A stretch of DNA of 64,000 nt from NCBI GenBank assembly GCA_963734495.1, contig CAVTHK010000009.1, positions 1 through 64,000 of the forward strand. The letters run 5' to 3'. Positions 1 through 64,000 of the stretch are shown here, one piece after another. This stretch comes from an uncultured Spirochaetota bacterium (GTDB taxonomy: Bacteria; Spirochaetota; Spirochaetia; SZUA-6; CAVTHK01). Position numbers and translations under genes: made by a program. Position 1 is the stretch's first letter, and each line of letters begins with the position of its first letter. Under the pieces are notes generated by a model. It worked only from the letters and a program-made list of their open reading frames with translations. It searched no databases and had not been told where the DNA came from.

Positions 1-647
1 GTTCATTTCCCTGTGCGCGCTTGCGCGTGCCGCCGTGCGGAGCGGGGCCCGCCGGGACGGCCGCGCCCGCGCGAAGCCACGCAGCGTCGGCCGACACGCG
101 GCCGGTCATCCTGTTCGTGGGCACGAGCCTGACCGCCGGCTACGGACTCGACCCGGACCAGGCTTTCCCGCGCTGGTCCAGAAGAGGATCGACGGGGCTG
201 GCCTGAGCTACCGTGTCGTCAACGCCGGAGTGAGCGGCGAAACTTCCGCGGGCGCGCGGCGCCGCATCGACTGGCTGCTACGCCAGCCGGTCTCCGTGCT
301 CGTGCTCGAGACGGGCGCCAACGACGGCCTGCGCGGCCAGGATCCGCGAGCCACGCGCGACAACATCCAGGCGGTTCTGGACGCGACACGACGACCGGCG
401 CCTGCGCCCAAGCTCGTGCTCGTCGCGATGGAGGCGCTGCCGAACTACGGCGAGCAATACCGCCGGCGAGTTCCGGGCGATCTACCCGGAGGTCGCGAAG
501 AGGAACGGCGCAGTTCTCGTGCCCTTTCTGCTGGCAGGCGTCGCCGGCCAGCCTCTCCTCAACCAGCCCGACGGCATCCACCCGAACGGCGAGGGCGAGA
601 AGCTAGTCGCCGAAAACATCTGGAAGGCCCTGCGGCCGATCCTGTAG
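1..647 (+). CDS. Arylesterase / TesA-like SGNH hydrolase (5' partial, frameshifted)
   Basis: Motifs ILFVGTSLTAGYGL, NAGVSGETSAG, LETGANDG and QPDGIHPN lie in different frames; stop TAG at 645-647. Confidence 0.85.
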
Positions 648-889
648 GGCGACGTGCAGCGGCGCCAGATCGAAATGCCTACTGCTAGGGCCTGGTCAGA
701 TAGTCGTCGACGCCCGCTTCGAGCCCGCGCACGACGTCTTCCGGAGCATCGCGCGCCGTCAGCAGGAGGATCGGCGTGGCGACCGCCTGCAGCCACGGCC
801 GGTGAGCCCCTGTGCCGTCCGATCGGTGTCACCGTCGCGGGGATCCTGTTCGGCGCTCATGGTGTCAAAGCAGGAATGGAGGTTCTAGC

Positions 890-1493
890 ATGCCGAAAGA
901 GCGTCTCCCTCTGCTCGTGTCCGTGCTGTTCGTGCTCGCGGGCGTCGTGTCCGCCTGCCATCACGCCTCGCCGTCTCTCGCCGGCAGGAGCAGCCGACAG
1001 GGCGAGACCAGCTACCGGGTCCTGGCTGAGGCGGAAGGCGCACCGGCGGGAAGCGAGACGGCAGGCGAGACAATCACGGCGATCCACCCCTTCGCCGAGA
1101 ACGAGACGCCGCAGTATCCGCTCGAGGCTCTTCGCGCGGGGTGCGGCAACGGCATTGTCGCCGTAGGCGTGCACGTCGGCATAGATGGCACCGTGGCAGG
1201 CCAGCAGGACGTCCCGGGACGGGTCGTTCCGGACGACGAATGCCACGCGGCGTTCCGCGCCGCGGCGCGGACGGGCGCTCGTCTCCTGGAAATACGTGCC
1301 GGCCAACCGCGTGCGCCGGTCCCAGTCGTCGCCGACCACGCCCGTGCTCAGCTTCGGTCGGGAGATGCAGGTGACGGGGATGAAGGAGACGAGCGGGGAT
1401 GCGCAGACGGAAGCGACGGCCATCGGCCTCGACCTCGACTACGAGTTCCTCTTTCGCGTGGTGGACGGCAAGGGCACCGTGGCGCCGCGCTGA
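890..1493 (+). CDS. Putative lipoprotein with TonB C-terminal-like domain (frameshifted)
   Basis: GGAGG RBS, lipobox-like VSAC, then PQYPLEALRAG..GIVAVGVHVGIDGTV and WKYVPA after a frame change. Confidence 0.55.
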
Positions 1494-1736
1494 GCCCTCG
1501 CCTGGGGGTCATACGGTCCGGGGCGAGCGGTGCGCCACTCCTGCGGACCAGGGAAGGAATTAGCAGTGGGCGAACACGACTGGCCCAGGCTGCGAGACTC
1601 TGGGACTGAGTACCCCGACGCGGCGATATCGAGGGGGACTGGAGAAGTGGGCTGCTGGACCGAACGGGGCGCGGGCCGTCTCTCACACGGCCGGTGGGAC
1701 CTGCGCGGGAGCCGAACGCCACGGACCCCGGTGGGC

Positions 1737-2720
1737 TCACGCAGCCAACGTGTGCTCCTCCGCGAACTCCAGCATCCGCTCGGCCGCCCAGAACCAGCCG
1801 GGAGCCCGCGAGCGAGCCACGAAGCCGAGGTGGCCGCCGGTCGCCGTGATCTCGCGGCGCACGGTCGGGGAGAGCGGCCAGCAGCGGGTCGACTCGACCG
1901 GGATCAGCGGATCGTCCGCGGCGGCCAGGACCAGGGTCGGCCGATCGATCGCGGCGAGCCAGGGCCCGGCGCTCGCCCGCTCGTAGTAGTCGGCTACGTC
2001 GCGATACCCGCCGAAACGCGCCGTGACACGGTCGTCGAATTCGCGGATCGTGCGCGAGCCGCGCTCGAGACCGGCCGGAAACAGATCGGGTCGGCTGCGC
2101 CGGCGCTCCCGGTAGGCGCGTCGCAGCCTGCCCACGAAGTAGCGTTGGTAGAGCCGGTTCTCGGGACGCTCGAGCGCGTCCGCGCAGCGCGAGAGGTCGA
2201 CCGGGGCAGACGCCGCGACGACCGACGTGAGCGGCTTGGGCAAAGCACCCCGGCAGCGACCGCCCATCAGCAGCGCGAGGTTGCCACCGAGCGAGAAGCC
2301 GGCGAGCGCCACGCGCGGCACCCGACGCGCGACCTCGTCCACCACTGCCAGCAGGTCGGTATCGAGGCCGGCGTCGTAGAGGAGAGGGCAGAGCGCCTCG
2401 CCGTCGCCGCAGCCGCGCATGTTCATGCGCAGGACGTGCCAGCCGCGGGCGTAGGCGAGCCGGCCGAGCGAGACGCTGTGCGAGGACGCGTCCGAGCCGC
2501 CGAGGCCGTGGACGATGACGAGCGCCGGGCGATCCTGGTGGCGGCCCGGTTGCCAGCTCGCCCGCAGCAGCAACCGCACGCCCGCGCCGGCGTCGACCGG
2601 CAGGTCGCTGACCGGCAGCGGCCAGCGCAGGGAGTGCCGCAGCAGGTAGCCGATCAGGGTCTGGCGGTGGCCGCCCGCGAGCCAGGCAGGAGGCCGAAAG
2701 CCGTCTGTCGCGCTCGTCAC
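1737..2720 (-). CDS. YheT-like alpha/beta hydrolase
   Basis: GHRQT, HGLGGS, nucleophile GFSLGG, DDP and GGHLGF motifs. Confidence 0.9.
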   Translation of the reverse strand: MTSATDGFRPPAWLAGGHRQTLIGYLLRHSLRWPLPVSDLPVDAGAGVRLLLRASWQPGRHQDRPALVIVHGLGGSDASSHSVSLGRLAYARGWHVLRMNMRGCGDGEALCPLLYDAGLDTDLLAVVDEVARRVPRVALAGFSLGGNLALLMGGRCRGALPKPLTSVVAASAPVDLSRCADALERPENRLYQRYFVGRLRRAYRERRRSRPDLFPAGLERGSRTIREFDDRVTARFGGYRDVADYYERASAGPWLAAIDRPTLVLAAADDPLIPVESTRCWPLSPTVRREITATGGHLGFVARSRAPGWFWAAERMLEFAEEHTLAA

Positions 2721-2804
2721 GCTCGCTCCGGGAAGTGCAGCCCAGGCCGCCCTCGGGCGCCGCTATAATCGCCGAGCGCCAGGGAGGCGGCGGACCGCCG
2801 AGCG

Positions 2805-3461
2805 ATGATACAGGCCTTCCACGTGTACAAGCAGTACGACCGCGAGTCGATGGCCCTCTCCGACGTGACGCTGAACGTCGGCAAGGGCGAGTTCTGCTTC
2901 CTGACCGGGCCGTCGGGCGCCGGCAAGACCACGTTCCTGAAGCTCGTCTTCCGCGAGGAGCTGCCCTCGCAGGGCCAGATCCTGGTCGGCGGGCGCAACG
3001 TGACCGCGATCCCCGACGGCCAGATCCCGGAGCTGCGCCGGTCGATCGGTGTCGTGTTCCAGGACTTCAAGCTGCTCAAGCGCAAGACGATCCTCGAGAA
3101 CGTAGCCTTCGTGCTGCGGATCCTCGGCGCCCCGCCGCGCGAGCAGAAGCGGCGCGCTTTCGCCGCGCTGAAGGCCGTGGGCCTGCACCACAAGATGCAC
3201 GCCTACCCGTTGCAGCTCTCGGGCGGCGAGCAGCAGCGTGTAGCGATCGCGCGCGCGCTCATGAACGAGCCGATGCTGCTGCTGGCCGACGAGCCGACCG
3301 GGAACCTCGACCCCGACATGGCGCAGGAGATCATGCGGCTCTTCCTCGAGGTGAACGCGCGCGGCACGACGGTGCTCGTCGCGACCCACGACCGCGAGAT
3401 GATCCAGCGCATGGCCAAGCGCGTGATCTCGCTCGAGAAGGGGCGCGTCGCCTCGGCCTGA
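2805..3461 (+). CDS. ftsE: Cell division ABC ATPase FtsE
   Basis: GPSGAGKTT, VFQDFKLL, LSGGEQQRVAIARA, ADEPTGNLD; ftsX lies nearby. Confidence 0.95.
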   Translation: MIQAFHVYKQYDRESMALSDVTLNVGKGEFCFLTGPSGAGKTTFLKLVFREELPSQGQILVGGRNVTAIPDGQIPELRRSIGVVFQDFKLLKRKTILENVAFVLRILGAPPREQKRRAFAALKAVGLHHKMHAYPLQLSGGEQQRVAIARALMNEPMLLLADEPTGNLDPDMAQEIMRLFLEVNARGTTVLVATHDREMIQRMAKRVISLEKGRVASA

Positions 3462-3469
3462 AGGGTGCG

Positions 3470-4084
3470 CTAGCGCGTGAGGATCGCGCGGATCCGGGCC
3501 ACGACGGCCTCGAGCGCGACCAGGTTCTCGGCGCCCTCCGGGATGATCAGGTCGGCGTAGCGCTTCGAGGGCTCGACGAACTCGAGGTGCATCGGGCGCA
3601 CGGACTCCAGGTACTGCCGCTGGACCGCCTCGAAGCTGCGCGCGCGCTCGTGCAGGTCGCGCTGCAGCCGGCGCAGGACGCGGACGTCGGAGTCGGTGTC
3701 GATGAAGAGCTTGATGTCCATCAGCCGGCGCAGCGGCTCCTCGGCGAGCACGAGGATGCCCTCGAGGATCACGACCGGCTTGGGCGTGAGAGCGTCGGGC
3801 AGCACGCGCCGCGCGTAGCTCGCGGGGTCGTAGGTGAGGCAGGGCACGGGCCGTCCGGACTTCAGGTCGCGGATGTCCTGGACGAGCAGCGAGGTGTCGA
3901 AGGCGTCGGGGTGGTCGTAGTTGATCGCGGCCCGGGCCGCGGGCGTGAGCGCGCTGCCGTCCTTGTAGTACGCGTCCTGCGCGAGCAGCAGGCATCGCTC
4001 GGGACCCACCAGCTCGACGATCTTCGCGGCGAGCGACGTCTTCCCCGAGCCGGTGCCACCGGCGATACCGACCAGAACGGTCAT
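3470..4084 (-). CDS. udk: Uridine kinase
   Basis: GIAGGTGSGKT, QDAYYKD, NYDHPDAFD, VRPMHLEFVEPSKRYAD. Confidence 0.95.
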   Translation of the reverse strand: MTVLVGIAGGTGSGKTSLAAKIVELVGPERCLLLAQDAYYKDGSALTPAARAAINYDHPDAFDTSLLVQDIRDLKSGRPVPCLTYDPASYARRVLPDALTPKPVVILEGILVLAEEPLRRLMDIKLFIDTDSDVRVLRRLQRDLHERARSFEAVQRQYLESVRPMHLEFVEPSKRYADLIIPEGAENLVALEAVVARIRAILTR

Positions 4085-4089
4085 GCCGC

Positions 4090-4101
4090 GGATTATAATC
4101 C
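4090..4101. promoter_or_regulatory. Palindromic bidirectional -10 element between udk and ftsX
   Basis: GGATTATAATCC is a perfect palindrome giving TATAAT on both strands; 7 nt before the udk ATG and 10 nt before the ftsX ATG. Confidence 0.6.
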
Positions 4102-4109
4102 TGCCCTCG

Positions 4110-5000
4110 ATGGCGTGGCTGCGGGCGATCCGCTACTTCCTGGAAGAGGCTCTGACCAGCCTCTGGCGCAGCCGTCTCGTGAACGCCCTCTCGGTCGGCA
4201 CGATCGCCGTGAGCCTGTTCGTGGTCGGGGCGTTCCTGGCGGTGGCCGGACGCCTGGGCGAGGTGGTCTCGCACTGGACGGAGAAGATCCAGGTGATCGT
4301 GTACATCGAGGATCCCATCGAGCAGCGCGTGCTGGACAGCCTCGAGAATCGGCTGCGCGAGGACCCGGCGGTGGAGTCGCTCGCCATGGTCAGCCGGGAG
4401 CAGGCCCTCGAGCGCTTCCGCGCCCTGTTCCGCGACCTGAGCTCGCTGCCCGAGGACCTCGGCGAGAACCCCTTCCCGGCGTCGCTCGAGGTGAACCTCA
4501 AGGTCGGCCACCAGTCGCCGGCCGAGGTGGAGCGCCTGGCCAGGGACTTCACGAACGTGCCGGGCGTGCGCGAGATCCAGTACGACCTGCTCTGGGTGGA
4601 ACGCCTCGCCACCGGCGTGCGGCTCGTGCGCGGGCTCGGGACCTTTCTCGGGGGGATCCTCGTGCTCGCGGGCATCTTCACGATCTCGAACGTGATCCGC
4701 CTGACGATCTACGCGCGGGAGGACGAGCTGGACATCATGCGCCTCGTCGGCGCGACCCAGGTCTACGTCAAGGGTCCCTTCGTCGCCGAGGGGATGATCC
4801 AGGGCGGCGTGGGCGGCCTGGTGGCGGCGGGCCTGCTCTGGGCCGCGCTCGCCTGGCTGTCGCGCGACCTCGCGTCCACGGACCTGATCGGCGCGGCGGC
4901 CTTCCAGCTGCCGGGCGGCATCGCCGGCAGCCTCGTGCTCGGCGGCATGGCCGTGGGCGTCGTCGGCAGCCTGGTCAGCCTCAGCCGGCTGAAGGTCTGA
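4110..5000 (+). CDS. ftsX: Cell division permease FtsX
   Basis: N-terminal TM, periplasmic ENPFPASLEV, ISNVIRLTIYAREDELDIMRLVGAT..PF motif. Confidence 0.93.
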   Translation: MAWLRAIRYFLEEALTSLWRSRLVNALSVGTIAVSLFVVGAFLAVAGRLGEVVSHWTEKIQVIVYIEDPIEQRVLDSLENRLREDPAVESLAMVSREQALERFRALFRDLSSLPEDLGENPFPASLEVNLKVGHQSPAEVERLARDFTNVPGVREIQYDLLWVERLATGVRLVRGLGTFLGGILVLAGIFTISNVIRLTIYAREDELDIMRLVGATQVYVKGPFVAEGMIQGGVGGLVAAGLLWAALAWLSRDLASTDLIGAAAFQLPGGIAGSLVLGGMAVGVVGSLVSLSRLKV

Positions 5001-5024
5001 GTCCCGGGGGTCGGCGAGCGACCG

Positions 5025-5786
5025 TCAGAACCGGTACGTCTTCCCCTGCGTGAAGAAGCTGAGCCGCCGGCGGTGCAGCGCGCGCACCTGGGCGCGGATG
5101 CGGGCCAGGTGGCGGGGCTTCGCGTGGTAGAGGAAGACCGGCACGTCGCGCTTCAGCTTGCGCAGCTCCGTGTCGAGCGTCTGCGGCGTGAGGTGACCGG
5201 ACACGTTCGCGAGGTCCTGCAGCTCGTTCGGGAACGACGTCTCGGTGACGACGGCCTTCAGGTTCTTCGTCTCGTTCACCAGCTCCCAGAAGCGGTCCGT
5301 CGGGCCGGTGTCGCTCGAGTAGGCGATGCTCCCCGCCTTGTCCTCGACGATGAGCCCCGTCGTCGGCACGATGTGCGACACCGCCACCGTGCGGATCGTG
5401 AGCCCGTTGACGCGGAACGGCTCCTCGATCGGCACCTCGATCAGCTTGAGCACCGGGGTGAGGTCGTTCGGCAGGCAGGTGAAATCGGGCCAGGTGTTGT
5501 TGTTGAAGAGGTGGTTCTTCATCGACGTGATCACTTCGGGGATCGCGTAGATGCTCAGCGTGAAGCCGGGGGCCGAGAAGTTGTTGTCGATCAGGAACGG
5601 CAGCGAGCAGGTGTGGTCGAGGTGCGAGTGCGAAATGACGACGTCCTTCACCTTGACCTGCTCGCGCAGGCTCAGCGCGCCCGAGATCCAGCCGGCGTCG
5701 AGGCACACGCTGTCGTTCACGAGGAACGAGGTCATCCCGTGTCCCTGGACGTTCCCGCCGTAGCACCCGAGCACCCGGAACTTCAT
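5025..5786 (-). CDS. Class II cAMP phosphodiesterase-like MBL-fold hydrolase
   Basis: VLGCYGG, LDAG, SHSHLDH, FNNNTWPDF, SSDTGP, GHLTP. Confidence 0.85.
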   Translation of the reverse strand: MKFRVLGCYGGNVQGHGMTSFLVNDSVCLDAGWISGALSLREQVKVKDVVISHSHLDHTCSLPFLIDNNFSAPGFTLSIYAIPEVITSMKNHLFNNNTWPDFTCLPNDLTPVLKLIEVPIEEPFRVNGLTIRTVAVSHIVPTTGLIVEDKAGSIAYSSDTGPTDRFWELVNETKNLKAVVTETSFPNELQDLANVSGHLTPQTLDTELRKLKRDVPVFLYHAKPRHLARIRAQVRALHRRRLSFFTQGKTYRF

Positions 5787-6007
5787 CTGCACACCCCCGC
5801 AAGTACTTCTCTTCGCGACGGTTGCGGGAAGCCCGCCCGAATCTCGCGACCGTAGCACGTGGCTCAGGCAGTGGTCAAGTGCGCGCTCACCCTGCCCGCC
5901 GGTCACCCGTCTGCCCGTATCCGCGGCCACCCGCTCGCGACATCACCCTCGTGCGCGCGAGCCCATCGGCCGTTCCGCGGACCGCCGCGGCCTATACTCG
6001 GGCCATG

Positions 6008-8062
6008 GTGCGTCGTGACGCGACAGAAGCATCGACTCCGCAAGGGGCAGGTGGGACTGTCGCTCGCTGCGCTTCTCCAGCGGGTGCAAGTCCCGTCCCG
6101 GTAAGCGCCGGAGCGCCGGGTAGCAGGCCCCAGGCGTCGGAGGGAGACCTCCGCGCCCGAGCGGGGCGTCGAAAGCCCGTGAGGCGGCGAGAGCTGCGCA
6201 GCGGGGAGCAAGCACGCGGGCCGCAACATGAAGTGAAGCCTGCAGCCTCGACAGAGGAACAATCCGGGAGCCGAGCCGCTCATGTCACGGCGAAGGCAAG
6301 ACCGGCGGCGCGAGATCCGGAGCGCGCCGCTGGCCCCGGCGGGGTACGGGGCGCAGCACGCGTGCAAGGAGAAGTGCGGAACACGAGAGACCCGTCTGCG
6401 CAGCCGGCGTCACGGCAAGGTGGCTCGTATAAGCCGAAGGCGAAATCGAGCGCTGCGCAGCGGGAGTCCGAGGGGATCGTAGTACCGGCGATGGCCGCGA
6501 CGAACAACGCGGTCGGAGGGAAGGATCCCTGCGGTGGTCGAGCCGACGGAGCAGGTAAGCGCGAGGGAATGGCCGGCAAGACCGGACCTAACGACCCCGG
6601 CGGCCGTAGGCCGCGCGACAAAGTGCGACAACTGCAACGTCGACTGTGGGCCGCGGCCAAGCGGGCTCCGGGGCGACGCTTCCATGCGCTGTACGACCAC
6701 ATCTGGAGGGGTGACGTCCTCCGGGAAGCGTGGAAGCGGGTGAGGCGGAACCGCGGCGCGGCGGGCGTCGACAGCCAGACGATCCGCGACGTCGAGCAGA
6801 GCGGCGTCGAGCGCTTCCTGGAAGAGCTCGGCGACGAGCTGCGCGACAGGCAAGTATCGGCCGAGCTGGTGCGGCGCCGGTACATCCCGAAGGCCGATGG
6901 AAGGAAGCGGCCGCTGGGGATCCCGACGGTGCGAGACCGAGTGGTGCAGATGGCGGCGAAGCTGGTGCTGGAGCCGATCTTCGAGGCGGACTTCTTGCCC
7001 GTCTCGTACGGCTTCCGGCCGAAGCGGAGCGCGACGATGGCGCTGGAGGCGCTGCGGAAGCTCGGCGCCAAGGGTGGGCATCACGTGCTCGACGCCGACA
7101 TCCGCGACTACTTCGGAAGCATCGACCACGAGAAGCTGATGAAGCTCGTCGCGCGGCGCGTCTCGGATCGGCGGGTGCTGAAGCTGCTGCGGCAGTGGCT
7201 CGAGGCAGGAGTGATGGAAGAGGGCACCGTCTCAGCGACGGTGGCCGGCACGCCGCAGGGCGGAGTGATCTCGCCGTTGCTCTCGAACATCTACCTGCAC
7301 GTGCTCGACGTGCTGTGGACGCGCCACAGCGCCCCTCTGGGGACGCTGGTGCGCTACGCGGACGACTTCGTCGTGATGTGCCGCACCGCGAGGGACTGCG
7401 AGCAGGCCGAGGAGCGCATCAGGGGGATCCTGGCGCGTCTCGGGCTCGAGCTGCACCCGGACAAGACGAGGCGAGTCGAGCTCTTCGATGGCAAGGAGGG
7501 CTTCGACTTTCTCGGCTGCCATCTGCACAAGCGCCTGAGCGGCAAGCTGTGGGAGCAGAGGCGGAAGCGCCTCTACTTCCTGCAGCGCTGGCCGTCGCAG
7601 CGCTCGATGCAGCGCATTCGGCAGCGCGTGAAGGAGCTGACTCCGCGGTCGCGATGCCACGCGGACATCCGCGATGTCATCGCCGACCTGAACCCCGTGC
7701 TTCGGGGCTGGGGCAACTACTTCCGCACCGGGAACGCCGCGCACCGCTTCAACCAGCTCGACACGCTACGTCTGGCGGCGGCTCGTCGCCCTGCGCGTCA
7801 AGCGCAAGGAACGGCACCTCCGTCCCGGCGAGGTCGAGCGCTGGACCCGCGAGTCCTTCCAGAACCTCGGCCTCCACCGCCTGCGCGGCACCGTCCGCTA
7901 TCCGGAGCAGCCCTTCTGGCAACAGGAGACCGCGTAATGCTGCGTCCCGAGAGACCACCGGTAAGCCGTGTGCGGGAAATCCGCACGCACGGTTTGAACG
8001 GGGGTCTTGCTTTCCTGCACTCTGTGCCGCAAGCACGGGAAAGGATAGAAGGATCTACCAAT
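6008..8062 (+). mobile_element. Group II intron (ribozyme plus RT ORF)
   Basis: 5' end GTGCG at 6008; EBS1 stem-loop GCCG-ctCATGTCa-CGGCGAAGGC at about 6275-6296; domain V AAGCCGTGTGCGGGAAATCCGCACGCACGGTTT at about 7963-7995; domain VI ending CTACCAAT at 8062. Confidence 0.9.
6569..7937 (+). CDS. ltrA: Group II intron reverse transcriptase/maturase (no endonuclease domain; apparent frameshift at about 7765)
   Basis: RPLGIPTVRDR, SYGFRP, GTPQGGVISPLLSNIYLH, YADD, FDFLG, LNPVLRGWGNYF. Confidence 0.93.
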
Positions 8063-8974
8063 GGGCAGCCTGCCACCGCTGATGCCGCGGCTGCCGGCCG
8101 GGGCGCCACGCGCCGCGCGGATGGATCGTCTGGCCTGGCGCGCGGGCGCGTGCTTCGAATCGCATGGCGTGCGCATCGGCGTCCGATCGAACGACCCCCG
8201 CGTCATCGAGCAGCTCCCGTCGGTCTTGCCACCCGGATCGCGGCACGAGCCGTCGTCGTCGATCGTCGAGGAGATCTTCTCGGTCTGGGTGAGGGCGGGC
8301 GCGGGTCGCTCCGAACGGCGCATCCGCATCTACGCGGGGGACACGCGCCTCGGCCGGGCGCGGGAGCTGTCGCGGGCGTTGCCGGCGCTCGAGTCGGCGC
8401 TCCGACTGAAGGTGGCCGAGGCGTCGCCCGAGCACGTCTTCGTCCACGCGGGGGTCGTGGCCTGGCGCGGTCGCGCGATCCTGGTGCCGGGGCGAAGCCG
8501 CAGCGGCAAGACGACGCTGGTCGCGGAGCTGGTGAAGGCCGGCGCCAGCTATCTCTCGGACGAGTTCGCGCCGCTCGACCACGAGGGGCGCGTCCACCCC
8601 TTCGCGAAGCCGCTCACGATCCGCGCCGGCGGCTGCGACCTCCATGCCCGCCGCTGTCGCGCCGAGGAGCTCGGCGGCTCCGTCGGCCGAGGGGCGTTGC
8701 GCGTCGGCCTCGTCGTCTTCGCCGAGTACCACCCCGGCTGCGTCGTGGCAGCCGACGACGCTCACGCACGGCCAGGGTGTGCTCGAGATGCTCGCGCACA
8801 CCGTGCCGGCCCGGCTCCGGCCGGAGGCCGCGCTCGAGGCGCTCGACCGCGCGCTCGCCGGCGCGACGCTGCTCCGAGGCGCGAGGGGAGAGGCGGACGT
8901 GACGGCGCGACGGCTGCTCGAGACGCTCGAAGGCCGGGCGCCCGGCCCCGATCGCGTGTCAGGAGGCCCCATGA
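8063..8974 (+). CDS. HPr kinase-related P-loop kinase (3' exon; ATG at 6005 is the 5' exon); frameshifted
   Basis: VFVHAGVV, GRSRSGKTT, YLSDE motifs typical of HprK-like / lasso-cluster kinases. Confidence 0.75.
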
Positions 8975-9527
8975 GACCCTTGGCGCGCAGAGACGGGCTC
9001 GTGGTCCGCGACCTCGCCGACGAGACGCTCGTCTACGACCGCGAGCGCCACCAGGCGCACTGCCTGAATCGCACGGCCGGCCATCGTCTTCCGGCACTGC
9101 GACGGAACCCGCAGCCTGGAGGAGATCGCGGCGCTGCTGGATGAGGGCGACGATCCGCTGGCCCGCGCGGCGATCGTCAAGCTCGCCCTCGAGCAGCTCT
9201 CGGCCGCGCGGTTGCTGGTCGAGGACGAGGAGGCCGGTCCGGCCACTGCGCGAAGGCGACGCCGCCGTGGCCTCACGCCGCGAGCTGCTGCGACTCGCGG
9301 CACTCGCCCGTTCCCGTGATCGCCTCGATCGTGGCGCCGACCCCGGCTCAGGCGGCGAGCGCGTGCGTCCCCGCATGGCCGATGCTGCAACGCGAGCAAC
9401 GACTGCCAGCCGTGCGCCCTTATGGGAGCGATGGCAGCTATGTCTGCGATCCTCGACTCCAGACGGTGTCTGTCGAGCTACGGGATGTCCTGAGCTGCGC
9501 CACCGAGAAGTCCTCCTGTGCCGCTGA
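8971..9527 (+). CDS. PqqD/RRE domain protein with SRRxLL motif and Cys-rich C-terminal tail (frameshifted)
   Basis: AGGAGG RBS; LADETLVYDRERHQAHCLNRTA..CDG..LEEIA..ALEQLSAARLL (RRE), then SRRELLRLAAL..PVIASIVAPTPAQAAS and many Cys codons. Confidence 0.75.
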
Positions 9528-10840
9528 GGCTGGGCAGCCCGTGCGGCGCCCTCGGAGGCTCGTGTTCGTCGGCTCGCCGCCGTTCGTCGTCGGAGTCGGG
9601 CAGTCTGCCGTTCGCCCAGCTGCATGGTGGCTCCGTCGCCCTCACCCACAGATACGCTCCGGACGAGCCGCTCGGCGGAAGCGTCGTATCGGCGATGACG
9701 TCGCCCCTGTCGTTCAGGTGCTCGGAGTTGATGACGGTCGTGTTCGGTGGGCTCGTGAGGACCCATGAGGTCCAGCCTCGGAGAGTCCTCCTCCACAGAA
9801 CGACGCGGGTTTCGGTCATGCCCGCTGGACGTCGCGCTTCTGCGCGGTGCCGACGATATCCCCGCGGTTCGTTGATGGCGCGGGCGAGCGCGTCGGTGAA
9901 GCCCTCAGGCAGCGGGCAGGACCTCGGGATCAGCGTACTGGTGCCCGTGACGCCGCCAGAGCAGGGCACGGCTCGACGCGTCGGCGCTGCCGTCTGCGCG
10001 AGCGACCACGTCACCGCGCTCGTTGATCGCCGGCGCCTGGACCGTGAACGCGGTCTCGGATCGGACGGCAGCGGGATCGCTTCGAACTGGCAAGTCTGCG
10101 AGGTCGATCGAACCGGTCGCCAGACGAACGCGGCGGTCACCAGGCTCCCCGTGGCCGAACGCCCGACGCGCCGTCCCGACGACCGAAGCCGACGGCGTTG
10201 ACGTCGTTGGCCGAGCTGGTCAGGAAGCCGTCCGGCACTCCCAGGTCGCAGACCGCCGAAACCGCCGTCCCACGTGGGGCGCCAGAGCACCGCATGACGG
10301 ACGGCGAGCCCGTCCACCAGCTCCTTGGGATTCGAGGCGTCTCCCGCGACGAGCCCGAGGCCGTTGCCGGACCACGCCTGCGCGTCGGTGAAGCCCGGGG
10401 GCGGTTCGAGGTCGATGGCCACCCGCTGGCCGGCTGCCCAGTCCATCCTCCAGGCGACCGCGCGTTGCGCGCCTGCCGGGATTGTACGAGATCCCGACCG
10501 GGATCCACGTGCGTCGCGAAGCCGCGTGCATCGCCGCGCACGAAGCCCTCGAGCGCCGGGAGCTCCTCCGCCTCGTGACGAGAGTCCCGGCACCTTGTGC
10601 CACAGGACGGCCTGCTGCGTCGGCTCCTCGGACGTCCTCACCGCCTGGCCGACGATGTCGCCGCGGTTGTTGATCTGCTTGACCCGGCTCAGCTGATAGC
10701 CGGGGAGGACGCCGATCTCGACTGGATCGGGGTTGGGGTTACAGTCGTGCCCGCAGGCGAGCAGCTCGTGCAGGAATGGCTGCGACACCGACGACGGCGA
10801 GGAACACGACGGTGAACGTACGGACGCTCACCACGCGCAT
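9500..10840 (-). CDS. Secreted HAF-repeat-like beta-propeller protein (frameshifted; 3' end approximate)
   Basis: Signal peptide; repeated INNRGDIVG / AINERGDVV / LNDRGDVI..AVLW motifs. Confidence 0.7.
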
Positions 10841-11039
10841 GACACCATCTCCCTTCACGGCGCCCTGCGGTGGCCGAGCGTGGCCGGGAGAGTCGATCCG
10901 CAGTCGCCAGACGAAATGATACGCCTCCTGCAAGCCCCTCGCTGTGTCTTTTTGTCTTCTGTTCCCGGCCGCCGACAGTGGCCGAAATCCGTTTAGTTTG
11001 AATGCGTTGCCGACCCGTGGGTCCAGCTCCACACTCGCT

Positions 11040-12828
11040 ACGCCGTGCAGGCCTGCCAGCAGGATCTACCTCGGCCTGCGGACTCCTCGAGCCGCCGGCT
11101 GCCTTCGAGCAGCAGCTGCTCGGTCGGTGCGAGCGGCGTGCTCGGGCCGGGATCGCCGGGCACGAAGTGGAAGCTGCCCTCGTGGCCAGGCCAGGAACAC
11201 GTAGACCGCCTCGGTCCGGGTGAGGTCGCCGACGCGCGCCGAGACGATCTCCCCGTCGCGGAAGCCGAGCACCGCGGCGCCCGGCTCGCCGTCCGCCCCG
11301 CTCACGCTCAGGACACCCGTGAGGCGTCCCTGGTTGCAGATCTGGACGAGCGTCGGCGCGCCGAACACCTCGACGCTGGCCCTCGAGCGCCCCGACCGTC
11401 GAGGCGGCGCGCTCCTCGTCGGGGCGATGCGGCGTGCCGAGGTCCGAGTAGCGCGTCATCAGCAGCTGCATGCGGATCAGCAGCTCGCGGATCGGCGTCG
11501 TCTTCGAGAGGAAGTCGTCGGCCCCGATCTGCAGCGCGCGGTGGCGCTCGCGGTACTTGTCGGAGCCCGAGATGAAGACGAGCGGCGTGCGGGCGAGCAG
11601 CGGGTGGCTGCGCACGCGCCGGCAGAACTCGAAGCCGTCCAGCTCGGGCATGCTGAGGTCGGCGAGGATGATCCAGGGGCGGTGCTGCACGGCGATCTGC
11701 CAGGCGGCCGCGCCGTCTCCGGCCTCGTAGATCGTGAAGCCCTGGGCCGCGAGCGGCATCGCCAGGTACCTGCGGAAGACCGCGTCCTCGTCGGCGATCA
11801 GCGCCGCGCGGAACATCGGCGGCACGCTGTCGAAGTCCGGCATGTCGTCGTCCGCGGGCGAGCGCAGCGGCGCGGCGGAGCGGGGGACCTCCGGCGGGAT
11901 CTCGTCCGCGATCACGCCCACGCGGTTGGCGCTCACCCAGCCCGCGAGCCCGGGCCGCCACACCTTGGTGTCCTCGGGGATGGAGCCGAGCACGAGGTCC
12001 ACCAGCTCGTCGAGCGTCACGGGGCCCTCGTTGGCGTCCGTCCTGGAGGTAGAGCCACTGCGTCCGGCCCCAGGCCGCGGCCGTCCGGCGGCGGTTCGCC
12101 GGCGTCGCGGACCGCGGCGGGGGCGAGCGGCGCGCGGCGACCGCCTCGGCGGCGAGGGAGGCGATCCCGTCCGGCGGGGTGCCGGCGCCCGCGGCGGACT
12201 CCTGGGCCGGCGGAGGCGTCGGCCGGGGGCCGAGCGGTCCCCGCGCACGGGCCGGGCGAGCCGCTCGAAGACGAGCGACGTGATCCCGCCGAGCGTCTCC
12301 TGGACCCCGACGCCCTCGACCGCCACCGCTTCGTAGCGCGGCAGGCCGCGCGGGTTGAGCTGCGCCTCGAGCAGCGCCAGGGGCAGCGCCGTCGCGAGGT
12401 CGCGCTTGTTGTACTGGATCACCTGCGGGAGCGCGGGGTCGAGGTCGTTCGCGAGCAGGTTCTGCCGCAGGCCGCGCAGGCTCTCGACGTTCGCGTCGAG
12501 CATCGAGGCCTGGCTGTCCGCGACGAAGACGACGGCGTCGCAGCCCTCGAGGACCATGCGCCGCGTGGTCTCGTAGAAGACCCGGCCGGGCACCGTGTAC
12601 ACCTGGATGCGCGGGCGCATGCCCGCGACGGCGGCGGGCTCGAGCGGGACGAAGTCGAAGAACAGCGTGAGGTCCGCCTGCGTCGCGAGCGACACGAGCT
12701 TGCCCTTGCGTGCGGAGCGGCGCGTGCTCGTGGATCCAGCGCAGGTTCGTCGTCTTGCCCGCGAGGCCGGGCCCGTAGTAGACGAGCTTGAGCGTGACCT
12801 CGTTCGTCGCCCGGTTGAAGAGCGGCAT
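11040..12828 (-). CDS. MglA-like small GTPase fused to GYF_2, response-regulator receiver and DUF4388 (PatA-N) domains (frameshifted; 3' end approximate)
   Basis: KLVYYGPGLAGKTTN, TLFFDF, QYNKRDL; GPVTLDEL..TKVWRPGLAGW; LIADED..ILADLSMPELDG..GADDFLSK; LVQICNQGRLTGVL..FRDGEIVSA. Confidence 0.8.
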
Positions 12829-12832
12829 GGCG

Positions 12833-14216
12833 CTAGGAGCCGACGGGCTCGGTCGGGGTCGCGGGCGGCTGCGGCGGCAGCAGCGGCGGGCCGATCGGCG
12901 GCTCGACCGGCTTCACGGCGCGTGACGAGCAGGCGGCGGCTGCGGGGCGGTCTCGCTCGGAGGATTCGTCCGGCGCGCGGGCGGTCAGCACCGGCGGCGC
13001 CTCCTCGATCACGACCGGATCGCCGCACATCGCCGCGAGCAGGGCGCGCCGCCTGTCACGCACGAACGCGGCGGCGTCGAGCGCCTTCGCTCGCGTCACC
13101 GGCCCCGCGCGCTCCCGGGTCGAATCCGAGGCGCCTCAGGGTGGCGACGTAGTCCGACGGCGCGTCCTTCTTCCTCTCGATCCGCACGTGCTGCAGCGTC
13201 GCGCCCGCCCCGAGCGTCAGCGCCAGCACGTGGCGTCCCGGGCGCGAGCGGCTGGGTCAGGATCGGGCGCCACCTCTCGCCCTCGCCGGCGCAGACGACG
13301 GCCTTGCGGCAGCCGTCCACGAGCCAGCGCTGGCCCGCGCCGGGCGCGCCGAACGCGAAGAAGCTGTACAGCCCGGCCTCCGCGACCTCGAACGACGCGA
13401 CGGCGCGCAGCCCGCCCGCGCCGGCGCGTGAGGGTCGTCCTCGCGAGATCGCTGCCGGCCTTCGCGTGCTCGCTCGATCGCCTCGGCGCGGCGCTTCGAT
13501 CAGGAACTCGGCGCCCGTGATGTCGATCGGGCTCGCCGCCGGGGGCAGCTCGTGCTCGGCGTCGAGGGTCTTCACGGCCGTCACGGCCAGGTCCTCGTCG
13601 GTCGTGATGCCCGTCGCGCGCCATCCGCCGGGCGGCTCGATCGGATTCAGGCACGGCGGCGCGAGCTCGATGCGGGCGAGCGAGCAGCCCGGGGGCAGCA
13701 GGAACTGGGCCTCGTAGGCGCCGGGGTCGAGGTGGGTCGCGCCCCCGAACACCCAGCCCATCGCCGTCGACGGGGCGAAGGTGACGACCGCCGGCGTGCC
13801 TGCCCCGGAGACGGGCGCGATCTCGGCGGTCACGGGACGTGCCGGGCGGGCCGGCGATCCGCGCGCGCAGCAGGTAGTCGCCCGGCTGCACGACCGCGAG
13901 GGCGTACGTCACCTCGGCCGGCATCGTCGCCGCGCTCACGACCGTGCGTCCCGCCTCCTGGCGCACGGTGAGGCCGTCGGCGTCGCAGGTAGCCGTCGGC
14001 AGGCAGCGAGATGCTGTCGCGCCAGGCGAGGATCGCGAACACCTGCGACGCCTGCGTGCTCGTGCGCACCGCATCGTTCATCTCGAGCGCGCGGAGCAGC
14101 AGGCGGGCCCACAGCGGGTGGGTCACGGGCGTCGAGCGGGGATCACCGAAGAGCGGTACGAGCGCGGCGACGCCGACGACCACGGCGGCGACGAGCGTCC
14201 CCGGCCTGCGCCACAT
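12833..14216 (-). CDS. Hypothetical exported protein (frameshifted)
   Basis: N-terminal hydrophobic segment; coding-like ORF pieces 13830-14216, 13096-13833 and 12833-13099 join across frames. Confidence 0.55.
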
Positions 14217-14379
14217 GACCCCTCCCTCCCGGGGCCGAAGCGAGCTCCGGCTCCGCCCCCCGACCCGGCGCGCGCCTCGGGGGGCGCCGTCCCGGATTGT
14301 AGTCCACGGGCCCGGCCGCCGAGCGGCCGGGTTCCGCAGGACGCGCGAACCGCCGGCCGCGTTGCTATAGTGACGCGGG

Positions 14380-15693
14380 GTGACCGTGGAATCCTCCCCG
14401 GCGTCGCTCGTCGCGTTCCTGCTCGGCCTCGCCGTGACCGCGGGCCTGACCGTGCCGGCGCTGCTGCGCCTGCGCTCGCTCCTGGCGCACGCGCGCGCCG
14501 AGGGCGCGCGCCGCGGCGAGACGGTGGCCTCGCTGGAGCGGGCCCACACGCAGCTCGAGGAGGACCTGCGCTTCCTGACGCAGTTCCTGAAGGACTACCC
14601 GCGGCTCGCGCGCGAGCTGTACAGCGGCCTCACCGAGCGGCAGATCCCCGGCGTCCTGCTGAGCATCGTCCAGCGCAGCCTCGATCCCCAGCAGGTCGTC
14701 GTGCTGGTCCGGCGCGCGGACCCCGGCGGATACGGGGCCACTCCGGGCGGCTCGTCGTCGCCGCGGCGTACCCGCCGGGAGGCGCGACGCGGGTCGGCAC
14801 CGAGGTCCCGCTCGAGACCGGCGAGATCGGCTTCGCGGCCGACGCGCAGGTGGTCGTCAGCCGCCAGGACCTCGAGGCCGAGACGACCGCCAGCCGGATC
14901 AGGCCCGGGCCGGCGCTCGAAGGGATGCCGCGAGCCGGACATCATCGCCCCGCTCGTCTTCGACCAGGAGACGCTCGGCGTCATCCTGGTCAAGCAGGCA
15001 CGCAAGGCCGGCGACCCGACGACGGCCTTGCGCCTCGTCGCCCAGACGGGCGGACAGGTGCTCCACACGGCGGCGACCGTGCGCCGGATGAAGACGACGG
15101 CCGAGATGGACGGGCTCACCCGCGTCTACAACAAGAAGCACCTGGAGCAGCGGCTCGGCGATCTCATCTACCAGGCCGCCTGCGCCGCATACGACCGGCG
15201 CGGAGCCGAGCAGCGACCGGCGCCGTCGATCGCGGTCTTCCTCTTCGACATCGACCACTTCAAGAACTACAACGACACCAACGGGCATCTGGCCGGCGAT
15301 CGGCTGCTGCAGGAGCTCTCGCGCCTGGTGAACGAGAGCGTTCGCAAGGGCGACGTGTTCGGCCGCTTCGGCGGCGAGGAGTTCCTGCTGATCCAGCCCG
15401 AGACCGACGCGCAGCCGGCGCTCGCGGCCGCCGAGAAGCTCCGCGATGCTGGTCGCGAGCCACGCCTTCGCGTTCGCCGAGAAGCAGCCGCTCGGCTGCC
15501 TGAGCATCAGCGGCGGCGTCGCGGAGTACCCGCGCCACGGCGTCGACGCGGCGGGCATCCTGCTGGCCGCCGACGAGGCGCTGTACCGGGCCAAGCGCGG
15601 CGGCCGCAATCGCGTGCTGCTCGCCGGAGCCCCGGACGGCGCCGCGAGCCCGCCCCGCGAGGCCGATCCCAGCGGAGGGGGCAAGCCTCGTGA
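14380..15693 (+). CDS. Membrane-anchored GAF-like/GGDEF diguanylate cyclase (frameshifted)
   Basis: DGLTRVYN, FDIDHFKNYNDTNGHLAGD, RFGGEEF, ADEALYRAKRGGRN. Confidence 0.88.
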   Translation: MTVESSPASLVAFLLGLAVTAGLTVPALLRLRSLLAHARAEGARRGETVASLERAHTQLEEDLRFLTQFLKDYPRLARELYSGLTERQIPGVLLSIVQRSLDPQQVVVLVRRADPGGYGATPGGSSSPRRTRREARRGSAPRSRSRPARSASRPTRRWSSAARTSRPRRPPAGSGPGRRSKGCREPDIIAPLVFDQETLGVILVKQARKAGDPTTALRLVAQTGGQVLHTAATVRRMKTTAEMDGLTRVYNKKHLEQRLGDLIYQAACAAYDRRGAEQRPAPSIAVFLFDIDHFKNYNDTNGHLAGDRLLQELSRLVNESVRKGDVFGRFGGEEFLLIQPETDAQPALAAAEKLRDAGREPRLRVRREAAARLPEHQRRRRGVPAPRRRRGGHPAGRRRGAVPGQARRPQSRAARRSPGRRREPAPRGRSQRRGQAS

Positions 15694-16949
15694 GCGCCGC
15701 CGACCCGACCGACGCGGCGGCGCGCCGCTGCTGCCGTACCGGGCGCACGTCGAGACGCTGCGGGAGATCCTGTCCCGGCAGGGCAGCCTCGGGCTGCTGC
15801 TGATCGACACCTCCTCGCTCGCGCAGATCGAGCACCAGTACGGCACCTCGGCCTTCGAGAAGGTGATGCAGACGGCTCGCGAGCTGGTGCTGGGGCTCAA
15901 GGGCCACGCGGTGCGGCAGGAGGACATCGTCTGCGTCAGCGACCACGGCGGCGACTCGTTCCTGGTCTTCTTCTCGCCGAGCCGCGAGCAGGGCCAGCCC
16001 CGGATCGCAGCGCTCAAGCGGGCCGCCGAGCAGGTGGAGGGGCACCTCAACCGCAAGCTGGTGCGGCTCGCCTCGCCCTACCTCGGCACGCTGCGCCGCC
16101 TGAGCGTGGGCTTCGCGCTCGCCTTCTACAACCCGCTCGTGATGCCGGAGCGGGCCATCGCGCGGCTCGTCGAGGAGGCGTGGTCCTGCGTGCACGTGCT
16201 GCGGGCGCAGCGCAAGCTGCAGAACAGGTGCGACCTGCAGGAGGTGCTGCTCGCGGACCAGCTCACGACGGTGTTCCAGCCCATCCTGGGCCTGCGCCGG
16301 CGCAACGTGCTCGGCTTCGAGGCCTTGTCGCGCGGCCCCGCGGCCAGCCTCTACCACATGCCGGCGCGGCTCTTCGAGCTCGCCGAGGAGGCCGACCTCG
16401 TCTTCGAGCTCGACCGCCAGTGCCGCCGGCAGGCGTTCGCCAGCTGCCGGCAGCTGCCGGCGAGCGCGAAGATGTTCCTGAACGTGCTCCCCTCCGCTCT
16501 CTACGACCCGGAGTTCCAGGGCGATGCGCTGGTGCGGGCCGTGGAGTCGCACGGGCTGCGGGCCGGGCGCGTGGTGCTCGAGATCACCGAGAAGTCCGCG
16601 ATCGAGAACTACGACCTGTTCGCCGCGGCGATCAGGGACCTCACCGGGCTCGGGCTTCGCGTTCGCCGTCGACGACGTCGGCGCCGGCTACTCGGGCCTC
16701 GAGAAGATCGCGCGGCTCGAGCCGCGCTACCTCAAGTTCGACCGCGAGCTGGTCCGCAGCATCGACTCGAGCTACATCCGCCGCGAGATGACGCGCGCGC
16801 TCAAGGCCTTCGCCGACCGGATCGGCTCCACGATCATCGCCGAAGGCATCGAGAGCGAGGCCGAGCTCGCGACGCTGCTCGAGCTGGGCATCGAGTACGG
16901 CCAGGGCTTCCTGCTCGGCCGTCCGGCGGCAGGCTTCCCGGACGCGTGA
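15690..16949 (+). CDS. EAL phosphodiesterase with degenerate GGDEF (GGDSF); may be fused to the upstream DGC
   Basis: FQPI, GFEALSRG, EITE, DDVGAGYS, LKFDR, IAEGIE, GQGF. Confidence 0.85.
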
Positions 16950-18720
16950 CGGCTCCGGCCCACGCGCGCCCGTCGCCCGGCGGCGCCGCCGGCTCGCGCC
17001 TCGCCGCCGTCACGCTCGTCGCCCTCGCGCTCGCGGCGCCTTGGGCCTTCGGGGCCGTCGCTCCGCGGCCGCTGCTCTTCGTGATCGCGGCGGGCCTGCT
17101 GGCGGTCGCCGTCGCGCTCGCCCTCGGCGCGCTGCGTGGGCGCGCGCAGGGGGTGGCGCTGCCGGCGGTCGCCTGTTGGCCGCTCGTGGCGTTCCTCGCC
17201 CTGGCGCTCGCTCAGCTGCTGCCGCTGCCCGACGCCGTCCACCGCCGGCTCGCCCCCGGCTCCTGGGCCGTGTGGCGGCCCGCGCGAGCCCGCGGCCGCC
17301 GCGGTGCTGGGCGAGGCCGCCCGCCCGATCTCGATCGATCCGCAGACGACGCTGCGTGGCGCGGCGCTCGTCGCCGCGCTCGGGCTGCTGGCGCTCCTCG
17401 CGGCACCCGCGCTCGCGCACCGCCGCGCCGCGACGCTCGCGCTCGGGGCGGTGGCCCTCGGGCGGCTTCGCGCTCTCGGTCTACGCGATCCTCGCTCGCG
17501 ACCGCTTCGGTCCGCTGCTCTACGGCACGCTGCCGGTGCCGACCGTCCGTCCGTTCGGCCCGTTCGTCAACGAGAACCACTTCGCCGGCTGGACCGCGAT
17601 GGCCGCGCTGCTCGTCGCCGGCTTCGCCGCCGGCCTCGCCGACGACGCCCGGCAGCGTGGCCGCGACTGGACCGCGAGCCGGCGCGCCGCGCTCGTCGCG
17701 TTCGCGATCGTGGCCAGCCTCGTGATGGCGCTCGGCCGTCCTCGCCTCGCTCTCGCGCGGTGGCGCGCTCGCGCTCCTCGCGGGGGCCGCGTGCCTGCTG
17801 GGCCTCGCGCTGCTGCGTCCCGGCGGCCGGCCCGCGGCCGTCGCCTCCTCGGCCGTGCTGGCGCTCCTGCTCGGGCTCGTCGTCGTGTCGCTCGCCCCCG
17901 CGCCGGCCCGCGAGCGCCTGCGCAGCCTGAGCGGCGCCTCCTTCCGGCTCGACACCTGGCGCGATTCGCTGCGCCTCGCCGCGGCGAGCCCGCTCGTCGG
18001 CCACGGGCTCGGCGCCTTCCACGACGCCTATCCGCGCTTCAAGCAGGGACACGAGTCGGTGCGCGTCGAGCACGCCGAGAACGACTACCTCGAGACGCTC
18101 GCCGAGACGGGGATCGCGGGCCTCCTGCCCGCGCTCGCCGCCCTCGTCCTGCTGTTCCGGGCCGTCGCGGGTCGCGCCCCCGGCGACCGCAGCGCGGTCG
18201 TGCTCGGCGCGGGCCGTGGCGGCCTCGCCGCCCTGGCGGCGCTCGCGGTGCACAGCGCCTTCGACTTCGACCTGCGCATCCCCTCGAACGCCGCCCTCGC
18301 CGCGCTCGCCGCCGCCATGGCCGCCGCCTCCGCCGGGGCACGTGCGCGTCCGCTCGGACGCGGTCCGGCAGCGGCGCTCGCCCTGGGTGCCGGTCTGCTC
18401 CTGGCCAGCGTGCTGGCGCTGCCGGAGCGCCCGTGGCGGACCGCGCGCGAGGAGGTGCGCCGTGCGCTTCGCAGCACCGGCGGGGCCGGTGCGCACGCTG
18501 CGCCTCGGACGCGCCGAGGCGGCGCTCGGCGCGCTGCTGCGCGCAGCGGCCGGCCCACGCCGAGTCCTGGCTGATGCTGGCGGCGGTCCGCCGAGCGCGC
18601 GGCGATCCCGCGTCGGCCGCCGCGCTGGCGCGCCGCGCCGTGTGGCTCGATCCCGAGCGGCCCGGGCTGCGCGAGCTGGCCGAGCGGCTGATGGGGGACG
18701 CGGCCGCGGGCGGGAAGTAA
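16946..18720 (+). CDS. O-antigen ligase (Wzy_C) family membrane protein with C-terminal TPR-like helix (frameshifted)
   Basis: GPFVNENHFA, RLDTWRDSL..PLVGHGLGAF, HAENDYLETLAETG, VHSAFDFDLRIP. Confidence 0.85.
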
Positions 18721-18822
18721 GACGGTCGTGAGCTGTCGTGACTTGACCGCGCACGGGCGCTCGGCTAGCTTCAGCCCGCCCCCGACGAGATCCGTCCGCC
18801 GCGCGGAGGGGGCCGGTCCAGC

Positions 18823-20512
18823 ATGGCCGAGTGGAAGAGGCGCTGGCACTCGTTCGTGGGACTGCTCGGGCGCGACGCCGCGCGCCGGGACGGATCCCCG
18901 CGCGGCGCGGCACGCGAGGACCGTCGAGGAGATCCCGACGGTCGCCGAAAGCCCGGCGACCGCGGGCGAGCCGACGCCGGCCTGCCCGCGTCGACGGCCG
19001 CCCGCCGCGCCGGCGCCGCCCGCCGATTCGCGTCGGCGGCCGCCTCGACGGACTCGCCGGCGCGGCGCGCAGGTCCGCGAGCTGCAGCTGGAGGAGGAGG
19101 TCCGGGCGCTGCGCCGCGAGCTGCGGCGACTCGAGGCGGCCCTCGACCAGGAGCGCTCGCAGCGGACAGCGCCTGGAGCACGAGATCGCCGATCTCGCCG
19201 AGTACGACCCGCTCACGGGTCTCGCTCGGGCGCGCCGCTTCAACGACCGGCTCGCCGTCGCGATCGCGCACGCGCAGCGCAGCAAGCAGAGGCTCGCGGT
19301 CGCGCAGCTCGGGATCGATCGGCCTCGCCGGGATCGAGGAGACGCTCGGCCCCAGCCATCGCGACGACCTCCTGCGCAGCGTGGCGCTCGCCCTCGAGGG
19401 CACGCTGCGCCAGGCCGACACGCTCGCGCGGCTCGGGCAGGACGACGTGTTCTCGCTCCTGCTGTCCGGGATCAAGCGTGACGCCGACGTGATCGTGGTC
19501 GCCGAGAAGCTGCGCCTCGCCCTGCGCAACCCCTTCGGCATCGGCGGCCACGAGCTTGCGGTGACGGCCAGCATCGGGATCGCGCTCTTTCCGGAGGACG
19601 GGCCGGACGCCGAGACGCTGCTGCAGAGCGCGAGCGTCGCGATGCTGCGCGCGCGGGCGCGCGGGGGCGACGCCTGGGACGTGCACGCGCCGGGCTCCCG
19701 CGCGGCCGCCGGCCGCAGGCAGGCGCGCGAGAGCGCGCTGCGCCGGGCGCTCGCACGCGAGGAGCTGGAGCTGCGCTGGCAGCCGGTCGTCGAGTGCGAC
19801 ACGGGCGCGATCGTGGGCATGCACGCGCGGCTCGTGGTCGTCGGCGCGCGCTCGCCGGGCGACGCCGGCCCGATCGCTCTGTCGGACGAGGGTGCCCTGG
19901 CGGTGCCGCTCGGCCAGTGGGCGCTGCGCGCGACCTGCCGTCAGGGGAGCCGCTGGCTCGCGGCCGGCCACCGCGGGCTGGTGTTCTCGGTCGACGTGTC
20001 GCTGCGTCAGCTCGTCCATGCCGCCTTCGTCAAGCTGGTGCGCGGCGCGCTCGACGGAGAGCGGCCTGCCGCCCGAGGCGCTCGAGCTCGAGGTGTCCGA
20101 GGCCGAGCTGGCCCACAGCCCCGCGGCGGCGCTCGAGCGGCTCGCGGAGCTGCGGCGCCTGGGCGTCCGCATCGCGCTCGACCACTTCGGCACGGGCGAG
20201 AGCCGCCTCGCTCACGTCCACCACTACCCGCTCGACACGCTGAAGATCGACGCCTCGGTCGTGAAGGACGCGGTCGGCAACCTCCAGCAGGAGGCCGTGA
20301 TCGACGCCGCGGTCGGGATCGCCCGCTCGCGCCGGCTGCGGGCGGTCGCCGAGGGCGTCGACAGCGAGGCGCAGCGCGTGCTGCTCGTCCGCTGCCAGTG
20401 CGAGCGGATGCAGGGCGCGCTCTCCGGAGCCTCCCGCGAGCGCCGCCGACGCCGAGCTGCTGCTCACACGCCAGGACGGAAGCCGCCGTCGGGCGCATAC
20501 TCTCGGCCATGA
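18823..20512 (+). CDS. Degenerate GGDEF-EAL protein (frameshifted)
   Basis: YDPLTGL, RLGQDDVF, ASIGIALFPEDG, WQPVV..GMHAR, LDHFGTG, LKIDAS, VAEGVD. Confidence 0.8.
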
Positions 20513-21577
20513 GCGACGCGATCGCTCGGCGCGGCCGACGGCTGGTTCCTCGAGAACGTCGGCGACGGCGGTCAGCTCAGGCGCATCCCGATCACCATCC
20601 TGCCGTTCCGGATCGGCCGCCGGCACGGGCTCGAGCTGGTGCTGCCGGCCGACTCGGTCTCGAAGGCCCACGCCGAGCTGTACTGGCGCGGCTCCGGCCT
20701 GCGCCTGCGGGACCTCGGCAGCAAGAACGGCACCTTCGTGAACCGCGCGCCCGTCGAGGACGTGCCGCTCAGCGAGGGCGACGTCCTCCACTTCGCGGAC
20801 TTCGAGTTCCGGCTCGGCCGCTCGAGGCCGGAGGAGGCGGAGTCGGCCGGGGTCGGCGACGACAGCACCGCGCCCATCAAGCGGCGCGAGCTGCCGCACG
20901 GCTTCGCCGAGGGCACGCGCGAGCTGCGCGAGCTGCTGCGGGACGGGCTGGTGACGATGGTCTACCAGCCGATCGTGCTGCTGCCGCAGGGCACGGTCGC
21001 CGCCTACGAGGCCCTCGGCCGCGGCCGCCACCCGCAGCTGCCCGAGAGCCCGGCGGAGCTGCTGCGCATCGCCGAGACGATCGGCGCCGAGGCGGAGCTG
21101 AGCCGGCTGTTCCGCAGCAAGGCCGTCGACCTCGTCAAGGACCGCGCCGCGCTGCCCACCGTCTTCCTCAACACGCACCCGATCGAGCTCGCGCGCCCGG
21201 GGCTGATCGAGTCGCTCGAGGAGCTGCGCCGCGCGGCGCCGCAGCTCTCGCTCGCGCTCGAGATCCACGAGAGCGTCCTGACGCGGCCCGCGGTGATCGC
21301 GGAGCTGCGCGCGATGCTGCTGGAGCGCGAGATCGCCCTCGCCTACGACGACTTCGGCGCCGGCCAGGCGCGGCTGCTGGAGCTGGCCGAGGCGCCGCCG
21401 CACTACCTGAAGTTCGACCGCCGCTTCGTGTCCGGCCTCGAGCAGGCCCCGCTGCCGAAGCGGAAGCTGCTCGAGGCGCTGCTGCGCCTCGCGCGCGAGC
21501 TGCACGTGGCGACCGTGGCCGAGGGTGTCGAGACCGCGAGCGAGCCTGATGATATCCACATGAGGATGAGCCTATGA
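20509..21577 (+). CDS. FHA + EAL domain protein, C-terminally truncated at about 21545
   Basis: FRIGR, VSKAHA, DLGSKNGTFVN (FHA); YEAL, DDFGAG, LKFDR, VAEGVET, then unrelated sequence without the final QG motif. Confidence 0.85.
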
Positions 21578-21669
21578 CACCGCCGGGGTCGATCAGGCCG
21601 TACCACAATGACGCAGTCGGCTTGGTTGTCATTCAACCTGGAGCCGCATAACACGTATAAGGCCTTCCC

Positions 21670-22066
21670 TCGTCAAGAGGCGTGAGAAGTCCTGACAACC
21701 GTGTGGCTGCCTCGGGACTGCGCAAGAACACCCGACAAGTTGGTCCGACTTGGTTTCTGCGATGGGTGCAGGAACGCAGCCTGCACCAAACACGTATCGA
21801 GAGTCGCCCGAAGCGCTCTAGAAGACTATTGGTGCCCGACTGCCGTCCGAATCAAAAAAGGGGGTCACCTCGCGGTGCCTCAGTTACTTTTGCGGCTCGG
21901 CGCGGGGCAGACCGCGTATCGGTGTTCCGTTGTCGTGCACAGAGAAAACGGGACCAGGGTGTGCGACCAATCAAATCGTGGGACTTGCCCGAACATAGAG
22001 CGCGCACAGGGATGGCAGTCCAGTTAGGCGTGACAGGTTTGCTGCACACCCTGTCCCTTTCTCTCA
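21670..22066 (-). ncRNA. Putative bridge/seek RNA in the IS 3' non-coding end
   Basis: About 400 nt non-coding end containing CAAATCGT (21972-21979, equals the attC target) and ACACGTAT (21790-21797, equals the IS end), each beside a stem-loop. Confidence 0.65.
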
Positions 22067-23113
22067 TCAACCTCCTTGGTAAAAACGCAGGGGGTCGAAA
22101 GCCTCCTTGTGCTTGAGGATGAAGTAGAGGGTGCGGCCGAGCTTCTGCGCGATGATCGACAGAGCCTTGGCCTTGCCGTACTTGGCGACGAGCTTGTGGT
22201 GATAGAGCTGGGCGGGCTCGTTGTTGCGCAAGAACGTCACGGCCGCCTCGGAGAAGGCCCACTTGAGGTGGACGTTGCCGATCTTTGAGTTGCGCGATCC
22301 GCTCTTCTTTCCTGAAGACTCGCGGGCGCATTTGACCAGCCGCGCGTAGGAGATGAAGTTTCCCGCCGTGGGGAAGCGGCCGATGTCCTGGATCTCGTAG
22401 AGGATCACCAGAGACAACACCTTGCCGATGCCGGGAACGCTGCGGATCAACTGCAGAGCCGCCGGATCGTGATCACGGGCTTGCTCCAGGACCGCGCCCT
22501 CGAGCTTCAGCAGCACTTTGTGGAGAGTGTCGAGGACCTCGCTGTCAGCCTCGACGCTCTTTCTCACCATCGGGTCCTGGAAATGCTCGCCGAGCTCGGC
22601 CCGATTACCACGGTAGTTGATGCGCTTCTCAAAGGCCGCCAGGTTGTACTGCGCGTTGGTGTTCTGGATGTGGGCCAGCAGCTCGCTCTGGTGGTGCATG
22701 AGGTACATGCGGCGGCGAAGCAGATCGCGGGTGGAGCGCATGGCCTGGGGGTAAGCGTAGGCGAGAGGCAGCAGGCCGCCGCGCAGCAGCCCCGCGATCT
22801 TCTGTGAGTCGATCTTGTCGTTCTTGGTCTTGCCGCCGTGAATCGCCTTCATGTACAGCGCGTGACCCAGGACGAACGGGATCGCCTGCTCGGCGCACAC
22901 GTCGGCGATCCAGTACCAGGTGAAGATGCACTCGACCGCGACCACGATGTCCTCCTTGTAGGGCCCGATCGCCTCCACGAGCTGCTGGCGGTCGGTGGGC
23001 AGGTTGCGGTGGAAGACCACCGCCCCCGAAGAATCGATGATGCAGACGTACATGGTCCTTGCGTGCAGATCGATCCCGCAATAGAATCGGTGCTGTCGGC
23101 TGTAGAAGTGCAT
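22067..23113 (-). CDS. IS110 family DEDD recombinase/transposase
   Basis: GIDLH, AVEC, KNDKID, SVPGIG, ESSGK, GNVHLKWAF. Confidence 0.95.
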   Translation of the reverse strand: MHFYSRQHRFYCGIDLHARTMYVCIIDSSGAVVFHRNLPTDRQQLVEAIGPYKEDIVVAVECIFTWYWIADVCAEQAIPFVLGHALYMKAIHGGKTKNDKIDSQKIAGLLRGGLLPLAYAYPQAMRSTRDLLRRRMYLMHHQSELLAHIQNTNAQYNLAAFEKRINYRGNRAELGEHFQDPMVRKSVEADSEVLDTLHKVLLKLEGAVLEQARDHDPAALQLIRSVPGIGKVLSLVILYEIQDIGRFPTAGNFISYARLVKCARESSGKKSGSRNSKIGNVHLKWAFSEAAVTFLRNNEPAQLYHHKLVAKYGKAKALSIIAQKLGRTLYFILKHKEAFDPLRFYQGG

Positions 23114-23195
23114 CGTGGCCTCCTCCTCAAAATCGTTTAGTTGAGCGACGGTAGGTATCCTACCGTACCTCCGAGGGGGAGGCCTTAATAAGTAT

Positions 23196-23305
23196 CAAAT
23201 CGTTGGAGTCGACGCCTTGAGGGCCGACTGGCACTGTCAGCGACGCTTGCACTAAACTGTGAGGGAGGGGAGCCGGCGGCGGCGCGACTCAACTCTATGT
23301 TATGT
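23196..23305 (+). repeat. attC1 (right part; R'' GCATAA lies at 21646-21651)
   Basis: CAAATCGTTGGAGTCG...CGACTCAACTCTATGTTATGT. Confidence 0.85.
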
Positions 23306-23411
23306 TCACCCGAGCCGCGGCGGATGGCGTTTGCGAACACGGCAGGGTAACGGCTGCCTCCGTGGGAAAAGGGACACGGGGGGCTGGCATCGAGGCCGCC
23401 GGTAGTGGACC

Positions 23412-23447
23412 TTGACACTACGTATATGGAGACGCTACATTCATACG
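23412..23447 (+). promoter_or_regulatory. TA cassette promoter/operator
   Basis: TTGACA-18-TACATT with an ACGTAT/ATACGT inverted repeat. Confidence 0.6.
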
Positions 23448-23462
23448 TGAGGAGGGTTTCCA

Positions 23463-23714
23463 GTGACCACAAAGCTCACCCTCAGTGTGGATCGGCAGGT
23501 CGTGCAGAAGGCCAAACGGTACGCTCGCAAGCAGAACAAGAGCCTGTCGCAGCTCGTAACCAACTATCTCAGGCACGTGACGGCCGAGGATTCCGAGGCG
23601 TCTGATATCGACCCGGTTGTTCTCGAAATAGCAGACGAGATACCTCTGGACCGGTTGCCTCGCCACGACGACCCAAAGTACCGCTACCTCAGGGACAAGT
23701 ACCTGCGTGCGTAG
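23463..23714 (+). CDS. RHH-type antitoxin (DUF6364-like)
   Basis: TKLTLSVD..VVQKAKRYA..SLSQLVTNYL; overlaps the PIN toxin gene. Confidence 0.85.
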   Translation: MTTKLTLSVDRQVVQKAKRYARKQNKSLSQLVTNYLRHVTAEDSEASDIDPVVLEIADEIPLDRLPRHDDPKYRYLRDKYLRA

Positions 23715-24135
23715 CGTCTTCTTGGACACCGACGTGATTCTGGATCTCTTTGTTCGCCGCGAACCGCATCATGGTATGGCACTGAAGCTGTTTTCCCGAT
23801 TGCGCAGGTCGAAGGCCAAATGCGTAACCTCCCCTGTCGTGGTAGCCAACCTGTACTACCTGCTGGCGAAGCTACGCAACAAGCCCTACGCCCTGGATCG
23901 CATCCGGCGCTTGCGTAGGCTGGTGGGGATTGCCGCCATGGATGAAACAGTGGTGGAGGCCGCTCTTGCAGCGCCCCACAAGGATTTCGAGGACAGCCTC
24001 CAATACCAGTGCGCCCTCAGGAATGACATCCCAACTCTGATTACCCGTAACGCCGGTGACTTCCCGAAGGACAGAATCACGGTTCTCAGCCCCACCGACT
24101 ACTTGGATATGGTTGCGAGGGAGAAAGACGGGTAA
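23707..24135 (+). CDS. PIN-domain (VapC-like) toxin
   Basis: VFLDTDVILD, DFEDSLQ, ITRNAGDF. Confidence 0.9.
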   Translation: MRSVFLDTDVILDLFVRREPHHGMALKLFSRLRRSKAKCVTSPVVVANLYYLLAKLRNKPYALDRIRRLRRLVGIAAMDETVVEAALAAPHKDFEDSLQYQCALRNDIPTLITRNAGDFPKDRITVLSPTDYLDMVAREKDG

Positions 24136-24252
24136 ACATAAGTATCAAATCGTTAGAGTAGATGCCTGGAGCGCCATCTTCCACGGTCGGCATCGCCGTG
24201 ATAGACTGTGGGCCCGGTAACGGGGGCGGCGCAGCTCAACTCTATGTTGGGC
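24136..24252 (+). repeat. attC2 with a 4-bp GTAT insertion in R''
   Basis: ACATAA-gtat-CAAATCGTT...CAGCTCAACTCTATGTTGGGC. Confidence 0.85.
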
Positions 24253-24391
24253 AGCCTTTGAAATGCCTGCTATGTCGCTGTCATAGGGAAAGCGCGCGCA
24301 CCAATCCCACAACTGCCACGCGTGACGCGTCTGGGCTCCAACGGTGACGCCACACTTGACGGGGATACACGCCATGTACTACACTAGTGTC

Positions 24392-24619
24392 GTGACCAAG
24401 AAGCTTATCCGCCATGGCAACAGCGCAGCCCTCGTTCTCGACAAGGCCCTGCTGGACCTGCTCAAGGTGCAAATCGACACGCCCCTTGAAGTGACTACCG
24501 ACGGGCGCAACATCATCATTTCGCCTCAGGTTAACGAGAAAGCCGAGGCAACCCTTCTGGAGGCTCTCGAGCGTATCAACCAGAGGCACGGATCCGTACT
24601 GGCGAAGCTCGCCAAATAG
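24392..24619 (+). CDS. AbrB/MazE/SpoVT antitoxin (probably leaderless)
   Basis: KKLIRHGNSAALVLDK; TTGACG(24356)-18-TACACT(24380) lies 6 nt before the GTG. Confidence 0.85.
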   Translation: MTKKLIRHGNSAALVLDKALLDLLKVQIDTPLEVTTDGRNIIISPQVNEKAEATLLEALERINQRHGSVLAKLAK

Positions 24620-24620
24620 G

Positions 24621-25022
24621 GTGAGCCGTCGGTTTCTGACAATGGGGGAGGTTCTGCTCGTGCTCCAGGACCAGATCCGCAGGTATGGAGGTACCTACGG
24701 GGTGCGAGACCCGCAGTTGCTGAGCTCCGCATTGGCAATGCCTGCCGCGTCGTTTCAGGGCAAGTACCTCCATAGCGACTTGTACGAGCAGGCTGCCGCC
24801 TACGCATTCCACATATGCCAGAACCACCCGTTCGTGGACGGAAACAAAAGGACCGCGCTGGCATCTGCCCTGGTGTTTCTGTCGCTCAACGGAGTCGACT
24901 TCAACGACCCCAACGAAGACCTTTACAGGCTCATGCTGAAAACAGCTGCCGGCAAGTCAGGCAAGTCCGAGATCTCCGCGGTGTTTCGACGCTTGGCTGC
25001 TTCCAGGCGTGGGAGGAAATGA
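24621..25022 (+). CDS. doc: Doc/Fic family toxin
   Basis: GVRD..LLSSAL, HPFVDGNKRTA. Confidence 0.9.
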   Translation: MSRRFLTMGEVLLVLQDQIRRYGGTYGVRDPQLLSSALAMPAASFQGKYLHSDLYEQAAAYAFHICQNHPFVDGNKRTALASALVFLSLNGVDFNDPNEDLYRLMLKTAAGKSGKSEISAVFRRLAASRRGRK

Positions 25023-25058
25023 CGGGCATCCGACGACGCCGCGTGACAACGGAGGTCT

Positions 25059-25172
25059 GCCCAACAAATCGTTGTCGCTGACGCCTTAACCTCCGACTGG
25101 CACGGGTGGCGAGGCTGGTATAGACTATGGGCTGGGGAGCTTGCGGCGGCGCAGCTCAACTCTATGTTAGGC
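25059..25172 (+). repeat. attC3
   Basis: GCCCAAC-AAATCGTT...CAGCTCAACTCTAT-GTTAGGC. Confidence 0.9.
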
Positions 25173-25460
25173 TGTCCCAGGTCCGTGGCAACCGCGGATG
25201 ACCGCCGGGCATCGGCGTTGCCAACGGCAGTCGGGCTCGTTCCGCAGATTCGCTTGCGGGCGCGACCTCGGTGGCATCGCGACAGGAACGGAGATTCGTA
25301 GGCGATCGGATCAGGTTCCGATCTGGAGATTCGCCTCCCTTACTCCATCCGCTGAGTCCACGGGTGCACGGCTCTGTCACAGTTGTCAGTGCGAAGCACC
25401 CGCCGCTCATTTGACAGAGCCGCCCGGTGTGATGTATTATCATACTATCAGAGGTGCTCT

Positions 25461-25703
25461 ATGCCCAAGTCCAAGATCGCCGTCACCCTCGATCGCAGCA
25501 TTGTCGGAGAGGTTGATAGGCTCGTCAAGCAGCGCGCCTACCCCAACCGTAGCCAGGCTATTGAGGATGCGCTGCGAGAAAAGCTGCTGCGGCTCAAGAG
25601 GAGCCGCTTGGCCAAAGAGGCAGCCAAGCTCGACCCCGCTTTTGAACGCTCGTTGGCCGAACAGGGGCTTTCTCAGGATGCGTCCGAATGGCCCGAATAC
25701 TGA
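25461..25703 (+). CDS. CopG/RHH antitoxin
   Basis: KIAVTLD..EVD..YPNRSQAIEDAL; upstream TTGACA(25411)-18-TATTAT and GAGG RBS. Confidence 0.85.
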   Translation: MPKSKIAVTLDRSIVGEVDRLVKQRAYPNRSQAIEDALREKLLRLKRSRLAKEAAKLDPAFERSLAEQGLSQDASEWPEY

Positions 25704-26026
25704 GGGGTGAGATTCGCTGGGCGGACTTGAACCCCACCCGAGGACATGAACAGGCTGGCACCCGGCCGGTCCTCATCCTGAGCCACGACGTGTTCAACGA
25801 ACGGTCAGGAACGGTCATAGCGATGGCCATGACGAGCCAACCGCAGCGGGCTGGCTTTCCGCTGACTCTTGAGCTCAAGGCTGCCGGGCTACCGAAGAGA
25901 TCCTGGATCAAGATCAGTCAGATTCGCACACTGTCGGCCGAAAGAATAGGCGACAGGATCGGTCGGGCCTCGGCGGAGGAACTCGACCAAGCGATCGAGG
26001 GCCTGAACGAGATCGTCGGAACATAA
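25688..26026 (+). CDS. mazF: PemK/MazF endoribonuclease toxin
   Basis: RGEIRWADLNPTRGHEQAGTRPVLILS, QIRTLS. Confidence 0.92.
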   Translation: MARILRGEIRWADLNPTRGHEQAGTRPVLILSHDVFNERSGTVIAMAMTSQPQRAGFPLTLELKAAGLPKRSWIKISQIRTLSAERIGDRIGRASAEELDQAIEGLNEIVGT

Positions 26027-26134
26027 CAAATCGTTTGAGCTGACGCCTCAAATCTCGCATGGAACGGTCGCCTTAGCTGGTGTACACTGTGGCCTCGGGA
26101 GATTTCGGCGGCGCAGCTCAACTTTATGTTATAC
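26021..26134 (+). repeat. attC4
   Basis: ACATAAC-AAATCGTTTGAGCTG...CAGCTCAACTTTAT-GTTATAC. Confidence 0.9.
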
Positions 26135-26552
26135 GGTTACGCTGCCCCGAGAACTGGCCGGGCGTTGGAGTTCGCGGGGTTCACAGCGATGTACGCGATT
26201 GTCCGCTTCAGGCACCCCCAAAATCTCGGCCAGGGAACGGTGGCCGTCAAGAAACTTGCGCTCACCGACGTCCTGTGCTTGGGCGGCGCGGCGGCTCCGC
26301 CCCACGGAGAGTCGCGAGTGACCATCGGCTGGCTGAGGGCGGGAGCGGAGCCGGGCAGTGCAGCTGACCGAGCGGCCGACACGCTCTCGGTGACGCCCAA
26401 AGACTCGTGGCGGAAGGAGGGGCTGGCGTGTGGTTGGCCAGCAGGCCGGACTTCGATAAGGGCGCGATGGGGCGTAACGGGCGCTGCGCGAGGCCTGATC
26501 TCGACGACCCCCTGGCTCTGGGGATAGGAGACTGATGTGCGGTCACATGGAC

Positions 26553-26663
26553 GCATAACAAATCGTTTGAGTAGACTAAAGTCGAGACTTGCACGGTCGA
26601 TTGAGCACGTATAGACTGTGGACCTGGGAGCTGGCGGCGGCACTACTCAACTCTATGTTAGGT
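26553..26663 (+). repeat. attC5
   Basis: GCATAAC-AAATCGTTTGAGTAG...CTACTCAACTCTAT-GTTAGGT. Confidence 0.9.
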
Positions 26664-26829
26664 AGTGATTGGGCCAAGGTGGGGCAGCGCTGCTGCGTAA
26701 GTGAGGAGCTGTTGGCATCGTGGACACGGGCGCGTTGATTGTTGGTCCCAGCCCCCGGCCAGGCCGCAGAGTGGCGGAAACGGCCCCACGCCGAGTTGTG
26801 AGAACGCTATTGCCTTGACGCGGCAAGGG

Positions 26830-26849
26830 GTATATACTGTCATATATAC
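26830..26849. promoter_or_regulatory. vapBC operator-like inverted repeat
   Basis: GTATATA-N6-TATATAC upstream of vapB; TTGACG at 26815. Confidence 0.6.
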
Positions 26850-26867
26850 TCCGTAGCGAGGTGTGTT

Positions 26868-27101
26868 ATGGACACTGCCAAGCTGTTCAAGAACGGCAGT
26901 AGCCAAGCGGTTCGGCTGCCAAGACAATACGCGATGGCGGGTGACGAGGTCTACGTCAAAAAGGTCAACGGGATCGTCATGCTCATCCCTAAGGACGCCG
27001 ACCCTTGGCAACCGTTTGTCGACAGCCTCACCAAGTTCTCCGGCGATTTCATGGACGAACGTGACCAAGGTGCCTTGGAACAGCGCACCAGTCTGGGGTG
27101 A
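26868..27101 (+). CDS. vapB: VapB antitoxin (AbrB fold)
   Basis: TAKLFKNGSSQAVRLP. Confidence 0.92.
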   Translation: MDTAKLFKNGSSQAVRLPRQYAMAGDEVYVKKVNGIVMLIPKDADPWQPFVDSLTKFSGDFMDERDQGALEQRTSLG

Positions 27102-27502
27102 AGTACCTTCTCGATACCAACATCTGCATCTGCATCATCAAGCGGCAGCCCTCGACTGCCATAGGCCGGATCCGCTCGACGGCACGGGACGATGTTGGTG
27201 TCTCAACGATTACGCTTGCCGAGCTTGAGTACGGGGCGGCGAAAAGCCTCTATCCCGACCGCAATAGACTCGCCCTTCTCGAATTCCTCGTTTCCTTCAA
27301 CATCCTCGACTTCGACCAAGCGGCGTCGAGCCACTACGGTTTGATCCGAGCTGCCCTTGAAGCAAAGGGCAAGCCCATCGGCGCTATGGACATGCTGATC
27401 GCGGCGCAGGCAAGATCAAAAGGCTTGGTGCTGGTCACGAACAACGTGCGCGAGTTCAGACGCGTTGACGGTCTACAGGTCAAGAACTGGGTGGCAGGAT
27501 GA
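27098..27502 (+). CDS. vapC: VapC PIN toxin
   Basis: YLLDTNICI, ELEYG, PIGAMDMLIAAQA, LVTNNVREF. Confidence 0.93.
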   Translation: MKYLLDTNICICIIKRQPSTAIGRIRSTARDDVGVSTITLAELEYGAAKSLYPDRNRLALLEFLVSFNILDFDQAASSHYGLIRAALEAKGKPIGAMDMLIAAQARSKGLVLVTNNVREFRRVDGLQVKNWVAG

Positions 27503-27542
27503 CCACGACCCTCTCAGGAGTTCTTGTCTACAGGCCGGCACT

Positions 27543-27568
27543 ACCTAACGAATTGTTGGAGTAGACGC
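27543..27568 (+). repeat. Truncated attC6 (left arm only)
   Basis: ACCTAAC-GAATTGTTGGAGTAGACGC, with no matching right arm. Confidence 0.6.
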
Positions 27569-27650
27569 TACTGCTACCCGCTCACCGTGATGAACGCCTA
27601 CAGCCGCTACGTGGTGGCAGTGGTGGGGATGCACCGACCTAAACTACCGG
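27566..27650 (+). pseudogene. Fragment of an IS481-like (rve core) transposase
   Basis: RYCYPLTVMNAYSRYVVAV resembles the conserved xYPLTxxDxxSRY segment of rve transposases. Confidence 0.5.
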
Positions 27651-28114
27651 CGGCTGCTGAGCGTCCCGGGGGTCAGGAAGTGCTGGAGTGCCTCCTCCTG
27701 ACCGATATATGCACCTGCCTCCTCGTAGTGGGGCGGGAGAGAGGAAGCACCACGTAACAAGTCGCCGGATCTGGAGCCTCAAACCCCGACCGGCAGCGCC
27801 TATCGCCGGCGCTCATCGCTGCCTTCCAGGAGGTCGAGCGGGATGTCGTTCTGGCGCCGACCTGCGGGGGGACGGGATTGCCTCTTCCATGACCTCATCT
27901 GCCCCGCCAAGCCATTCCTAACAGGTGTTATTTTTGGGGCTACGCTCACTCCGCCCGGTTGTCCGTGTCCGCATTCGGGTCTTGACTCCACGGCTGGCAG
28001 CGCTACACTTGATGGCGGCGAGGCACGGTGGGGTTGAGGGCAGCCCCTGATGGCGCTCGGCGCCTGAGCGTTCGAGGTCGAGCGCGCGGGCGATGTAACA
28101 AAGAGGGTTCGCCT

Positions 28115-29662
28115 GTGAAGCAGGTGGCGATCGGTGTCGCCATCCTCGTATTCGTCGTCCTCACCGCGTTCGCTTACAAGAACCATGTGGCCGCAGTCGA
28201 GGCCGCAGCGCGAATTGCGGATCTCGAGAAATCCCAGGCAGAGCAGCTCGCATCGGTCAAATCCGAGGTGGCCGCGCTCTCGAAGAGCATCGATCGTGTC
28301 GCCGCTTCCATTGCCAACGCCGTGGCCGCGAGCCGCGACGCCTCGCTGCGCGGCCTCGACGGGGTCGAAGGCAGAGTGCAGCGATCTCTCGCGGCGGTGC
28401 AGGGCCGGCTGGCGGAGGTCTCGGATGAGCAGGTGAGGCTGAGCGGGCGGCTTGAAGCCGAACTGGCCGCCGATCAGCCGCCCGCCTTGCCGCAGGCCGC
28501 ACCGATGGCGCCGGCCGCGACCGAGCCCGAAGCCACGCCGCCGGCACCGCAGGCCCGCAGCCTGGAGGCTGCGGCTTCTCTTCTGGTCTCCGCGCCGACT
28601 GCCGAACCAGCGATACCGCGGCCGCCGCAGCGCGCATCTCCGGCCCTGGACCTTCCGATGCAGCGCGCGATGCAGCAGGGGACCGCCTTCTACGAGACGG
28701 GCCGCTACGCGGACGCGCGGGAGCGCTTTGCCGCCGTGCTCGAGAAGCAACCGGAGAACGACGAGGCGCGGCGGATGCACGCCTTCAGTCTCTATCTCGA
28801 GAACCCGGCCGACTCAAGCTCCTACGGCCGGATCGAGGCCGATTTGCAGGCCTTTGCGCGCGGGGGCGATGCCGACCCGGAGGCACTGCGCGTGCTCGGC
28901 CTCGTGGCCATGGAGCAGGCCCGATGGAGCGAGGCCCGCGACCGCTTTGCGCAGGCGATCGCCCTCGAGCCTGGCAACCCGAAGGACGCGAAAAACGCCG
29001 GCCTTTGCTCGCTGCGCCTCGGCGATGCGACCGCGGCCAGGCGCGCTCTCGACGCAGCGTGCGCGCTCGCTCCTGCCGACGCCGAATCGTGGCACTACGC
29101 GGGAATGGCCTGCCTGGAATCGGGCGACAAGGACGCAGCGCTTGCGCGCTTCAGACGCTGCCTCGAGATTGAGGGCGGCTTTGTCGCCGCGCGTGTTCGG
29201 GCGGGGACGCTCCTGGCCGAGCTCGGCCGCACCAGCGATGCGCTGGAGACGCTCGCGCCTGTCCGCCGCCTCGCGGACGCTGCCGCCGCGATCGGCGACT
29301 GCCACGAGCAGCTCGGCGACGCCGGGTCCGCGCGGAGCGCGTGGCTGGAGGCGATCGGCCTGATTCGCGAGAACAGCGCCGCGGACAGGCGGCGTGTCGC
29401 TTCTCTGTACGCCAAACTGGCCGGCTCGGCGCTGAAAAGCGGCGCGCCCGCCCTCTGCATTGATTACTGCAGACAAGGCCTTGCGCGCGACGCAGAGGCT
29501 GCGATGCTTCGCGCGCTGCTCGGCGCGGGGCAGGTTGCGTTGGGGGAGGTGGACGAGGGAAGAAGGCTGCTGCAGGAAATCGCAGACGCTTACCCCGGCA
29601 GCGATGCCGGGACGCTGGCGGCCGCGTCTCTCGCGGGCGCCAGCTCGATCGGGAGGCCGTAG
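28115..29662 (+). CDS. Membrane-anchored coiled-coil/TPR repeat protein
   Basis: N-terminal TM, coiled coil, Pro-rich linker, many TPR-like helices; upstream TTGACT(27982)-16-TACACT. Confidence 0.8.
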   Translation: MKQVAIGVAILVFVVLTAFAYKNHVAAVEAAARIADLEKSQAEQLASVKSEVAALSKSIDRVAASIANAVAASRDASLRGLDGVEGRVQRSLAAVQGRLAEVSDEQVRLSGRLEAELAADQPPALPQAAPMAPAATEPEATPPAPQARSLEAAASLLVSAPTAEPAIPRPPQRASPALDLPMQRAMQQGTAFYETGRYADARERFAAVLEKQPENDEARRMHAFSLYLENPADSSSYGRIEADLQAFARGGDADPEALRVLGLVAMEQARWSEARDRFAQAIALEPGNPKDAKNAGLCSLRLGDATAARRALDAACALAPADAESWHYAGMACLESGDKDAALARFRRCLEIEGGFVAARVRAGTLLAELGRTSDALETLAPVRRLADAAAAIGDCHEQLGDAGSARSAWLEAIGLIRENSAADRRRVASLYAKLAGSALKSGAPALCIDYCRQGLARDAEAAMLRALLGAGQVALGEVDEGRRLLQEIADAYPGSDAGTLAAASLAGASSIGRP

Positions 29663-30699
29663 TGCGCTTCCGAGAGATGGCCGCGGGAGCCGTGCTTGTT
29701 GCGGCCGCGGTGTCCCTGCACGCCATCGACGTCGTGCTCGCGCCGCTTGCGCTGCAGCACGAAGGAGCGAAGCCCGCGACGCCTGTCGCCCCGCGTCCCG
29801 AAGCGGACCTGCTGCGCGCGCTCGCCGCCCAGCAGCGCGGCGAGCGGGCGCTGGTGCGCCGGGCGAACGCCGCGGGCGACGCGCCGCGGTCGCTGCTGGA
29901 TGCCGCGCGGCTGTGCGAGGCGCACGGCTACGGGTATCTGCTCTACGGCTGGGTGCGGCGAACGGACTACGCGTACCACGCCGAGGTCAAGCTCTTTGAC
30001 AGCGAAGGCGGCGAAGTCGTGGCCGTCTTTTTCGGCAGCGACGACGAGCGCCACTACGAACGGCTCATCAAGGACGTGGCGACCAAGATCATCGCCTACT
30101 TCGGGGACGAAGTCGGCCTCTTGCCGCAGCGCGAAACCCCACGCGACAGAAACCTGCTGACCCTTCCGTGCGCCCTCGGCGCCTGGACCCCGATCGCGGG
30201 CGACTGGAGCAGGGTGACTACCGGGCTCGCCGCGGTAGCGGCAGGCGTGCGCTTCGCGCCGGTGAGGCCGCTGTTCGCGCTGGGCAGGCGCCAGGGCTAT
30301 ACAGCATTCGGCCTGGATGTGGAGTACGCCCTCGGTATGAACGACCCCGGGTACGAGAGCTTCTTCCTCCACATGGCGAGAGTGAGGCTCACGGTCGAAG
30401 CGGACGTCGAGCTCGGGGCCCGGCACTCCATCGGCCTCGGCCTGGGACCGCTGCTCGCGATCGACACGATGGCGCAGGACCGGCTCTACGACAGGCTCGT
30501 AGTCGAGACGACCGTTGCGGCGGGAGCTTCGTTCTCCATCTTCTATCGGTACGCGCTCTCGCAGAGAGCCGCGCTGGGGTTCACGAACGTCATCGACATC
30601 GCAGCTTACACGAACCCGCTGGTGATCTATTCGCCGCGGCTCTTCGTCGAGCTCGCGCTCCGCTCAGGCCGCGGCCGCGCGGCGGGAGGCGCCGAATGA
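29662..30699 (+). CDS. Exported protein with probable C-terminal outer-membrane beta-barrel
   Basis: Signal peptide; C-terminal half has alternating aromatic/hydrophobic strands (FGLDVEY, SFSIFYRY, YSPRLFVEL). Confidence 0.55.
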   Translation: MRFREMAAGAVLVAAAVSLHAIDVVLAPLALQHEGAKPATPVAPRPEADLLRALAAQQRGERALVRRANAAGDAPRSLLDAARLCEAHGYGYLLYGWVRRTDYAYHAEVKLFDSEGGEVVAVFFGSDDERHYERLIKDVATKIIAYFGDEVGLLPQRETPRDRNLLTLPCALGAWTPIAGDWSRVTTGLAAVAAGVRFAPVRPLFALGRRQGYTAFGLDVEYALGMNDPGYESFFLHMARVRLTVEADVELGARHSIGLGLGPLLAIDTMAQDRLYDRLVVETTVAAGASFSIFYRYALSQRAALGFTNVIDIAAYTNPLVIYSPRLFVELALRSGRGRAAGGAE

Positions 30700-31535
30700 G
30701 CAGACGCCGTGACACGGGTGGGCGGCTCGGGCCGGCATTCGCGCCGAGGCCGACTTCAGTGCGTTCGGCCGTGCGATGTACGGTCTTCGCCGCGGTCCTG
30801 CTCGGCGCCTGCGGTGACGGTCTGCTCGGCGAGCTCGACCGCGTCGCCAGCGACCCGACAGTGACCGCACCTGCCGTCGTCTCGTTTCTCGACGAGCTGT
30901 CCATCGCGGTGACCTGGCCTGCGGACGAGGCTGCAGACGAGTATGTGCTCGAGCGCGCCGAGGACGCGGTCGTGCCTTCGTACGCCACAGCGCAGCGTGG
31001 AACCGCGACCACGTTCGTGGACACCGCATGCGCCGACCAGCGGCGCTACCTCTACCGCGTCAGCGCCGTCAAGGGCACGAGGCTGTTCGGTCCGTCGCAG
31101 TCCGCGCTCGGCGTCGGCAGCGCCACCTGCCGTGACTCGCTGGAGCCGAACGACGCGGAGGCTTCGGCGACGCTCCTCGACTACGACCGAAGCGCCAACG
31201 TCTACTATTACAGGTCGTTCGCGGGGGCCGAGGTGCGGGATGTCGACTGGTACGCGGTGGTCGTCCCGCCCCAGCGCAAGGCCAACATCGTCATCACGCA
31301 GGTCAGCCCCGCTCCCGCGGGCGTGGCGACCGCGCTGATCTTCTACTTGAAGGGCACGGTCCCGCAGCCGGTGACCAACAGCCTGGCCATCCCGGTCGCG
31401 AACCCCGCCAACGAGAGCCGGACCTTTCTGTTCGAGATCTCGCCGGATCCCGACGAGGTCGTCCTGGATCCCTCGCTCGCGGGCGGCTCCACGATCGACT
31501 ACACGGTCTCGCTGGCGAGCATCGTGGGGTTGTGA
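30696..31535 (+). CDS. Lipoprotein with FN3-like domain
   Basis: LLGAC lipobox; IAVTW..ADEYVLER..FVD..YLYRVSAV; DSLEPND..DVDWY. Confidence 0.7.
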   Translation: MSRRRDTGGRLGPAFAPRPTSVRSAVRCTVFAAVLLGACGDGLLGELDRVASDPTVTAPAVVSFLDELSIAVTWPADEAADEYVLERAEDAVVPSYATAQRGTATTFVDTACADQRRYLYRVSAVKGTRLFGPSQSALGVGSATCRDSLEPNDAEASATLLDYDRSANVYYYRSFAGAEVRDVDWYAVVVPPQRKANIVITQVSPAPAGVATALIFYLKGTVPQPVTNSLAIPVANPANESRTFLFEISPDPDEVVLDPSLAGGSTIDYTVSLASIVGL

Positions 31536-31536
31536 C

Positions 31537-32187
31537 GTGGCGGCTCTTGCCCTCATCGCCGCGCTGATCGCTCTGGCCGGTTGTCCGATCAGTCCGCGCA
31601 CCGACGAAGGGCCCGTTCCCTCCAACGGCGCCGTCGAACAGCACAGCGAGCTCTTCGTCGCCGAAGACGGCTCTCCCGAAACGATCCGGTTCGAGACCAA
31701 CGACGCGCGCTACTGGGGGCCCTACGGGTACACGCTGTGGACGCTTCGGCCGGCGTCGCAGAGCCCCTTTGCGTCGCGCGAGGTGACGGCGGCCAAGGAG
31801 AGCGGCGACGCGTCGGCGGGATTCGGCGTGGTCTTCTGCGCCTACGACAGCGGTGACCCGCTCATCGGCGAGACGATGCTCGTCGTCATGATCAACACCC
31901 AACGCGAGTACATCGTCGGCGAAGTGTCGGGCGGTTCCTTTCGAGAGCTCGTCCCGTGGACCGCATGCGCCTCGCTCAAGCTCGGCTACGGACAGGAGAA
32001 CACCATCGCCCTCTCGGCCGAATCGGGCGAGATCGCGCTCAGCCTCAACGGCGCCGAGGCGGCGCGCTTTCGCGACGAGGAGCCGCCGCTTCACGAGGGC
32101 GGCGCCGACGGCTACCTCGTCGTCATCTCGCCCCTCGACCGCTTTCCCGACGTCCCGGTGAGCGTGGTCTTCCGGGAGGCTCCGTGA
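31537..32187 (+). CDS. Lipoprotein, concanavalin-like beta-sandwich
   Basis: LAGC lipobox; KESGD..GFGVVF..LSLNG pattern. Confidence 0.6.
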   Translation: MAALALIAALIALAGCPISPRTDEGPVPSNGAVEQHSELFVAEDGSPETIRFETNDARYWGPYGYTLWTLRPASQSPFASREVTAAKESGDASAGFGVVFCAYDSGDPLIGETMLVVMINTQREYIVGEVSGGSFRELVPWTACASLKLGYGQENTIALSAESGEIALSLNGAEAARFRDEEPPLHEGGADGYLVVISPLDRFPDVPVSVVFREAP

Positions 32188-35100
32188 TGCCGAGCGCCGC
32201 TGCCTGGGACGATTTCCGGCGACTGCTCGAGCGGCTGAGGCGCACGACCGCGCTCCTCGTCATCGAGTCGCTGCTCGTGTCGCTTGCGCCTGTGCCGCTT
32301 GCCGCCGAACCGGTCGAGCCGGCCGAGCCGCAGCCCGCGCCCGCGACGCCCGCGACCGAGTGGATGCGCAGCATGGTCGCCCGGCCCGGCGCGGACAACG
32401 TGCTCGAGCTCGCAGGCCTTCGACTCGAGGTGCCGGCAGGAGCGGTCGGGAAGCCGACGACGATCACGGTCACGAGGCTGCCCGCGACCGAAAGGCTCGG
32501 CGACGGGATGGCGAATGCGACCGCCGGGACCGCGGCGTGGCGGTTCGAGCCTCACGGCGTGCAGTTCGCCCGCGCTGTCAGGGTGACGATGCCGTTCGAG
32601 CCCGCCGTGCTCGCGTCCGAAGCCGCGGTCTCCAACCTCTTTACCTACTTCTACGACGCGGCAGAGCGGCGGTGGGAACGGCTCGAGCGCGTCGCGGTCG
32701 ACCGTGAGCGAGCGACGATCACCAGCGTGACCGGTCACTTCACGGACATGATCGCCGCGACGCTGCGGCTGCCCGAAGGCCCGTCGCCGGTCGTGTTCGA
32801 CGCCAACGAGATCAAGCGTCTCGACGCGGCGCGCCCGGACGCGGGCGTACCCGCTCCCGAGGGCCTCGCGCCCGGACCCTATGGCGCCGCGGCTTTCCGC
32901 ATTCCGCTGCGGCTTCCGCCGGGCCGCGGCGCGGCCTCGCCCTCGCTGGCGCTCGCCTACTCGAGCGACGCGGGAGCGACGTGGCTCGGCCGCGGCTTCG
33001 ACGTCGAAGTGCCGCGCGTCGCGATCGACACGCGCTTCGGGCTGCCGCGCTACGACGGCGGCGACACCTGCCTGCTCGACGGCGAGGAGCTGGTCTTTAC
33101 CGGCAGCGAAGGCGACGCGCGTCTCTATCGCGCGCGCACAGAGCGGCGGTTCGAGCGCATCCGCTGGCACGCAACCGGCGGCGAAAGCTGGTGGGAGGTC
33201 ACGGACAAGACCGGCGTCACCCGCGAGTACGGGCGCGGCGAAGCCTGGATCGGCCCGGAGCGGGGCGACCGGAGTCGAACCTTCACCTGGTTCCTGAGCA
33301 AAGTACGAGACCCGTTCGGGAACACGGCCGCGTGGGACTACCAGTACGACGAAGCCAACCGCTGCACCTACCTGCGAGCGATCCGCTACGCGGGATACGA
33401 AGACGGGGCCGCGAGCGAGGCGGGGGCGTACAGCGTGGAGTTCACGCTCGAAGCGGCCGAGCGGCCGGACCGCCGGATCGACGGCCGCGGCGGGTTCGCC
33501 TCGAAGCTCGCGCGGCGCCTGGAGCGGATCAGCCTGCTGTACCGCGGCTCGCTCGTGCGCGCCTGGGTGTTCCGCTACCGCGCGAGCGAGACGGGCCACA
33601 GCCTGCTCGCGTCGTTCACGGAGCAGGACGCGTCGGGCGCGGACTTCTACACCTACGGCTTCGACTACTTCGCGCTGCCCGAGCGGCGCGACGCGAGCGG
33701 AGCGCTCCTCGGCTACGACGCATTCGGCGAACGGGAGATCCAGTGGGCGGCGGAGCAGGGCGACCGCTTCACGAGCCTGCACGATGGCGTCACGACGGCC
33801 GCGGGCGCGAGCCTGTACGTGGGGGTGCGATTCTTCCTGCCGGTGCCCTTCTTCAGAAAAAAGACCATCGCGCAGTTCGGCGTGCGCGCCGGCGCCGGCG
33901 TCTCTCAGGCGATGACGCGGGCGACGCTGCTCGACGCCAACGGCGACGGGCTGCTCGACGCGGCCTGGCGCGAGGGCTCATCGCTCTGCGCCTACCTCAA
34001 CACCGGCAGCGGCTTCGATCTCTCGCAGCCGTTCCGTCTCTCGGGTCTCGGAGCCGGGATGGACCTCGAGGAGCAGAGCTCGTTCAGTCTCGGCGCCTCC
34101 GCCGGGCTGCTGGGCGTGTCGGGCGGAATCACCCGCCACAGATCGTGGAGCGAGGGGCGCACCTCGTTCGCCGACGTCAACGGCGACGGGTTCGTCGATT
34201 TTGTGAAGAAGGACGAAGCCACCTGGGCCGGTCACGACGGCTCCTCGCGTTTCGTGGCGACGCCGTGGAGCTTCGGCACGGCCGAGCCCACCGGCGGCGC
34301 GGACACCGAAGCGGACGACTACTCCCGCTCCTTCTACCTCCAGCAGCCTCTTCGGCGTCTCAAGATCTACAGGTCCGGCACGGTCGAAGTCGCGCAGCGC
34401 GTGGCCCTCGCGGGCGCGGGAAGCGACGACGGCGCGCAGGCCCGCACTCACTTCGCGGGAGGCACCGACACACTCGCCGTGAGCGCGGCTGCTCCCGTCG
34501 CGCAGGGCTCGCGTCTCTACGAGGTGGAGTCGGACGACAGTCTCTACTTCCGGCTCGAGACCGGAGATGCCGAAGTCGGCGACGACGTCGACTGGAACAT
34601 AGGCGTCCGGTACCGCAGCCTCCGCTGGTTCGAGCCGCTCGCGCGGGCCGCGTCGTTCTCGCCGCCGCCGGTATCGGCCGAGGCTCTGCCGTTCGGCGAC
34701 GTGCGGCTCGCGCCCATCTACACTTCGTACGGCAGCGACTACGTGCTCGCCTCCGGCTGGCAGGAGCGCGACCCGGCGACGCTCGCCGGAGTCTACGACG
34801 CGCTCATCGAGCACGGCCTGTTCGTGCCGCGGCGGGTGCCGGAACCGCTGTTCCGCAGGCTGCTCGCTTCATGCCGGGGCGAATGGATTTCGCTGCCCGA
34901 TCCCGTCGAACCGGAACGCACGATCGAGGTGCGCGGGGACAACCTGCTGATGCACGCCTGGCGCTGCATCCCGGAGCTCGCGACCTTCGAGAGGACGAGC
35001 GCCGCGGCCGACGCGCTCGTGATGCGGCACATGTCCTCGCTCACGCTCACCGAAAGGCGCGGCCTGGCTCTCGTGCGACGGCCGGACGGCGCGCTGGTCG

Positions 35101-38100
35101 CGCCGCAGGGCGTCGGATGCGACCGCGCGCATGCGCGCAGTCGCTCCGTCGTTGGACGTGCCCGCGCGGCTCGCGCCTGAGGGGATCCTTCTGGATCAGA
35201 GTTATGATGAAGAAGGACGCCCCCTGGAAGCTCTCTGGCTGCGGAAGGAGTCAGGCTCCTGGCGCGTGTGGCGCAAAGACGCAAGCGGCGAGACCGCGAT
35301 TGCGGCGACCGTGTCGGGGGCTGCACCCGGCGCTGTGAGCGTGGCGTTCGTCGATCGCGGTGTGGAGCGCACGTGCAGCATTTCCGGCTGGACCTCGCTG
35401 CTCGTGGAGCTCGCCGACGCCGTCTACACAGGGCCTCTTTCCGAGGCTGTGATGGACGGCGAGGTGATCTCCGCGTACGGCATAGAGACGCTCGACCGCG
35501 AAGTCTACGACGCGCTCCTTGCAGGCGCATCCGCGGCCGAAGGGGACCTGCTCGCATCCTGCTACGTGCCCGAAGGCGATCGATGGCGCCTCGTGGACTC
35601 CCTGAGCGACGGCGACTGGGAGCGCCTGCTGATCTTTGTCGACGGCCGGGCCGAGCGCGATGCGAGCCTGTTCGACCGGCTGCCGGGGGACACGGCGGGA
35701 GCCCTGCGGATCGTGGCGCTCGACCCCGATGAGAGATCCGCGCTTGCCGCCGCGTCCCCGGCCGTCGCCGCCCTGCTCGACGCCTTCGGATCGCCGCGCA
35801 GGGACCTGACTGCCGACGAGCGCGCAGCTCTCTACGATGCGCTCTTCCGCTACCGCCGTGACATCGAGAAGCTCCCGTTCTACGCTCACGACAACGCGGC
35901 CGGCGTATGGCGCCTGCGGGAGAACCTGAGCGCGGATGAACGCGCCGCCGCGGCTGCCGCGGGGGCGGCGGCTGGGCTGGGCGCGTGGACGCGGCTCGAC
36001 CGCGCGATCGTCTACCGGCAGTCCGCGGTCCTTCCTGTTTCTGACGCGTTCCTGCCCGAAGGCGCGGTCGAGGAGCCCCTCGCTGCGGCGGGCGCGCGCC
36101 CCGCCGCCACCGGCGATCCGACGGGGCTGCTCCTCATCCCCGCGTTCGATGTCTCCTCGGGCCGCACAGTCCTGCGCAGCGTGTACGTTCACGCGTTCGA
36201 CTCGCAGCGGGACTACGCGGCGGAGGACCTGGTCTCGTACCCGGCGGACCTGTTTGCGCAGAGTGAAGAAGCGGAAGCCGGAGCCGGAGCGCCAGCGGAC
36301 GACGGGGAGACGCCTCCTCCCGAGGTCTTCCGAGGCGGATCCAGCGGCTGGTTCTACGGCGTCTGGACAGGCTACTACGGCTGGAACGAGGCGCTGCTGA
36401 CCAGGACGCCGCCGGAGCCGCCAGGAGACGTGGTCACCCCGCCGCTGTATTTCGCGGCCATGAGCCCGAACCGCGACGCGGAGGGCGGCATCGCGATCGC
36501 GAGCGACGGCGCCGAGCAGACGCCGGTGCCTGCCGAAGCATGGGTAGGCGAAGTCAGCGCCCTGTCCGACGCCAGCCTCGATGAACAGGGCGGTGCGGTC
36601 ACCGAGCAGCGCACGTTTGCGGCCTGGATCTGCGGCGATCGCGTGCATCCGAGCCGCAACGGCGGCGACGCCTATCACCGTGTCCCGCGCGGCCTCGACT
36701 CGGGAACGCCCGGAAGGCTCGGGAAGTTCCGCGCGAGCCGCGCCAGGTCGCGGGACATCAACGGCAGCGTCGGTCTGGGAATGCTCGGAGCTGATTTTTC
36801 GAGCAACTCCGGGTCGTCGCTCCAGTACCGGGCGCTCCTGGACCTGAACGGCGACCGCTATCCGGACCTGGTGAGCTGCCCGGATGACGGCGGCGCTTTC
36901 ACGGTGAGGCCGGGAACGGGCGCGGGTTTCGGGGATGCCGCGCCGTGGCGCGGAGTCTCCGGCAGCATCGCGCAATACGAGACCGAAGCCTACGGCTTTG
37001 GCGCTTCGGTCGGGTCGTCGGCCGGAGGGCTCACGGCGCACTACAACAGCAGGGGCGAGCCTGACAGTTTTGTCGTGGCGCAGCCCGGCGTGGGCGCGAG
37101 CGTCGGCGCCAACGGGACTCTCGGCGCCTCCGTGCAGACAGCAGGTCTCCTCGACTGCAACGGCGACGGCCTGCCCGATCTCGTGCAGCGCGACGCGGGC
37201 GCCTACTCGGTCGCGCTCAACACGGGCAGCGGCTTCGCGGCGCCGGCGTCCTGGGGAGACGGCATCGACGTGGACGTGTTAGGCGGCGTCGGCGATCTGG
37301 CCGGGCGTGCGCGCGGAATCAGCCACGCCAGCGCGGGGAGCTTTGGCGCCTCCGCGGGCCTGTCGGCCGGCGCGTGGAGCGTGTCCGCCGGCGTCTCGGC
37401 CGGTTTCACGGGCACGGTCAACCAGACCTACACCGCGCTCGCGGACTTGAACGGCGACGGCCTGCCGGACCAGGTTGCCAAGACGAAAGGAGGATCCTTT
37501 CTTCCTCGTTCGCTTCAACCTCGGAGACCGTTTCTCGGACGAGACCGTGCGCCTCTACCGTCCCGAGTGGGATGTGAGCCTCATCGACGTGCTGCGCGAT
37601 CGCGTGACCTCCGACCTCGCCGTGATCGGCGACGCGCTCGGCGGGCTTCCGGGGGGATTTTCGCTGCCGGGCTTTACCGGGCTTCCGCGGAGCGGCGCGA
37701 ACCGCTTCGGCTCCGAGGTGGACCCGTTCGCGATCGCCGACGCGCTGGAGTACACGAGCGGCGTGGCGTTCAGCGCGGGCGCCAACTTGACCTTCAGCAT
37801 CAATTTCTGGCTCGTCGCGCTGGAGATCACGCCTGGCGTGAACGGCTCGTACGCCACGACGTCGGCGACCATGCGGCTCTCCGACATCGACGGCGACGGC
37901 CTGCCCGATCACGTGCTCAAGGTGCCGGGCGACGAATACCTGCGCGTCAAGCTCAACGCAAGCGGCAAGAGCGGGTTGCTGCGTTCGGTCGCGCTGCCGC
38001 AGGGCGGCAGCATCGCGCTCGACTACGAGCGGGCAGGCAACACGGTAGCCATGCCGCAGAGCCGGTGGGTGCTGGCGTCGGTGGCGCGCGACGACGGGCT

Positions 38101-41100
38101 GGCCGGGGCCGCGCCCGACCGCGGCGCTCACCGCGTGACGGAGCGCACCGCGTACGCCGGCGGCCGCTACGACCGCGGCGAACGGTTGTTCTGCGGGTTC
38201 GCCGAAGTCAGGACCGCTCTCGGGGACGGCAGCGCGCGGATCACGCGGTATGCGAACGCGAGCCTGCACACCCGCGGCATGGCGGTGGAAACGCTCGTTG
38301 TCGACGGGTCGGGCGCGGTGGCAGCGGAGACGGCTTCGCGGATACAGGAGCGCCATGAGGGCTCGTACGGCGGCCGCGAGGTTGTGTTTCCGGTCGTGAC
38401 CGAGGAGACGAAGCGGCTGTACGAGGCGGGCACTTCGCGCCGCGTCGAGACGCGCACGCGCTGGGAGTACGACGATTCGGGGAACGTGAGCCGCGTCGAC
38501 GACCTCGGCGACACGAGCGTCGACGGCGACGAGCTGGCCGCGGACATCCGCTACGCGGCGTTGGGCGACCGGCTGCGGAGCCACCCCGAGCGGGTGCGCG
38601 TCGTCGACGGATCCGGGCGGCTGCTGCGGCAGCGGCGCGGCACCTACGGCGACCGCGGCGAGCTGGTGGCGCTCGAGCAGTGGCGCACCGAAAGCGAGGC
38701 GCACGTCTGGCGCGTCGGCTACGATCGCTACGGGAACCTCGCGAGCGTCGCTGATCCGCGCGGGTACACGGTGGCGTGGACCTACGACGACGAGACGCAC
38801 GCGTTCGCCCGCGCGATCACGACGTCGAACGTCGCGCTCGGCGGACCTGCGTACGAGTCGCGGCTCGAGTGGGACTTCGCGCTCGCAGCCCAGACTGCCC
38901 GGGTCGACGTCGCCGGCAACCGTGTGGCGATGCGTTACGACTCGTTCGGCCGTCTGCTGGAGGTGCGCAGCCCCTATGATGCAGGGGCGACCGCCGCTGT
39001 GGCGCACGAGTACAGGACGGCTGCCTTCCCCTGGGTTGCCTTGACGAGGAACAAGCTGCGCTTCGATTCGGCGGACGGGACCGTGCTCGCGACGGCCGTC
39101 ACCATCGACGGGCTCGGCCGCGTGGCGCAGGCGGCCAAGGAGGCCGACGTCTGGGACAACGGCCTCGGGGTCGCGCGTGCGGGCTGGACCTGCAGCGGCG
39201 CGATCGCTTACGACGCCAAGGGGCGGGCCGCGGCCGAAGGGCAGCCCGTGTTCGTCGAAGGCGTGGCGCTGCCTCCGCTCGCGGCGATGACGCGGCCGAC
39301 GCTCCGCGCGTGGGACGCGCTCGACCGGGTGGTCGCGCAAGAGCTGCCGGACGGCGCGCGGTGGACGACCGCCTACATCGTGGCGGGGGCCCGGGCCGTG
39401 GAGGTTGCGACCGATCCTCTGGGCCGCGTCACGGAGCGCGACTTTGACGCCCGCGGCGCGGTGGTCGCCGTGCGCAGGCTCGGTGCCGCGGGAGTGGGGG
39501 AGGGGCCGATTCCGGCGACTCCTACAGCTCTCAGAGCCCCGGCGTCCGGCGCGGGCACGGTGCTGACTGGCGCCGCGTACGCGTACAGCGCGCTGGGAGA
39601 GTTGCTGGAGGCGGTCGACTTTGCCGGCAACCGGGTGGTCCGCAGCGAGTACGACCTGCTCGGGCGGCGGGTGCGACTCGAGTCGCCGGACGCGGGCGTG
39701 GTGGATCTGGCGTACGATGAGGCAGGCAACCTGGCGCGGAAGACCGACTCGAACCTGCGGGCGCGCGGCGAGTCGGTCAGCTACAGGTACGACGGCCACA
39801 ACAGGCTGGTCGGGATCGATTACCCGCGGATCGCAGACACGCGGTACGTCTACGGCGCTCCCGGCGCGGGCGACAACGCCGCCGGCCGGCTGCTGGAGCG
39901 GGAGGACGACTCGGGCGTTGTCACTTACCGTTATGGGAAGCTCGGCGAGACGGTGGCCCTGTCGCGGACGTTGTCGCGGCTGACGCCGCTGGCGGCGGAT
40001 GGGCAGGCTTCCTTCACCTATCTCTCCGACTATCTCGGCCGGCTCGAGCAGATCACGTACCCCGACGGCGAAGTCGTGACATACGACTACAACCGCGGTG
40101 GACAAGTCGCGGCGGTGACCGGGCTGCACGGCGGCCGCTCCACTCACTACGTGCAGCAGATCGGCTACGACGCGTTCGGACAGCGGGTCTTTGTGCGATA
40201 CGGCAACGGCGTCGAGAGCCGCTACAGCTACGATCCGCAACGGCGCTGGCTCGAGGCGATCAGAACGGCGGGGCCGTGGGGCCAGCTCGACCAGGACGTC
40301 GACTACCGGTTCGACATTCTTGGCAACGTCCTCGAAGTCGCCAACGCGGCCGCTCTCCACGAGACCCGGCAGGAGTACGCGTACGACGATCTGGACCAAC
40401 TCGTTCACGCGGGCGGGACGACGACAGCGCGGCCGCACGGGGTGACGGAGTACACGGGCACGTACGCGCAGGACTTCTCTTTCGACTCGGTCGCCAACCT
40501 CACCCGCAAACGCAGCAGCAGCCGGACGACGCCCGCGCAGGTCGTGGGCGCCGCGCTCGCCTACGACCTCGACTACGCGTACTCGCCGGAGGCACCGCAT
40601 CGCGCCGATCGCATCGGCGGGTTGTGGTACCGCTACGACGCGAACGGGAACGTGGCCGAGGAGCGCGAGGGCGGGCACGGCAGCGGGCCGCTCGACGACG
40701 CAACGGTTGCGCGCGAGGGCGACCTGCGCATCGTCAACCGCGGGTTCGGGCTGACGCGGGGCGACGCGTCGGCCGGCGGCGTGTACGAGCGGCGCTTCGC
40801 GTGGGACGAGGAGAACCGGCTGCGGCGGGTCGTCGAGGGCGATCGTGCCGTGCACTTCCGCTACGGTGCCGATGGCCAGCGCTGCCTCAAGTACAGCGAC
40901 GAGGGCGAGACGCTGTACTTCGACGCGCTGTGGCAGGTCAGCACCGACTATCCGGACCTCAGGCGCAGCAAGCACATCTACGTCGGCGATTCACGGGTCG
41001 CGACGAGGCTGAACATCGAAGGTCACAGCGACCTGGGATACGAGGAGGTCAACACCTACTACTACCACGGCGACCACCTCGGCAGCGCCTCGGTGGTCAC

Positions 41101-42076
41101 CGATTATCGCGGCGAGCCCTACGAGCGGGTGGAGTACACGCCGTACGGCGAGCTGTGGGTGGAAGAGAAGAGCGACGCCTTCGATCGGATCCCGTTCCGG
41201 TTCACCGGCAAGGAGTGGGACGAGGAGACGCAGCTCTACTACTACGGGGCGAGGTACCTGGATCCGCGCAGCAGCCGGTGGATGAGCCCGGATCCGGCGC
41301 TCGCGAGCTACTTGCCGGAGGCGGGGGAGGGCGCCGCGGGGCTGCCCGGCATGGGCGGGGTGTTTAGCCCGGTGAACCTGAACCTGTATCACTACGGCGG
41401 GAACAATCCGCTGCGGTACTTTGACCCGACAGGGCTCGGCGATGAGGACGGCGCCGCGGGCGGTGGGACCATCCTGACCATGTCCGCTGCGACTGCCGAG
41501 GATTTCCGCAAGCCCCTGATTGCACGGATACCGCTTGTGTCGGACTTCCTGCGTGGCGGATACTTCCTCTTTACTGGCCAAGCGGGTGGCGGCGAGTACG
41601 GGGTCACCGATCCGCTCAGCGGGGATGTCATGTTCCCGGGAGAGGCGCAGGATGCCGCGCGAGGGTTCTTCTTCGCCGTTGCGGGCGCGGCCGTTGGCGC
41701 ATTCGCGAAGGCAGGTACGGCGGCTGCGAGCTACGCGGATGATGCGGCGGCTGCAGCTGCGGGAGGGGACAAGGTTGTCGTCATCGGAGAGGGTATGGGG
41801 CGTATCACGGAAGCCGCCAGAGCACTGCGTACCACGGGAGTGAATGCGAAGTGGTATCAGGCTTGGAGCAAGAACTTTCCTTCAGGCCGACCGATGACGC
41901 CGGCTGAACTCCAAGCTGCTCTGGAACGCAACGCGCGCTGGATCACATCGAAGGTCGAGAAAGGATACAAGATCTTCGACATCGGGCAAGATGTGACAAG
42001 GGCGGTGCGCAGTCCGTTCTACGCGCTCGAGAAGAGTATTCTGCAAGTCCTGGGGTATCCAGTCACGCCCTACTAG
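32187..42076 (+). CDS. Giant (~3,300 aa) RHS/YD polymorphic toxin: signal, ZU5-like, SpvB, FG-GAP, TcdB-mid, RHS core, C-terminal toxin (frameshifts at about 35130 and 37500)
   Basis: FEPHGVQF..HFTD; PLRLPPGR..PSLALAYSS; DxNGDGLPD repeats; YD repeats; YYHGDHLGS, FTGKEWD, YYYGARYLDP, NNPLRYFDPTG. Confidence 0.9.
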
Positions 42077-42092
42077 AAATGCGAGGCACAGC

Positions 42093-42578
42093 ATGGGAAA
42101 GGCTGACCTGAAGAAGTTCGTCTTCGAGGAGTTCGGCTTTGTTGAGAAGGAATTTGGCTTAGCCCGCCTATATTCCAAGCAAATCGAAGGAGGGTTCGAG
42201 TTTGCTTACCGCAACGCGACAACAGCAGTCTGCCTAACCTACGAGTTTAGGGAGGCGTACCTGTTTGTGATGCTCTACCGTCTAGTGAACGGCGAATTCG
42301 TCAAGAACCCAACTCGCGTTGCCCTTGATACACCACTGAATGGTTATGCCCTTGATGATATCGTGTCGCTGCACAATCCCGATGCACTGGTCAAGCCAGC
42401 ATATCAGTATGGTGAGCGCGCCGAGTTCTACACAAACAAAGAAGGTCTACGCTTGTACTTCAGGCTCTTTGCTGAGAATCTCAGGAAGTACGGCGCACGC
42501 GTTATGATGGGGAACTTTGAGGACTTCGAAGGTGCTGATAAGATCGTGAGGTCCCGGATAGCGGGGCCACGGCCGTAG
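42093..42578 (+). CDS. Putative cognate immunity protein
   Basis: Small, lower-GC gene starting 16 nt after the RHS stop, with a GAGG RBS. Confidence 0.75.
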   Translation: MGKADLKKFVFEEFGFVEKEFGLARLYSKQIEGGFEFAYRNATTAVCLTYEFREAYLFVMLYRLVNGEFVKNPTRVALDTPLNGYALDDIVSLHNPDALVKPAYQYGERAEFYTNKEGLRLYFRLFAENLRKYGARVMMGNFEDFEGADKIVRSRIAGPRP

Positions 42579-42901
42579 TTCAGGGGAACGGCGGGGATTC
42601 TCGCTCTGACCCGCAATCCCCGTTCCGCCGCGCCGGGCGGGGCGGCCCGGCCCTCGGCGTCGTGCCTCGGGCCTAGACGAAAAGCGCGTTGCGTCAGCGC
42701 GCGATCCCTGGCGCGCTGTTCGCTCGGCGGCTGAGCTGATCGTGGACAGCCAATCAGGTTTCGGCAGCGCGCGTCCTCTGCCGGCTGCAAACGACCTTTC
42801 CGCCCACCGCCGAGCTAGGGGCCGCGACCACGGTGGCCAGCGGCTCTCCCCGGCGAGCGTCTGGCACTTCATTCCGAACACAAACGCAACTGGCCAACTG
42901 C

Positions 42902-42949
42902 TTGACGCTGGAACCCAAACGGAGTTACTATCAGACCAGATCTGGTCTG
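42902..42949 (+). promoter_or_regulatory. TA promoter with 18-bp palindromic operator
   Basis: TTGACG-18-TACTAT followed by CAGACCAGATCTGGTCTG. Confidence 0.7.
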
Positions 42950-42958
42950 GGTGGTCAC

Positions 42959-43189
42959 ATGACGATTGAGACAATCACGGAAGCGAAGGCTCGTCTGTCC
43001 GAGCTCATTGAGAAAGTGCTCGCTGGCGAGACCGTCATTATCAAGCGCGCGGGGAAACCAGTCGCTGTGCTTTCCGGGTACCAGAAGCATCGAGTCATTC
43101 GGACGCCGGGTGCTCTACGCGGCCAAATCGAGATCGCTGAGGACTTCGACAGGTTGCCTGAAGACATCGGGGCCGCTTTCGGCCTATGA
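42959..43189 (+). CDS. Phd/YefM antitoxin
   Basis: ITEAKARLSELI..GETVIIKRAGKPVA. Confidence 0.9.
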   Translation: MTIETITEAKARLSELIEKVLAGETVIIKRAGKPVAVLSGYQKHRVIRTPGALRGQIEIAEDFDRLPEDIGAAFGL

Positions 43190-43560
43190 ACCTTCTTGTC
43201 GACACCCACATGCTTCTCTGGTGGCTTGCGGACTCTCCCGAGCTCCCCGCGACGGCGCGCGAGCTGTTGATTGACACCGCCAACATCGTGCACGTCAGTG
43301 CCGCGAGCATCTGGGAGATTTCCATAAAGAAGAGTCTTGGAAAACTCAAAATCCCCGACACCTACCAGGATGCGATCGCCAGCCAAGGGTTTGTCGAGCT
43401 ACCGATGACCTGGGCCCACGCAGGCGCCGCCGGAGGACTGCCGCCGATTCATCGAGACCCCTTCGACCGTATGCTGATTGCGCAGGCAATCGCGGAAAGG
43501 CTTTCGCTGCTTACGGTTGACGTGGACGTGCGAAGATACGCTGTCACGACGGTTCCTTAG
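43186..43560 (+). CDS. vapC: VapC/PIN toxin
   Basis: LLVDTHMLLW, SAASIWEI, HRDPFDRMLIAQA. Confidence 0.92.
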   Translation: MNLLVDTHMLLWWLADSPELPATARELLIDTANIVHVSAASIWEISIKKSLGKLKIPDTYQDAIASQGFVELPMTWAHAGAAGGLPPIHRDPFDRMLIAQAIAERLSLLTVDVDVRRYAVTTVP

Positions 43561-43720
43561 AAACGACGGACCCGCGCGACAGATCTCGAGTTGAAGGCGA
43601 CACCCGCCGGCGCGAACTATCTGGCGTCCTCGGAATTCTCGAGCCGCCCCACGGCAGGAAGCAAGCAGCATCTCCAGCCTCCCCATTGCTCTCCGTGGAA
43701 TCGGTGATGGGGAGGCGTGG

Positions 43721-44386
43721 ATGGGAACGCTCTCGATCGGCAGGCTGCTCTCGGCCGAAAAGCCCCGCGACAAGCTGACGCGACTGGGCGTGACCGGCCT
43801 GAGCGATGCGGAACTGGTCGACCTGGTGCTCGGACGGAGCAGCGGTGCATCGCGAAGACCGTCTGCAGCGCACAAGGCAGTCGAGCTTCTGCGGGGCACG
43901 GGCGCTCGTGTGGGCCTCGAGCAGCTGCGATCCGTAAAAGGGCTCGGCCCGGCAAAGGCACGCTCGATCCTCGCGTCTCTCGAGCTCGCACGTCGCGTCC
44001 TGGCGCCCAAGGGACCCAAGCTCGAGTGCGCCCGCGACGTGTACGTCGTGGCCGACGGTTTGAGGTCAAAGAAGCAGGAACAGCTGGTGGTGATGACAGC
44101 CGACGCCGACGGCAACATGGTGCGAAGGCGCACGGTCTTCGCCGGAACGCTGGACCCAAGCATGGTACAGCCGCGGGATGTCTTCACCGCCGCGCTCTCC
44201 GATCGGGCGGCCTCGGTGTTCCTCGTTCACAATCATCGGCCCGGCAACGAGAGGCCGAGTGTTGCGGATGTCGCTGCGACTCGCCGCATCGTGCAGGCCG
44301 GCCGGGCGCTCGGCATCGAGGTGCGCGATCACGTGATCGTAACGACGAAGGGCTACTTCAGCTTCAGAGACCACGGTCTGATCTGA
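43721..44386 (+). CDS. radC: RadC / JAB-domain protein
   Basis: KPRDKL..LSDAEL, helix-hairpin-helix KGLGPAKA, PRDVF, HNH..PS..D, DHVIV. Confidence 0.9.
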   Translation: MGTLSIGRLLSAEKPRDKLTRLGVTGLSDAELVDLVLGRSSGASRRPSAAHKAVELLRGTGARVGLEQLRSVKGLGPAKARSILASLELARRVLAPKGPKLECARDVYVVADGLRSKKQEQLVVMTADADGNMVRRRTVFAGTLDPSMVQPRDVFTAALSDRAASVFLVHNHRPGNERPSVADVAATRRIVQAGRALGIEVRDHVIVTTKGYFSFRDHGLI

Positions 44387-44462
44387 TCATGCGGAGCGAG
44401 TGGAAGGCACTGCGCTGCGGCCCGAACTGCCGCAAGGATGCGGCTGCGGCAGCCCGCCGCGA

Positions 44463-44642
44463 TCACCCCTTCTGGGACTGCTCCCAGGCTTTGATCGCTG
44501 CCTCCGTGACAAAGCCGAGCGCAAGCGCGATCTCGCCGAAGCGGCGCTTGTCGCCGCCTTTCTGCAGCGCAAGCACCTTCTCGAGCTGGGCGGGTTGCAT
44601 CGCCCCCATCCGCACCAGACCGTCTCCCATCCGCTCGGCCAC
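44463..44642 (-). CDS. Stand-alone MshEN-type c-di-GMP-binding protein (59 aa, not in the ORF track)
   Basis: MAERMGDGLVRMGAMQPAQLEKVLALQKGGDKRRFGEIALALGFVTEAAIKAWEQSQKG; GAGGTGG RBS. Confidence 0.75.
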   Translation of the reverse strand: MAERMGDGLVRMGAMQPAQLEKVLALQKGGDKRRFGEIALALGFVTEAAIKAWEQSQKG

Positions 44643-44695
44643 GGGACACCACCTCAGGGATGCAGTATAGCACCGGCGCAGCCGATGACAGCGGC

Positions 44696-46045
44696 TCAGG
44701 CCAGGCGGCCTGCGACGAGAGCAGCGCCCACGGCCGCCTCTTCGCGGCTTTCAGGGAGGAGCAGGGGCAGGCCGAACACGGAGCGGGCTGCGGCCTGGAG
44801 CAGCGGGTTGCGGCGCAGCGCATTGCCCGTGCCGACCAGAGCGGTGCGCCCCTGCAGCGTCCAGGCAGGCATCATGTCGCGCAGGTTGCGGACGATGCCC
44901 TGGGCGAGGGCCCACGCGAGAGGTCCGAGACCCATGTTCGCGGCTGCGATGCCCTCGATGCGGCCGCGCAGAGAAGGATCGTGCCTCTCGGCCAGGAAGC
45001 TGGGGTACACGGCGAGCTCACCGGCAGCACCGGTCTCCCGAGCCTGCTCGCCCAGCTCGTTGAGCCGTGCGTAGATCTCCGCCTCAACGAGCGGGACGCG
45101 GCCGAGATCGCGCATCCAGGAGGCGGCGAGGTCGGCGAGCCACTTCCAGGCAGAGCCGGCTGAGAGGCTTGCGGCCACGGCGGCGTAGAGACCGTCGAGG
45201 TACGGGCGGTACTCGAAGCTCCCGGCACATTCCGCAAAGTCGACTGCGGCGCCCGCGGGGAGAACCGCGGAAAGCTGGCCGCCCGTGCCGAGGCTGAGGA
45301 GGAGCTGGGCGCGCGGCTCGCGCAGGGCCGCGGCGAGGGAAGCCTGGTTGTCGCCGATGCCGGCGGCAACGGGGATGCCGGCGGCCAGGCCCAACTCGCG
45401 GGCGGGGCCCGCAGCGAGGCTTCCGGCGCGGGCGCCGCACGCGAGCACCTCGGGGAAGAAGCGGCGCGGGATTCCGCTCGCAGCGATCGCCGTCTCGTCC
45501 CAGGCGAGCCGCCTGCGGTCGAAGAGGCCCCAGCTCGCGGCGTGCGTGGTGTCGGTCACGGGGAGCGGCAGGCCGCAGAGGCGCTGCACAGCGAGGTCGC
45601 AGATCGTGCAGGCAGCCGCCGCTGCTGAGGCCGTCTCGGCAGCGTGGGCCAACAGCCAGGCCATGGTTGCGGGGGCGAAGCCCGTGGAGAGGCGGTAGCC
45701 GGTGCGCTGCTCGAGCGCGGAGAGGAAGCCCGGGGTGCGCTCGCAGCGCTGGTCCTGCCAGGTGTAGAGCGGCGAGGCGGCGCGGCCCGAGCGGTCGACA
45801 AAGGCGAAGCCGTGCATCTGCCCGCTCGCGCCCACCGCGGCCACGCGGGCGCGGAGGCCCGCGGGCAAGCCGCGGACGAGCCGCCAGGCGGCGGCGAGCA
45901 TCGCTTCGGCGTCCTGCTCCGAGCGGCCCTCGGGGGCGGGGAGGTCGGCGCGGTGCGGCTCGGAGGCGGCCGCGAGCAGGGCGCCTCCGCGGTCGACGAT
46001 GACCGCCGCCACCTTGGTCGTGCCGATGTCGATGCCGAGGAACAT
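44696..46045 (-). CDS. FGGY-family sugar kinase (sedoheptulokinase-like)
   Basis: LGIDIGTTKV, SGQMHG, TWQDQR, GDNQAS, LGTGGQLS. Confidence 0.88.
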   Translation of the reverse strand: MFLGIDIGTTKVAAVIVDRGGALLAAASEPHRADLPAPEGRSEQDAEAMLAAAWRLVRGLPAGLRARVAAVGASGQMHGFAFVDRSGRAASPLYTWQDQRCERTPGFLSALEQRTGYRLSTGFAPATMAWLLAHAAETASAAAAACTICDLAVQRLCGLPLPVTDTTHAASWGLFDRRRLAWDETAIAASGIPRRFFPEVLACGARAGSLAAGPARELGLAAGIPVAAGIGDNQASLAAALREPRAQLLLSLGTGGQLSAVLPAGAAVDFAECAGSFEYRPYLDGLYAAVAASLSAGSAWKWLADLAASWMRDLGRVPLVEAEIYARLNELGEQARETGAAGELAVYPSFLAERHDPSLRGRIEGIAAANMGLGPLAWALAQGIVRNLRDMMPAWTLQGRTALVGTGNALRRNPLLQAAARSVFGLPLLLPESREEAAVGAALVAGRLA

Positions 46046-46107
46046 CGTGGCGACTGTCTCACCAATCGCGGAGCGAGCGCAAGCGCGGCGGCTATCGCGT
46101 GATCGAG

Positions 46108-46900
46108 CTATCGCGCCACCTTGCGCAGGCGCTTCGCAATGATCGCCCGCACGCGCTTGTAGGAGGGCGGCGGACCCGCGCTCACCTCCTTGCCGTCGAC
46201 GAAGAGGCCGCCCGAGGTGCCCCACTCCGCGGCCACGGCGGGCTCCCAGGTGTGGTACTCCTCGAAGGCGACGCGGGGTGCCGAGCTCGGCCGCGGCGCG
46301 GCGCGCCCGCTCGATCGTCATGTTCTGCGCGGGGCACCAGCCGTCGATAAAGGCGCTGACGGTGACGCGGCCGGGCGTGGGGGCGGGGACCTTCTTCTTT
46401 ATATGGTTCCATTGAGGAGGCTCGGCGTCGTCGGTGAAGCGCTTCCACAGCAGCACCATCATGCCCGTCCGGTCGGCGGGGACGTAGCCGTGCTTGCGGA
46501 ACCACGAGGCGCGCATGAACACGGGCAGCGCCAGGCCCCAGGCGGCCATGCCCTTGGCGCCGAGGGCGCGCGCGTCCGCCTCGGCCGCCTCCAGCAGCGC
46601 CGTGCCCATGCCGCGCTTCTGGAAGTTGCCGCGGCCTTTCCGCGGGCGGTGCACCCAGATGCAGTAGACGAAGTAGAGGCCCGAGCCGCGCGCGTCGGAG
46701 TGCTCGATCGGCAGGTACTGGATCATGCCGCCGATCGTGCCCGCGTCGTCGAGAGCGAGCTTGACGCGGAGGCCGCGCTCCTTGTTGCGGCGGTACCAGC
46801 GCTCCTTGTGATCGCCCGCCTCGCGGATCTCGTCGGACCAGTCCTCGAGGCAGACGAAGTAAAGCGTCTCGTCCTCCGGCCGCAGGTCGATGACGCGCAT
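46108..46900 (-). CDS. GNAT acetyltransferase with C-terminal thioredoxin-like part (YoaP-like; frameshift at about 46270)
   Basis: GMIQYLP, CIWV..QKRGMGTALL, GWCP, GLFVDGK. Confidence 0.8.
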
Positions 46901-47051
46901 GCCGACCTCCTATGACGTGGCGTCCTCGCCGCGTCCCAAGTCCCGAGTCATCGAGGGGCCCTCCGTGCGTCGCGCACGAGGCCAGCGTAGGACACCGCGC
47001 CGTCGGCCGCAAGGCGGCTCGGGGCCGGGCGGGGCCCTCGGCGGACTGGCG

Positions 47052-47246
47052 TCAGGCGCGGGCGCGCTCGAGGGCGAGCGCCTGCTCGAAGCGCTCGCGC
47101 AGAGCAGCCAGGGTGCGGATGGCGTCGGCGACCTCGACCGGCGGCTCCAGGCTCTCCCACAGCTCGCTCTGTGTAAAGCGCGGCAACTCGTGGCTGAAAC
47201 CAGGGCGCCGGGTGCGTGCGCGGCGTGCTGGGGCTCTTTTGACCAT
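47052..47246 (-). CDS. Small hypothetical protein (64 aa)
   Basis: AGGAG RBS; upstream TTGACT-17-TACTTT. Confidence 0.5.
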   Translation of the reverse strand: MVKRAPARRARTRRPGFSHELPRFTQSELWESLEPPVEVADAIRTLAALRERFEQALALERARA

Positions 47247-47321
47247 ACCCAGACTCCTGATACCATACAAAAGTATAGTATACGCGGCACGAAGTCAACT
47301 GCTTCCACTACAGAGAGAACG

Positions 47322-47382
47322 TTGACAACGGGGCGTGCTGCCTTCATACTTGCAAACGTTCCCAATTTCGGGAACGTTTGCA
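47322..47382 (+). promoter_or_regulatory. Promoter with two LacI-type operators
   Basis: TTGACA-17-CATACT, then TGCAAACGTTCCC-N6-GGGAACGTTTGCA. Confidence 0.75.
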
Positions 47383-47569
47383 GTCGGCCGCGGCACGGCA
47401 GCGAGGGCGGGAGAGCCTTGAAGGGCGAAATTGAAGGCGACCGCGTCGAGCCCTCGCCGGTCGCCGCCGCCCGCGCAACACGAGGCGAAAGGCCGGGAGG
47501 CCGCGGCGCGGCGCAGCGACCATCGGTATCCGCCGAGGCCCGCCGCGCGCCGGCCCGCAGGTGGAGGCG

Positions 47570-48656
47570 ATGGCAAACCCGCCCACACTCAAGCAAGTGG
47601 CCACCTCGCTCGGCGTCTCGATCAGCACGGTCTCGCGCGTCGTCAACGAGAGCCCGGACGTCAACCAGGCGACGCGGCGCAAGGTGCGGCGCGAGCTCAA
47701 GCGCCTCGGCTACCTGCCGAACCCGCTCGCCACGGCGCTCAAGACCGGCCGCGGCCGCATCGCGCACGTGATCGCCGAGAGCGAGGACCACGCGTTCATG
47801 ACGCCGATCCTCAGCGGCATCGCCTCGGCGGCGCACGAGAACGGCTACCGCGTCCTCCTGAGCACCATCGACTACGAGCAGAAGAGCCCCGACGGCAACG
47901 GCAACGGCGCCGGCATCGACGGCCGCCTCGTCGACGGGATCATCGTGATGCCCTGGTTCGAGCACAGCGTCGAGCTCGACTGGCTCACGCGCGGGGTCTC
48001 GGCGCCGGTGGTCTGCGTCTACGGCTACGCCACCGACCCGCGCCACACGAGCGTCGTCTCCGACGACACCGGCGGCGCGCGCCTCGCGACCTCGCACCTG
48101 GTGGACTGCGGCCGGCGGCGCGTCGGCCTACATCGGCGGCGTCAGGGAGTGGATTCAGTCGAAGCAGCGCTTTGCCGGCTACCGCGCCGCGCTCGAGGAG
48201 CGCGGCCTCGGCTTCGACGCGGCGCTCGTCGACCGTGGCGACTGGAGCCGCGAAAGCGGGTACGCGGCCTGCGCGCGGCTGCTGGAGCGGCTGGGGCGCA
48301 GTGGGCTGGACGGCATGTTCTGCGCCAACGACAAGATGGCCGCGGGCGTCATCCACTGCCTCTCGGAGCGCGGGCTCGCGATCCCGGACGACGTGGCGCT
48401 GGTCGGCTTTGACGACCGCGACCTCTGCCTGTTCGTGACGCCGCGCCTGACGACGGTGGCGCTGCCGCTGCGCGAGATGGGGCGGCGCGCCTTCGAGGTG
48501 CTGCTCGCGAACATCGGGGCGGAGCACGACGGGGGTCGTGACGGGAGGCGCGACGGTGGGGCGGGGGGCGAGGCGCCCGCGGAGCCGATCCGCGGTGTCG
48601 TCCAGGTTCCCTGCCGCCTCGTCGAGCGCGAGTCGACGCCGCGAACGTCGAAATAG
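47570..48656 (+). CDS. LacI family transcriptional regulator (frameshift at about 48130)
   Basis: TLKQVA..GVSISTVSRV, YLPN, FCANDKMA, IPDDVALVGFD, LTTV. Confidence 0.92.
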
Positions 48657-48689
48657 GGACGCGATCACGAAGGGGACAAGGAGAGCGAC

Positions 48690-50661
48690 ATGCACGTCGG
48701 CCTGCACAACACACAGTACGGACCCAAGGCGCGCTGGAGGCCGCTCGCCCCGGGCAGCATCAAGCTGCGCGAAGGCTTCTGGACCGCGCCGCAGCGCACC
48801 AACCGCAAGGCGAGCCTCAGGCACGGCTACGAGCAGCTCGTAAAGGCGGGCAACTTCCACGACCTCGCCGTCGCGGCCGGAAAGAAGAAGGGCAAGTTCA
48901 TCGGCAAGGTCTTCTGGGATTCCGACGTATACAAGTGGCTCGAGGCGATCGCGTACGAGCTGGCCAAGGAGCCCGACGCGGAGCTCCGCCGCATGGCCGA
49001 CGAGGCGATCGAGCTGATCGAGGCGGCTCAAGCGAAGGACGGCTACCTCAACTCCTACTACACCATCCCTCCCGACGGCACGGAAACGCGCTCCGGCTCG
49101 AGGGGCGCGGACGTCGAGATGGGCGACCCCGGGCGGCGCTGGCAGGACATCTCGCGGGGCCACGAGCTGTACTGCGCGGGCCACCTCTTCGAGGCCGCGA
49201 TCGCGTTCAAGCGCTTCCTGGGCGAAGACCGCCTGTTGAAGGTCGCCCTCCGGTTCGCGGAGCACATCGACCGCACGTTCGGCCCCGGCAAGCGGGCTGC
49301 GGCCCCCGGCCACCCGGAGATCGAGCTGGCCCTCGTCGAGCTCTACCGCGAGACGGGCGAGAAGCGCTGGCTGGACCTCGCGCAGTTCTTTGTCGACCAG
49401 CGCGGTCACGGCCTGATCGACCCGGGCATCCACGGCGGCCACGGCGGGCCGGGCGTCTTCCAGGACCACGTGCCCGTGCGCGACGCGAGCACCATGGAAG
49501 GGCACGCCGTGCGCCAGCTCTACCTCACGACCGGGGTCACGGACCTGTGGCTTGAGACCGGCGAGGCTGCGCTGCTGGACGCGATGCACCGCCAGTGGCA
49601 CGACGCGACGTACCACAAGACGTTCATCCACGGCGGGCTCGGGTCGATCCACACCAACGAAGCGTTCAGCGAGCCCTACGAGCTGCCGAACAGCCGCGCG
49701 TACTGCGAGACCTGCGCGCAGATCGCGAGCATGATGTGGAACTGGCGGCTGCTGCTGGGAAGCGGCGACGGTGTGTATGCGGACAGCTTCGAGGGCGCGC
49801 TGTACAACGCGTTTCTGAGCGGGGTGTCGCTCGACGGGACCGGGTTCTTCTACGTGAACACGCTGCTGTCCAAGGGCACCGACCCGGTGATCAGCCGCAA
49901 GCGCATCCAGCGCATGGCCTGGCCCTGGACGCCCTGCTGCCCGCCTAACGTCATGCGGTTTCTCGCGCTGCTCGAGCACTACGTGGCGACAAGCGGCGAG
50001 GGGGGGCTGCAGATCCACCAGTACATCCCGGCCACGATCGAGGCGGGCCAGGTGCGCATGACCATCGACACGCGCTACCCGTGGGACGGGGCGGTCAGGA
50101 TCTCGATCGAGAAGGCAGGCGGCGCGGCGTGGCCGCTCAAGCTCCGCATTCCCGGCTGGTGCGAGGAGGCGACGCTCACGGTCAACGGCCGGCCGGTCGA
50201 TGCGGCGCACCGCGACGCGGGCTACGTGACGGTGAGCCGGCCGTGGAAGGCGGGGGACTCGGTCGAGCTCGGCCTGCGCGATCGCCCCCGCGCTCTACGA
50301 GGCGCACCCGCGCGTCGACTCGGCGGCCAACGCGGTGGCGATCAAGCGCGGTCCCGTCGTCTACTGCCTGGAGCAGGCGGACCAGGCGCCGGGGGTGGAC
50401 GTGCTCTCCGTGCAGGTCGACGAGCTCGCGCCGCTGGCGAGCGAGTGGGCGCCTGGGCTGTTAGGCGGCGTGATGACGGTCGAGGCGCAGGGCTTCGTGC
50501 TCGAAGGCGACGCGTGGAAGGACACGCTCTACAGGAAGCTAGGTGAAGGCAGCGGCCCCGCGCGCCGCCCCGTGCGCCTCAAGGCGATCCCGTACTACGC
50601 GTGGGCGAACCGGGGGCCGAACGCGATGCGCATCTGGATCCCGAGGGCGAGGGTGCGCTGA
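48690..50661 (+). CDS. GH127 beta-L-arabinofuranosidase-like glycosidase (frameshift at about 50285)
   Basis: DSDVYKWLEA, HELYCAGH, GHPEIE, GHAVR, YCETCA, CCPPN, RGPVVYCLE, IPYYAWANRG. Confidence 0.9.
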
Positions 50662-53141
50662 TGAGAGTCGTGCCGCTTGGCCGCGTCCGCTCGCACACCG
50701 TGGACCGCAACACCGTTCACCTGCAGGTGGAGGCGGGAGGCACGCTGGTCCCGGTGGACCTCACGCTGTACGCGAACCGGCTGCTGCGGTACCGCCTCTT
50801 CCCGCGGCCTCCGCTGCACGACCTCGTCGAGCCGCAGGCCCTGGCCGCGGCCCCGCCGGTGGAGGCGCGTGCCGAAGGGGGCCGCCTCGTCGTCGCAGGC
50901 GGGGGGCTGCGCTGCGTGATCCAGCTCGACGCATGGAAGCTCGATCTCTTCGCCGACGGCGAGGCGAGGCCGCGGGTGAGCGAGCTGCCGCGCGACCTCG
51001 ACGCGCACGACGACCCGATCAGCGCGCCCACGGGGTACGTCGAGCGCGAGGGCAGACCGGGGCCCGACGGCACGCGGCTCAACCTCGCGCTCGACCCGGT
51101 GGAGCGATACTTCGGGCTCGGCGAGAAGCACACGGCGCTCGAGCGCCACGGCCAGCGCGTGGTCTGCTGGAACGTCAACCCCTACGGCGCGGGCCGCGAG
51201 ACCGCGTACAAGAACATCCCGCTGCTCGTGGGCACGCGCGGGACCGGGATCTTCCTGAACGAGACCTGCCGCAGCACGTGGGACATCGGCGCTGCGTCCA
51301 ACTTCTCATTGTCCATTGACGTCGACGGTCCCTCGCTCGACGCCTTCGTGCTGGTGAGCGACAGCTTGAAGGGCGTGCTGGCCCGCTACGCGGACCTGAC
51401 CGGCCGCGCGACGCTGCCGCCGCGCTGGGGCTTCGGGCTGTGGATTTCGCCGTTCGGCGAGCAGCGCCTCAGCAAGACGGGCCTCAACCAGGAGGACCTG
51501 CTGGGGCTCGCGTACCAGATCCGGGAGAGCGGGCTTCCGTGCGACGTGATTCACCTCGACCCGTACTGGATGGGCGACTCCTCCAAGATGTGCAGCTTCG
51601 AGTGGGACCGCGGGCATTACCCCGACCCGCCGGCGCTCGTGGCCGCGCTCAAGGAGAGAGGGTTCCGCGTGTGCCTCTGGGAGCACCCCTACCTCGAGAA
51701 AGGCAGCGCGATCTACGACGAGGCGGCCCGCGCCGGCTACCTCCTCAAGCGCGCCGACGACTCGGTCTACGACACGCACCTCGCGCTCGTGCCGCCCACG
51801 CGGCGCGCGGAGTACACCGAGAACTTCTACGCCATGGCGGGGATCGTGGACTTTTCCAACCCCGGCGCGGTCGAGTGGTACAAGGGCAAGCACAGGCCGC
51901 ACCTCGAGATGGGCGTCGCCGTGTTCAAGAGCGACTTTGGCGAGATGATCCCCGAGGACGCCGTGTTCGCGAACGGGCGCACGGGCCGCGAGATGCACAA
52001 CCTCTACCCGCTGCTGTACAACCGCGCGGTCTTCGAGGTGACCGGCGAGTTCCACGAACGGCCGATGGTGTGGGGGCGCTCCGGCTACGCCGGCAGCCAG
52101 AAGTACCCGGTGCAGTGGTCGGGCGACCCGCTGTCGGACTTCAAGAGCCTGGCCGCCACCATCCGCGCGGGTCTGAGCTACGGGCTTTCGGGCGTGCCGT
52201 TCTGGACGTTCGACCTCGGCGGGTTCAAAGGGCAGCCGACGACCGCGGCGTACATCCGCTGGGCGCAGGCGGGCCTGCTGCTCTCGCACTCGCGCTTCCA
52301 CGGCACGACGCCGCGCCTTCCCCGGCACTACGGCGAGGAGGCGGCCCGCATCATCCGCGACTGGGTGCGCCTCCGTTACCGGCTGCTGCCGTACATCTAC
52401 GCGACCGCCGCCGAGGCGGTGCGCAGCGGCCTGCCGGTGATGCGGGCGCTCGCGCTCGAGTTCCCCGGCGATCCGGGCAGCGTCGCGACGGAGCTCGAGT
52501 TCATGCTCGGGCCGTCGCTGCTCGTCGTCCCGGTCCTCGACGAGAGCGGGGAGGTCGCGGTCTACCTTCCGCCCGGCCTCTGGTATGACTACTTTACAGG
52601 TGAGCCCGCGCTCGACCGCGCGGGCAGGCGGTCGGAAGGACCCCGGTTGATCCAGCGCACGTGCACGCTTTCGGAGATGCCGCTGTACGTGCGCGAGGGC
52701 GCGATCCTGCCGTTCTGCGCGGACGACAAGACGGTCTCGGAGCTCTGGGACCCGCTGGGCGTCGAGGTCTATCCCTCCGGGGCCGACGGGGTCGTCGAAG
52801 TGCCCGAAGAGAGCGGACGCGGGGCCACGCGCATCGCGGTCTCGCGCGAGGGGGGTGCGACACTGGTGCGCGGTGAGGGTCCGCCGCGCGAATGGATCGT
52901 GGTGCTCAAGGGATTCGCCGGCGGCCGGCCCGAGGTGAGGCTGACCGCGCCGGAAGGGTCGTCCTGGCGGCATGACGCGGCGGCGCGGCTGCTGGAGATA
53001 CGGTGGCGAGGTGCGCTTCGTTCGAGGCGCGGATCGAAGAGAGGTGAGGGACGGCGCAGCGGCGCCGCACTGCAGGCAGGCATTCGGGCCTGGAAGGAGG
53101 GAGGACCGGCGAGGCAAGCCGGGGACAGGGATTTCAACTGA
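50661..53141 (+). CDS. GH31 alpha-xylosidase (YicI-like)
   Basis: YFGLGE, FKSDFGE nucleophile, WSGD, DLGGF, SHSRFHG. Confidence 0.88.
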   Translation: MRVVPLGRVRSHTVDRNTVHLQVEAGGTLVPVDLTLYANRLLRYRLFPRPPLHDLVEPQALAAAPPVEARAEGGRLVVAGGGLRCVIQLDAWKLDLFADGEARPRVSELPRDLDAHDDPISAPTGYVEREGRPGPDGTRLNLALDPVERYFGLGEKHTALERHGQRVVCWNVNPYGAGRETAYKNIPLLVGTRGTGIFLNETCRSTWDIGAASNFSLSIDVDGPSLDAFVLVSDSLKGVLARYADLTGRATLPPRWGFGLWISPFGEQRLSKTGLNQEDLLGLAYQIRESGLPCDVIHLDPYWMGDSSKMCSFEWDRGHYPDPPALVAALKERGFRVCLWEHPYLEKGSAIYDEAARAGYLLKRADDSVYDTHLALVPPTRRAEYTENFYAMAGIVDFSNPGAVEWYKGKHRPHLEMGVAVFKSDFGEMIPEDAVFANGRTGREMHNLYPLLYNRAVFEVTGEFHERPMVWGRSGYAGSQKYPVQWSGDPLSDFKSLAATIRAGLSYGLSGVPFWTFDLGGFKGQPTTAAYIRWAQAGLLLSHSRFHGTTPRLPRHYGEEAARIIRDWVRLRYRLLPYIYATAAEAVRSGLPVMRALALEFPGDPGSVATELEFMLGPSLLVVPVLDESGEVAVYLPPGLWYDYFTGEPALDRAGRRSEGPRLIQRTCTLSEMPLYVREGAILPFCADDKTVSELWDPLGVEVYPSGADGVVEVPEESGRGATRIAVSREGGATLVRGEGPPREWIVVLKGFAGGRPEVRLTAPEGSSWRHDAAARLLEIRWRGALRSRRGSKRGEGRRSGAALQAGIRAWKEGGPARQAGDRDFN

Positions 53142-53173
53142 ACTACCATCAACGAGGAGAAGGAGACCAAGCG

Positions 53174-54535
53174 ATGAGAAGAAAGATTCTCGTAGTGCTG
53201 CTGGCGCTGCTCGCGATCGCGGCGATGTCGTGGGCGAGCGGGCAGAAGGACATGGCGCGAGCGAGCGTCCCGGTGCCCGACAACGTGCAGTGGGTGATCG
53301 CGGACCGCATCGGCAACCCCAACGCGGGCGTAACCGATGAGCTACAGCGTGAGCTCACGTATTCGCACCAGACGACCATCCCCGCGCGCGTCGACTACCT
53401 GACCAAGGCTTCCACCGAGTGGGCCAAGACGCACACGAACTTCAAGCTGGTGCCCGGAGATCCAGAGCGGCACTCCTGACCAGATCTACCAGAAGATGCT
53501 GCAGCAGATGGCCAGCAATACGGCGCCGGACATCTTCCAGATCGACGGGATGTACGTGCCCCTCGCGTACCCGAACCTGACGCCGATCGACAGCTACGTC
53601 AGCAAGGACGAGCGTCAACGACTACTTCGACTGGGCTCGTAAGACGATGATCGACCCCAAGGACAACAAGCTGAAGGGTCTCTGGTTCACCACGAACGCG
53701 GTCGGCCTCTGGTACCGCAAGGACGTGATCCCGACCCCGCCCAAGACCTGGGACGAGTGGATCGCGACGGCCAAGGCCGTGCAGGCCAAGGGCTACAAGG
53801 ACGGCGTCCTGCTGCGCGGCTCATCGACGAGCAGGTTTCCTACGGGGCCGTCATGCCGATGTTCTTCGGGCTGGGCGGCAAGCTGGTCGACGACGCGGCA
53901 AGCCGATCTTCGGCGTGGGCAAGGACCGCGACGCGATGGTCCAGGTGATGGAGTTCTGGGCCCGAGGCCGTCAAGGAAGGCCTGCTCCCGCAGCGCGTGA
54001 TCGACGTCAAGGCCGACGGCGACATGGCCGCCGACGCCTCCAAGCCCAACCAGGTGTCGATGCTGCTCGCCGGGCAGCTGGGTCTACAGCGCGCTCAAGA
54101 ACGTGCTCAAGGACGACATCGACAAGTGGGACTTCACCTTTACGCCGCAGAAGACCGCGGACCTCAAGGGTCAGTGCGCGGGCGGCTACGTCTGGGGTTT
54201 CTTCACCAAGGACGCGAAGAAGCTCAAGGCCGGCATCGACTTCCTCCAGACGGTGTACACCAGCAAGGACGGCATGGCCGACTGGTGCTACATCGCGGGC
54301 TACACGCCGACGCGCAAGAGCGTCCTCGACGACCCCGCAGTTCAAGAGCGACAAGTGGCAGCTCGCGTTCGCGAACGTCGTCGCGGTGGCGCAGACGCGC
54401 CCCGGCGTCAAGTCGTACGGCATCATGAGCGTGAACTTGCAGAACGCGTTCCAGGCTGTCATCCTCGGCAGGGAGACGCCCGAGCAGGCGGTGGACAACG
54501 CCTACAAGAAGACGATGAGCCAGATCTCGAGCTAG
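53174..54535 (+). CDS. Sugar ABC transporter substrate-binding protein (several frameshifts)
   Basis: Signal MRRKILVVLL..SWASGQKD; APDIF, LWYRKD..PKTWDEW, GGYVWG, TPEQA. Confidence 0.85.
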
Positions 54536-54551
54536 GTACAAGGATGTACCT

Positions 54552-54601
54552 ACCCGTGGGCTACAGGCGCCTTGGCCGGGCGCAGCCGGTAGCCCACGGG
54601 T
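54552..54601. repeat. REP-like hairpin between SBP and permease
   Basis: 13-bp inverted repeat ACCCGTGGGCTAC / GTAGCCCACGGGT. Confidence 0.6.
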
Positions 54602-54683
54602 TGCCCGGGGATGCACGTACGCATGGTGCCGGCCCGGCCGCCCCGCGCGGCCGGACCTGCGTTGCGCACGCGGTGAGGTGAGG

Positions 54684-55575
54684 ATGACCCAGTCAAAAAG
54701 CTACGGCAGGCCGCTGCTCTGGATGCTGCCCATGATCCTGATGCTCGCGGCGTTCTACCTGTATCCGCTCGCCGACGTGATCCGGCTGAGCTTCACGAAC
54801 ACGTCCACGCTGGAGCCCGAGTTCAAGTACACGCTCGGCTCCTACATCAAGACCTTCCAGGACCCGGACTTCTACCAGAGCGTCTACGTGTCCGTGGTGT
54901 TCGTCTTCTACCAATCTCGTGTTTCAGACCTGTCCTCGGGCTGCTGATCGCGACGCTGCTCAACTCCGCGATTCACCGGCGGCTCTTCGGCACGGTCCTG
55001 ACGCGCACCGTGGTTCTGGGCGCGTGGATGGTGCCGGGCGTGCTCGTCGGGATCGTGTGGAGGATGCTCCTCTCGACTTCGTCCTACGGGATCGTCAACT
55101 ACCTGCTGGAGGCGATTCGGTTTCGCGCGGGTGCAGTTCCTTGTCCAGCCCGGATCGGCCCTGCTGTCCATCATCGTCGCCAACATCTGGAGGGGGACCG
55201 CCTTCACCATGATCCTCCAGTACGCTGGACTCCAGCGCATTCCAGACGAGCTCTACGAGGCGGCGGACGTGGACGGCGCGAGCGGGCCGCAGAAGTTCTT
55301 CCGCATCACGATCCCGCAGCTGCGGCCGATCATCTTCATCAACCTCGTCCTGATCACGATCTACACCTTCAACACCTTCGACATGGTGATCGCGCTCACC
55401 GGGCGGCGGGCCCGCGCGGACGACCCAGGTGCTCACGCTGAGCGCCTACGTGCAGGTGTTCAGCTTTTTCAGCCTCGGCCGTGGCTCGGCGATCGCGGTG
55501 ATCCTGCTGCTGATCAACCTCACGATGGCGATGCTCTACTACCGGCTGATCCTTGCCGGACAGGAAAGACAGTGA
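54684..55575 (+). CDS. Sugar ABC permease (frameshifted)
   Basis: EAA loop LQRIPDELYEAADVDGA..ITIPQLRP. Confidence 0.9.
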
Positions 55576-55589
55576 GAGGGAGGTGCGCG

Positions 55590-56461
55590 ATGCCTTCGGT
55601 GACCTACAAGAAGAAGACGTCTCGGGATCAACTGGACCAACCTGCTGATCTACCTGCTCTTCGTGCTGATCATCTTCGTGTGCATCGGGGCCGCTCCTGT
55701 GGATGCTGTCGCTCTCGCTCAAGACCAAGGAGCAGGTCTTCTGCGTATCCCGCCGAGGCTGATCCCGCACCCCGTGGCGTTCTGGAACTATCTCGAGGTG
55801 CTGACCAGGAGCCGCATCCCGCTCTATCTCTGGAACTCGGTCAAGATCACCTTCTTCTCCGTGGTCGGGAACCTGGTGGTCGTCATCCCGGCGGTGTTCG
55901 CCTTTTCGCGGTTCCGCTTCCGCTTCCGGGAGCAGTCGCTCTTCGGGATCCTCATGTTCCAGATGATCTCGCAGCTCATCGTCGCGATCCCGCTCTACCG
56001 CTACTTCGTCAGGCTGGGGATGCTGAACTCCCACTTCGGCCTCATCATCGTCTACATCACGGTGCAGATCCCGTTCAGCGTCTGGCTGCTCAAGGGCTTC
56101 TTCGATTCCATCCCGATGGAGATCGACGAATCGGCGGTCATCGACGGGTGCCGGGCCGCGCCAGGTGCTGTTCTACGTGATCCTGCCGCTCGCCATGCCG
56201 GGCATCGCCGCTGCTCTCGTGTTCAACACGGTCAACGCGTGGGGCCAGTTCATCGTGCCCTACATATTCCTGAACCACAACGCGACGCTGCCGATCTCGG
56301 TCGGGATCCTCCAGTACCTGCAGGGCCAGACGGAGGGAGAGGTCACGGTTCACCTGCTGGCCGTCGCGAGCGTGCTCGGCCTTCTGCCGGCCATACTGAT
56401 CATCACCATCCTGCAAAAGTTCATCGTGCAGGTGCTCGTCGCGGGCGCGGTCAAGGGATAG
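55590..56461 (+). CDS. Sugar ABC permease (frameshifted)
   Basis: FFDSIPMEIDESAVIDG..ILPLAMPGI, AGAVKG terminus. Confidence 0.9.
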
Positions 56462-56499
56462 CTCGTCCGCGCGCGCGCCGCACATCTTCGGAGGTCTCG

Positions 56500-58864
56500 A
56501 TGCACTCACTGGACGAAGCCACGCTCGAGGCGAGCGGCGACGGCGCGATCAGGTACGCGACGGCGGCCGGCGCTGTCGAGGTCACCGTCTGCGAGCCGCG
56601 CATCGTGCGCGTGAGCCTGGACCTCGGGGCCGGGGCGAGCTACTTGGCGCAGCGGCAGTGGACTGCCTCCCGCCACGAGCTGCGCGCGGGCGACCCGGCG
56701 ACGCTTTCCACGGCGCACCTCGCCGTCTCGATCCGCTCGAAGCCCTTCCGCCTGAGCTTCGCCGGCCCCGCCGGCGAGGCCTGGCTGACCGATGCCGCGA
56801 TCATCGCGCCGGACGCGCACGCCGGCGCGGGAGACGGCCGACTGCAGCTGCGCTTCGGGCTGCCGATGGGCCAGCACCTCTACGGCCTCGGCCACGGCGG
56901 GCAGCAGCTCGACCGGCTCGGCGGGGTCCGCCAGCTCTGGAACTCGCACGTGGGCCGCGGGCCCGGCTCGGACATCAGCATCCCGCTCGTGGTCTCGAGC
57001 CGCGGCTGGGCGCTGTTCTTCGACAACAGCGCCGACGCCCGCGTGACGATGGGGCGGTCCGACGGCGGACTTCAACTTGTCTATGACGCCGAAGGCGGAA
57101 GCCCCGCCTTCTACTTTCTCGCGGCCGCGAGCCCGCGTGACGTGATGGATGCGGTGGCGGAGCTGCTGGGCCGGCCGACGATGCCTCCGCGCTGGTACCT
57201 CGGGTACCTGCAGTCGACGCGCCACTTCGAGAGCACCGAGGAGGTGCGGGCGCTTCCGCGCGAGCTGCGCAAGCGGCGCATCCCGTGCGACGCGCTGATC
57301 TTTCTCTCGACCTACGGCGAAGCGCTCGGCTGGAACCGCATGGTCGGCCACCTCGAGTTCGAGCCGACGCTCTGGAACGATCCGAAGGCGATGATCGCGG
57401 AGATGAAGGCGCAGCATTTCGAAGTCATGACGCACGAGTACCCGGTGCTTCATCCCGACTCGCCCGCGTTTGGCGACGCGAAGGCGAAGGGGTACCTCCT
57501 CGACGCCGGCTACGCCACCGGCGCGCCGTTAGGCGCCGTTCAGCGTCCGCCCGCTTCGTACCAGGAGGGGCAGCGCTACGTCGACTTCTCCAGGCGCCGA
57601 GGCGCGCAGGTGGTGGTGGGAGCTGCACCGACCGCTGCGCGAGCTCGGCGTCGAGAGCTGGTGGCTCGATGGCGGCGAAGGGCCGCCGGCCTCCGCCCAC
57701 CTCGCCGGCGGCCCGGGCAGCCTGCTGCACAACGTGTACGACCTCTTCCGCCAGCAGGCGTTCGCCGAGGGCGAAGCCGCCGACCGCCCCGACGTGCGGC
57801 CCGTGCTGCTGTGCCGCTCGGGGGCCGCGGGCATGCAGCGCCACGGCGGCACCTGCTGGTCCGGCGACGTGGACAACACGTTCGCGACATTCGCCGCACA
57901 GGTCCCGCTCGGCCTGAATACCGGCGTCTCCGGCGTCCCTTACTGGGGCACCGACATCGGCGGCTTCTTCCATCCGGTCCCCGAGACCGGCGAGCTGTTC
58001 GCGCGCTGGTTCCAGTTCGGCGCCTTCTGCCCGATCTTCCGCGCGCACGGCCGCGTCTGGCGCGAGCACACGCCCTGGGCGCACGGCGCCGAGATCGAGG
58101 AGATCTGCCGCAAGTTCGCGGAGCTGCGGTACAGGCTCCTCCCTTACACCTACACGCTGGCCTGGCAGGCGGCGACGCTCGGGCTGCCGCTGATGCGCCC
58201 GCTGTGGCTCAACTACCCCGACGACCCTAACGTATGGGACATGGGCCACGAGTACCTCTGGGGCGACGATCTTCTCGTGGCGCCCGTGACGCGCGAAGGG
58301 GCGCGGCGCTGGCCGGTCTACCTGCCGGCCGGCACCTGGTACGACTTCTGGACCCAGACTCAATATGAAGGCGGCCGCGGTGTGGAAGTGGCCGCGCCGC
58401 TCGACCGCATGCCGCTCTTCGTGCGCGAGGGCGCGATCATCCCGATGGGGCCGGTCGTGCAGCACACGGGCCAGGCCCCGCTCGAGGACGTGATGCTGCT
58501 CGTCTATCCGGGTGAGCGGCCGGCCGGTGCGTCGCGCTTCGAGCTCTACGAAGACGACGGCCGCACCAACGCCTGGCGCAGGGGCGCGCACGCCCTCACG
58601 GAGCTGCGCTGCAGCGGCGACGGCGGCGGCACGGTCATCGAGATCGGCGAGCCGCGGGGAGACGCGAGTGTCATCCCCTCGCGGCGCGCGTACGAGCTGC
58701 AGGTGCGCCTGGCGAAGGTCTCCCGCGTGGAGGTCGAGACACGGGGCGAGAGGCGTGAGGTGCCGCGGGCCCCCCGGCCGCGCGCGAGCGGCTGGTGGAC
58801 GGCCCGCGGGTTCGTGTTCGTGCGGCTGCCGGAGCGGGCCGCGAAAGTGACGCTGCTGTCATGA
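56500..58864 (+). CDS. Second GH31 glycosidase (frameshift at about 57600)
   Basis: LYGLG, WWLDGGEG, WSGDV, GTDIGGF, RWFQFGAFCP, YEDDG. Confidence 0.88.
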
Positions 58865-59871
58865 GCCCGCCCCGCCTTCTCTTTCTGCCGCCTGACACGC
58901 CGCAGACCGCGCGCGTCTTTACCCCGGCCGTGATGCAGGCCCTCGCGTCGCTCGCGTCTCTCGACCGGAACTCGCTCTCGCGCCAGCTCACCGCCGACGA
59001 GTTGCGTGAGCGCATTGCCGCGGCGGATCTCTGCGTGACCGGCTCGGGCTCGCCCCGCATCGGCGAGGAGGTCGTCGCGGCCGCGCCGCGGCTGCGGCTC
59101 ATCCTTCACTCCGTGGCCACCGTCAAGCCGTATGTGTCGCAGGCGGCGTACGACCGCGGCATCGTCGTGACGAGCGGGAGCTCCGCGATCGCGCGTGTGA
59201 CCGCCGAAGCCGCGCTCGCGCTTATGATGATCGGCAACTGGGAAGCGAAGAAGTGGTCGACGGTGATGGCTTCGGGCGGCTGGAAGACCGGCGACGAGAT
59301 GCTGCCGGGGCTTCGGGGCCGCGTGATTGGCATCATCGGCTTCGGCGCGATCGCGCAGGCGCTGCTGCCGATGCTGCGGCCGCTCGCCCCTGCCCGCATC
59401 CTGGTGCATTCGGCGCACCTCGATGCTTCCGGCGCCGCAGCCGCGGGCGTGGAGCGAGTGCCGCTGGAGGAGCTGCTTTCCCGCAGCGACGTCGTCTCGC
59501 TGCAGACCGGCCTCTCGGAGAAGACACGCCACCTGCTCAACGGGCGCAACCTCCCGCTGATCCGCGACGGGGCGCTGCTCGTGAGCATCGGCCGCGGCGA
59601 GCTCATCGACGAGCGGGCGCTCGAAGCGGAGCTCGCGACCGGCCGCTTCCGCGCGGTGCTCGACGTCTACGCTCGCGAGCCGCTCGACGCGGAGAGCCCT
59701 CTGCGGCGGATGCCGAACGTCACCTGCTTCCCGCACCTCGGCGGCGCCACGGAGAACGGACGCGAAGCCCTCGGTTGGGACCTCGTCGAGAACTTGCGCG
59801 AGTATCTCGCGGGCAAGACTCCGCACGGAGTCGTGAGCCGCGAGCGCGCGCTCGCCCAGAGCGAGTACTGA
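58861..59871 (+). CDS. D-isomer 2-hydroxyacid dehydrogenase
   Basis: GIIGFGAIA, GRGELIDE, LDVYAREP, PHLGG. Confidence 0.9.
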   Translation: MSPPRLLFLPPDTPQTARVFTPAVMQALASLASLDRNSLSRQLTADELRERIAAADLCVTGSGSPRIGEEVVAAAPRLRLILHSVATVKPYVSQAAYDRGIVVTSGSSAIARVTAEAALALMMIGNWEAKKWSTVMASGGWKTGDEMLPGLRGRVIGIIGFGAIAQALLPMLRPLAPARILVHSAHLDASGAAAAGVERVPLEELLSRSDVVSLQTGLSEKTRHLLNGRNLPLIRDGALLVSIGRGELIDERALEAELATGRFRAVLDVYAREPLDAESPLRRMPNVTCFPHLGGATENGREALGWDLVENLREYLAGKTPHGVVSRERALAQSEY

Positions 59872-60077
59872 GGGGGCCCGTCCTGCGTCCACGACCTGAC
59901 GAACAGGCTGGGCTGGGCCGCCGAGAAGCTTCCACGTTCAAGGTCCTGCTGTAGCCTCGCCGAACACGTTGTTCGGCCGCCGGGACGTCGGCCCCAACGA
60001 CCTGTGGGGCGCCGTTCGTTCGCAAGGCGGCAGGCTCAGAGACCTCGGACGCACCGTACGTGGTCCCGGGACCGCTT

Positions 60078-60632
60078 CTATCGCTTGACGCATTTCCGCC
60101 AGAAGCGTTTGTCGGCATACGCCTGCAACGGTCGACCGTTCCAGATCTGGGCCTCGACGTAATGGTTGTTGATATCGTAGACACGATACGTGCTGACGAG
60201 CTGAGCGAGCTCCTCGATTGCATATACGGTCGGCCGCTCGGTCCTGGAAAGATAGAGCCTGTGGAGATCGTCCAAAGGGACCTCGTAGAGGCTGTCGGGG
60301 TAGGTAAAGGAAATGTCATCTCGAGAGAACTCGCGCAGAGGAATGTTGATTTTGTACGAGTATTCATTCTCCAGATCGTGAGGGCCAACCGGTGACTCAC
60401 CCAGGATCGCGTAGATCGGATACTCTCGTACCGGGTGCCCGCGTTTGCGAATGAAAAGCTCCCGAAGATGGTGTTCATGGTTCTTGCGGTGATCGAGGTA
60501 GGTTCCATCCCCGCGCCATAGAACGTCATTCTTCAGGATGTCCTGCGCAACTTCATGATCCAGGTCAGTGATCACCTCGAACGGCCTCTGCCCGTCCCTG
60601 AAGTAGTAGGTCAGGTGGTCAGGCTCAGTCAC
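60078..60632 (-). CDS. Conserved hypothetical protein (lower GC, cassette-like)
   Basis: Clean 184-aa ORF with YPIYAILG, SFTYPDS and YVEAQIW motifs. Confidence 0.7.
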   Translation of the reverse strand: MTEPDHLTYYFRDGQRPFEVITDLDHEVAQDILKNDVLWRGDGTYLDHRKNHEHHLRELFIRKRGHPVREYPIYAILGESPVGPHDLENEYSYKINIPLREFSRDDISFTYPDSLYEVPLDDLHRLYLSRTERPTVYAIEELAQLVSTYRVYDINNHYVEAQIWNGRPLQAYADKRFWRKCVKR

Positions 60633-61184
60633 AGGAGCGCCTCACGCTGCGGGCACGCAACCCGATAGTGTCTGCCCTGAGAGACCGAAGCCCCCCGGAG
60701 TTGCCGTAACGCATATCATCCGCCGTGAGGGGCGCGACAATACGACAGAAGCGGGCGCGGGCATATGAACAGCGTAATCCATGCCCCCATTGGATGTCGA
60801 CAGCGAGAAGATCATCGCCGCGGAGCTGGTCGGATCAGAAAGAAACGCCGCACGAGGCCTGCCGCCGCCCCTGACCAAGGTGGGAGTCAGCGCTGTAGTG
60901 GCCGTTCCAGTCGTATCTGATGTCCGAACAACCCTTGGGGGTCCCTCACGGACTCGAGCCGGCCCTGTCTATCGGGACGCATCGCTAGGCTGTCATCTCA
61001 AGTGACGCCCAATTCGAGGAAACGCGCACTTCCGACCCTCGCCCGCTGCCATCCGCAATCCCTTTGCGGGCGAGCGCTTGCCTCAGCCCCATAGAGCCGT
61101 TCGGCCTTCGCTGGGACAGCTCGGCACGAAGTTGCATCGTGCCCGGCGCTACCAGTCGCGATCACGGCTGAATGCCGAGGCACC

Positions 61185-61589
61185 CTATTGCTTGCTCTTG
61201 GGTACCCGAGTCTTCCTGGCCTTCGCGGGCTTCGGCGGCAGTGATGACGCGTAGGCCAGGCTTTTCGAAATCCATCGCTCGAGCTGAGCCCGGGATTCCA
61301 GTAGCAGGTCGGGAACGACAACGTACTCCCGCATTGGCCTGCCGGGCATGGGCTCAAACAGTTTGGCGCCGTACTGATTCATGAATGCCGGACGGTCGGA
61401 ATCTGACAACCGCAGCATCATGGTGCTTTGGAACAGGCCGCAGAACATCTGGTCGGCAACGAAAGCCACCGGATATCCAAACATCTTTCGTATCTCGGCG
61501 CCAGGAATCTGCGCCAACATCTTGTCGAACAGCGCCACCAACTGTTCCGGCGCCTTGGTCCATTTCGGCATCTCGCGCTTTGCCGCCAT
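61185..61589 (-). CDS. TfoX/Sxy N-terminal domain protein
   Basis: RKMFGYP..MFCGLF..FEPMPGRPMREYV..LPPK. Confidence 0.85.
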   Translation of the reverse strand: MAAKREMPKWTKAPEQLVALFDKMLAQIPGAEIRKMFGYPVAFVADQMFCGLFQSTMMLRLSDSDRPAFMNQYGAKLFEPMPGRPMREYVVVPDLLLESRAQLERWISKSLAYASSLPPKPAKARKTRVPKSKQ

Positions 61590-61650
61590 TCGCCCATGCC
61601 TCCCTGCTCCCGACCCGCCGCAGACATGCAGCACGGCCGTTGTCAGACGG

Positions 61651-62313
61651 TCATTTGGTGGGGAACACCTTCCAGACGCCCTCGCTCACAACGTCTACTT
61701 TGTCATCAGCAATCCGCAGGGCCGATTGATCATCCAACGCGTAGACACTTTCCGTCATGCCTCTCGAGGCTTCCTCGACCATGGTTTCCTTGAGGTTGGG
61801 GAAGTGAGGGTTGTTGAGATGGGGCAGAAGGTAGAAGTCGATATAGCCCAGCCCGTTGATGTCTGCCGTTCTGTCCAGGTCATCCTGGTACAAGAGATGA
61901 GAGAGCCTGAGGCCAAGCTTCTTGCCGACCACCATGCTCCCGGCGCTCATTCCGACGTATACCCTGTCTCGCAGCAGATTGGGCAGTCTTGTCGTGAGGC
62001 CCGACTTACCCGTCCACTCCAGAAGATGGAAGCGGTTGCCGCCTCCGAAGTACAAGACATCGGCCGGCTCCATTCTCGCGAGCCACTCGTTCCTATGGAG
62101 CGCTGAGATGTCAGCTATGTCGATCGACTTGAAGCCCAGTCTCTTGAGACGCATTAAATCGTCGATCAACCAGCCTTTGTCGCCCTGCTGTGCATTTGAC
62201 GCAGTGGGAACAAACACTAACGACGTGGCTTCAGGCTTCTTGCCCACAAGATCAAAGAGCGCATGGGCGATGGACGTGTTCGTTACGCCGCCAGACGTCA
62301 GCAGAAATTTCAC
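61651..62313 (-). CDS. Peptidase E (S51) family protein
   Basis: LLTSGG, FVPTAS, GGGN, GMSAGS, PHLN. Confidence 0.88.
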   Translation of the reverse strand: MKFLLTSGGVTNTSIAHALFDLVGKKPEATSLVFVPTASNAQQGDKGWLIDDLMRLKRLGFKSIDIADISALHRNEWLARMEPADVLYFGGGNRFHLLEWTGKSGLTTRLPNLLRDRVYVGMSAGSMVVGKKLGLRLSHLLYQDDLDRTADINGLGYIDFYLLPHLNNPHFPNLKETMVEEASRGMTESVYALDDQSALRIADDKVDVVSEGVWKVFPTK

Positions 62314-62377
62314 GTCTCAATCTAGCTACTGGAAGGCGCCGCGGTCAACGAGAAAGGAGGGGGCGACGTTCCGGGCC

Positions 62378-62488
62378 GCTCGACATAGAGTTGATGCTGG
62401 CACCGCCGAGTAGCTGCCTGGCCCACAGTCTATACCAGCCTCCCCCGTGCCAGTCGGCCCTTGAGTCTACTGCATCGACTTGTCAGCC
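62378..62488 (-). repeat. attC7, same family as attC1-5, minus strand
   Basis: GGCTGAC-AAGTCGATGCAGTAG...CCGACTGGCAC..CTGGTATAGACTGTGG...CAACTCTAT-GTCGAGC. Confidence 0.8.
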
Positions 62489-62773
62489 AGACTCCGCATC
62501 ACTGGGTGATGCAGGCGCGATGCCAACCTGCGCATCTCCTCCCGCGACCGATCGTCGGTTCGCCAGCCGTTCGGCGACCCACACCTTGATGATGGACTGC
62601 CGAGGGACGCCGAGGCGACGCGCCTCCTTGTCCAGCGACTTGATCATCCAGTCGGGGAAGTCGACGTTTACCCGTTTGATCACTTGTCCCGGCCTTCGGG
62701 CACCAGAGAACCGGAGATACTTGGTAACGTCCTCGCCGGCTTCGAAGCGCTTGTCGAACTCACGGGCCTTCAT
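62483..62773 (-). CDS. brnA: BrnA-like (CopG) antitoxin
   Basis: EFDKRFEAGEDV..KRVNVDFPDWMIKSLDKEARRLGVPRQSIIKVW. Confidence 0.85.
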   Translation of the reverse strand: MKAREFDKRFEAGEDVTKYLRFSGARRPGQVIKRVNVDFPDWMIKSLDKEARRLGVPRQSIIKVWVAERLANRRSVAGGDAQVGIAPASPSDAESG

Positions 62774-63023
62774 AGAGCTCTACCTCCTCCTTCCGCGAGC
62801 GGCGGACGGAGATGATCCGAACGGTACCCCTGCGATAGGTGACAACGGCGGTCCAGTGCCTGTTTCCGATACGTCCGATAGCCAGCAACCTCGGTTCATC
62901 GGTTGTACGGGCAGGGATCTCGAGCACATCCGGGTCATCCCAGAGGGCCCTGGCAGCCTGAAAGTCGATGCCGTGCTTGGCCTTGTTGGAGCGGCTCTTC
63001 TCCGGATCGAACTCGAACTCCAC
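62760..63023 (-). CDS. brnT: BrnT toxin
   Basis: FEFDPEKS..NKAKHGIDF, EPR, RIISVRRSR..E. Confidence 0.92.
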   Translation of the reverse strand: MEFEFDPEKSRSNKAKHGIDFQAARALWDDPDVLEIPARTTDEPRLLAIGRIGNRHWTAVVTYRRGTVRIISVRRSRKEEVELYEGP

Positions 63024-63060
63024 GGTATAGAATCTATACCAGACTGCCTTCCGCAGTCAA
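63024..63060 (-). promoter_or_regulatory. Leaderless brnT promoter with palindromic operator
   Basis: TTGACT-18-TAGATT, 7 nt before the GTG; GGTATAGA-A-TCTATACC palindrome. Confidence 0.65.
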
Positions 63061-63371
63061 GCCTTGCGAGACCGACCCTGCCTGCAGTAGCGGGCGCTCG
63101 AGAATGATCTCGAGGAGTGGCGGGTCGGAAACGACCCCGTGCGAAAGCATCGGGAGTTTCCTCTGGCCGCCTATGTCGCCCCGACAAGCCCAAGTCGCCT
63201 TCAACCACCATCGAGGCTGGCCAAGATATCAGGTCGCGGGCGGACGTCGAACCTCCGTCCGCCGCCGGAAAAGCACTGCGGGCAGGCGCATGGGTGGCCG
63301 GCAAGCCCGGGGCGCTCAGGTGGAGCGACCGCGGAAGCGCCTCGTGTCCGCACCGCAAGAGCCGACTCAGG

Positions 63372-64000
63372 TCACGACTTCCACGCGACAGCTTCGCCCC
63401 AGGCTTCAGCAGCGAATATGTTCTGGTCATCGCCCCAGTCGTCGAAAGCGCGTTGCATCTTCTCCAGAGCTCCGGCGTCTGCCATGTTGTGCTCCAGCAC
63501 CGGGCGCACGAATTCCTCGCTGGCGAAATACGCCTTCATCAGGCGACCGACCCTGCGAGCGGTTTCGGGAGTCGAAGTCCAGCAATCGTACGACGCCGAA
63601 GATATCGTTCGCGCGAAGCCCGCCTTGCGCAGATATGAAACTTGATTGCGCCCGAAGTATGGGTCGCCCCCATTCCGTTTCATCAGGCGGACGAAGACGG
63701 AGAATGCCTTCTTCGCATATGGGTTCTTTGCGGTCAACAGGAATCCGCCCCAGTCCCCGTGGCGGGCGCCAAGCACCCCGTTGCTCTTCATGACACGGCG
63801 CATCTCCGCGAAGGCGTGCACCGGGTCTCGGAAGTACTCGATCACTCCGTGGGCGAAGACGGCATCAAAAGTGTCGTCGTCGAATGGCAATTGATTGAGG
63901 TCGCCGACCCGGAACTCCACGTTGCGAACGTTCCGCGCGAGTTGAAGCATCCTGGCCCTTTCGAGATGGCCAGCGTCGATATCAATGCCAAAGGCCTGTC
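63372..64000 (-). CDS. Class I SAM-dependent methyltransferase (5' partial)
   Basis: GIDID..ARNVRNVEFRVGD..LPFDDDTFDAV..EMRRVMK..G. Confidence 0.85.
   Translation of the reverse strand, partial: QAFGIDIDAGHLERARMLQLARNVRNVEFRVGDLNQLPFDDDTFDAVFAHGVIEYFRDPVHAFAEMRRVMKSNGVLGARHGDWGGFLLTAKNPYAKKAFSVFVRLMKRNGGDPYFGRNQVSYLRKAGFARTISSASYDCWTSTPETARRVGRLMKAYFASEEFVRPVLEHNMADAGALEKMQRAFDDWGDDQNIFAAEAWGEAVAWKS

Follow-up and report, generated by a model that had tools for sequence, protein, structure and literature searches.

A group II intron with a reverse transcriptase (RT) gene stands directly behind an ATG codon in the window analysed here, which is a 64,000-nt stretch of a contig from an uncultured Spirochaetota bacterium. 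This location raises the question of what the intron recognises at its target, and of how its own protein and the interrupted host gene could both be expressed. An earlier note on this locus had described an intron immediately following a start codon, with the hexamer TATACT 6 nt upstream of that codon. This arrangement is borne out by the relatives described below, and the sequence features named at the time (TATACT, ATG, GTGCG, CATGTC at 6281-6286 and GAAGGA at 8048-8053) are all present where they had been placed. The comparison set consisted of 80 relatives and two copies in the source genome; the tree is a quick version, and the alignment columns come from one MAFFT run. The best overall explanation, to which we assign a probability of about 0.75, is a group II lineage sited between the start codon and codon 2 of leaderless-type genes, with recognition of the site through three pairings.

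Identification of the intron

Two Rfam models of group II ribozyme structure, RF02003 (6078-6231, 67.4 bits) and RF02005 (6244-6345, 51.3 bits), matched above their gathering thresholds behind a 5' end of the GUGYG type (GUGCG at 6008), and the match of the D1 model begins 70 nt into the intron, at intron nt 71. Domains V and VI were recovered by RF00029 (7961-8083, 43.1 bits, judged by the model's own threshold), and the predicted fold contains the domain V hairpin and a domain VI with bulged A8057. Domain IV encodes an RT and a maturase (Pfam RVT_1, 1e-35, and GIIM, 1.6e-14). Pfam detected RVT_1 and GIIM only, with no HNH/En domain, in three intact fused ORFs of relatives, whose proteins stop about 40-60 residues past GIIM. 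Moreover, EBS1, EBS2 and EBS3 each covary with the flanks. The 3' end departs from the AY that is usual for group II introns (PMC8393795, in its accessible text), since this intron, like its lineage, ends in ...AAUG. Judged by these sequence features, positions 6008-8063 represent a complete group II intron, the encoded protein of which lacks an endonuclease domain. The coordinates are collected in Table 1.

Table 1. Positions of the intron, its recognition elements and the flanking host sequences in the window
Feature	Position	Strand	Basis
Host -10-type promoter hexamer TATACT (3' part = IBS2)	5993-5998	+	sequence; relatives; intron-less relatives
Spacer CGGGCC, 6 nt, hexamer to ATG	5999-6004	+	sequence
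IBS2 TACTC, partner of EBS2	5995-5999	+	4 of 5 pairs formed at own site
IBS1 C-ATG	6004-6007	+	covariation at -4 and -3
Original ATG of host gene; predicted transcription start	6005-6007	+	sequence comparison
Group II intron, 2056 nt, GUGCG ... CUACCAAUG	6008-8063	+	Rfam; conserved ends; empty sites; EBS3-IBS3 covariation
Intron 5' end GTGCG	6008-6012	+	sequence
EBS2 GAGGA, unpaired stretch 5' of EBS1 hairpin	6254-6258	+	covariation; unpaired in Rfam structure line
EBS1 CAUG, in loop CUCAUGUCA (6279-6287)	6281-6284	+	Rfam; covariation
EBS3 C, partner of G8064	6347	+	covariation
Frame from host ATG through domains I-III into RT/maturase	6005-7937	+	stop TAA at 7935-7937
Conserved internal ATG within RT frame	6569	+	RT match from 6623
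Domain V	7962-7996	+	RF00029; fold
Domain VI	8000-8059	+	fold, z = -3.7
Bulged A, presumed branch point, 7th base from intron end	8057	+	fold
SD-like GAAGGA, 3' strand of domain VI, 7 nt before terminal AUG	8048-8053	+	sequence; fold
Intron-borne terminal AUG, last three intron bases, in host-gene frame	8061-8063	+	3' ends of relatives
3' exon, HprK-related-kinase-like gene MGSLPPLMPRL...	8064-8970	+	frame breaks near 8740 in assembly
IBS3 G, first base of codon 2	8064	+	EBS3 covariation

Insertion sites across the lineage

To describe the 5' flanks, we considered the 63 copies in which the 5' end could be placed and 45 nt or more of upstream sequence was available. TAnnnT, followed after 6-8 nt by ATG, GTG or TTG, lies directly 5' of the intron in 61 of them, a count that, like the others given here, overstates independence because the copies are related. 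The codon preceding the intron is ATG in 50 copies, GTG in 10, TTG in one and ATT in two, and the spacer measures 6 nt in 41 copies, 7 nt in 17 and 8 nt in three. With anchors displaced upstream by 12-35 nt within these flanks, a mean of 1.1 of 63 copies showed the arrangement, and its frequency at the real sites is far beyond chance. Two Pelomonas sites use a GAnAAT hexamer instead. Position -4 is C in 45 of the 63 copies, which fits the usual pyrimidine(-1)/purine(+1) transcription start.

The 3' boundary is equally uniform. Among 61 readable copies, 57 end in ...ACCAAUG in the frame of the host gene, the last intron codon being GTG in three of the others and ATT in one. The earlier note had the intron contribute only the AT of this codon; the whole AUG is intron-borne. 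It is not a target-site duplication, as the codon before the intron and the one at its 3' end are not the same in 13 of 58 copies. In the frame of the terminal AUG, host ORFs of at least 80 aa follow in 45 copies, and four further ORFs of at least 80 aa run past the end of the available DNA. Copies within one genome that are identical or 98% identical lie at different genes, with IBS2, IBS1 and IBS3 matched. Among the culturable carriers are Sorangium sp. So ce176 (L015), Pelomonas dachongensis DC23W (L024, three copies), Embleya sp. NBC_00896 (L036, two identical copies) and Dactylosporangium sp. CA-092794 (L047). On sequence comparison, the lineage is large and widespread, with members in at least 10 bacterial phyla at one kind of site, and it is apparently undescribed.

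Intron-less relatives reveal the site before insertion. TAnnnT-N6-GTG-CTS-GTC was present in 7/7 Dactylosporangium genomes (same genus) without the intron, TAGGCT-N6/7-ATG-CGC-GAC in 7/7 Sorangium genomes, and TA[GC]AAT-N7-ATG-ACC-AGC at three ilvE loci of Mycobacterium. The latter are the readable junctions (L095, L100 and L103) among nine loci, for three of which (L096-L098) the probe was unusable, with L099, L101 and L102 left out. In each empty site, a single start codon is joined without a gap to the codon found after the intron's AUG, and there is no room for a Shine-Dalgarno (SD) sequence between hexamer and start codon. All are ordinary genes of their hosts, encoding IlvE, a regulator of the XRE type and a membrane protein. 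Since intron-less relatives have the same -10 box and single start codon, both elements are host DNA. No empty site for the host gene in the window turned up when 40 relatives were searched with the 3'-exon DNA, and a protein-based scan gave distant homologues only (best, L105 at 59%, with a short SD leader). No Pelomonas empty site was found among 40 other genomes of the family.

Recognition of the site by the intron RNA

EBS1 comprises 4 nt, which pair with the start codon plus the preceding base (N-AUG). Its fourth base and position -4 form 46 Watson-Crick and 6 G-U pairs in 55 copies, and in L034 and L042 a GUG start is paired with CAC in EBS1. The previously proposed pairing of EBS1 with the start codon is thus retained, but as four of four positions on CAUG (6281-6284), not as five of six on CATGTC, because no covariation was seen at -5 and -6. 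An IBS2 directly adjoining IBS1 was ruled out, as positions -5 to -8 do not covary. The EBS2/IBS2 pairing appeared only after positions had been anchored on the hexamer: 53 copies average 3.9 of 5 pairs, as compared with 2.9 +/- 0.12 for shuffled partners (maximum 3.32 in 2000 shuffles). The partner of EBS2 is the 3' half of the -10 hexamer (positions 3-6) plus one base. Hexamer positions 1-2 (T and A) have no RNA partner in the scan, yet are present in 61/63 copies. The candidate EBS3 base is variable (T 22, C 16, G 14, A 3). In 53 of 55 copies it forms a pair with the nucleotide just 3' of the AUG (50 Watson-Crick, 3 G-U), and in two it is mismatched. These covariations show that the intron RNA recognises its site through all three pairings, and EBS1, EBS2 and EBS3 of the window copy still match their own site.

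Because EBS3 pairs with the base following the AUG, the 3' splice site is placed after position 8063 and not after 8062, and the intron becomes one base longer than first described. Ligation at 8063 gives ATG|GGC AGC, which reads MGS in frame, so that the 1-nt frame offset attributed to an indel at 8110-8120 disappears. MGS is also the N-terminus of all 14 kinase homologues compared; these intron-less homologues begin at the same Met (MGSLP...), as had been anticipated.

Predicted translation through the ribozyme

In 56 of 64 copies, a single translation path begins at the host start codon, crosses the ribozyme and enters the RT (28 fused, 28 coupled by stop/start overlaps); the remaining eight have neither kind of path. 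Each control frame yielded no fused path and a coupled one in 4/64. The 28 fused copies contain no stops in frame 0, as against 3-12 in frames 1 and 2, and show 14 distinct distances from start codon to RT, all multiples of 3. The coupling motifs vary in kind and place: ATGGTGA at ~375, TAG-GGC-ATG at 481, ATGA at nt ~130 in L007/L008 and at ~484 in L058, and GTGA at ~580 in L064. Counted from the start codon, the RT match is reached after 618 nt in the window, after 546-654 nt in 63 of 64 other copies and after 1392 nt in L055; the G+C content of this stretch is 0.57-0.71. In the subclade of the window copy, the frame runs uninterrupted from the host start codon through domains I-III into the RT.

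The intron's SD-like GAAGGA, which precedes the terminal AUG by 7 nt, is indeed present here, but was ruled out as a feature of the lineage: such a motif occurs in just 22/61 relatives, and it is paired within domain VI.

Weighing of other explanations

Several readings compete with this one. A splice site between AAU and G (8062/8063), with exons one base out of frame and an indel near 8110-8120 hiding the frame, would restore the customary AY end, and the assembly has frame breaks elsewhere. However, the G of the AUG hardly varies and so cannot be the partner of the variable EBS3 column, the empty sites continue from one start codon straight into the codon after the intron's AUG, and the 8063 junction produces the MGS of the homologues. 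The second copy in the source genome moreover has the identical one-base offset under AAU, and this placement is very improbable. Equally little credit is due to the view that the -10 box and ATG belong to the mobile element, which would carry its own promoter and start along. It draws on identical Embleya copies that share TACGGTG..CCATG twice in a genome, and on the flanks of L045 and L046, which share TAGAATCCCG, also twice. Against it, 17 empty sites already have the hexamer and the single start codon in the same place, the likeness between flanks of identical copies is limited to the bases pairing with EBS2, EBS1 and EBS3, and the flanks of the close relatives L020-L025 are unrelated beyond TAnnnT and ATG. 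It is also rather improbable, if less extremely so, that TAnnnT-N6-8-RTG is a recognition sequence only, read by IBS2 and IBS1 pairing and protein contacts, with transcripts starting elsewhere. EBS2 does pair with hexamer positions 3-6, the two Pelomonas sites have GAnAAT, no -35 match was found, the leaderless start is predicted from sequence, and a short SD leader precedes the distant kinase homologue L105. Yet the first two hexamer bases (T and A) are kept in 61 of 63 copies although the scan gave them no RNA partner, and the spacer preference (6 > 7 > 8) equals the canonical distance from -10 element to start. The empty sites lack room for an SD and belong to ordinary host genes, the C at -4 is the base to be expected just before a transcription start, and keeping the frame from exactly that codon makes sense only if ribosomes start there.

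Two further objections concern the frame and the state of the window copy. The open frame from start codon to RT might be an untranslated accident of shared ancestry and high G+C, given that many copies are closely related and stop codons are few in DNA of such composition. The contrast between frame 0 and frames 1 and 2, the restriction of all 14 lengths to multiples of 3, the repair of broken frames by varied stop/start overlaps and the near-empty control frames make this a very poor explanation. More weight, though still well short of even odds, goes to the possibility that the window copy is a dead relic with a broken RT in a decaying host operon, in which case it would say nothing on current function here. 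One additional base near 7766 puts the last ~55 codons of the intron protein out of frame, so that those residues are lost, a compensating indel pair lies near 6845-6870 in the RT frame, the kinase gene breaks near 8740, and the second copy, on C6, has three stops in its RT match and ATT in place of the terminal ATG. On the other hand, frame breaks also occur in conserved neighbours (an mglA-like GTPase, 11308-12828) and the genome is 83% complete in only 18 contigs, which suggests assembly indels, and all three EBS elements still match the site.

Promoter context and proposed mechanism

Mapped leaderless promoters of M. tuberculosis carry TANNNT centred 7-12 bp upstream of the start, without a -35 consensus (PMC3898074, in the part of the text available). 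The -10 geometry of our site matches them, with the element ~6-8 nt before the start codon and no SD. A simple sigma-70 scan of 5750-6150 found no -35/-10 pair. The gene upstream of the intron in the window is divergent, so no co-directional read-in is expected. In a search of sequencing runs, the best run contained 14% of the sampled words of the window DNA; contigs from four runs (X1, X2, X3 and X10) matched only as related introns (~6005-8033), the flanks being almost bare, and the match of one DNA contig begins exactly at 6005.

We propose that the host promoter would start transcription at the A of the ATG, which would leave a 5' exon of 3 nt in the precursor RNA. Ribosomes initiating on the 5'-terminal AUG would traverse the ribozyme and produce the intron protein, either as a fusion or via stop/start coupling, and their passage may keep the 2-kb RNA translated. 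The host protein would come from the spliced RNA (AUG|GGC..., the original leaderless message) or, alternatively, from unspliced RNA at the terminal AUG, and splicing would presumably gate the kinase/RRE genes. One point against this scheme is that exon ligation should be inefficient when the 5' exon has 3 nt and 3 base pairs hold it in place. Being located 5' of the predicted transcript start, IBS2 and position -4 would serve DNA targeting only and not forward splicing.

We would go one step further with some hesitation, at slightly less than even odds: the lineage may be a dedicated parasite of leaderless genes, which pairs with the -10 box and start codon, takes over promoter and AUG for its RT, and returns an AUG. 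EBS2 would read the -10 element on the non-template strand, EBS1 the start codon at +1 to +3, and EBS3 position +4. This paired span about equals the stretch melted in the RNA polymerase open complex, so promoter melting may expose the target. Once inserted, the intron would translate its own RT from the host's 5'-terminal AUG straight through the ribozyme, and the host gene would receive a replacement AUG from the intron.

Relation to known introns

A specialised IIB1 lineage (Michel et al. 2007) is tied to start and stop codons of host genes (PMC12584367). As far as the accessible text of that source goes, the present lineage is similar in being a monophyletic bacterial group that rewrites the codon context and leaves the gene intact, and it too is inserted directly at a start codon. 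It differs in that its domains I-III total 546-654 nt, with the first Rfam D1 element 70 nt in, and in lacking an En domain, whereas EcKTE56.groEL is described there as having a CL1-type RT with a C-terminal endonuclease. In the same accessible text, -10 boxes, leaderless genes, an exon-fused ORF and a terminal AUG are not mentioned for the IIB1 lineage.

Class C (IIC) introns insert after terminator hairpins or attC sites, according to the accessible parts of PMC12584367 and PMC7306698. The present lineage resembles them in its protein without endonuclease, an EBS1 of ~4 nt, a single-nucleotide EBS3 and the targeting of a functional class of sites. The nearest Bacillota introns outside the lineage look IIC-like, one of them (L075, 52% protein identity) lying after a hairpin and T-run. 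Our site, however, is the start of a transcription unit and not its end; no terminator-like sites were detected at 5750-6150, and neither a hairpin nor a T-run precedes the intron. Whereas IIC introns are characterised by a short EBS1 and no EBS2, the 4-nt EBS1 is here accompanied by a supported EBS2 pairing of 3-5 bp, in a class comparison by features and by neighbours in the genome collection. In the plasmid collection, the Embleya copy reached 64% and all others stayed under 60%, the next-best listed being 41.5%.

The lineage shares insertion in phase 0 with exon-fused mitochondrial introns, from which it differs in its RT lineage and in an upstream exon that is the start codon alone, probably on a leaderless bacterial mRNA. 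A bacterial example of an exon-fused intron was not found in the literature searched, and to our knowledge none is known. No paper in the literature searched, supplements aside, linked group II introns with leaderless starts or -10 boxes.

Significance

If the proposed reading is true, the lineage would parallel, in bacteria, the exon-fused introns of mitochondria and would be a promoter-reading retroelement and, in the literature searched, the first bacterial group II lineage with a protein read from the host start codon through the ribozyme. Such reading would pit translation against RNA folding on one molecule. How IIB1 introns colonise start and stop codons is stated to be unknown in the accessible text of PMC12584367; for this lineage, the start-codon part of that question would receive a testable answer. 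There are also consequences for annotation: the same intron protein is called anything from a 634-aa "RT" to 406-450 aa, and annotated host genes seem promoterless or start inside an intron. The insertion sites would mark predicted leaderless genes in at least 10 phyla. A retroelement that finds its target by pairing with the -10 box of a promoter and with a start codon would follow a new targeting logic, and its short code (EBS2, a flexible gap, EBS1 and EBS3) could suit retargeting.

Relatives of the window intron and their sampling

An RT-sequence scan covering a single genome for each species confirmed 593 relatives, and the best 80 of these 593 were taken. The 5' end was located in 65 of the 80 loci and the 3' end in 59, plus two local copies in each case; L057, in whose domain V another intron is nested, was left out. 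In a quick maximum-likelihood RT tree of 78 rows (L048, L080 and C6c left out for stops, L074 for length), all copies with a readable flank fall in one 67-row group, which covers Pseudomonadota, Myxococcota, Planctomycetota, Spirochaetota, Acidobacteriota, Actinomycetota, Chloroflexota, Gemmatimonadota, Nitrospirota and Melainabacteria. Outside it lie 7 Bacillota rows and one 4-row clade. One of these Bacillota introns (L075) follows a terminator-like hairpin and T-run, as is the habit of class C introns.

The home genome of the window (5.38 Mb, 18 contigs, 83% complete by score) has a second copy of the lineage, 70% identical to the window copy, on contig C6 (~82560-84484, minus strand). It follows TAGGAT-GGCGCC-ATG where a Rossmann-type dehydrogenase begins, and its spliced junction would read MAHATVGLLCPGEMG; its final codon is ATT rather than ATG, and its RT match contains 3 stops. 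A distinct group II intron lies at ~65212-67220 of contig C2; parts of its RT show 74% identity at the DNA level. The palindrome CTTCCGCGGAAG precedes its 5' end, and the same 16-nt stretch recurs ~50 nt beyond its 3' end; it resembles class C-type introns that target hairpins.

In L055 the stretch from the intron 5' end to the RT is longer by ~800 bases (1392 nt versus ~560-650 in others), and L009 has ~35 extra bases within the domain V loop. In L057 (Saccharopolyspora hattusasensis), domain V is broken just past the RT gene, after AAGCCGTATGCGGG, by sequence starting GTGTGTCCTGAAAGG, which suggests that another group II intron is nested there (a twintron). Embleya sp. NBC_00896 (L132 and L133; 3.1-Mb and 7.4-Mb records) has two 100%-identical 1976-nt copies at different genes on two replicons, which points to recent mobility; the gene table of the plasmid collection lists nothing under the RT match.

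Insertion-site rule and host origin of the -10 box

Features read in the window sequence or matched by Rfam models
Feature	Position	Strand	Remark
-10-type hexamer TATACT	5993-5998	+	window sequence read
Spacer CGGGCC	between TATACT and ATG	+	window sequence read
Host start codon ATG	6005-6007	+	GTGCG follows directly
Group II intron domain I-IV models	6078-6231 and 6244-6345		Rfam, both above gathering scores
Domain V/VI model	7961-8083		Rfam, above gathering score

The order of hexamer, start codon and intron start described in the earlier note agrees with the window sequence. The product of the internal reading frame contains RVT_1 and GIIM domains. The gene 5' of the intron, a metallo-beta-lactamase-fold phosphodiesterase, is on the opposite strand; therefore, intron transcription must begin within the short spacer bearing TATACT.

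The start-codon habit proposed there extends across the lineage. Among the 63 copies in which 45 nt or more could be read upstream, the triplet preceding the intron is ATG in 50, GTG in 10, TTG in 1 and ATT in 2. TAnnnT stands before this triplet in 61/63, at a spacing of 6 nt (41 copies), 7 nt (17) or 8 nt (3); control anchors shifted 12-35 nt upstream gave a mean of 1.1/63. The hexamer is missing from L024, which has GACAAT, and from L084, which lies outside the lineage. At the other end, the intron closes with ...ACCA followed by ATG in 57 of 61 copies, GTG in 3 and ATT in the C6 copy. From this terminal codon, the host frame reaches 80 codons or more in 45 copies and is shorter in 5; in the remainder it runs off the available DNA, in 4 at 80 codons or beyond and in 7 sooner. 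Host N-termini recognised at these sites include MnmE, DnaX, RhlE-like, NadD, IlvE and RibD.

As judged from intron-less relatives, the promoter box and the 5' start codon belong to the host, because genomes of the same genus show the same hexamer and a single start codon. Empty sites read TAnnnT-N6-GTG-CTS-GTC in Dactylosporangium (7/7), where the intron-bearing locus has TAGGCT-GCCGCG-GTG[intron...CCAATG]CCG-GTC; TAGGCT-N6/7-ATG-CGC-GAC in Sorangium (7/7); and TA[GC]AAT-N7-ATG-ACC-AGC at three Mycobacterium ilvE loci.

Intron boundaries and intron-exon pairings

The fold of 7961-8063 shows domain V as well as domain VI, in which A8057 is bulged; 3' of this A are CC and then AAUG, four unpaired bases. 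The excised unit is taken to run from the G following the start codon through the G of the terminal AUG (6008-8063 in the window), because a host GTG stays 5' of the intron while the 3' codon is ATG, the two flanking codons being unlike in 13/58 copies.

Domains I-III were aligned for 55 copies to analyze the pairings. The C6347 column and the base immediately 3' of the terminal AUG form 50 Watson-Crick and 3 G-U pairs, with all four bases used. The G of the AUG cannot partner this variable column because it is nearly invariant. On this covariation, the pairing is EBS3-IBS3 and sets the 3' splice site after AUG, with the intron ending at 8063, which replaces the AAU/G junction of the earlier note. 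EBS1 is CAUN inside the loop CUCAUGUCA; its fourth base and position -4 (the base before the start codon) form 46 Watson-Crick and 6 G-U pairs in the 55 copies, and at two GUG sites EBS1 carries CAC. Thus, of the longer EBS1 pairing suggested earlier, the N-AUG positions do pair, but positions -5 to -8 show no covariation in the 55-copy alignment.

A third pairing was found by anchoring on the hexamer: EBS2, GAGGA (6254-6258), in an unpaired stretch 5' of the EBS1 hairpin, faces TACTC (5995-5999), that is, hexamer positions 3-6 and the next base. True partners average 3.9 of 5 pairs (53 copies), compared with 2.9 +/- 0.12 after shuffling (maximum 3.32 in 2000 shuffles). An invariant A stands opposite the last hexamer T in 53/53 copies, and the adjacent position covaries (G-C 13, U-A 24, C-G 6). 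The pairing scan gave no RNA partner for the opening T and A of the hexamer. In the window copy, EBS1 and EBS3 match their own site and EBS2 forms 4/5 pairs. The EBS2 pairing accounts for the finding that identical copies within a genome use sites alike only at paired bases: both Embleya copies sit after TACGGTG..CCATG and before ACCGA, and two 98%-identical Pelomonas copies come after GAAAATC and GACAATC.

Reading frame from the host start codon into the RT

In 28/64 copies, including the window copy, one frame that begins at the host start codon is open across domains I-III and the entire RT (fused copies), while each of the remaining two frames has 3-12 stops. The 14 distinct start-codon-to-RT distances in fused copies are all multiples of three. 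In 28 further copies (coupled), the upstream frame stops within 10 nt of the start codon opening the RT frame, with the motifs ATGGTGA, TAG-GGC-ATG, ATGA and GTGA at several different positions; 8/64 are neither. Shifting the start one or two bases later gave 0 fused and 4 coupled copies of 64 each. Ribosomes are usually kept out of introns by a stop soon after the 5' junction, as described in PMC3073962, whereas the present lineage maintains an open path. One GenBank record has a 634-aa fused product as intron RT, a gene call only and not evidence.

In the RT frame of the window copy, a single base is extra near 7766, and a pair of compensating indels lies near 6845-6870. The frame of the kinase-like host gene, which matches HprK-related kinase A only weakly (64 bits, under the cut-off), breaks near 8740 (8735-8745); its homologues are intact, with 296-307 aa beginning MGSLP. 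Frame breaks are common in this assembly: the PqqD-like (RRE) frame after the kinase-like gene (8960-9150) and an mglA-like GTPase gene (11308-12828, minus strand) are each split between two frames. Those in the RT, kinase-like and mglA-like genes are read as probable assembly indels. A distant kinase-like homologue (59%) in an Acidobacteriota MAG (L105:940-1010) has TAGACT ~25 nt upstream and the leader GGGGGGAAGGGA; therefore, the kinase-like gene family is not leaderless throughout.

Known lineages and a proposed mechanism

The IIB1 group of Michel et al. 2007 (via PMC12584367) is the only described start-codon-associated lineage found in our full-text literature searches. According to PMC12584367, it has a large domain I insertion, and its studied member has an endonuclease-bearing CL1 RT; both insertion and endonuclease are absent here. 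Nothing in the full-text literature searched connected leaderless genes, -10 boxes or bacterial exon-fused ORFs with group II introns.

The comparisons show the site rule, the three pairings, a terminal AUG, a frame that is maintained, and host ownership of both the promoter box and the start codon. Mapped leaderless promoters, as reported in PMC3898074, have TANNNT with its centre 7-12 bp before the start and without a -35 consensus, and the hexamer-to-codon spacing of the intron sites agrees. Since this spacing is the canonical -10-to-start distance and position -4 is mostly C, we infer that transcription begins with the first base of the start codon, A or G. If so, the pre-RNA would have a 3-nt 5' exon, and IBS2 and position -4, missing from the RNA, would act in DNA targeting only. 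The unpaired TA of the hexamer may reflect selection for an active promoter, intron-protein contacts or a requirement for promoter melting.

Ribosomes that load at the 5'-terminal AUG would produce the intron protein, and their passage would maintain translation of the RNA. The GAAGGA suggested earlier as a ready-made SD is present in the window copy, inside domain VI and 7 nt 5' of the terminal AUG, but only 22/61 copies carry a similar motif. Host protein could come by two routes: from spliced RNA, which would restore the original leaderless message, or from the terminal AUG on unspliced RNA.

Follow-up and report, generated by a model that had tools for sequence, protein, structure and literature searches.

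Elements of the IS1111 group that insert into integron attC sites (IS1111-attC elements) are reportedly treated in work by Tetu and Holmes in 2008 and by Post and Hall in 2009, and ISEc11 is said to go back to Prosseda in 2006. For three attC-targeting members of the group, ISKpn4, ISPst6 and ISPa25, a target-matching seekRNA was demonstrated in 2024 (Siddiquee 2024, PMC11187229), and bridge RNAs were predicted in the right end of IS1111 elements in the same year (Durrant 2024, PMC11208160). As described in the former report, the IS1111 group has a longer non-coding region downstream of the transposase gene and a transposase of 330-350 amino acids, and in IS1111 seekRNAs the top-strand match lies 5' of the bottom-strand match (PMC11187229). 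Because the seekRNAs of these three elements and the bridge RNA prediction for IS1111 were already available, the element analyzed here is a new member rather than a new principle. The first-pass annotation, which announced a new RNA-guided recombinase, was in this respect overstated.

The element lies in the window, by which we mean the whole stretch of 64,000 nucleotides that was analyzed and to which all positions refer. Judged from its sequence, it is intact, is aimed at attC and belongs to the IS1111 group of IS110-family insertion sequences. Its body comprises 1,542 bp (21654-23195) between two CA dinucleotides, and the minus strand encodes a DEDD/IS110-family transposase of 348 amino acids (22067-23113). 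The transposase matched Pfam PF01548 with an E-value of 1.9e-15 (57.4 bits, cut-off 29) and PF02371 with an E-value of 3.7e-19 (69.3 bits, cut-off 21.3), and its C-terminal domain matched the IS621 transposase 8wt6 (E-value 3.8e-11). It thus possesses the N-terminal DEDD/RuvC-like and C-terminal IS116/IS110/IS902 domains of the IS110 family, and, as in that family, the insertion is site-specific, leaves no classical target duplication and has one short core common to the target and the joined ends. The non-coding sequence extends over 413 nt downstream of the gene (22066-21654, past the stop codon; first estimated at about 400 nt) as opposed to 82 nt upstream, which is the arrangement of the IS1111 group. 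The labeled tblastn matches to the transposase were only to the ISGsu4 family (about 33%) and the ISHvo10 family (25.8%), the matches in the transposase protein search carried no IS names, and the PLSDB annotation of relatives reads "IS110 family transposase" only, with no IS name. A match on a P. aeruginosa plasmid (34%) was set aside as an attC element because its ends and its target both differ.

On the transposase strand, the left end (23176-23195) is composed of an 8-nt terminal extension, AUACUUAU (23195-23188), and the sub-terminal inverted repeat TAAGGCCTCCCC (23187-23176). The right end (21654-21669, also minus strand) is composed of the 12-nt sub-terminal inverted repeat GGGAAGGCCTTA (21669-21658) and a 4-nt terminal extension, UACG (21657-21654). 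The two 12-bp repeats match at 11 of 12 positions and are set 8 nt and 4 nt in from the element ends; the distances of 7 and 3 nt given at first hold only if the mismatched first pair is counted as part of the repeats. The IS1111 group is characterized by short terminal extensions and by sub-terminal inverted repeats 7-17 bp long, and the right-end architecture of a short extension plus a sub-terminal repeat is common to the relatives.

The core dinucleotide at the right-end junction (21652-21653) and that at the left-end junction (23196-23197) both read CA on the plus strand and TG on the transposase strand, and the one at the left-end junction is followed by the attC remainder AAATCGTTGGAG. 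The genome contains five near-identical copies (97-100% identity) in one orientation and at one shared attC position, all of them at TAA-CA-AATCG of attC sites. The split of attC1 at GCATAA|CA|AATCGTT, as originally read from the window copy, recurs with the same junctions in 5/5 copies. Unoccupied attC sites of the genome read TAACAAATCG, and 10 empty sites read TAACAAATCGT exactly. Because CA is found at both junctions in all five copies and only once in the empty sites, we take CA (TG on the transposase strand) to be the shared core at both ends, in agreement with the first-pass annotation. The motif CAAATCGT, which had been described as conserved in attC1-5, occurs six times in the window where 0.61 occurrences are expected; five of these belong to attC sites, and the sixth is the copy in the guide. 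Read on the transposase strand, the target is the 5' end of the integron attC, ...ACGATT-TG-TTAGGC..., in one orientation only.

Judged by copy number, the element was recently active. Since the window copy and the copy at C1:4674-6243 have an identical left flank, the five copies possibly represent four independent insertions rather than five. The flank CCTAAC, which gives the best guide fit, was present at 3/5 occupied sites as opposed to 0/10 exact empty sites, both being small numbers. The genome assembly is 83% complete and 4.7% contaminated.

For the family-wide comparison, tblastn confirmed 433 relatives in species genomes, 79 loci being retained; protein relatives amounted to at least 8,000 at E<=1e-40. 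The left end could be placed in 73 elements including the window element, and both ends together with their flanks in 53. Alignment A1 comprised 47 of 53 candidate rows, leaving out L008, L054, L065, L068, L072 and L076 and not containing the window element. Alignment A2 comprised 37 of 46 candidate loci plus the window element, leaving out L011, L024, L040, L072, L076, L077, L081, L082 and L085. Several anchors were set by regular expressions, and at least one relative (L009) was mis-anchored. The pairs were counted on the very alignments from which the consensus structures had been predicted.

We consider it highly probable that the 413-nt region of this intact, recently active IS1111-group element encodes a guide of the seekRNA/bridge type for attC. 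The predicted seekRNA core is a target-binding loop module on the minus strand (21950-22057), in which a closing stem (22057-22044 with 21964-21950) encloses two target guides and an inner stem-loop (22021-22017 with 21985-21981). The closing stem is present in the minimum free energy fold of the window element (z = -3.98). In the 47 aligned relatives, 88.7% of its cells are paired, compared with 38-49% when the stem is slid and 68.6% when the sequences are shuffled, and its covariation score of 0.658 compares with 0.10-0.17 in the slid controls; the two strands show 172 double-sided changes.

The left-target guide (21967-21979, minus strand) reads ACGAUU, then UG as the core, AU as the two opening nucleotides of the left end, and UGG. 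Its portion ACGAUUUG (21979-21972), identified at the outset as left target plus TG core, occupies a family-conserved position, and the match to the integrated junction reaches 10 nt (ACGAUUUGAU), a length reached in 4 of 2,000 dinucleotide-preserving shuffles of the 397-nt region. Among 61 non-redundant relatives, the guide matched 2.80 of the 5 left-flank positions from -1 to -5 as opposed to 1.85 after shuffling, and 0/10,000 shuffles reached the observed covariation; the cognate matches are nevertheless far from perfect at this mean of 2.8 of 5. The right-target guide GCCUAAC (22023-22029, minus strand) equals the reverse complement of the core G and the right flank TTAGGC that follows it, that is, of the attC R'' box. 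It lies inside the family-invariant motif CUAACUGG, 24-37 nt past the stop codon, and matches 6-7 of 7 positions at all five copies. In the relatives, whose left flanks vary and whose right flank corresponds to the reverse complement of the attC R'' box, the guide matched the right flank at 5.07 of 7 positions as opposed to 4.55 (n=42, 0/10,000 shuffles). The order of the guides, GCCUAAC followed by ACGAUUUG with an overlap at the core G, and their strand polarity agree with IS1111 seekRNAs (PMC11187229), and the polarity also agrees with the left and right guide definitions given for IS621 (PMC11208160).

On the donor side, the left-donor guide region CGAUACGUGUUUGG (21786-21799, minus strand) contains AUACG, matching the final 5 nt of the right end, followed by UG for the core and UU for the two nucleotides with which the right flank starts. 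The segment AUACGUG (21797-21791), which the first-pass annotation had equated with the donor end plus core, is at a family-conserved position, and its match extends to 9 nt (AUACGUGUU). Such a match was reached in 1 of 2,000 dinucleotide-preserving shuffles, and the 10-nt left-target and 9-nt left-donor matches together in 0 of 2,000. The guide matches the variable base of the TA-N-G right end in 40 of 44 relatives, with 36% expected, and 0/10,000 shuffles reached the observed covariation with the right end. Directly 3' of this guide, the hairpin GGUGCAGG...CCUGCACC (21765-21787, minus strand), also noticed initially, is conserved: the relatives keep UGGYGC...GCRCC with U/C to A/G switches, and the C301U change in the diverged copy C1d retains a G-U pair. 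This copy carries 35 changes within the 413-nt region and zero in the three guides.

A further hairpin, AGAGCGC-UUCG-GGCGACUCU (21800-21819, minus strand), separates the two donor-side joiner strands and shows compensatory changes in the family alignment (columns 180-185 with 283-289). The joiner ACCAAUAGUCUUCU (21820-21833, minus strand) sits where a candidate right-donor guide, read as the reverse complement of left-end positions 3-9, is found in the family. The family signal for this candidate is weak (3.90 vs 3.64 matches, 82/10,000 shuffles), and its match is imperfect in the window element and differs in copy C1d; in the window copy, the joiner is at best a tentative guide for the left end. 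The segment UAUGAGG/UAUAAGG after GGACGG was considered as a donor guide tracking the sub-terminal repeat and was dropped because the family fold pairs it with the upstream CCCCUY/CCCCGC, making it one strand of a covarying helix. In the left guides, the 2 nt after the core match the partner DNA, with one clade-level switch each (AA in L076-L085, UA in L024/L033) and with L012, L042 and L056 as counter-examples, which at most suggests a "handshake-like" pairing of these 2 nt with the partner DNA.

Family-wide covariation ties three guides to their DNA partners, and the RNA helices are conserved. The fold comparison across homologs recovered a conserved loop and stem with compensatory changes as well as guides covarying with flanks and end. 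The core of the initial reading, an IS1111-type attC-targeting element with readable guides for both target and donor, is thereby supported, whereas only two of the four guides placed by the first-pass annotation are upheld, so that its interpretation as a whole is supported in part.

Nested in the donor multi-branch is a second, target-loop-like internal loop, GCAAAAGUAACUGA ... hairpin ... CCCUUUUUUGAUUCGGACGG (21843-21893, minus strand), which has the same invariant parts as the target loop (UAACUG ... UUGAxU). Its UAACUG and UUGAxU..GGNCGG motifs and the flanking helices are conserved in the family, the anchors being found in 58 of 73 elements. The loop showed no covariation with the right flank, the left flank, the first-loop guides, the left end, the right end or itself; for its variable bases, the best partner test was that with the left end (170/5,000 shuffles), and the others ranged from 332 to 2,397. 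An Rfam search of 21000-24000 at E<=10 returned three sub-threshold chance matches only. A possible role for the second loop would be to hold attC, or the integrated junctions, at the invariant TTG|TTA centre, for example, during excision or on folded attC DNA. We nevertheless think it quite unlikely that it is a working third module for reading or holding DNA and not scaffold. If it were, the guide RNA of a large environmental clade would have three loops, in contrast to the two-loop bridge RNA of IS621 and the short seekRNA of IS1111 elements, and the clade would have come to target attC independently of the clinical ISKpn4/ISPst6 lineage, with the crossover 5 bp away.

In the mechanism that we propose, the 5' module (22057-21950) would fold into an internal loop that a long stem closes, with GCCUAAC on the 5' strand of the loop and ACGAUUUG on the 3' strand, the two pairings overlapping at the core G. 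Circular joining of the ends, with a predicted junction of ...TTATACG-TG-ATACTTAT..., would place a TTGACG-18-GATACT promoter before the transposase gene and thereby also before the RNA. The -35 half of this predicted promoter, TTGACG, is located at 21671-21676 (minus strand), and the -10 element GATACT would begin with the core G and continue into the left end. The pattern TTGACN-N17/18-GA[TA]A[AC]T spans the simulated junctions in 48 of 54 relatives, so the promoter predicted in the first-pass annotation is widely kept. By analogy with the published work on IS621, ISEc11 and ISKpn4, we infer that the region is transcribed, that the transposase binds the RNA and that strands are exchanged at TG. 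RNA libraries contained two low-depth contigs from relatives (21897-22221 and 21732-21951), for which the strand is unreadable and an origin from DNA is possible; the best DNA run shared 0.48 of the sampled words, and the RNA runs 0.05-0.07. Neither the circle junction nor a usable sign of expression was found in the run contigs, which cover the element only partly.

Could the RNA read the target alone? The 5' module (about 22057-21950) would then be the functional RNA, the transposase would recognize the ends via the sub-terminal repeats, and the 3' two-thirds of the region would be a precursor tail or have another role, such as promoter or regulatory sequence. IS1111 elements do have long sub-terminal repeats, 12 bp in this case, and ISEc11 transposes with its 82-nt short seekRNA alone; what its long form does is left open in that report (PMC11187229). 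The weak right-donor guide of the window element and the second loop devoid of a DNA partner also fit such a division of labor. However, the left-donor guide follows the variable right-end base in the great majority of relatives, sits in a conserved joiner between covarying helices and is unchanged in the diverged copy C1d. We therefore regard a target-only RNA as unlikely and favor a guide that would read the target and, at least through the left-donor guide, also the donor.

It is very improbable that the protein alone recognizes the sequence or structure of attC and that the internal junction copies are relics of captured target or end sequence. Both internal matches equal integrated junctions (flank, core and 2 nt of the partner), as relics would, but the matches hold fixed positions in a conserved, covarying RNA structure across many phyla and change along with the flank or the end in relatives; moreover, other IS1111 elements are RNA-guided by experiment (PMC11187229). 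The guide map of the first-pass annotation, which places GCACGACA (21938-21931) as the right-target guide and AUCG (21763-21760), past the hairpin, as a further donor guide, is hardly credible, because GCACGACA fits the right flank of the window copy at 6/8 positions where about 1.08 such matches are expected by chance in the region, fits the CCTAAC flanks of other copies worse and falls in a variable, unaligned stretch of the family alignment, because AUCG, although self-complementary in the window copy to the CGAU on the other side of the hairpin, is a 4-mer with neither conservation nor covariation with its supposed partner in relatives, and because the conserved, covarying right-target guide sits instead at 22029-22023, 5' of the left-target guide.

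Among described systems, the element with its predicted guide RNA shares with the IS1111-attC elements ISPa21, ISPst6 and ISKpn4 the insertion near the attC 5' end, antisense to the cassettes (PMC3001079), and with ISKpn4, ISPst6 and ISPa25 the IS1111-type organization with a guide RNA encoded after the transposase gene (PMC11187229). The targets can be aligned, ISKpn4 ...GAACGAATTGTTAG with the window element ...CAACGATTTGTTAT (PMC13604230, Table 1 as printed), whereas the insertion point is not the same. The crossover of the window element is 5 bp nearer the R'' box, with the core TG at CGATT-TG-TTA compared with the tabulated AA*CG of ISKpn4, and it lies 5 bp from the AA*CG / AG*CG positions of ISKpn4, ISPst6 and ISPa25 (PMC13604230). 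In addition, the non-coding region of 413 nt contrasts with long seekRNAs of 148-151 nt. Since no enterobacterial or clinical-integron plasmid was among the 305 tblastn matches in PLSDB at E<=1e-5, the transposases of the window element and the ISKpn4-type subgroup are probably distant.

With IS621, the element has in common a DEDD recombinase and, as predicted, two short guides that would read both strands of each DNA and overlap at a 2-nt core; in both systems, pairing is with the bottom strand for the left guides and with the top strand for the right ones, and the window element, too, would read its own joined ends (PMC11208160). It differs from IS621 in its RNA, which is 3' of the gene (5' in IS621), in the reversed order of the target-loop guides, in donor guides placed within a multi-branch region, in long sub-terminal repeats, in a TG core (CT in IS621) and in an extra target-loop-like module. 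ISEc11 resembles it in the expected circle, the promoter (Pjunc) across the joined ends and a short structured RNA just past the stop codon (PMC11187229). Unlike the window element, ISEc11 has a linear target sequence, not attC, and a far shorter non-coding region. The closest relative found in a cultured organism is the element on the Vibrio campbellii ATCC BAA-1116 plasmid NC_022271.1 (WP_011998811.1, 52.6% amino-acid identity), which differs in host and flanks. By eye, it has the same ends, the CUAACUGG motif and the second loop, as well as the left-donor guide CAAUAUGUGUU against the right end ...CATATG-TG-TT.

With 433 relatives in species genomes, attC-homing elements of the window type are abundant beyond clinical integrons. 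Such elements split attC sites, five of which are occupied in this genome, and probably block cassette excision there. Empty, occupied and scarred target sites coexist in one genome, and three of the four IS1111-type guides are directly readable in a cleanly delimited, multi-copy example. The natural variation of the family in its target, core and donor guides, along with the conserved extra loop, could be of use in tool building. Compared with the described systems, this element is distinguished by its 5-bp-shifted crossover, its 413-nt RNA region, its conserved second loop and its membership in a large unnamed environmental clade.

Positions 21646-23305 of the window hold a single integron attC site interrupted by an insertion sequence, as the first-pass annotation had proposed. 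The element body spans 1,542 bp (21654-23195), with a CA dinucleotide beside each end (21652-21653 and 23196-23197). Its transposase, a minus-strand open frame of 348 aa (22067-23113), contains both IS110-family transposase Pfam domains (PF01548, E 1.9e-15; PF02371, E 3.7e-19), and the C-terminal half aligned with the solved IS621 transposase (E 3.8e-11). On the transposase strand, the left end reads ATACTTAT then TAAGGCCTCCCC, and the right end GGGAAGGCCTTA then TACG. The sub-terminal inverted repeat of 12 bp (11/12 matching) is set back from the element ends by 8 and 4 nt, and non-coding stretches of 82 nt and 413 nt lie upstream and downstream of the transposase gene, respectively.

The assembly holds five full-length copies with 97-100% identity, the window copy and four on contig C1, and all five have the junctions xxTAA-CA/CGTATAAGG...TTAATAAGTAT/CA-AATCGTTGGAG. 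Together with ten unoccupied attC sites reading exactly TAACAAATCGT, these junctions identify CA (TG on the transposase strand) as a core common to target and element, as in other IS110-family elements. Since the window copy and C1:4674-6243 have an identical left flank, there may have been four independent insertions rather than five. In the window, CAAATCGT occurs six times against 0.61 expected, five times at attC sites and once inside the element.

Two integron integrase genes above the TIGR02249 cut-off lie elsewhere in the genome (C11:2484-3419 and C1:17065-18003), and the four C1 copies sit in the array adjoining the latter; no integrase passing TIGR02249 was found near the window's attC array on the same contig. 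The attC arrays occupy starts or interiors of four contigs (window 21646-27800; C1:1-18003, C11:1-3419 and C18:900-6100 of the same assembly). In place of CATAA-CAAATCG, two attC sites (window 24136-24153 and contig C13 near 212010-212024) have CATAA-GTAT-CAAATCG. Their additional GTAT is identical to the final 4 nt of the element's plus strand and is the remainder expected from a deletion between the left-end TTAT and the right-flank TTAT. Both sites look like scars of lost copies, and such scars would disrupt the right half-site for any re-insertion. Cassettes beyond the split attC (23463-26026) encode small paired proteins, such as 23463-23714 with 23707-24135, 24344-24619 with 24621-25022, and 25383-25703 with 25688-26026, which could be of toxin-antitoxin type by the look of their translations.

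Relatives were collected from one genome per species; 433 were confirmed by tblastn, and the analysis retained 79 loci (55-76% identity) that span many phyla and come mostly from MAGs. The left end was placed in 72 of the 79 loci and in this element, and both ends with flanks in 53. A protein search with the transposase returned at least 8,000 proteins at E<=1e-40; among the matches listed, the best non-self match was 90% and none bore an IS name. The relatives share the constant pattern flank-TG-ATACTYAT-TRAGGCC ... GGCCTYA-TANG-TG-TTAGG, whose right flank (TTAGG, TTATG, TTGGG), when reverse-complemented, gives the attC R'' box RYYYAAC. Thus, they and this element are a large clade homing to attC. 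Their left flanks vary, for example GCAGCGCTT or CAACGATT, providing the variation required by a covariation test. Among these loci, L010, L018, L022, L044, L047, L048 and L065 carry GG at the right-end junction and TG at the left-end one, and L067 and L072 carry GG at both junctions and in the left-target guide. These differences suggest that a mismatch may occur at the first base of the target core, with the crossover at this base or to its left.

Two guides of a target loop follow the flanks across the relatives. A family-invariant CUAACUGG (RNA sense) lies ~24-37 nt past the stop codon, and the bases preceding its AAC follow the right flank in reverse complement, the two varying together (UCCAAC with TTGGA, GCAUAAC with TTATGC, CACCUAA with TAGGTG), with a match of 5.07 vs 4.55 of 7 across 42 non-redundant pairs (0/10,000 shuffles). 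At eight loci (L011, L019, L021, L077, L081, L082, L083, L085) the TAA stop codon is the UAA of this motif, so that coding sequence and guide overlap. The second motif, N5-8-UUGAUUGG, usually lies ~115-150 nt past the stop codon, and the left flank is repeated by the bases preceding its UG: positions -1 to -5 scored 2.80 vs 1.85 across 61 non-redundant pairs (0/10,000 shuffles), and positions -6 to -9 stayed at chance level. In this element, the right-target guide is GCCUAAC (22029-22023, minus strand) and the left-target guide is ACGAUUUG (21979-21972, minus strand), whose match extends to ACGAUUUGAU; the latter lies just 88 nt past the stop because the apical hairpin of most relatives is missing here. 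CCTAAC, the best fit to GCCUAAC, is found in three of the five occupied sites and none of the ten exact empty sites, small numbers with a Fisher's p of ~0.02 by hand count.

The loop is closed by a long stem pairing 22057-22044 with 21964-21950 (minus strand), which is present in the minimum-energy fold of this element's predicted RNA (z = -3.98). Over 47 relatives, 88.7% of its cells were paired, against 38-49% with the partner slid, 172 cells were altered on both sides, and the covariation score was 0.658 vs 0.10-0.17, figures somewhat favouring the stem since the structure was derived from the same alignment as the pair counts. The guide order agrees with that of IS1111 seekRNAs, where the top-strand match comes first in excerpts of the published description (PMC11187229). 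The polarity equals the IS621 definitions as excerpted from PMC11208160, with the left guide matching the bottom strand, the right guide the top strand, and both overlapping at the core. The right-target guide originally suggested, GCACGACA (21938-21931), was rejected as a chance-level match in a variable stretch: it matches the window copy's flank at 6/8, with 1.08 such matches expected by chance in the 397-nt region, other copies have CCTAAC flanks, and the segment is unalignable among relatives.

On the donor side, every relative carries N2-AUANG-UG-UU-UGGUGC downstream, and in 40 of 44 non-redundant elements the N of AUANG is identical to the base that varies in TANG, the right-end extension (36% expected, 0/10,000 shuffles; three elements without a canonical right-end call were dropped). 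Here, the left-donor guide AUACGUGUU (21797-21789, minus strand) matches the right end, the core and the first two bases of the right flank over 9 nt, a length reached in 1/2,000 shuffles. The base tracking and this match confirm AUACGUG, previously proposed as a donor guide. The hairpin 3' of it (21787-21765) is preserved among the relatives, with switches of U/C to A/G. AUCG (21763-21760), proposed as the other donor guide, is unsupported, being neither conserved nor covarying with the CGAU preceding the guide. Hence, the left-target and AUACGUG guides of the first-pass annotation stand, and its right-target and AUCG guides do not.

In the family fold, the left-donor guide lies within a multi-branch region closed by CUGC with GCAG. 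The first branch has a covarying base helix (CCCYY with RRGGG), the second is the hairpin 21819-21800 in this element, and the joiners between the helices carry the left-donor guide and a candidate right-donor guide. The candidate, GAUGAGU or AAUAAGU preceding UUCUAG, is the reverse complement of left-end positions 3-9. Its signal is weak (3.90 vs 3.64, 82/10,000 shuffles), this element has CAAUAGUC against the expected AAUAAGU, and it is altered in C1d, a diverged copy on contig C1, so its identification is not established. C1d carries 53 differences, of which 35 fall within the 413-nt region and none in the three guides supported here.

Inside the donor multi-branch, every relative has a second internal loop mimicking the target loop, with the pattern N5-UAACUG, hairpin, N5-UUGAxU-GGNCGG. 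It lies at 21893-21843 (minus strand) here and is conserved across the clade (L010-L084), its anchors being found in 58 of 73 elements. Its variable bases tracked neither flanks, ends, the first loop nor each other (best 170/5,000 shuffles). The loop may be a protein-binding scaffold, or possibly a third DNA-contacting loop.

Joining the ends of this element would create TTGACG-18-GATACT, as anticipated for circularisation, and TTGACN-N17/18-GA[TA]A[AC]T appeared in 48 of 54 simulated circle junctions of relatives; this predicted promoter fits the junction promoters known for the family. From RNA libraries, two low-depth contigs belonging to near relatives span 21897-22221 and 21732-21951, with unreadable strand and a possible DNA origin.

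The original observation was largely right, its guide RNA interpretation holding in kind and failing for two of four guides. Descriptions of attC-targeting IS1111 elements date back to 2008-2009. The claim of novelty was over-stated, since excerpts of a 2024 study (PMC11187229) already describe such elements, ISKpn4, ISPst6 and ISPa25, with a seekRNA, shown or inferred, that is encoded past the transposase gene and matches both attC target strands. Our element resembles these three in its insertion close to the 5' end of attC, antisense to the cassettes, as far as excerpts of PMC3001079 describe them. Among 305 plasmid records matched at E<=1e-5, the best match was 57.6% and none was an enterobacterial resistance plasmid; an element on a Vibrio campbellii plasmid (52.6%) shares the architecture of ours when compared by eye. 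Aligning the targets, ...GAA/CGAATTGTTAG for ISKpn4 against ...CAACGATT-TG-TTAT here, places the crossover tabulated for ISKpn4, ISPst6 and ISPa25, as printed in a review table (PMC13604230, excerpt), 5 bp left of our TG core. It is well supported that the element belongs to an already known kind of attC-targeting IS1111 elements with a guide RNA, and its only unusual features are the displaced crossover and the extra RNA module.

Follow-up and report, generated by a model that had tools for sequence, protein, structure and literature searches.

The closest described counterparts of the array reported here are the attC sites of sedentary chromosomal integrons, such as the Vibrio cholerae repeats, and of CALINs. 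The likeness lies in the inverse cores and in paired arms that carry bulges. It extends to a length of about 105-115 nt, to a position at the 3′ ends of cassettes in tandem arrays that all run the same way, to close resemblance between attCs within a lineage and to toxin-antitoxin cassettes with promoters of their own. The CALIN class of IntegronFinder (Cury et al. 2016, PMC4889954) also matches the present arrangement of an integrase-less cluster with integrases elsewhere in the genome. There are differences as well. The host belongs to the Spirochaetota, its IntI proteins are about 120-150 residues longer at the N-terminus, and the attC centre has no long imperfect stem and no consistent predicted pairing, but two short blocks conserved like the arms. 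Published determinants of attC function (see PMC5027507) are the R and L boxes, extrahelical bases, an unpaired central spacer and a variable terminal structure.

In large chromosomal integrons, the question arises of how cassettes far from Pc, or in integrase-less clusters, are expressed. One point of comparison is the IS1111-attC insertion sequences, mobile elements with attC sites as their targets. Group IIC-attC introns, which also target attCs, carry outward promoters and can alter the expression of the next cassette (PMC3001079). In contrast to both, the candidate promoter considered here is part of the attC itself and not of an inserted element. Expression independent of Pc, from promoters in the cassette body, is described for gene-less cassettes of Vibrionaceae superintegrons (PMC11014356) and for ORF-less cassettes of oral Treponema (PMC6557892). 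The four toxin-antitoxin cassettes of our window (the whole 64,000-nt stretch of DNA that was analysed), with their predicted promoters, resemble this pattern, whereas the candidate lies in the conserved part of the recombination site. In Vibrio sp. DAT722 several attCs contain a sigma-70-type −35 pointing into the next cassette, and transcript measurements supported activity (Michael and Labbate 2010, PMC2945992). The −10 in that account belongs to one particular downstream cassette, so that only one junction has the promoter. In our array, the attC contains both predicted elements in full, and they move together with the upstream cassette.

The attC array and its cassettes

The five repeats at 23.2-26.7 kb of the window are integron gene-cassette attC recombination sites. 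Inverse core ends RYYYAAC (R″) and GTTRRRY (R′) are present in the window's five and in the 25 genomic copies, reading CATAAC or CCCAAC at one end and GTTATGT, GTTAGGC or GTTGGGC at the other. The arms form 20 pairs, with 89% of cells paired compared to 25-54% in slid controls, and compensatory changes fall mainly in the column pairs 19/99 and 20/98, in 7 and 9 sequences respectively; at six pairs both sides have changed. Single bulges after GTTG and AGTAG/AGCTG, together with a 4-5-nt unpaired spacer separating the R from the L box, recur in single-strand folds of most of the 25 copies. Genome-wide there are 25-30 copies of this attC type, in tandem arrays of one orientation at cassette 3′ ends on contigs C1, C18, C13 and C9.

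The genome contains two complete integrons with the same attC type, both on other contigs. Their IntI genes (C1:17065-18003 and C11:2484-3419) adjoin arrays of this attC and are read divergently from them. Only these two contigs gave matches above the TIGR02249 cut-off; C9 gave only weak partial tyrosine-recombinase matches, at 167-169 kb. With five attCs and no integron integrase nearby, the window's cluster is a CALIN, and it adjoins an IS110-family element.

All five sites and their cassettes, whose genes were assigned with Pfam, read on the + strand. The first site, attC1 (23191-23305; covariance model (CM) match, 108 bits), has had its R″ half displaced by the insertion sequence. It is followed by a promoter-like TTGACA-18-TACATT (10/12; 23412-23441) and, beyond it, by genes for a DUF6364 antitoxin-like protein (23463-23714) and a PIN toxin (23707-24135). 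Downstream of attC2 (24141-24252; 87 bits), TTGACG-18-TACACT (9/12; 24356-24385) is the promoter-like site upstream of a MazE-like gene (listed as 24344-24619) and a Fic/Doc toxin gene (24621-25022). In the cassette after attC3 (25060-25172; 115 bits), TTGACA-18-TATTAT (11/12; 25411-25440) precedes a ribbon-helix-helix antitoxin gene and then a PemK/MazF toxin gene (25688-26026). Beyond attC4 (26022-26134; 110 bits) comes a short cassette of 422 nt and GC 0.68 (26135-26553), where the longest sense frame is unmatched in Pfam and promoter-like sites scoring 9/12 or more are absent. The last full site, attC5 (26554-26663; 97 bits), is followed by TTGCCT-17-TATACT (9/12; 26810-26838), which lies ahead of genes encoding an AbrB/MazE-type antitoxin (26868-27101) and a PIN toxin (27098-27502). 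This last cassette is closed by a sixth attC remnant, which retains the 5′ arm only (CTAACGAATTGTTGGAGTAGACG; 27544-27593; a weak CM match of 11 bits, E 1.2). A decayed attC of the same type lies on the − strand at 62378-62487 (58 bits), with degenerate arms and both central blocks kept.

Expression of the window's cassettes would be explained by the predicted near-consensus promoters that the toxin-antitoxin cassettes carry. If the array is expressed at all, it would be from these promoters, which is a known pattern.

Two blocks in the attC centre

A preliminary description of this DNA had proposed that every attC in the family carries a sigma-70-like promoter, in the form of two hexamers, aimed at the next cassette. 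Reading the sequence directly confirmed all five of its hexamer pairs, on the + strand only. Those of attC1 are TGGCAC (23229-23234) and TAAACT (23253-23258), separated by 18 nt. The remaining four have a 17-nt spacer: TTCCAC (24179-24184) and TAGACT (24202-24207) in attC2, where TGA precedes the −10-like hexamer, TGGCAC (25098-25103) and TAGACT (25121-25126) in attC3, TGGAAC (26060-26065) and TACACT (26083-26088) in attC4, and TTGCAC (26589-26594) and TAGACT (26612-26617) in attC5. A further site, its attC7, with TGGCAC, a 14-nt spacer and TAGACT, is the decayed copy. The pattern T[GT][GC][CA]AC-N17-18-TAnACT occurs five times in the window, always on the + strand, against 0.13 expected from block shuffles. 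Genome-wide it occurs 22 times, 17 of them within attC matches.

Conservation extends beyond these hexamers, to a block 1 of nine columns (CTGGCACGG) and a block 2 of seven (TA-n-ACTG) that lie 15 nt apart. In the window, blocks 1 and 2 read CTGGCACTG (23228-23236) and TAAACTG (23253-23259) in attC1, CTTCCACGG (24178-24186) and TAGACTG (24202-24208) in attC2, CTGGCACGG (25097-25105) and TAGACTA (25121-25127) in attC3, ATGGAACGG (26059-26067) and TACACTG (26083-26089) in attC4, and CTTGCACGG (26588-26596) and TAGACTG (26612-26618) in attC5, all on the + strand. On a tree of the 25 genomic copies, block 1 has 1.44 and block 2 (TA.ACTG) 1.33 changes per column, compared to 1.64 in the arms and 5.79 in the rest of the centre. 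The blocks thus evolve about four times more slowly than the remaining centre and on par with the arms. The 25 copies are all homologous and stem from a young family with a small number of lineages (effective sequence number 2.57 in Infernal), so this slow evolution could be overstated. In a test with 20,000 column permutations, 19,991 were less clustered than the nine-column block. The third position of the hexamer, inside block 2, has nine changes, more than any other column in the alignment.

The earlier observation that hexamers and spacing are kept while the spacer varies therefore stands, in the form of two central blocks constrained at fixed spacing with a drifting spacer between them. 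Poor central conservation is a property of mobile integrons, and the attCs within one chromosomal integron lineage are known to be homogeneous (see PMC13638679). The premise that attC centres are poorly conserved applies to the former.

The preliminary description had also suggested aligning the genomic attCs and setting hexamer conservation against hairpin covariation, with hairpin pairing as a possible full account of the conserved bases. The outcome was mixed: the blocks are conserved and pairing does not explain them, but the −35 is weak. When pair probabilities were averaged over the copies, all column pairs of the centre stayed below 0.25 on both strands. RNAalifold, run on the 25 copies, recovered the arms and nothing else, and folding each strand as single-stranded DNA revealed no central structure common to the copies. 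Rfam returned no family within 21000-29000 apart from a chance lncRNA match (E 0.47). Two mini-hairpins drawn by hand had 72% of cells paired and weak covariation, with a covariation score that was reached by 68 of 500 shuffles. Since only the arms pair consistently, hairpin pairing was rejected as the full cause of block conservation.

A large attC superfamily is documented in relatives of this genome. With a covariance model, attCs sharing the R and L arms were found in 35 of the 101 genomes searched, some of which hold dozens of cassettes. In all, 150 matches were aligned and 260 distinct attCs collected, with a further 98 metagenomic attCs selected by the 3′ arm only. Relatives' attCs share the arms, but their centres are unrelated and differ by subfamily; 142 mutually diverse representatives have almost no positional conservation between the arms. 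The block pair has 19 matches in its own genome and none in the genome of the same genus; 90 further genomes of the order have 0-3 apiece, which is like the 0-2 per genome of a reversed-pattern control. "Every attC in this family" is therefore too broad a claim, and deep conservation of the blocks was rejected on the evidence of both relatives and metagenomic attCs. The attC type of the window is private to its lineage and its centre is its own.

Readings of the central blocks

Of interest here is an attC family with two central blocks that are conserved like the integrase-binding arms and are unexplained by pairing. These blocks suggest a sequence-specific determinant in the part of the attC usually held free to vary. 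We tentatively regard the sites as lineage-specific attCs in a CALIN, whose central blocks are most likely recombination-site determinants and less likely a dedicated promoter; the chances of this reading seem to us a little short of even. The constraint on the blocks is probably related to recombination. The blocks may affect the folding or melting of the long, poorly self-complementary attC centre, or the handling of that centre by the cognate integrases or an accessory protein. Against this, they are not consistently paired, no partner was found, and they are absent from both attI regions, which contain no TAnACTG and in which CTGGCAC-like words look incidental. We know of no sequence-specific central motif among the published attC determinants.

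The same blocks could also be read as a weak sigma-70 promoter in each attC (−35 cTGGCA, 18-nt spacer, −10 TAnACT), transcribing the next cassette and making expression independent of Pc and array position. We consider this unlikely. In its favour is the −10-like hexamer, which reads TAnACT, TATGCT or TACAAT. T1, A2 and T6 are each kept in 24 of 25 copies, giving the −12 T, −11 A and −7 T of a sigma-70 −10 element, and the fast third position is free. The hexamer pair keeps its spacing and sense orientation in all five window copies and in about three quarters of the 28 genomic ones, pointing into the next cassette, and TAnnnT is found in the attC centre of 27/28 own copies on the sense strand as opposed to 8/28 on the other. 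The failure of pairing to account for the blocks also favours a promoter. Precedents exist in the DAT722 promoter and in start sites mapped inside the attC of cassette F2 (PMC11014356). Searches of the literature, supplements being outside their scope, gave nothing relevant on a promoter within or embedded in an attC.

The rest of the match is poorer. The sigma-70 consensus hexamers used are the textbook ones, with a −35 like TTGACA expected 16-18 nt from the −10, and the scan was cut at 9/12 matches to them. As originally drawn, the −35 matches at 2-3 of 6 positions, and the best alternative, CTGGCA with an 18-nt spacer, at 4/6; neither the −35 nor the overall match is like that of accepted sigma-70 promoters. 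The best totals are 6-8/12 for the window copies, none of which (0/5) passes the scan, in contrast to four toxin-antitoxin cassette promoters at 9-11/12; genomic copies score 6-9/12. At least 8/12 is reached by 15/28 own copies and at least 9/12 by five, which have TATACT, while 12.9% and 2.9% of shuffled sequences have best matches at these levels. Relatives' attCs (14/232 at 8/12 or more) are not above background. The proposal that each attC is a sigma-70-like promoter thus keeps its key −10 positions, its constraint and its independence from pairing, and loses its −35 and its overall score.

The wider pattern of constraint also sits awkwardly with a promoter. C at −8 (23/25), G after the hexamer (24/25) and the CACGG tail are equally well kept and are not required by sigma-70, which argues against the earlier view that the conservation is what promoter selection would give. 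Among the own copies, one has TACATG, and both blocks persist at a 14-nt spacer in the decayed copy. Of the three nearest copies from outside, two retain block 1 and have TGGAAT or TGGAGT in place of the −10-like hexamer, without its −11 A. No block pair was found in the searched genomes of the order, that of the same genus included, and relatives' attC centres have no sense-strand excess of TAnnnT (98/232 top, 86/232 bottom, 127 expected). In the window, four of the five cassettes that an attC points at come with a near-consensus promoter. Across the genome, 17/22 cassettes lack an own promoter of at least 9/12, and a promoter in the attC would therefore not be superfluous throughout. It is similarly unlikely, on these sequence comparisons, that attCs of this lineage serve as portable promoters as well as recombination sites, with a weak sigma-70 promoter in the unpaired centre and its −10 TA-n-ACT kept for function. 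Were this so, each cassette would switch on its downstream neighbour and integrase-less clusters would be expressed without Pc. A built-in attC promoter would then answer the question of distant cassettes for this lineage and revise the picture of arrays as mostly silent stores.

Quite unlikely, in our view, is that the blocks have no function of their own and are the unchanged remainder of an attC family that is young, amplified not long ago and poor in independent lineages, and whose copies were possibly kept alike by recombination between them. The low effective number of sequences, the two main subtypes that make up most copies and the restriction of the type to one genome all fit such a history. 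However, the copies starting at 24141, 26022, 26554, C1:11932 and C13:211916 keep both blocks despite almost unrelated centres. The fourfold rate difference on the tree, with the fastest column of the alignment inside block 2, and the clustering test (9/20000) also speak against it.

Less probable by far is a top-strand or RNA-level element in which CACGG, at the end of block 1, pairs with CTGTG, at the end of block 2, forming a hairpin, either in transcripts that read through or in the strand that does not recombine. Its five column pairs have 84.7% of cells paired, compared to 17-52% when slid, and the G-T/G-U wobble at columns 47/70 (22/25 copies) pairs on the sense strand only, being a C-A mismatch on the bottom strand. 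However, there is no covariation, because the pairs hardly vary; the helix closes a 20-nt loop, stays below the 0.25 mean predicted probability noted above for all central pairs, has no Rfam match and leaves CTGG and TA unexplained.

The sigma-54 consensus is TGGCAC-N5-TTGCW, with the −24 GG and −12 GC exactly ten bases apart. Although CTGGCACGG contains the −24 element (TGGCAC) and rpoN is present, a sigma-54 promoter was rejected for this genome, as the −12 GC spacing is wrong in 27/28 own copies and TGG-N9-TGC occurs in 1/28, an outlier of another subtype; literature searches linking attC with sigma-54/RpoN, supplements again outside their scope, gave nothing relevant.

The adjoining IS110-family element

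The IS110-family insertion sequence occupies 21649-23190 on the − strand, where it separates the R″ box GCATAAC (21642-21648) from the remainder of attC1. These boundaries, taken from blastn ends and sequence reading, are approximate. Its transposase ORF (22067-23113, −) matches the Pfam families DEDD_Tnp_IS110 and Transposase_20. Four more copies, at 95-99% identity, interrupt attCs of contig C1 at the matching position, so that the element is found at one fixed position in five attCs of the genome. The R″ of attC2 has a 4-nt GTAT insertion, the same letters as at the IS-proximal junction.

The attC sites of the window and the genome

A repeat of 110-115 nt occurs five times at 23.2-26.7 kb of the window (attC1-attC5, 23191-26663), on the + strand in all five cases and in a region of 58-61% G+C compared with about 70% for the window. 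Its 5' end reads CATAAC or CCCAAC and its 3' end GTTATGT, GTTAGGC or GTTGGGC, giving an inverse core pair. Searching the genome (18 contigs, 5.38 Mb, 83% complete) gave 25 strong copies, and a covariance model built from these recovered 30 attCs. Pairing was found in 89% of cells of the outer arms, compared with 25-54% in slid controls, and two arm positions show compensatory changes (in 7/25 and 9/25 sequences). Taken with the core ends, this arm pairing identifies the repeats as attC sites.

Ten or eleven copies on contig C1 adjoin an integron integrase gene, and two on C11 adjoin a second; both integrases exceed the TIGR02249 cut-off, and their genes run divergently to the arrays. Other copies lie at the start of C18, in an integrase-less cluster on C13 and in the window (contig C9), whose attC set is likewise a CALIN, an attC cluster without integrase. 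An integrase-less cluster with toxin-antitoxin cassettes is an already known kind, found here in a little-studied host. The closest relatives of the integrases share about 54% identity and are titled as Spirochaetota MAGs. Both proteins are long (439 aa, locus L005 1135-2454; 476 aa, locus L006 1048-2478), with approximately 120-150 N-terminal residues, lacking a Pfam match, before the SAM-like domain, and relatives of similar length are present in many MAGs of several phyla. Two or three small genes in a second low-GC patch of the window (59894-62487, - strand) are flanked by a decayed attC (62378-62487) on one side and a weak attC-like match (59894-60009, 27 bits) on the other; the patch is probably a decaying cassette pair.

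Two conserved blocks in the attC centre

The preliminary description had marked five hexamer pairs within these sites as the -35 and -10 of a sigma-70-like promoter, and direct reading confirmed the positions of all five pairs. The hexamer-pair pattern occurs five times in the window, on the sense strand only, against 0.13 expected, and 22 times in the genome, with 17 of these occurrences inside attCs. In the alignment of the 25 copies, which are all homologous and derive from few lineages (effective number 2.57), the conserved central columns fall into two blocks: CTGGCACGG at columns 40-48 and TA-n-ACTG at columns 65-71. Permuting the columns 20,000 times produced a nine-column block of such conservation 9 times. 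On the copy tree the blocks underwent 1.44 and 1.33 changes per column, respectively, compared with 1.64 for the recombination arms and 5.79 for the rest of the centre; the third position of the second hexamer, with 9 changes, is the most variable column of all. Both blocks persist even where the remainder of the centre has almost nothing in common between copies, and both are absent from the attI regions. They represent a real constraint. The proposal that hexamers and spacing are kept while the spacer varies is borne out by the slow blocks and their fixed spacing, whereas the promoter drawn from it is disfavoured by a weak sigma-70 match and by a constraint wider than a promoter needs.

The attC superfamily is present in 35 of 101 related genomes (at least one match each, covariance-model search), where the attC centres fall into unrelated subfamilies; 142 mutually diverse representatives show almost no positional conservation between the arms. 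A search for the two-block pattern, tolerating one mismatch, gave 19 matches here; the same-genus genome had no match, and the remaining 90 genomes of the order had 0-3 apiece, compared with 0-2 for a reversed-pattern control. The block pair is, judging from these searches, private to this genome's lineage, and the repeats in the window's integrase-less cluster represent a lineage-private attC subfamily. In an unrelated member of the order (genome G045, contig 4, locus L264), an identical 31-nt two-block match (CTGGCGCGG...TTACACTG) lies at three places 7.6 kb apart; this regularly spaced match is presumably some other repeat. The superfamily also forms very large arrays in the stretches examined, with 75 distinct attCs in L125-L128 (genome G016, contig 6, 1-68 kb) and 60 in L132-L133 (genome G009).

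What the blocks may be kept for

The block constraint quite possibly belongs to the recombination site rather than to transcription, a reading to which we give not quite an even chance. That the blocks are instead kept as a sense-oriented candidate promoter within the attC seems unlikely to us on the sequence evidence. T-A-n-n-n-T with a free third position and fixed spacing is what a -10 element would look like, the central TAnnnT is found on the sense strand in 27/28 copies against 8/28 on the other strand, and the blocks show no consistent pairing. However, the proposed -35 hexamers match TTGACA at only 2-3 of 6 positions, and a one-base shift to CTGGCA raises this to 4/6 but requires an 18-nt spacer. 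Window copies total 6-8 of 12; across the genome's 28 copies the match is 6 (3 copies), 7 (10), 8 (10) or 9 (5, those with TATACT), while composition-matched shuffles reach at least 8 in 12.9% and at least 9 in 2.9%. A promoter scan that recovers the four promoters of the toxin-antitoxin cassettes passes none of the five window attCs, and just one of them has the TGn of an extended -10.

The constraint is also wider than sigma-70 requires. Conservation equal to that of T, A and T extends to the C at the fifth hexamer position (23/25), the G that follows (24/25) and, beyond the '-35', CACGG (22-25/25); selection on a -10 would be expected to free the middle positions or shift them toward A, so these extra conserved positions count against a promoter. 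A metagenome scan added at least about four copies of this subfamily. Among the matches listed, two of the three closest outside copies (the same-genus locus L096 and the metagenome locus L221) retain block 1 with TGGAAT or TGGAGT as the hexamer, which lacks the -11 A. One of the genome's own copies reads TACATG, and in the decayed copy at 62378-62487 the two blocks survive with a 14-nt spacer, as had been described. The claim that every attC in the family carries such a promoter does not extend to relatives with the same superfamily, which show no sense-strand excess of TAnnnT (98/232, against 86/232 on the other strand and 127 in shuffles) and reach a sigma-70 match of at least 8 in 14/232; within this genome, orientation and spacing speak for it and the weak match against it. 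Promoter parts inside attCs have precedents: in Vibrio sp. DAT722 a -35 inside the attC works with a -10 of the next cassette (PMC2945992), and start sites were mapped within the attC of one gene-less cassette (PMC11014356). Searches of Creative Commons PMC and bioRxiv main texts turned up no account of a conserved promoter lying wholly inside an attC family. A case demonstrated by experiment would be a new finding, though the present evidence points the other way.

Bottom-strand pairing does not fully explain the blocks. The consensus fold contains the arms only. When the copies are folded as single-stranded DNA, top or bottom strand, nearly every one has a different centre, and the pair probabilities averaged over the 25 copies stay at or below 0.25 for all central column pairs on both strands. 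Unpaired probability is 0.47-0.67 in the blocks, 0.51-0.56 in the rest of the centre and 0.21 in the arms; by this modelling the blocks are no more paired than the surrounding centre. The block ends are mutually complementary, CACGG and CTGTG pairing in 84.7% of cells, compared with 17-52% for slid controls, with a G-T wobble that on the recombining bottom strand would become a mismatch; but these columns hardly vary and the helix would close a 20-nt loop. Two small hairpins drawn by hand in the centre were weakly supported, and Rfam gave no family match.

The -24 element of sigma-54 promoters has the same sequence as CTGGCACGG, and rpoN is present in the genome, but a sigma-54 promoter was rejected because the -12 GC is wrongly spaced in 27/28 copies. 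Correctly spaced TGG-N9-TGC occurs at one fixed position in 18/260 distinct attCs, most of them belonging to a single subfamily of the related genomes. There, CTGGAACGG-N4-TGCAG or CTGGATCGG-N4-TGCA lies at a fixed central position in sense orientation with the exact GG-N10-GC sigma-54 spacing (for example loci L123-L124 in genome G055, L131 in G082 and L095 in G009, and an own copy on C13, L004 4106-4219); this motif could be structural.

Candidate cassette promoters and an IS110-family element

Type II toxin-antitoxin pairs occupy four of the five cassettes downstream of the window's attCs: DUF6364 + PIN, MazE-like + Fic/Doc, ribbon-helix-helix + PemK/MazF and AbrB/MazE-type + PIN. Each has a near-consensus promoter-like site (9-11/12) between attC and antitoxin gene, in the same order TTGACA-18-TACATT, TTGACG-18-TACACT, TTGACA-18-TATTAT and TTGCCT-17-TATACT; counting both strands, the region has seven such sites where 1.1 would be expected. 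From these cassette-borne sites, the toxin-antitoxin cassettes are predicted to express themselves. The suggestion that each attC drives the downstream cassette fits the orientation toward the next cassette, but four of the five window targets have their own, far better promoter-like sites. The fifth cassette (26135-26553) has neither a family match nor a promoter-like site of this kind. Across the genome only 5 of 22 delimited cassettes have a recognisable sense promoter (four contain an IS, and in two the longest frame is antisense), which leaves cassettes for which an attC promoter would not be superfluous.

An IS110-family element splits attC1 between its R'' box, an inverse core end, and the remainder, and four further copies lie at the same point in attCs of C1. 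The IS is about 1.55 kb, with 95-99% identity among copies, and its insertion point is exact in all five attCs, between the R'' box CATAAC and AAATCG (window 21642-23196; L001 on C1, 2501-4583, 4693-7044, 7155-9392 and 12833-15465). The IS1111 group includes attC-targeting elements, and the element found here resembles that group in insertion behaviour. The 114 nt upstream of the IS (21535-21648) match the end of a C1 cassette (6346-6233 region), so the window cluster opens with a cassette remnant, and GC-rich signalling genes of the GGDEF/EAL type immediately precede it. Two attCs without the IS, attC2 (24141-24150) and a C13 copy (L004 3017-3026), carry CATAAGTATCAAATCG in place of CATAACAAATCG. 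Their four additional bases, GTAT, equal the IS-proximal junction of occupied sites and so resemble either a scar left by a departed IS or a target variant that the element prefers.
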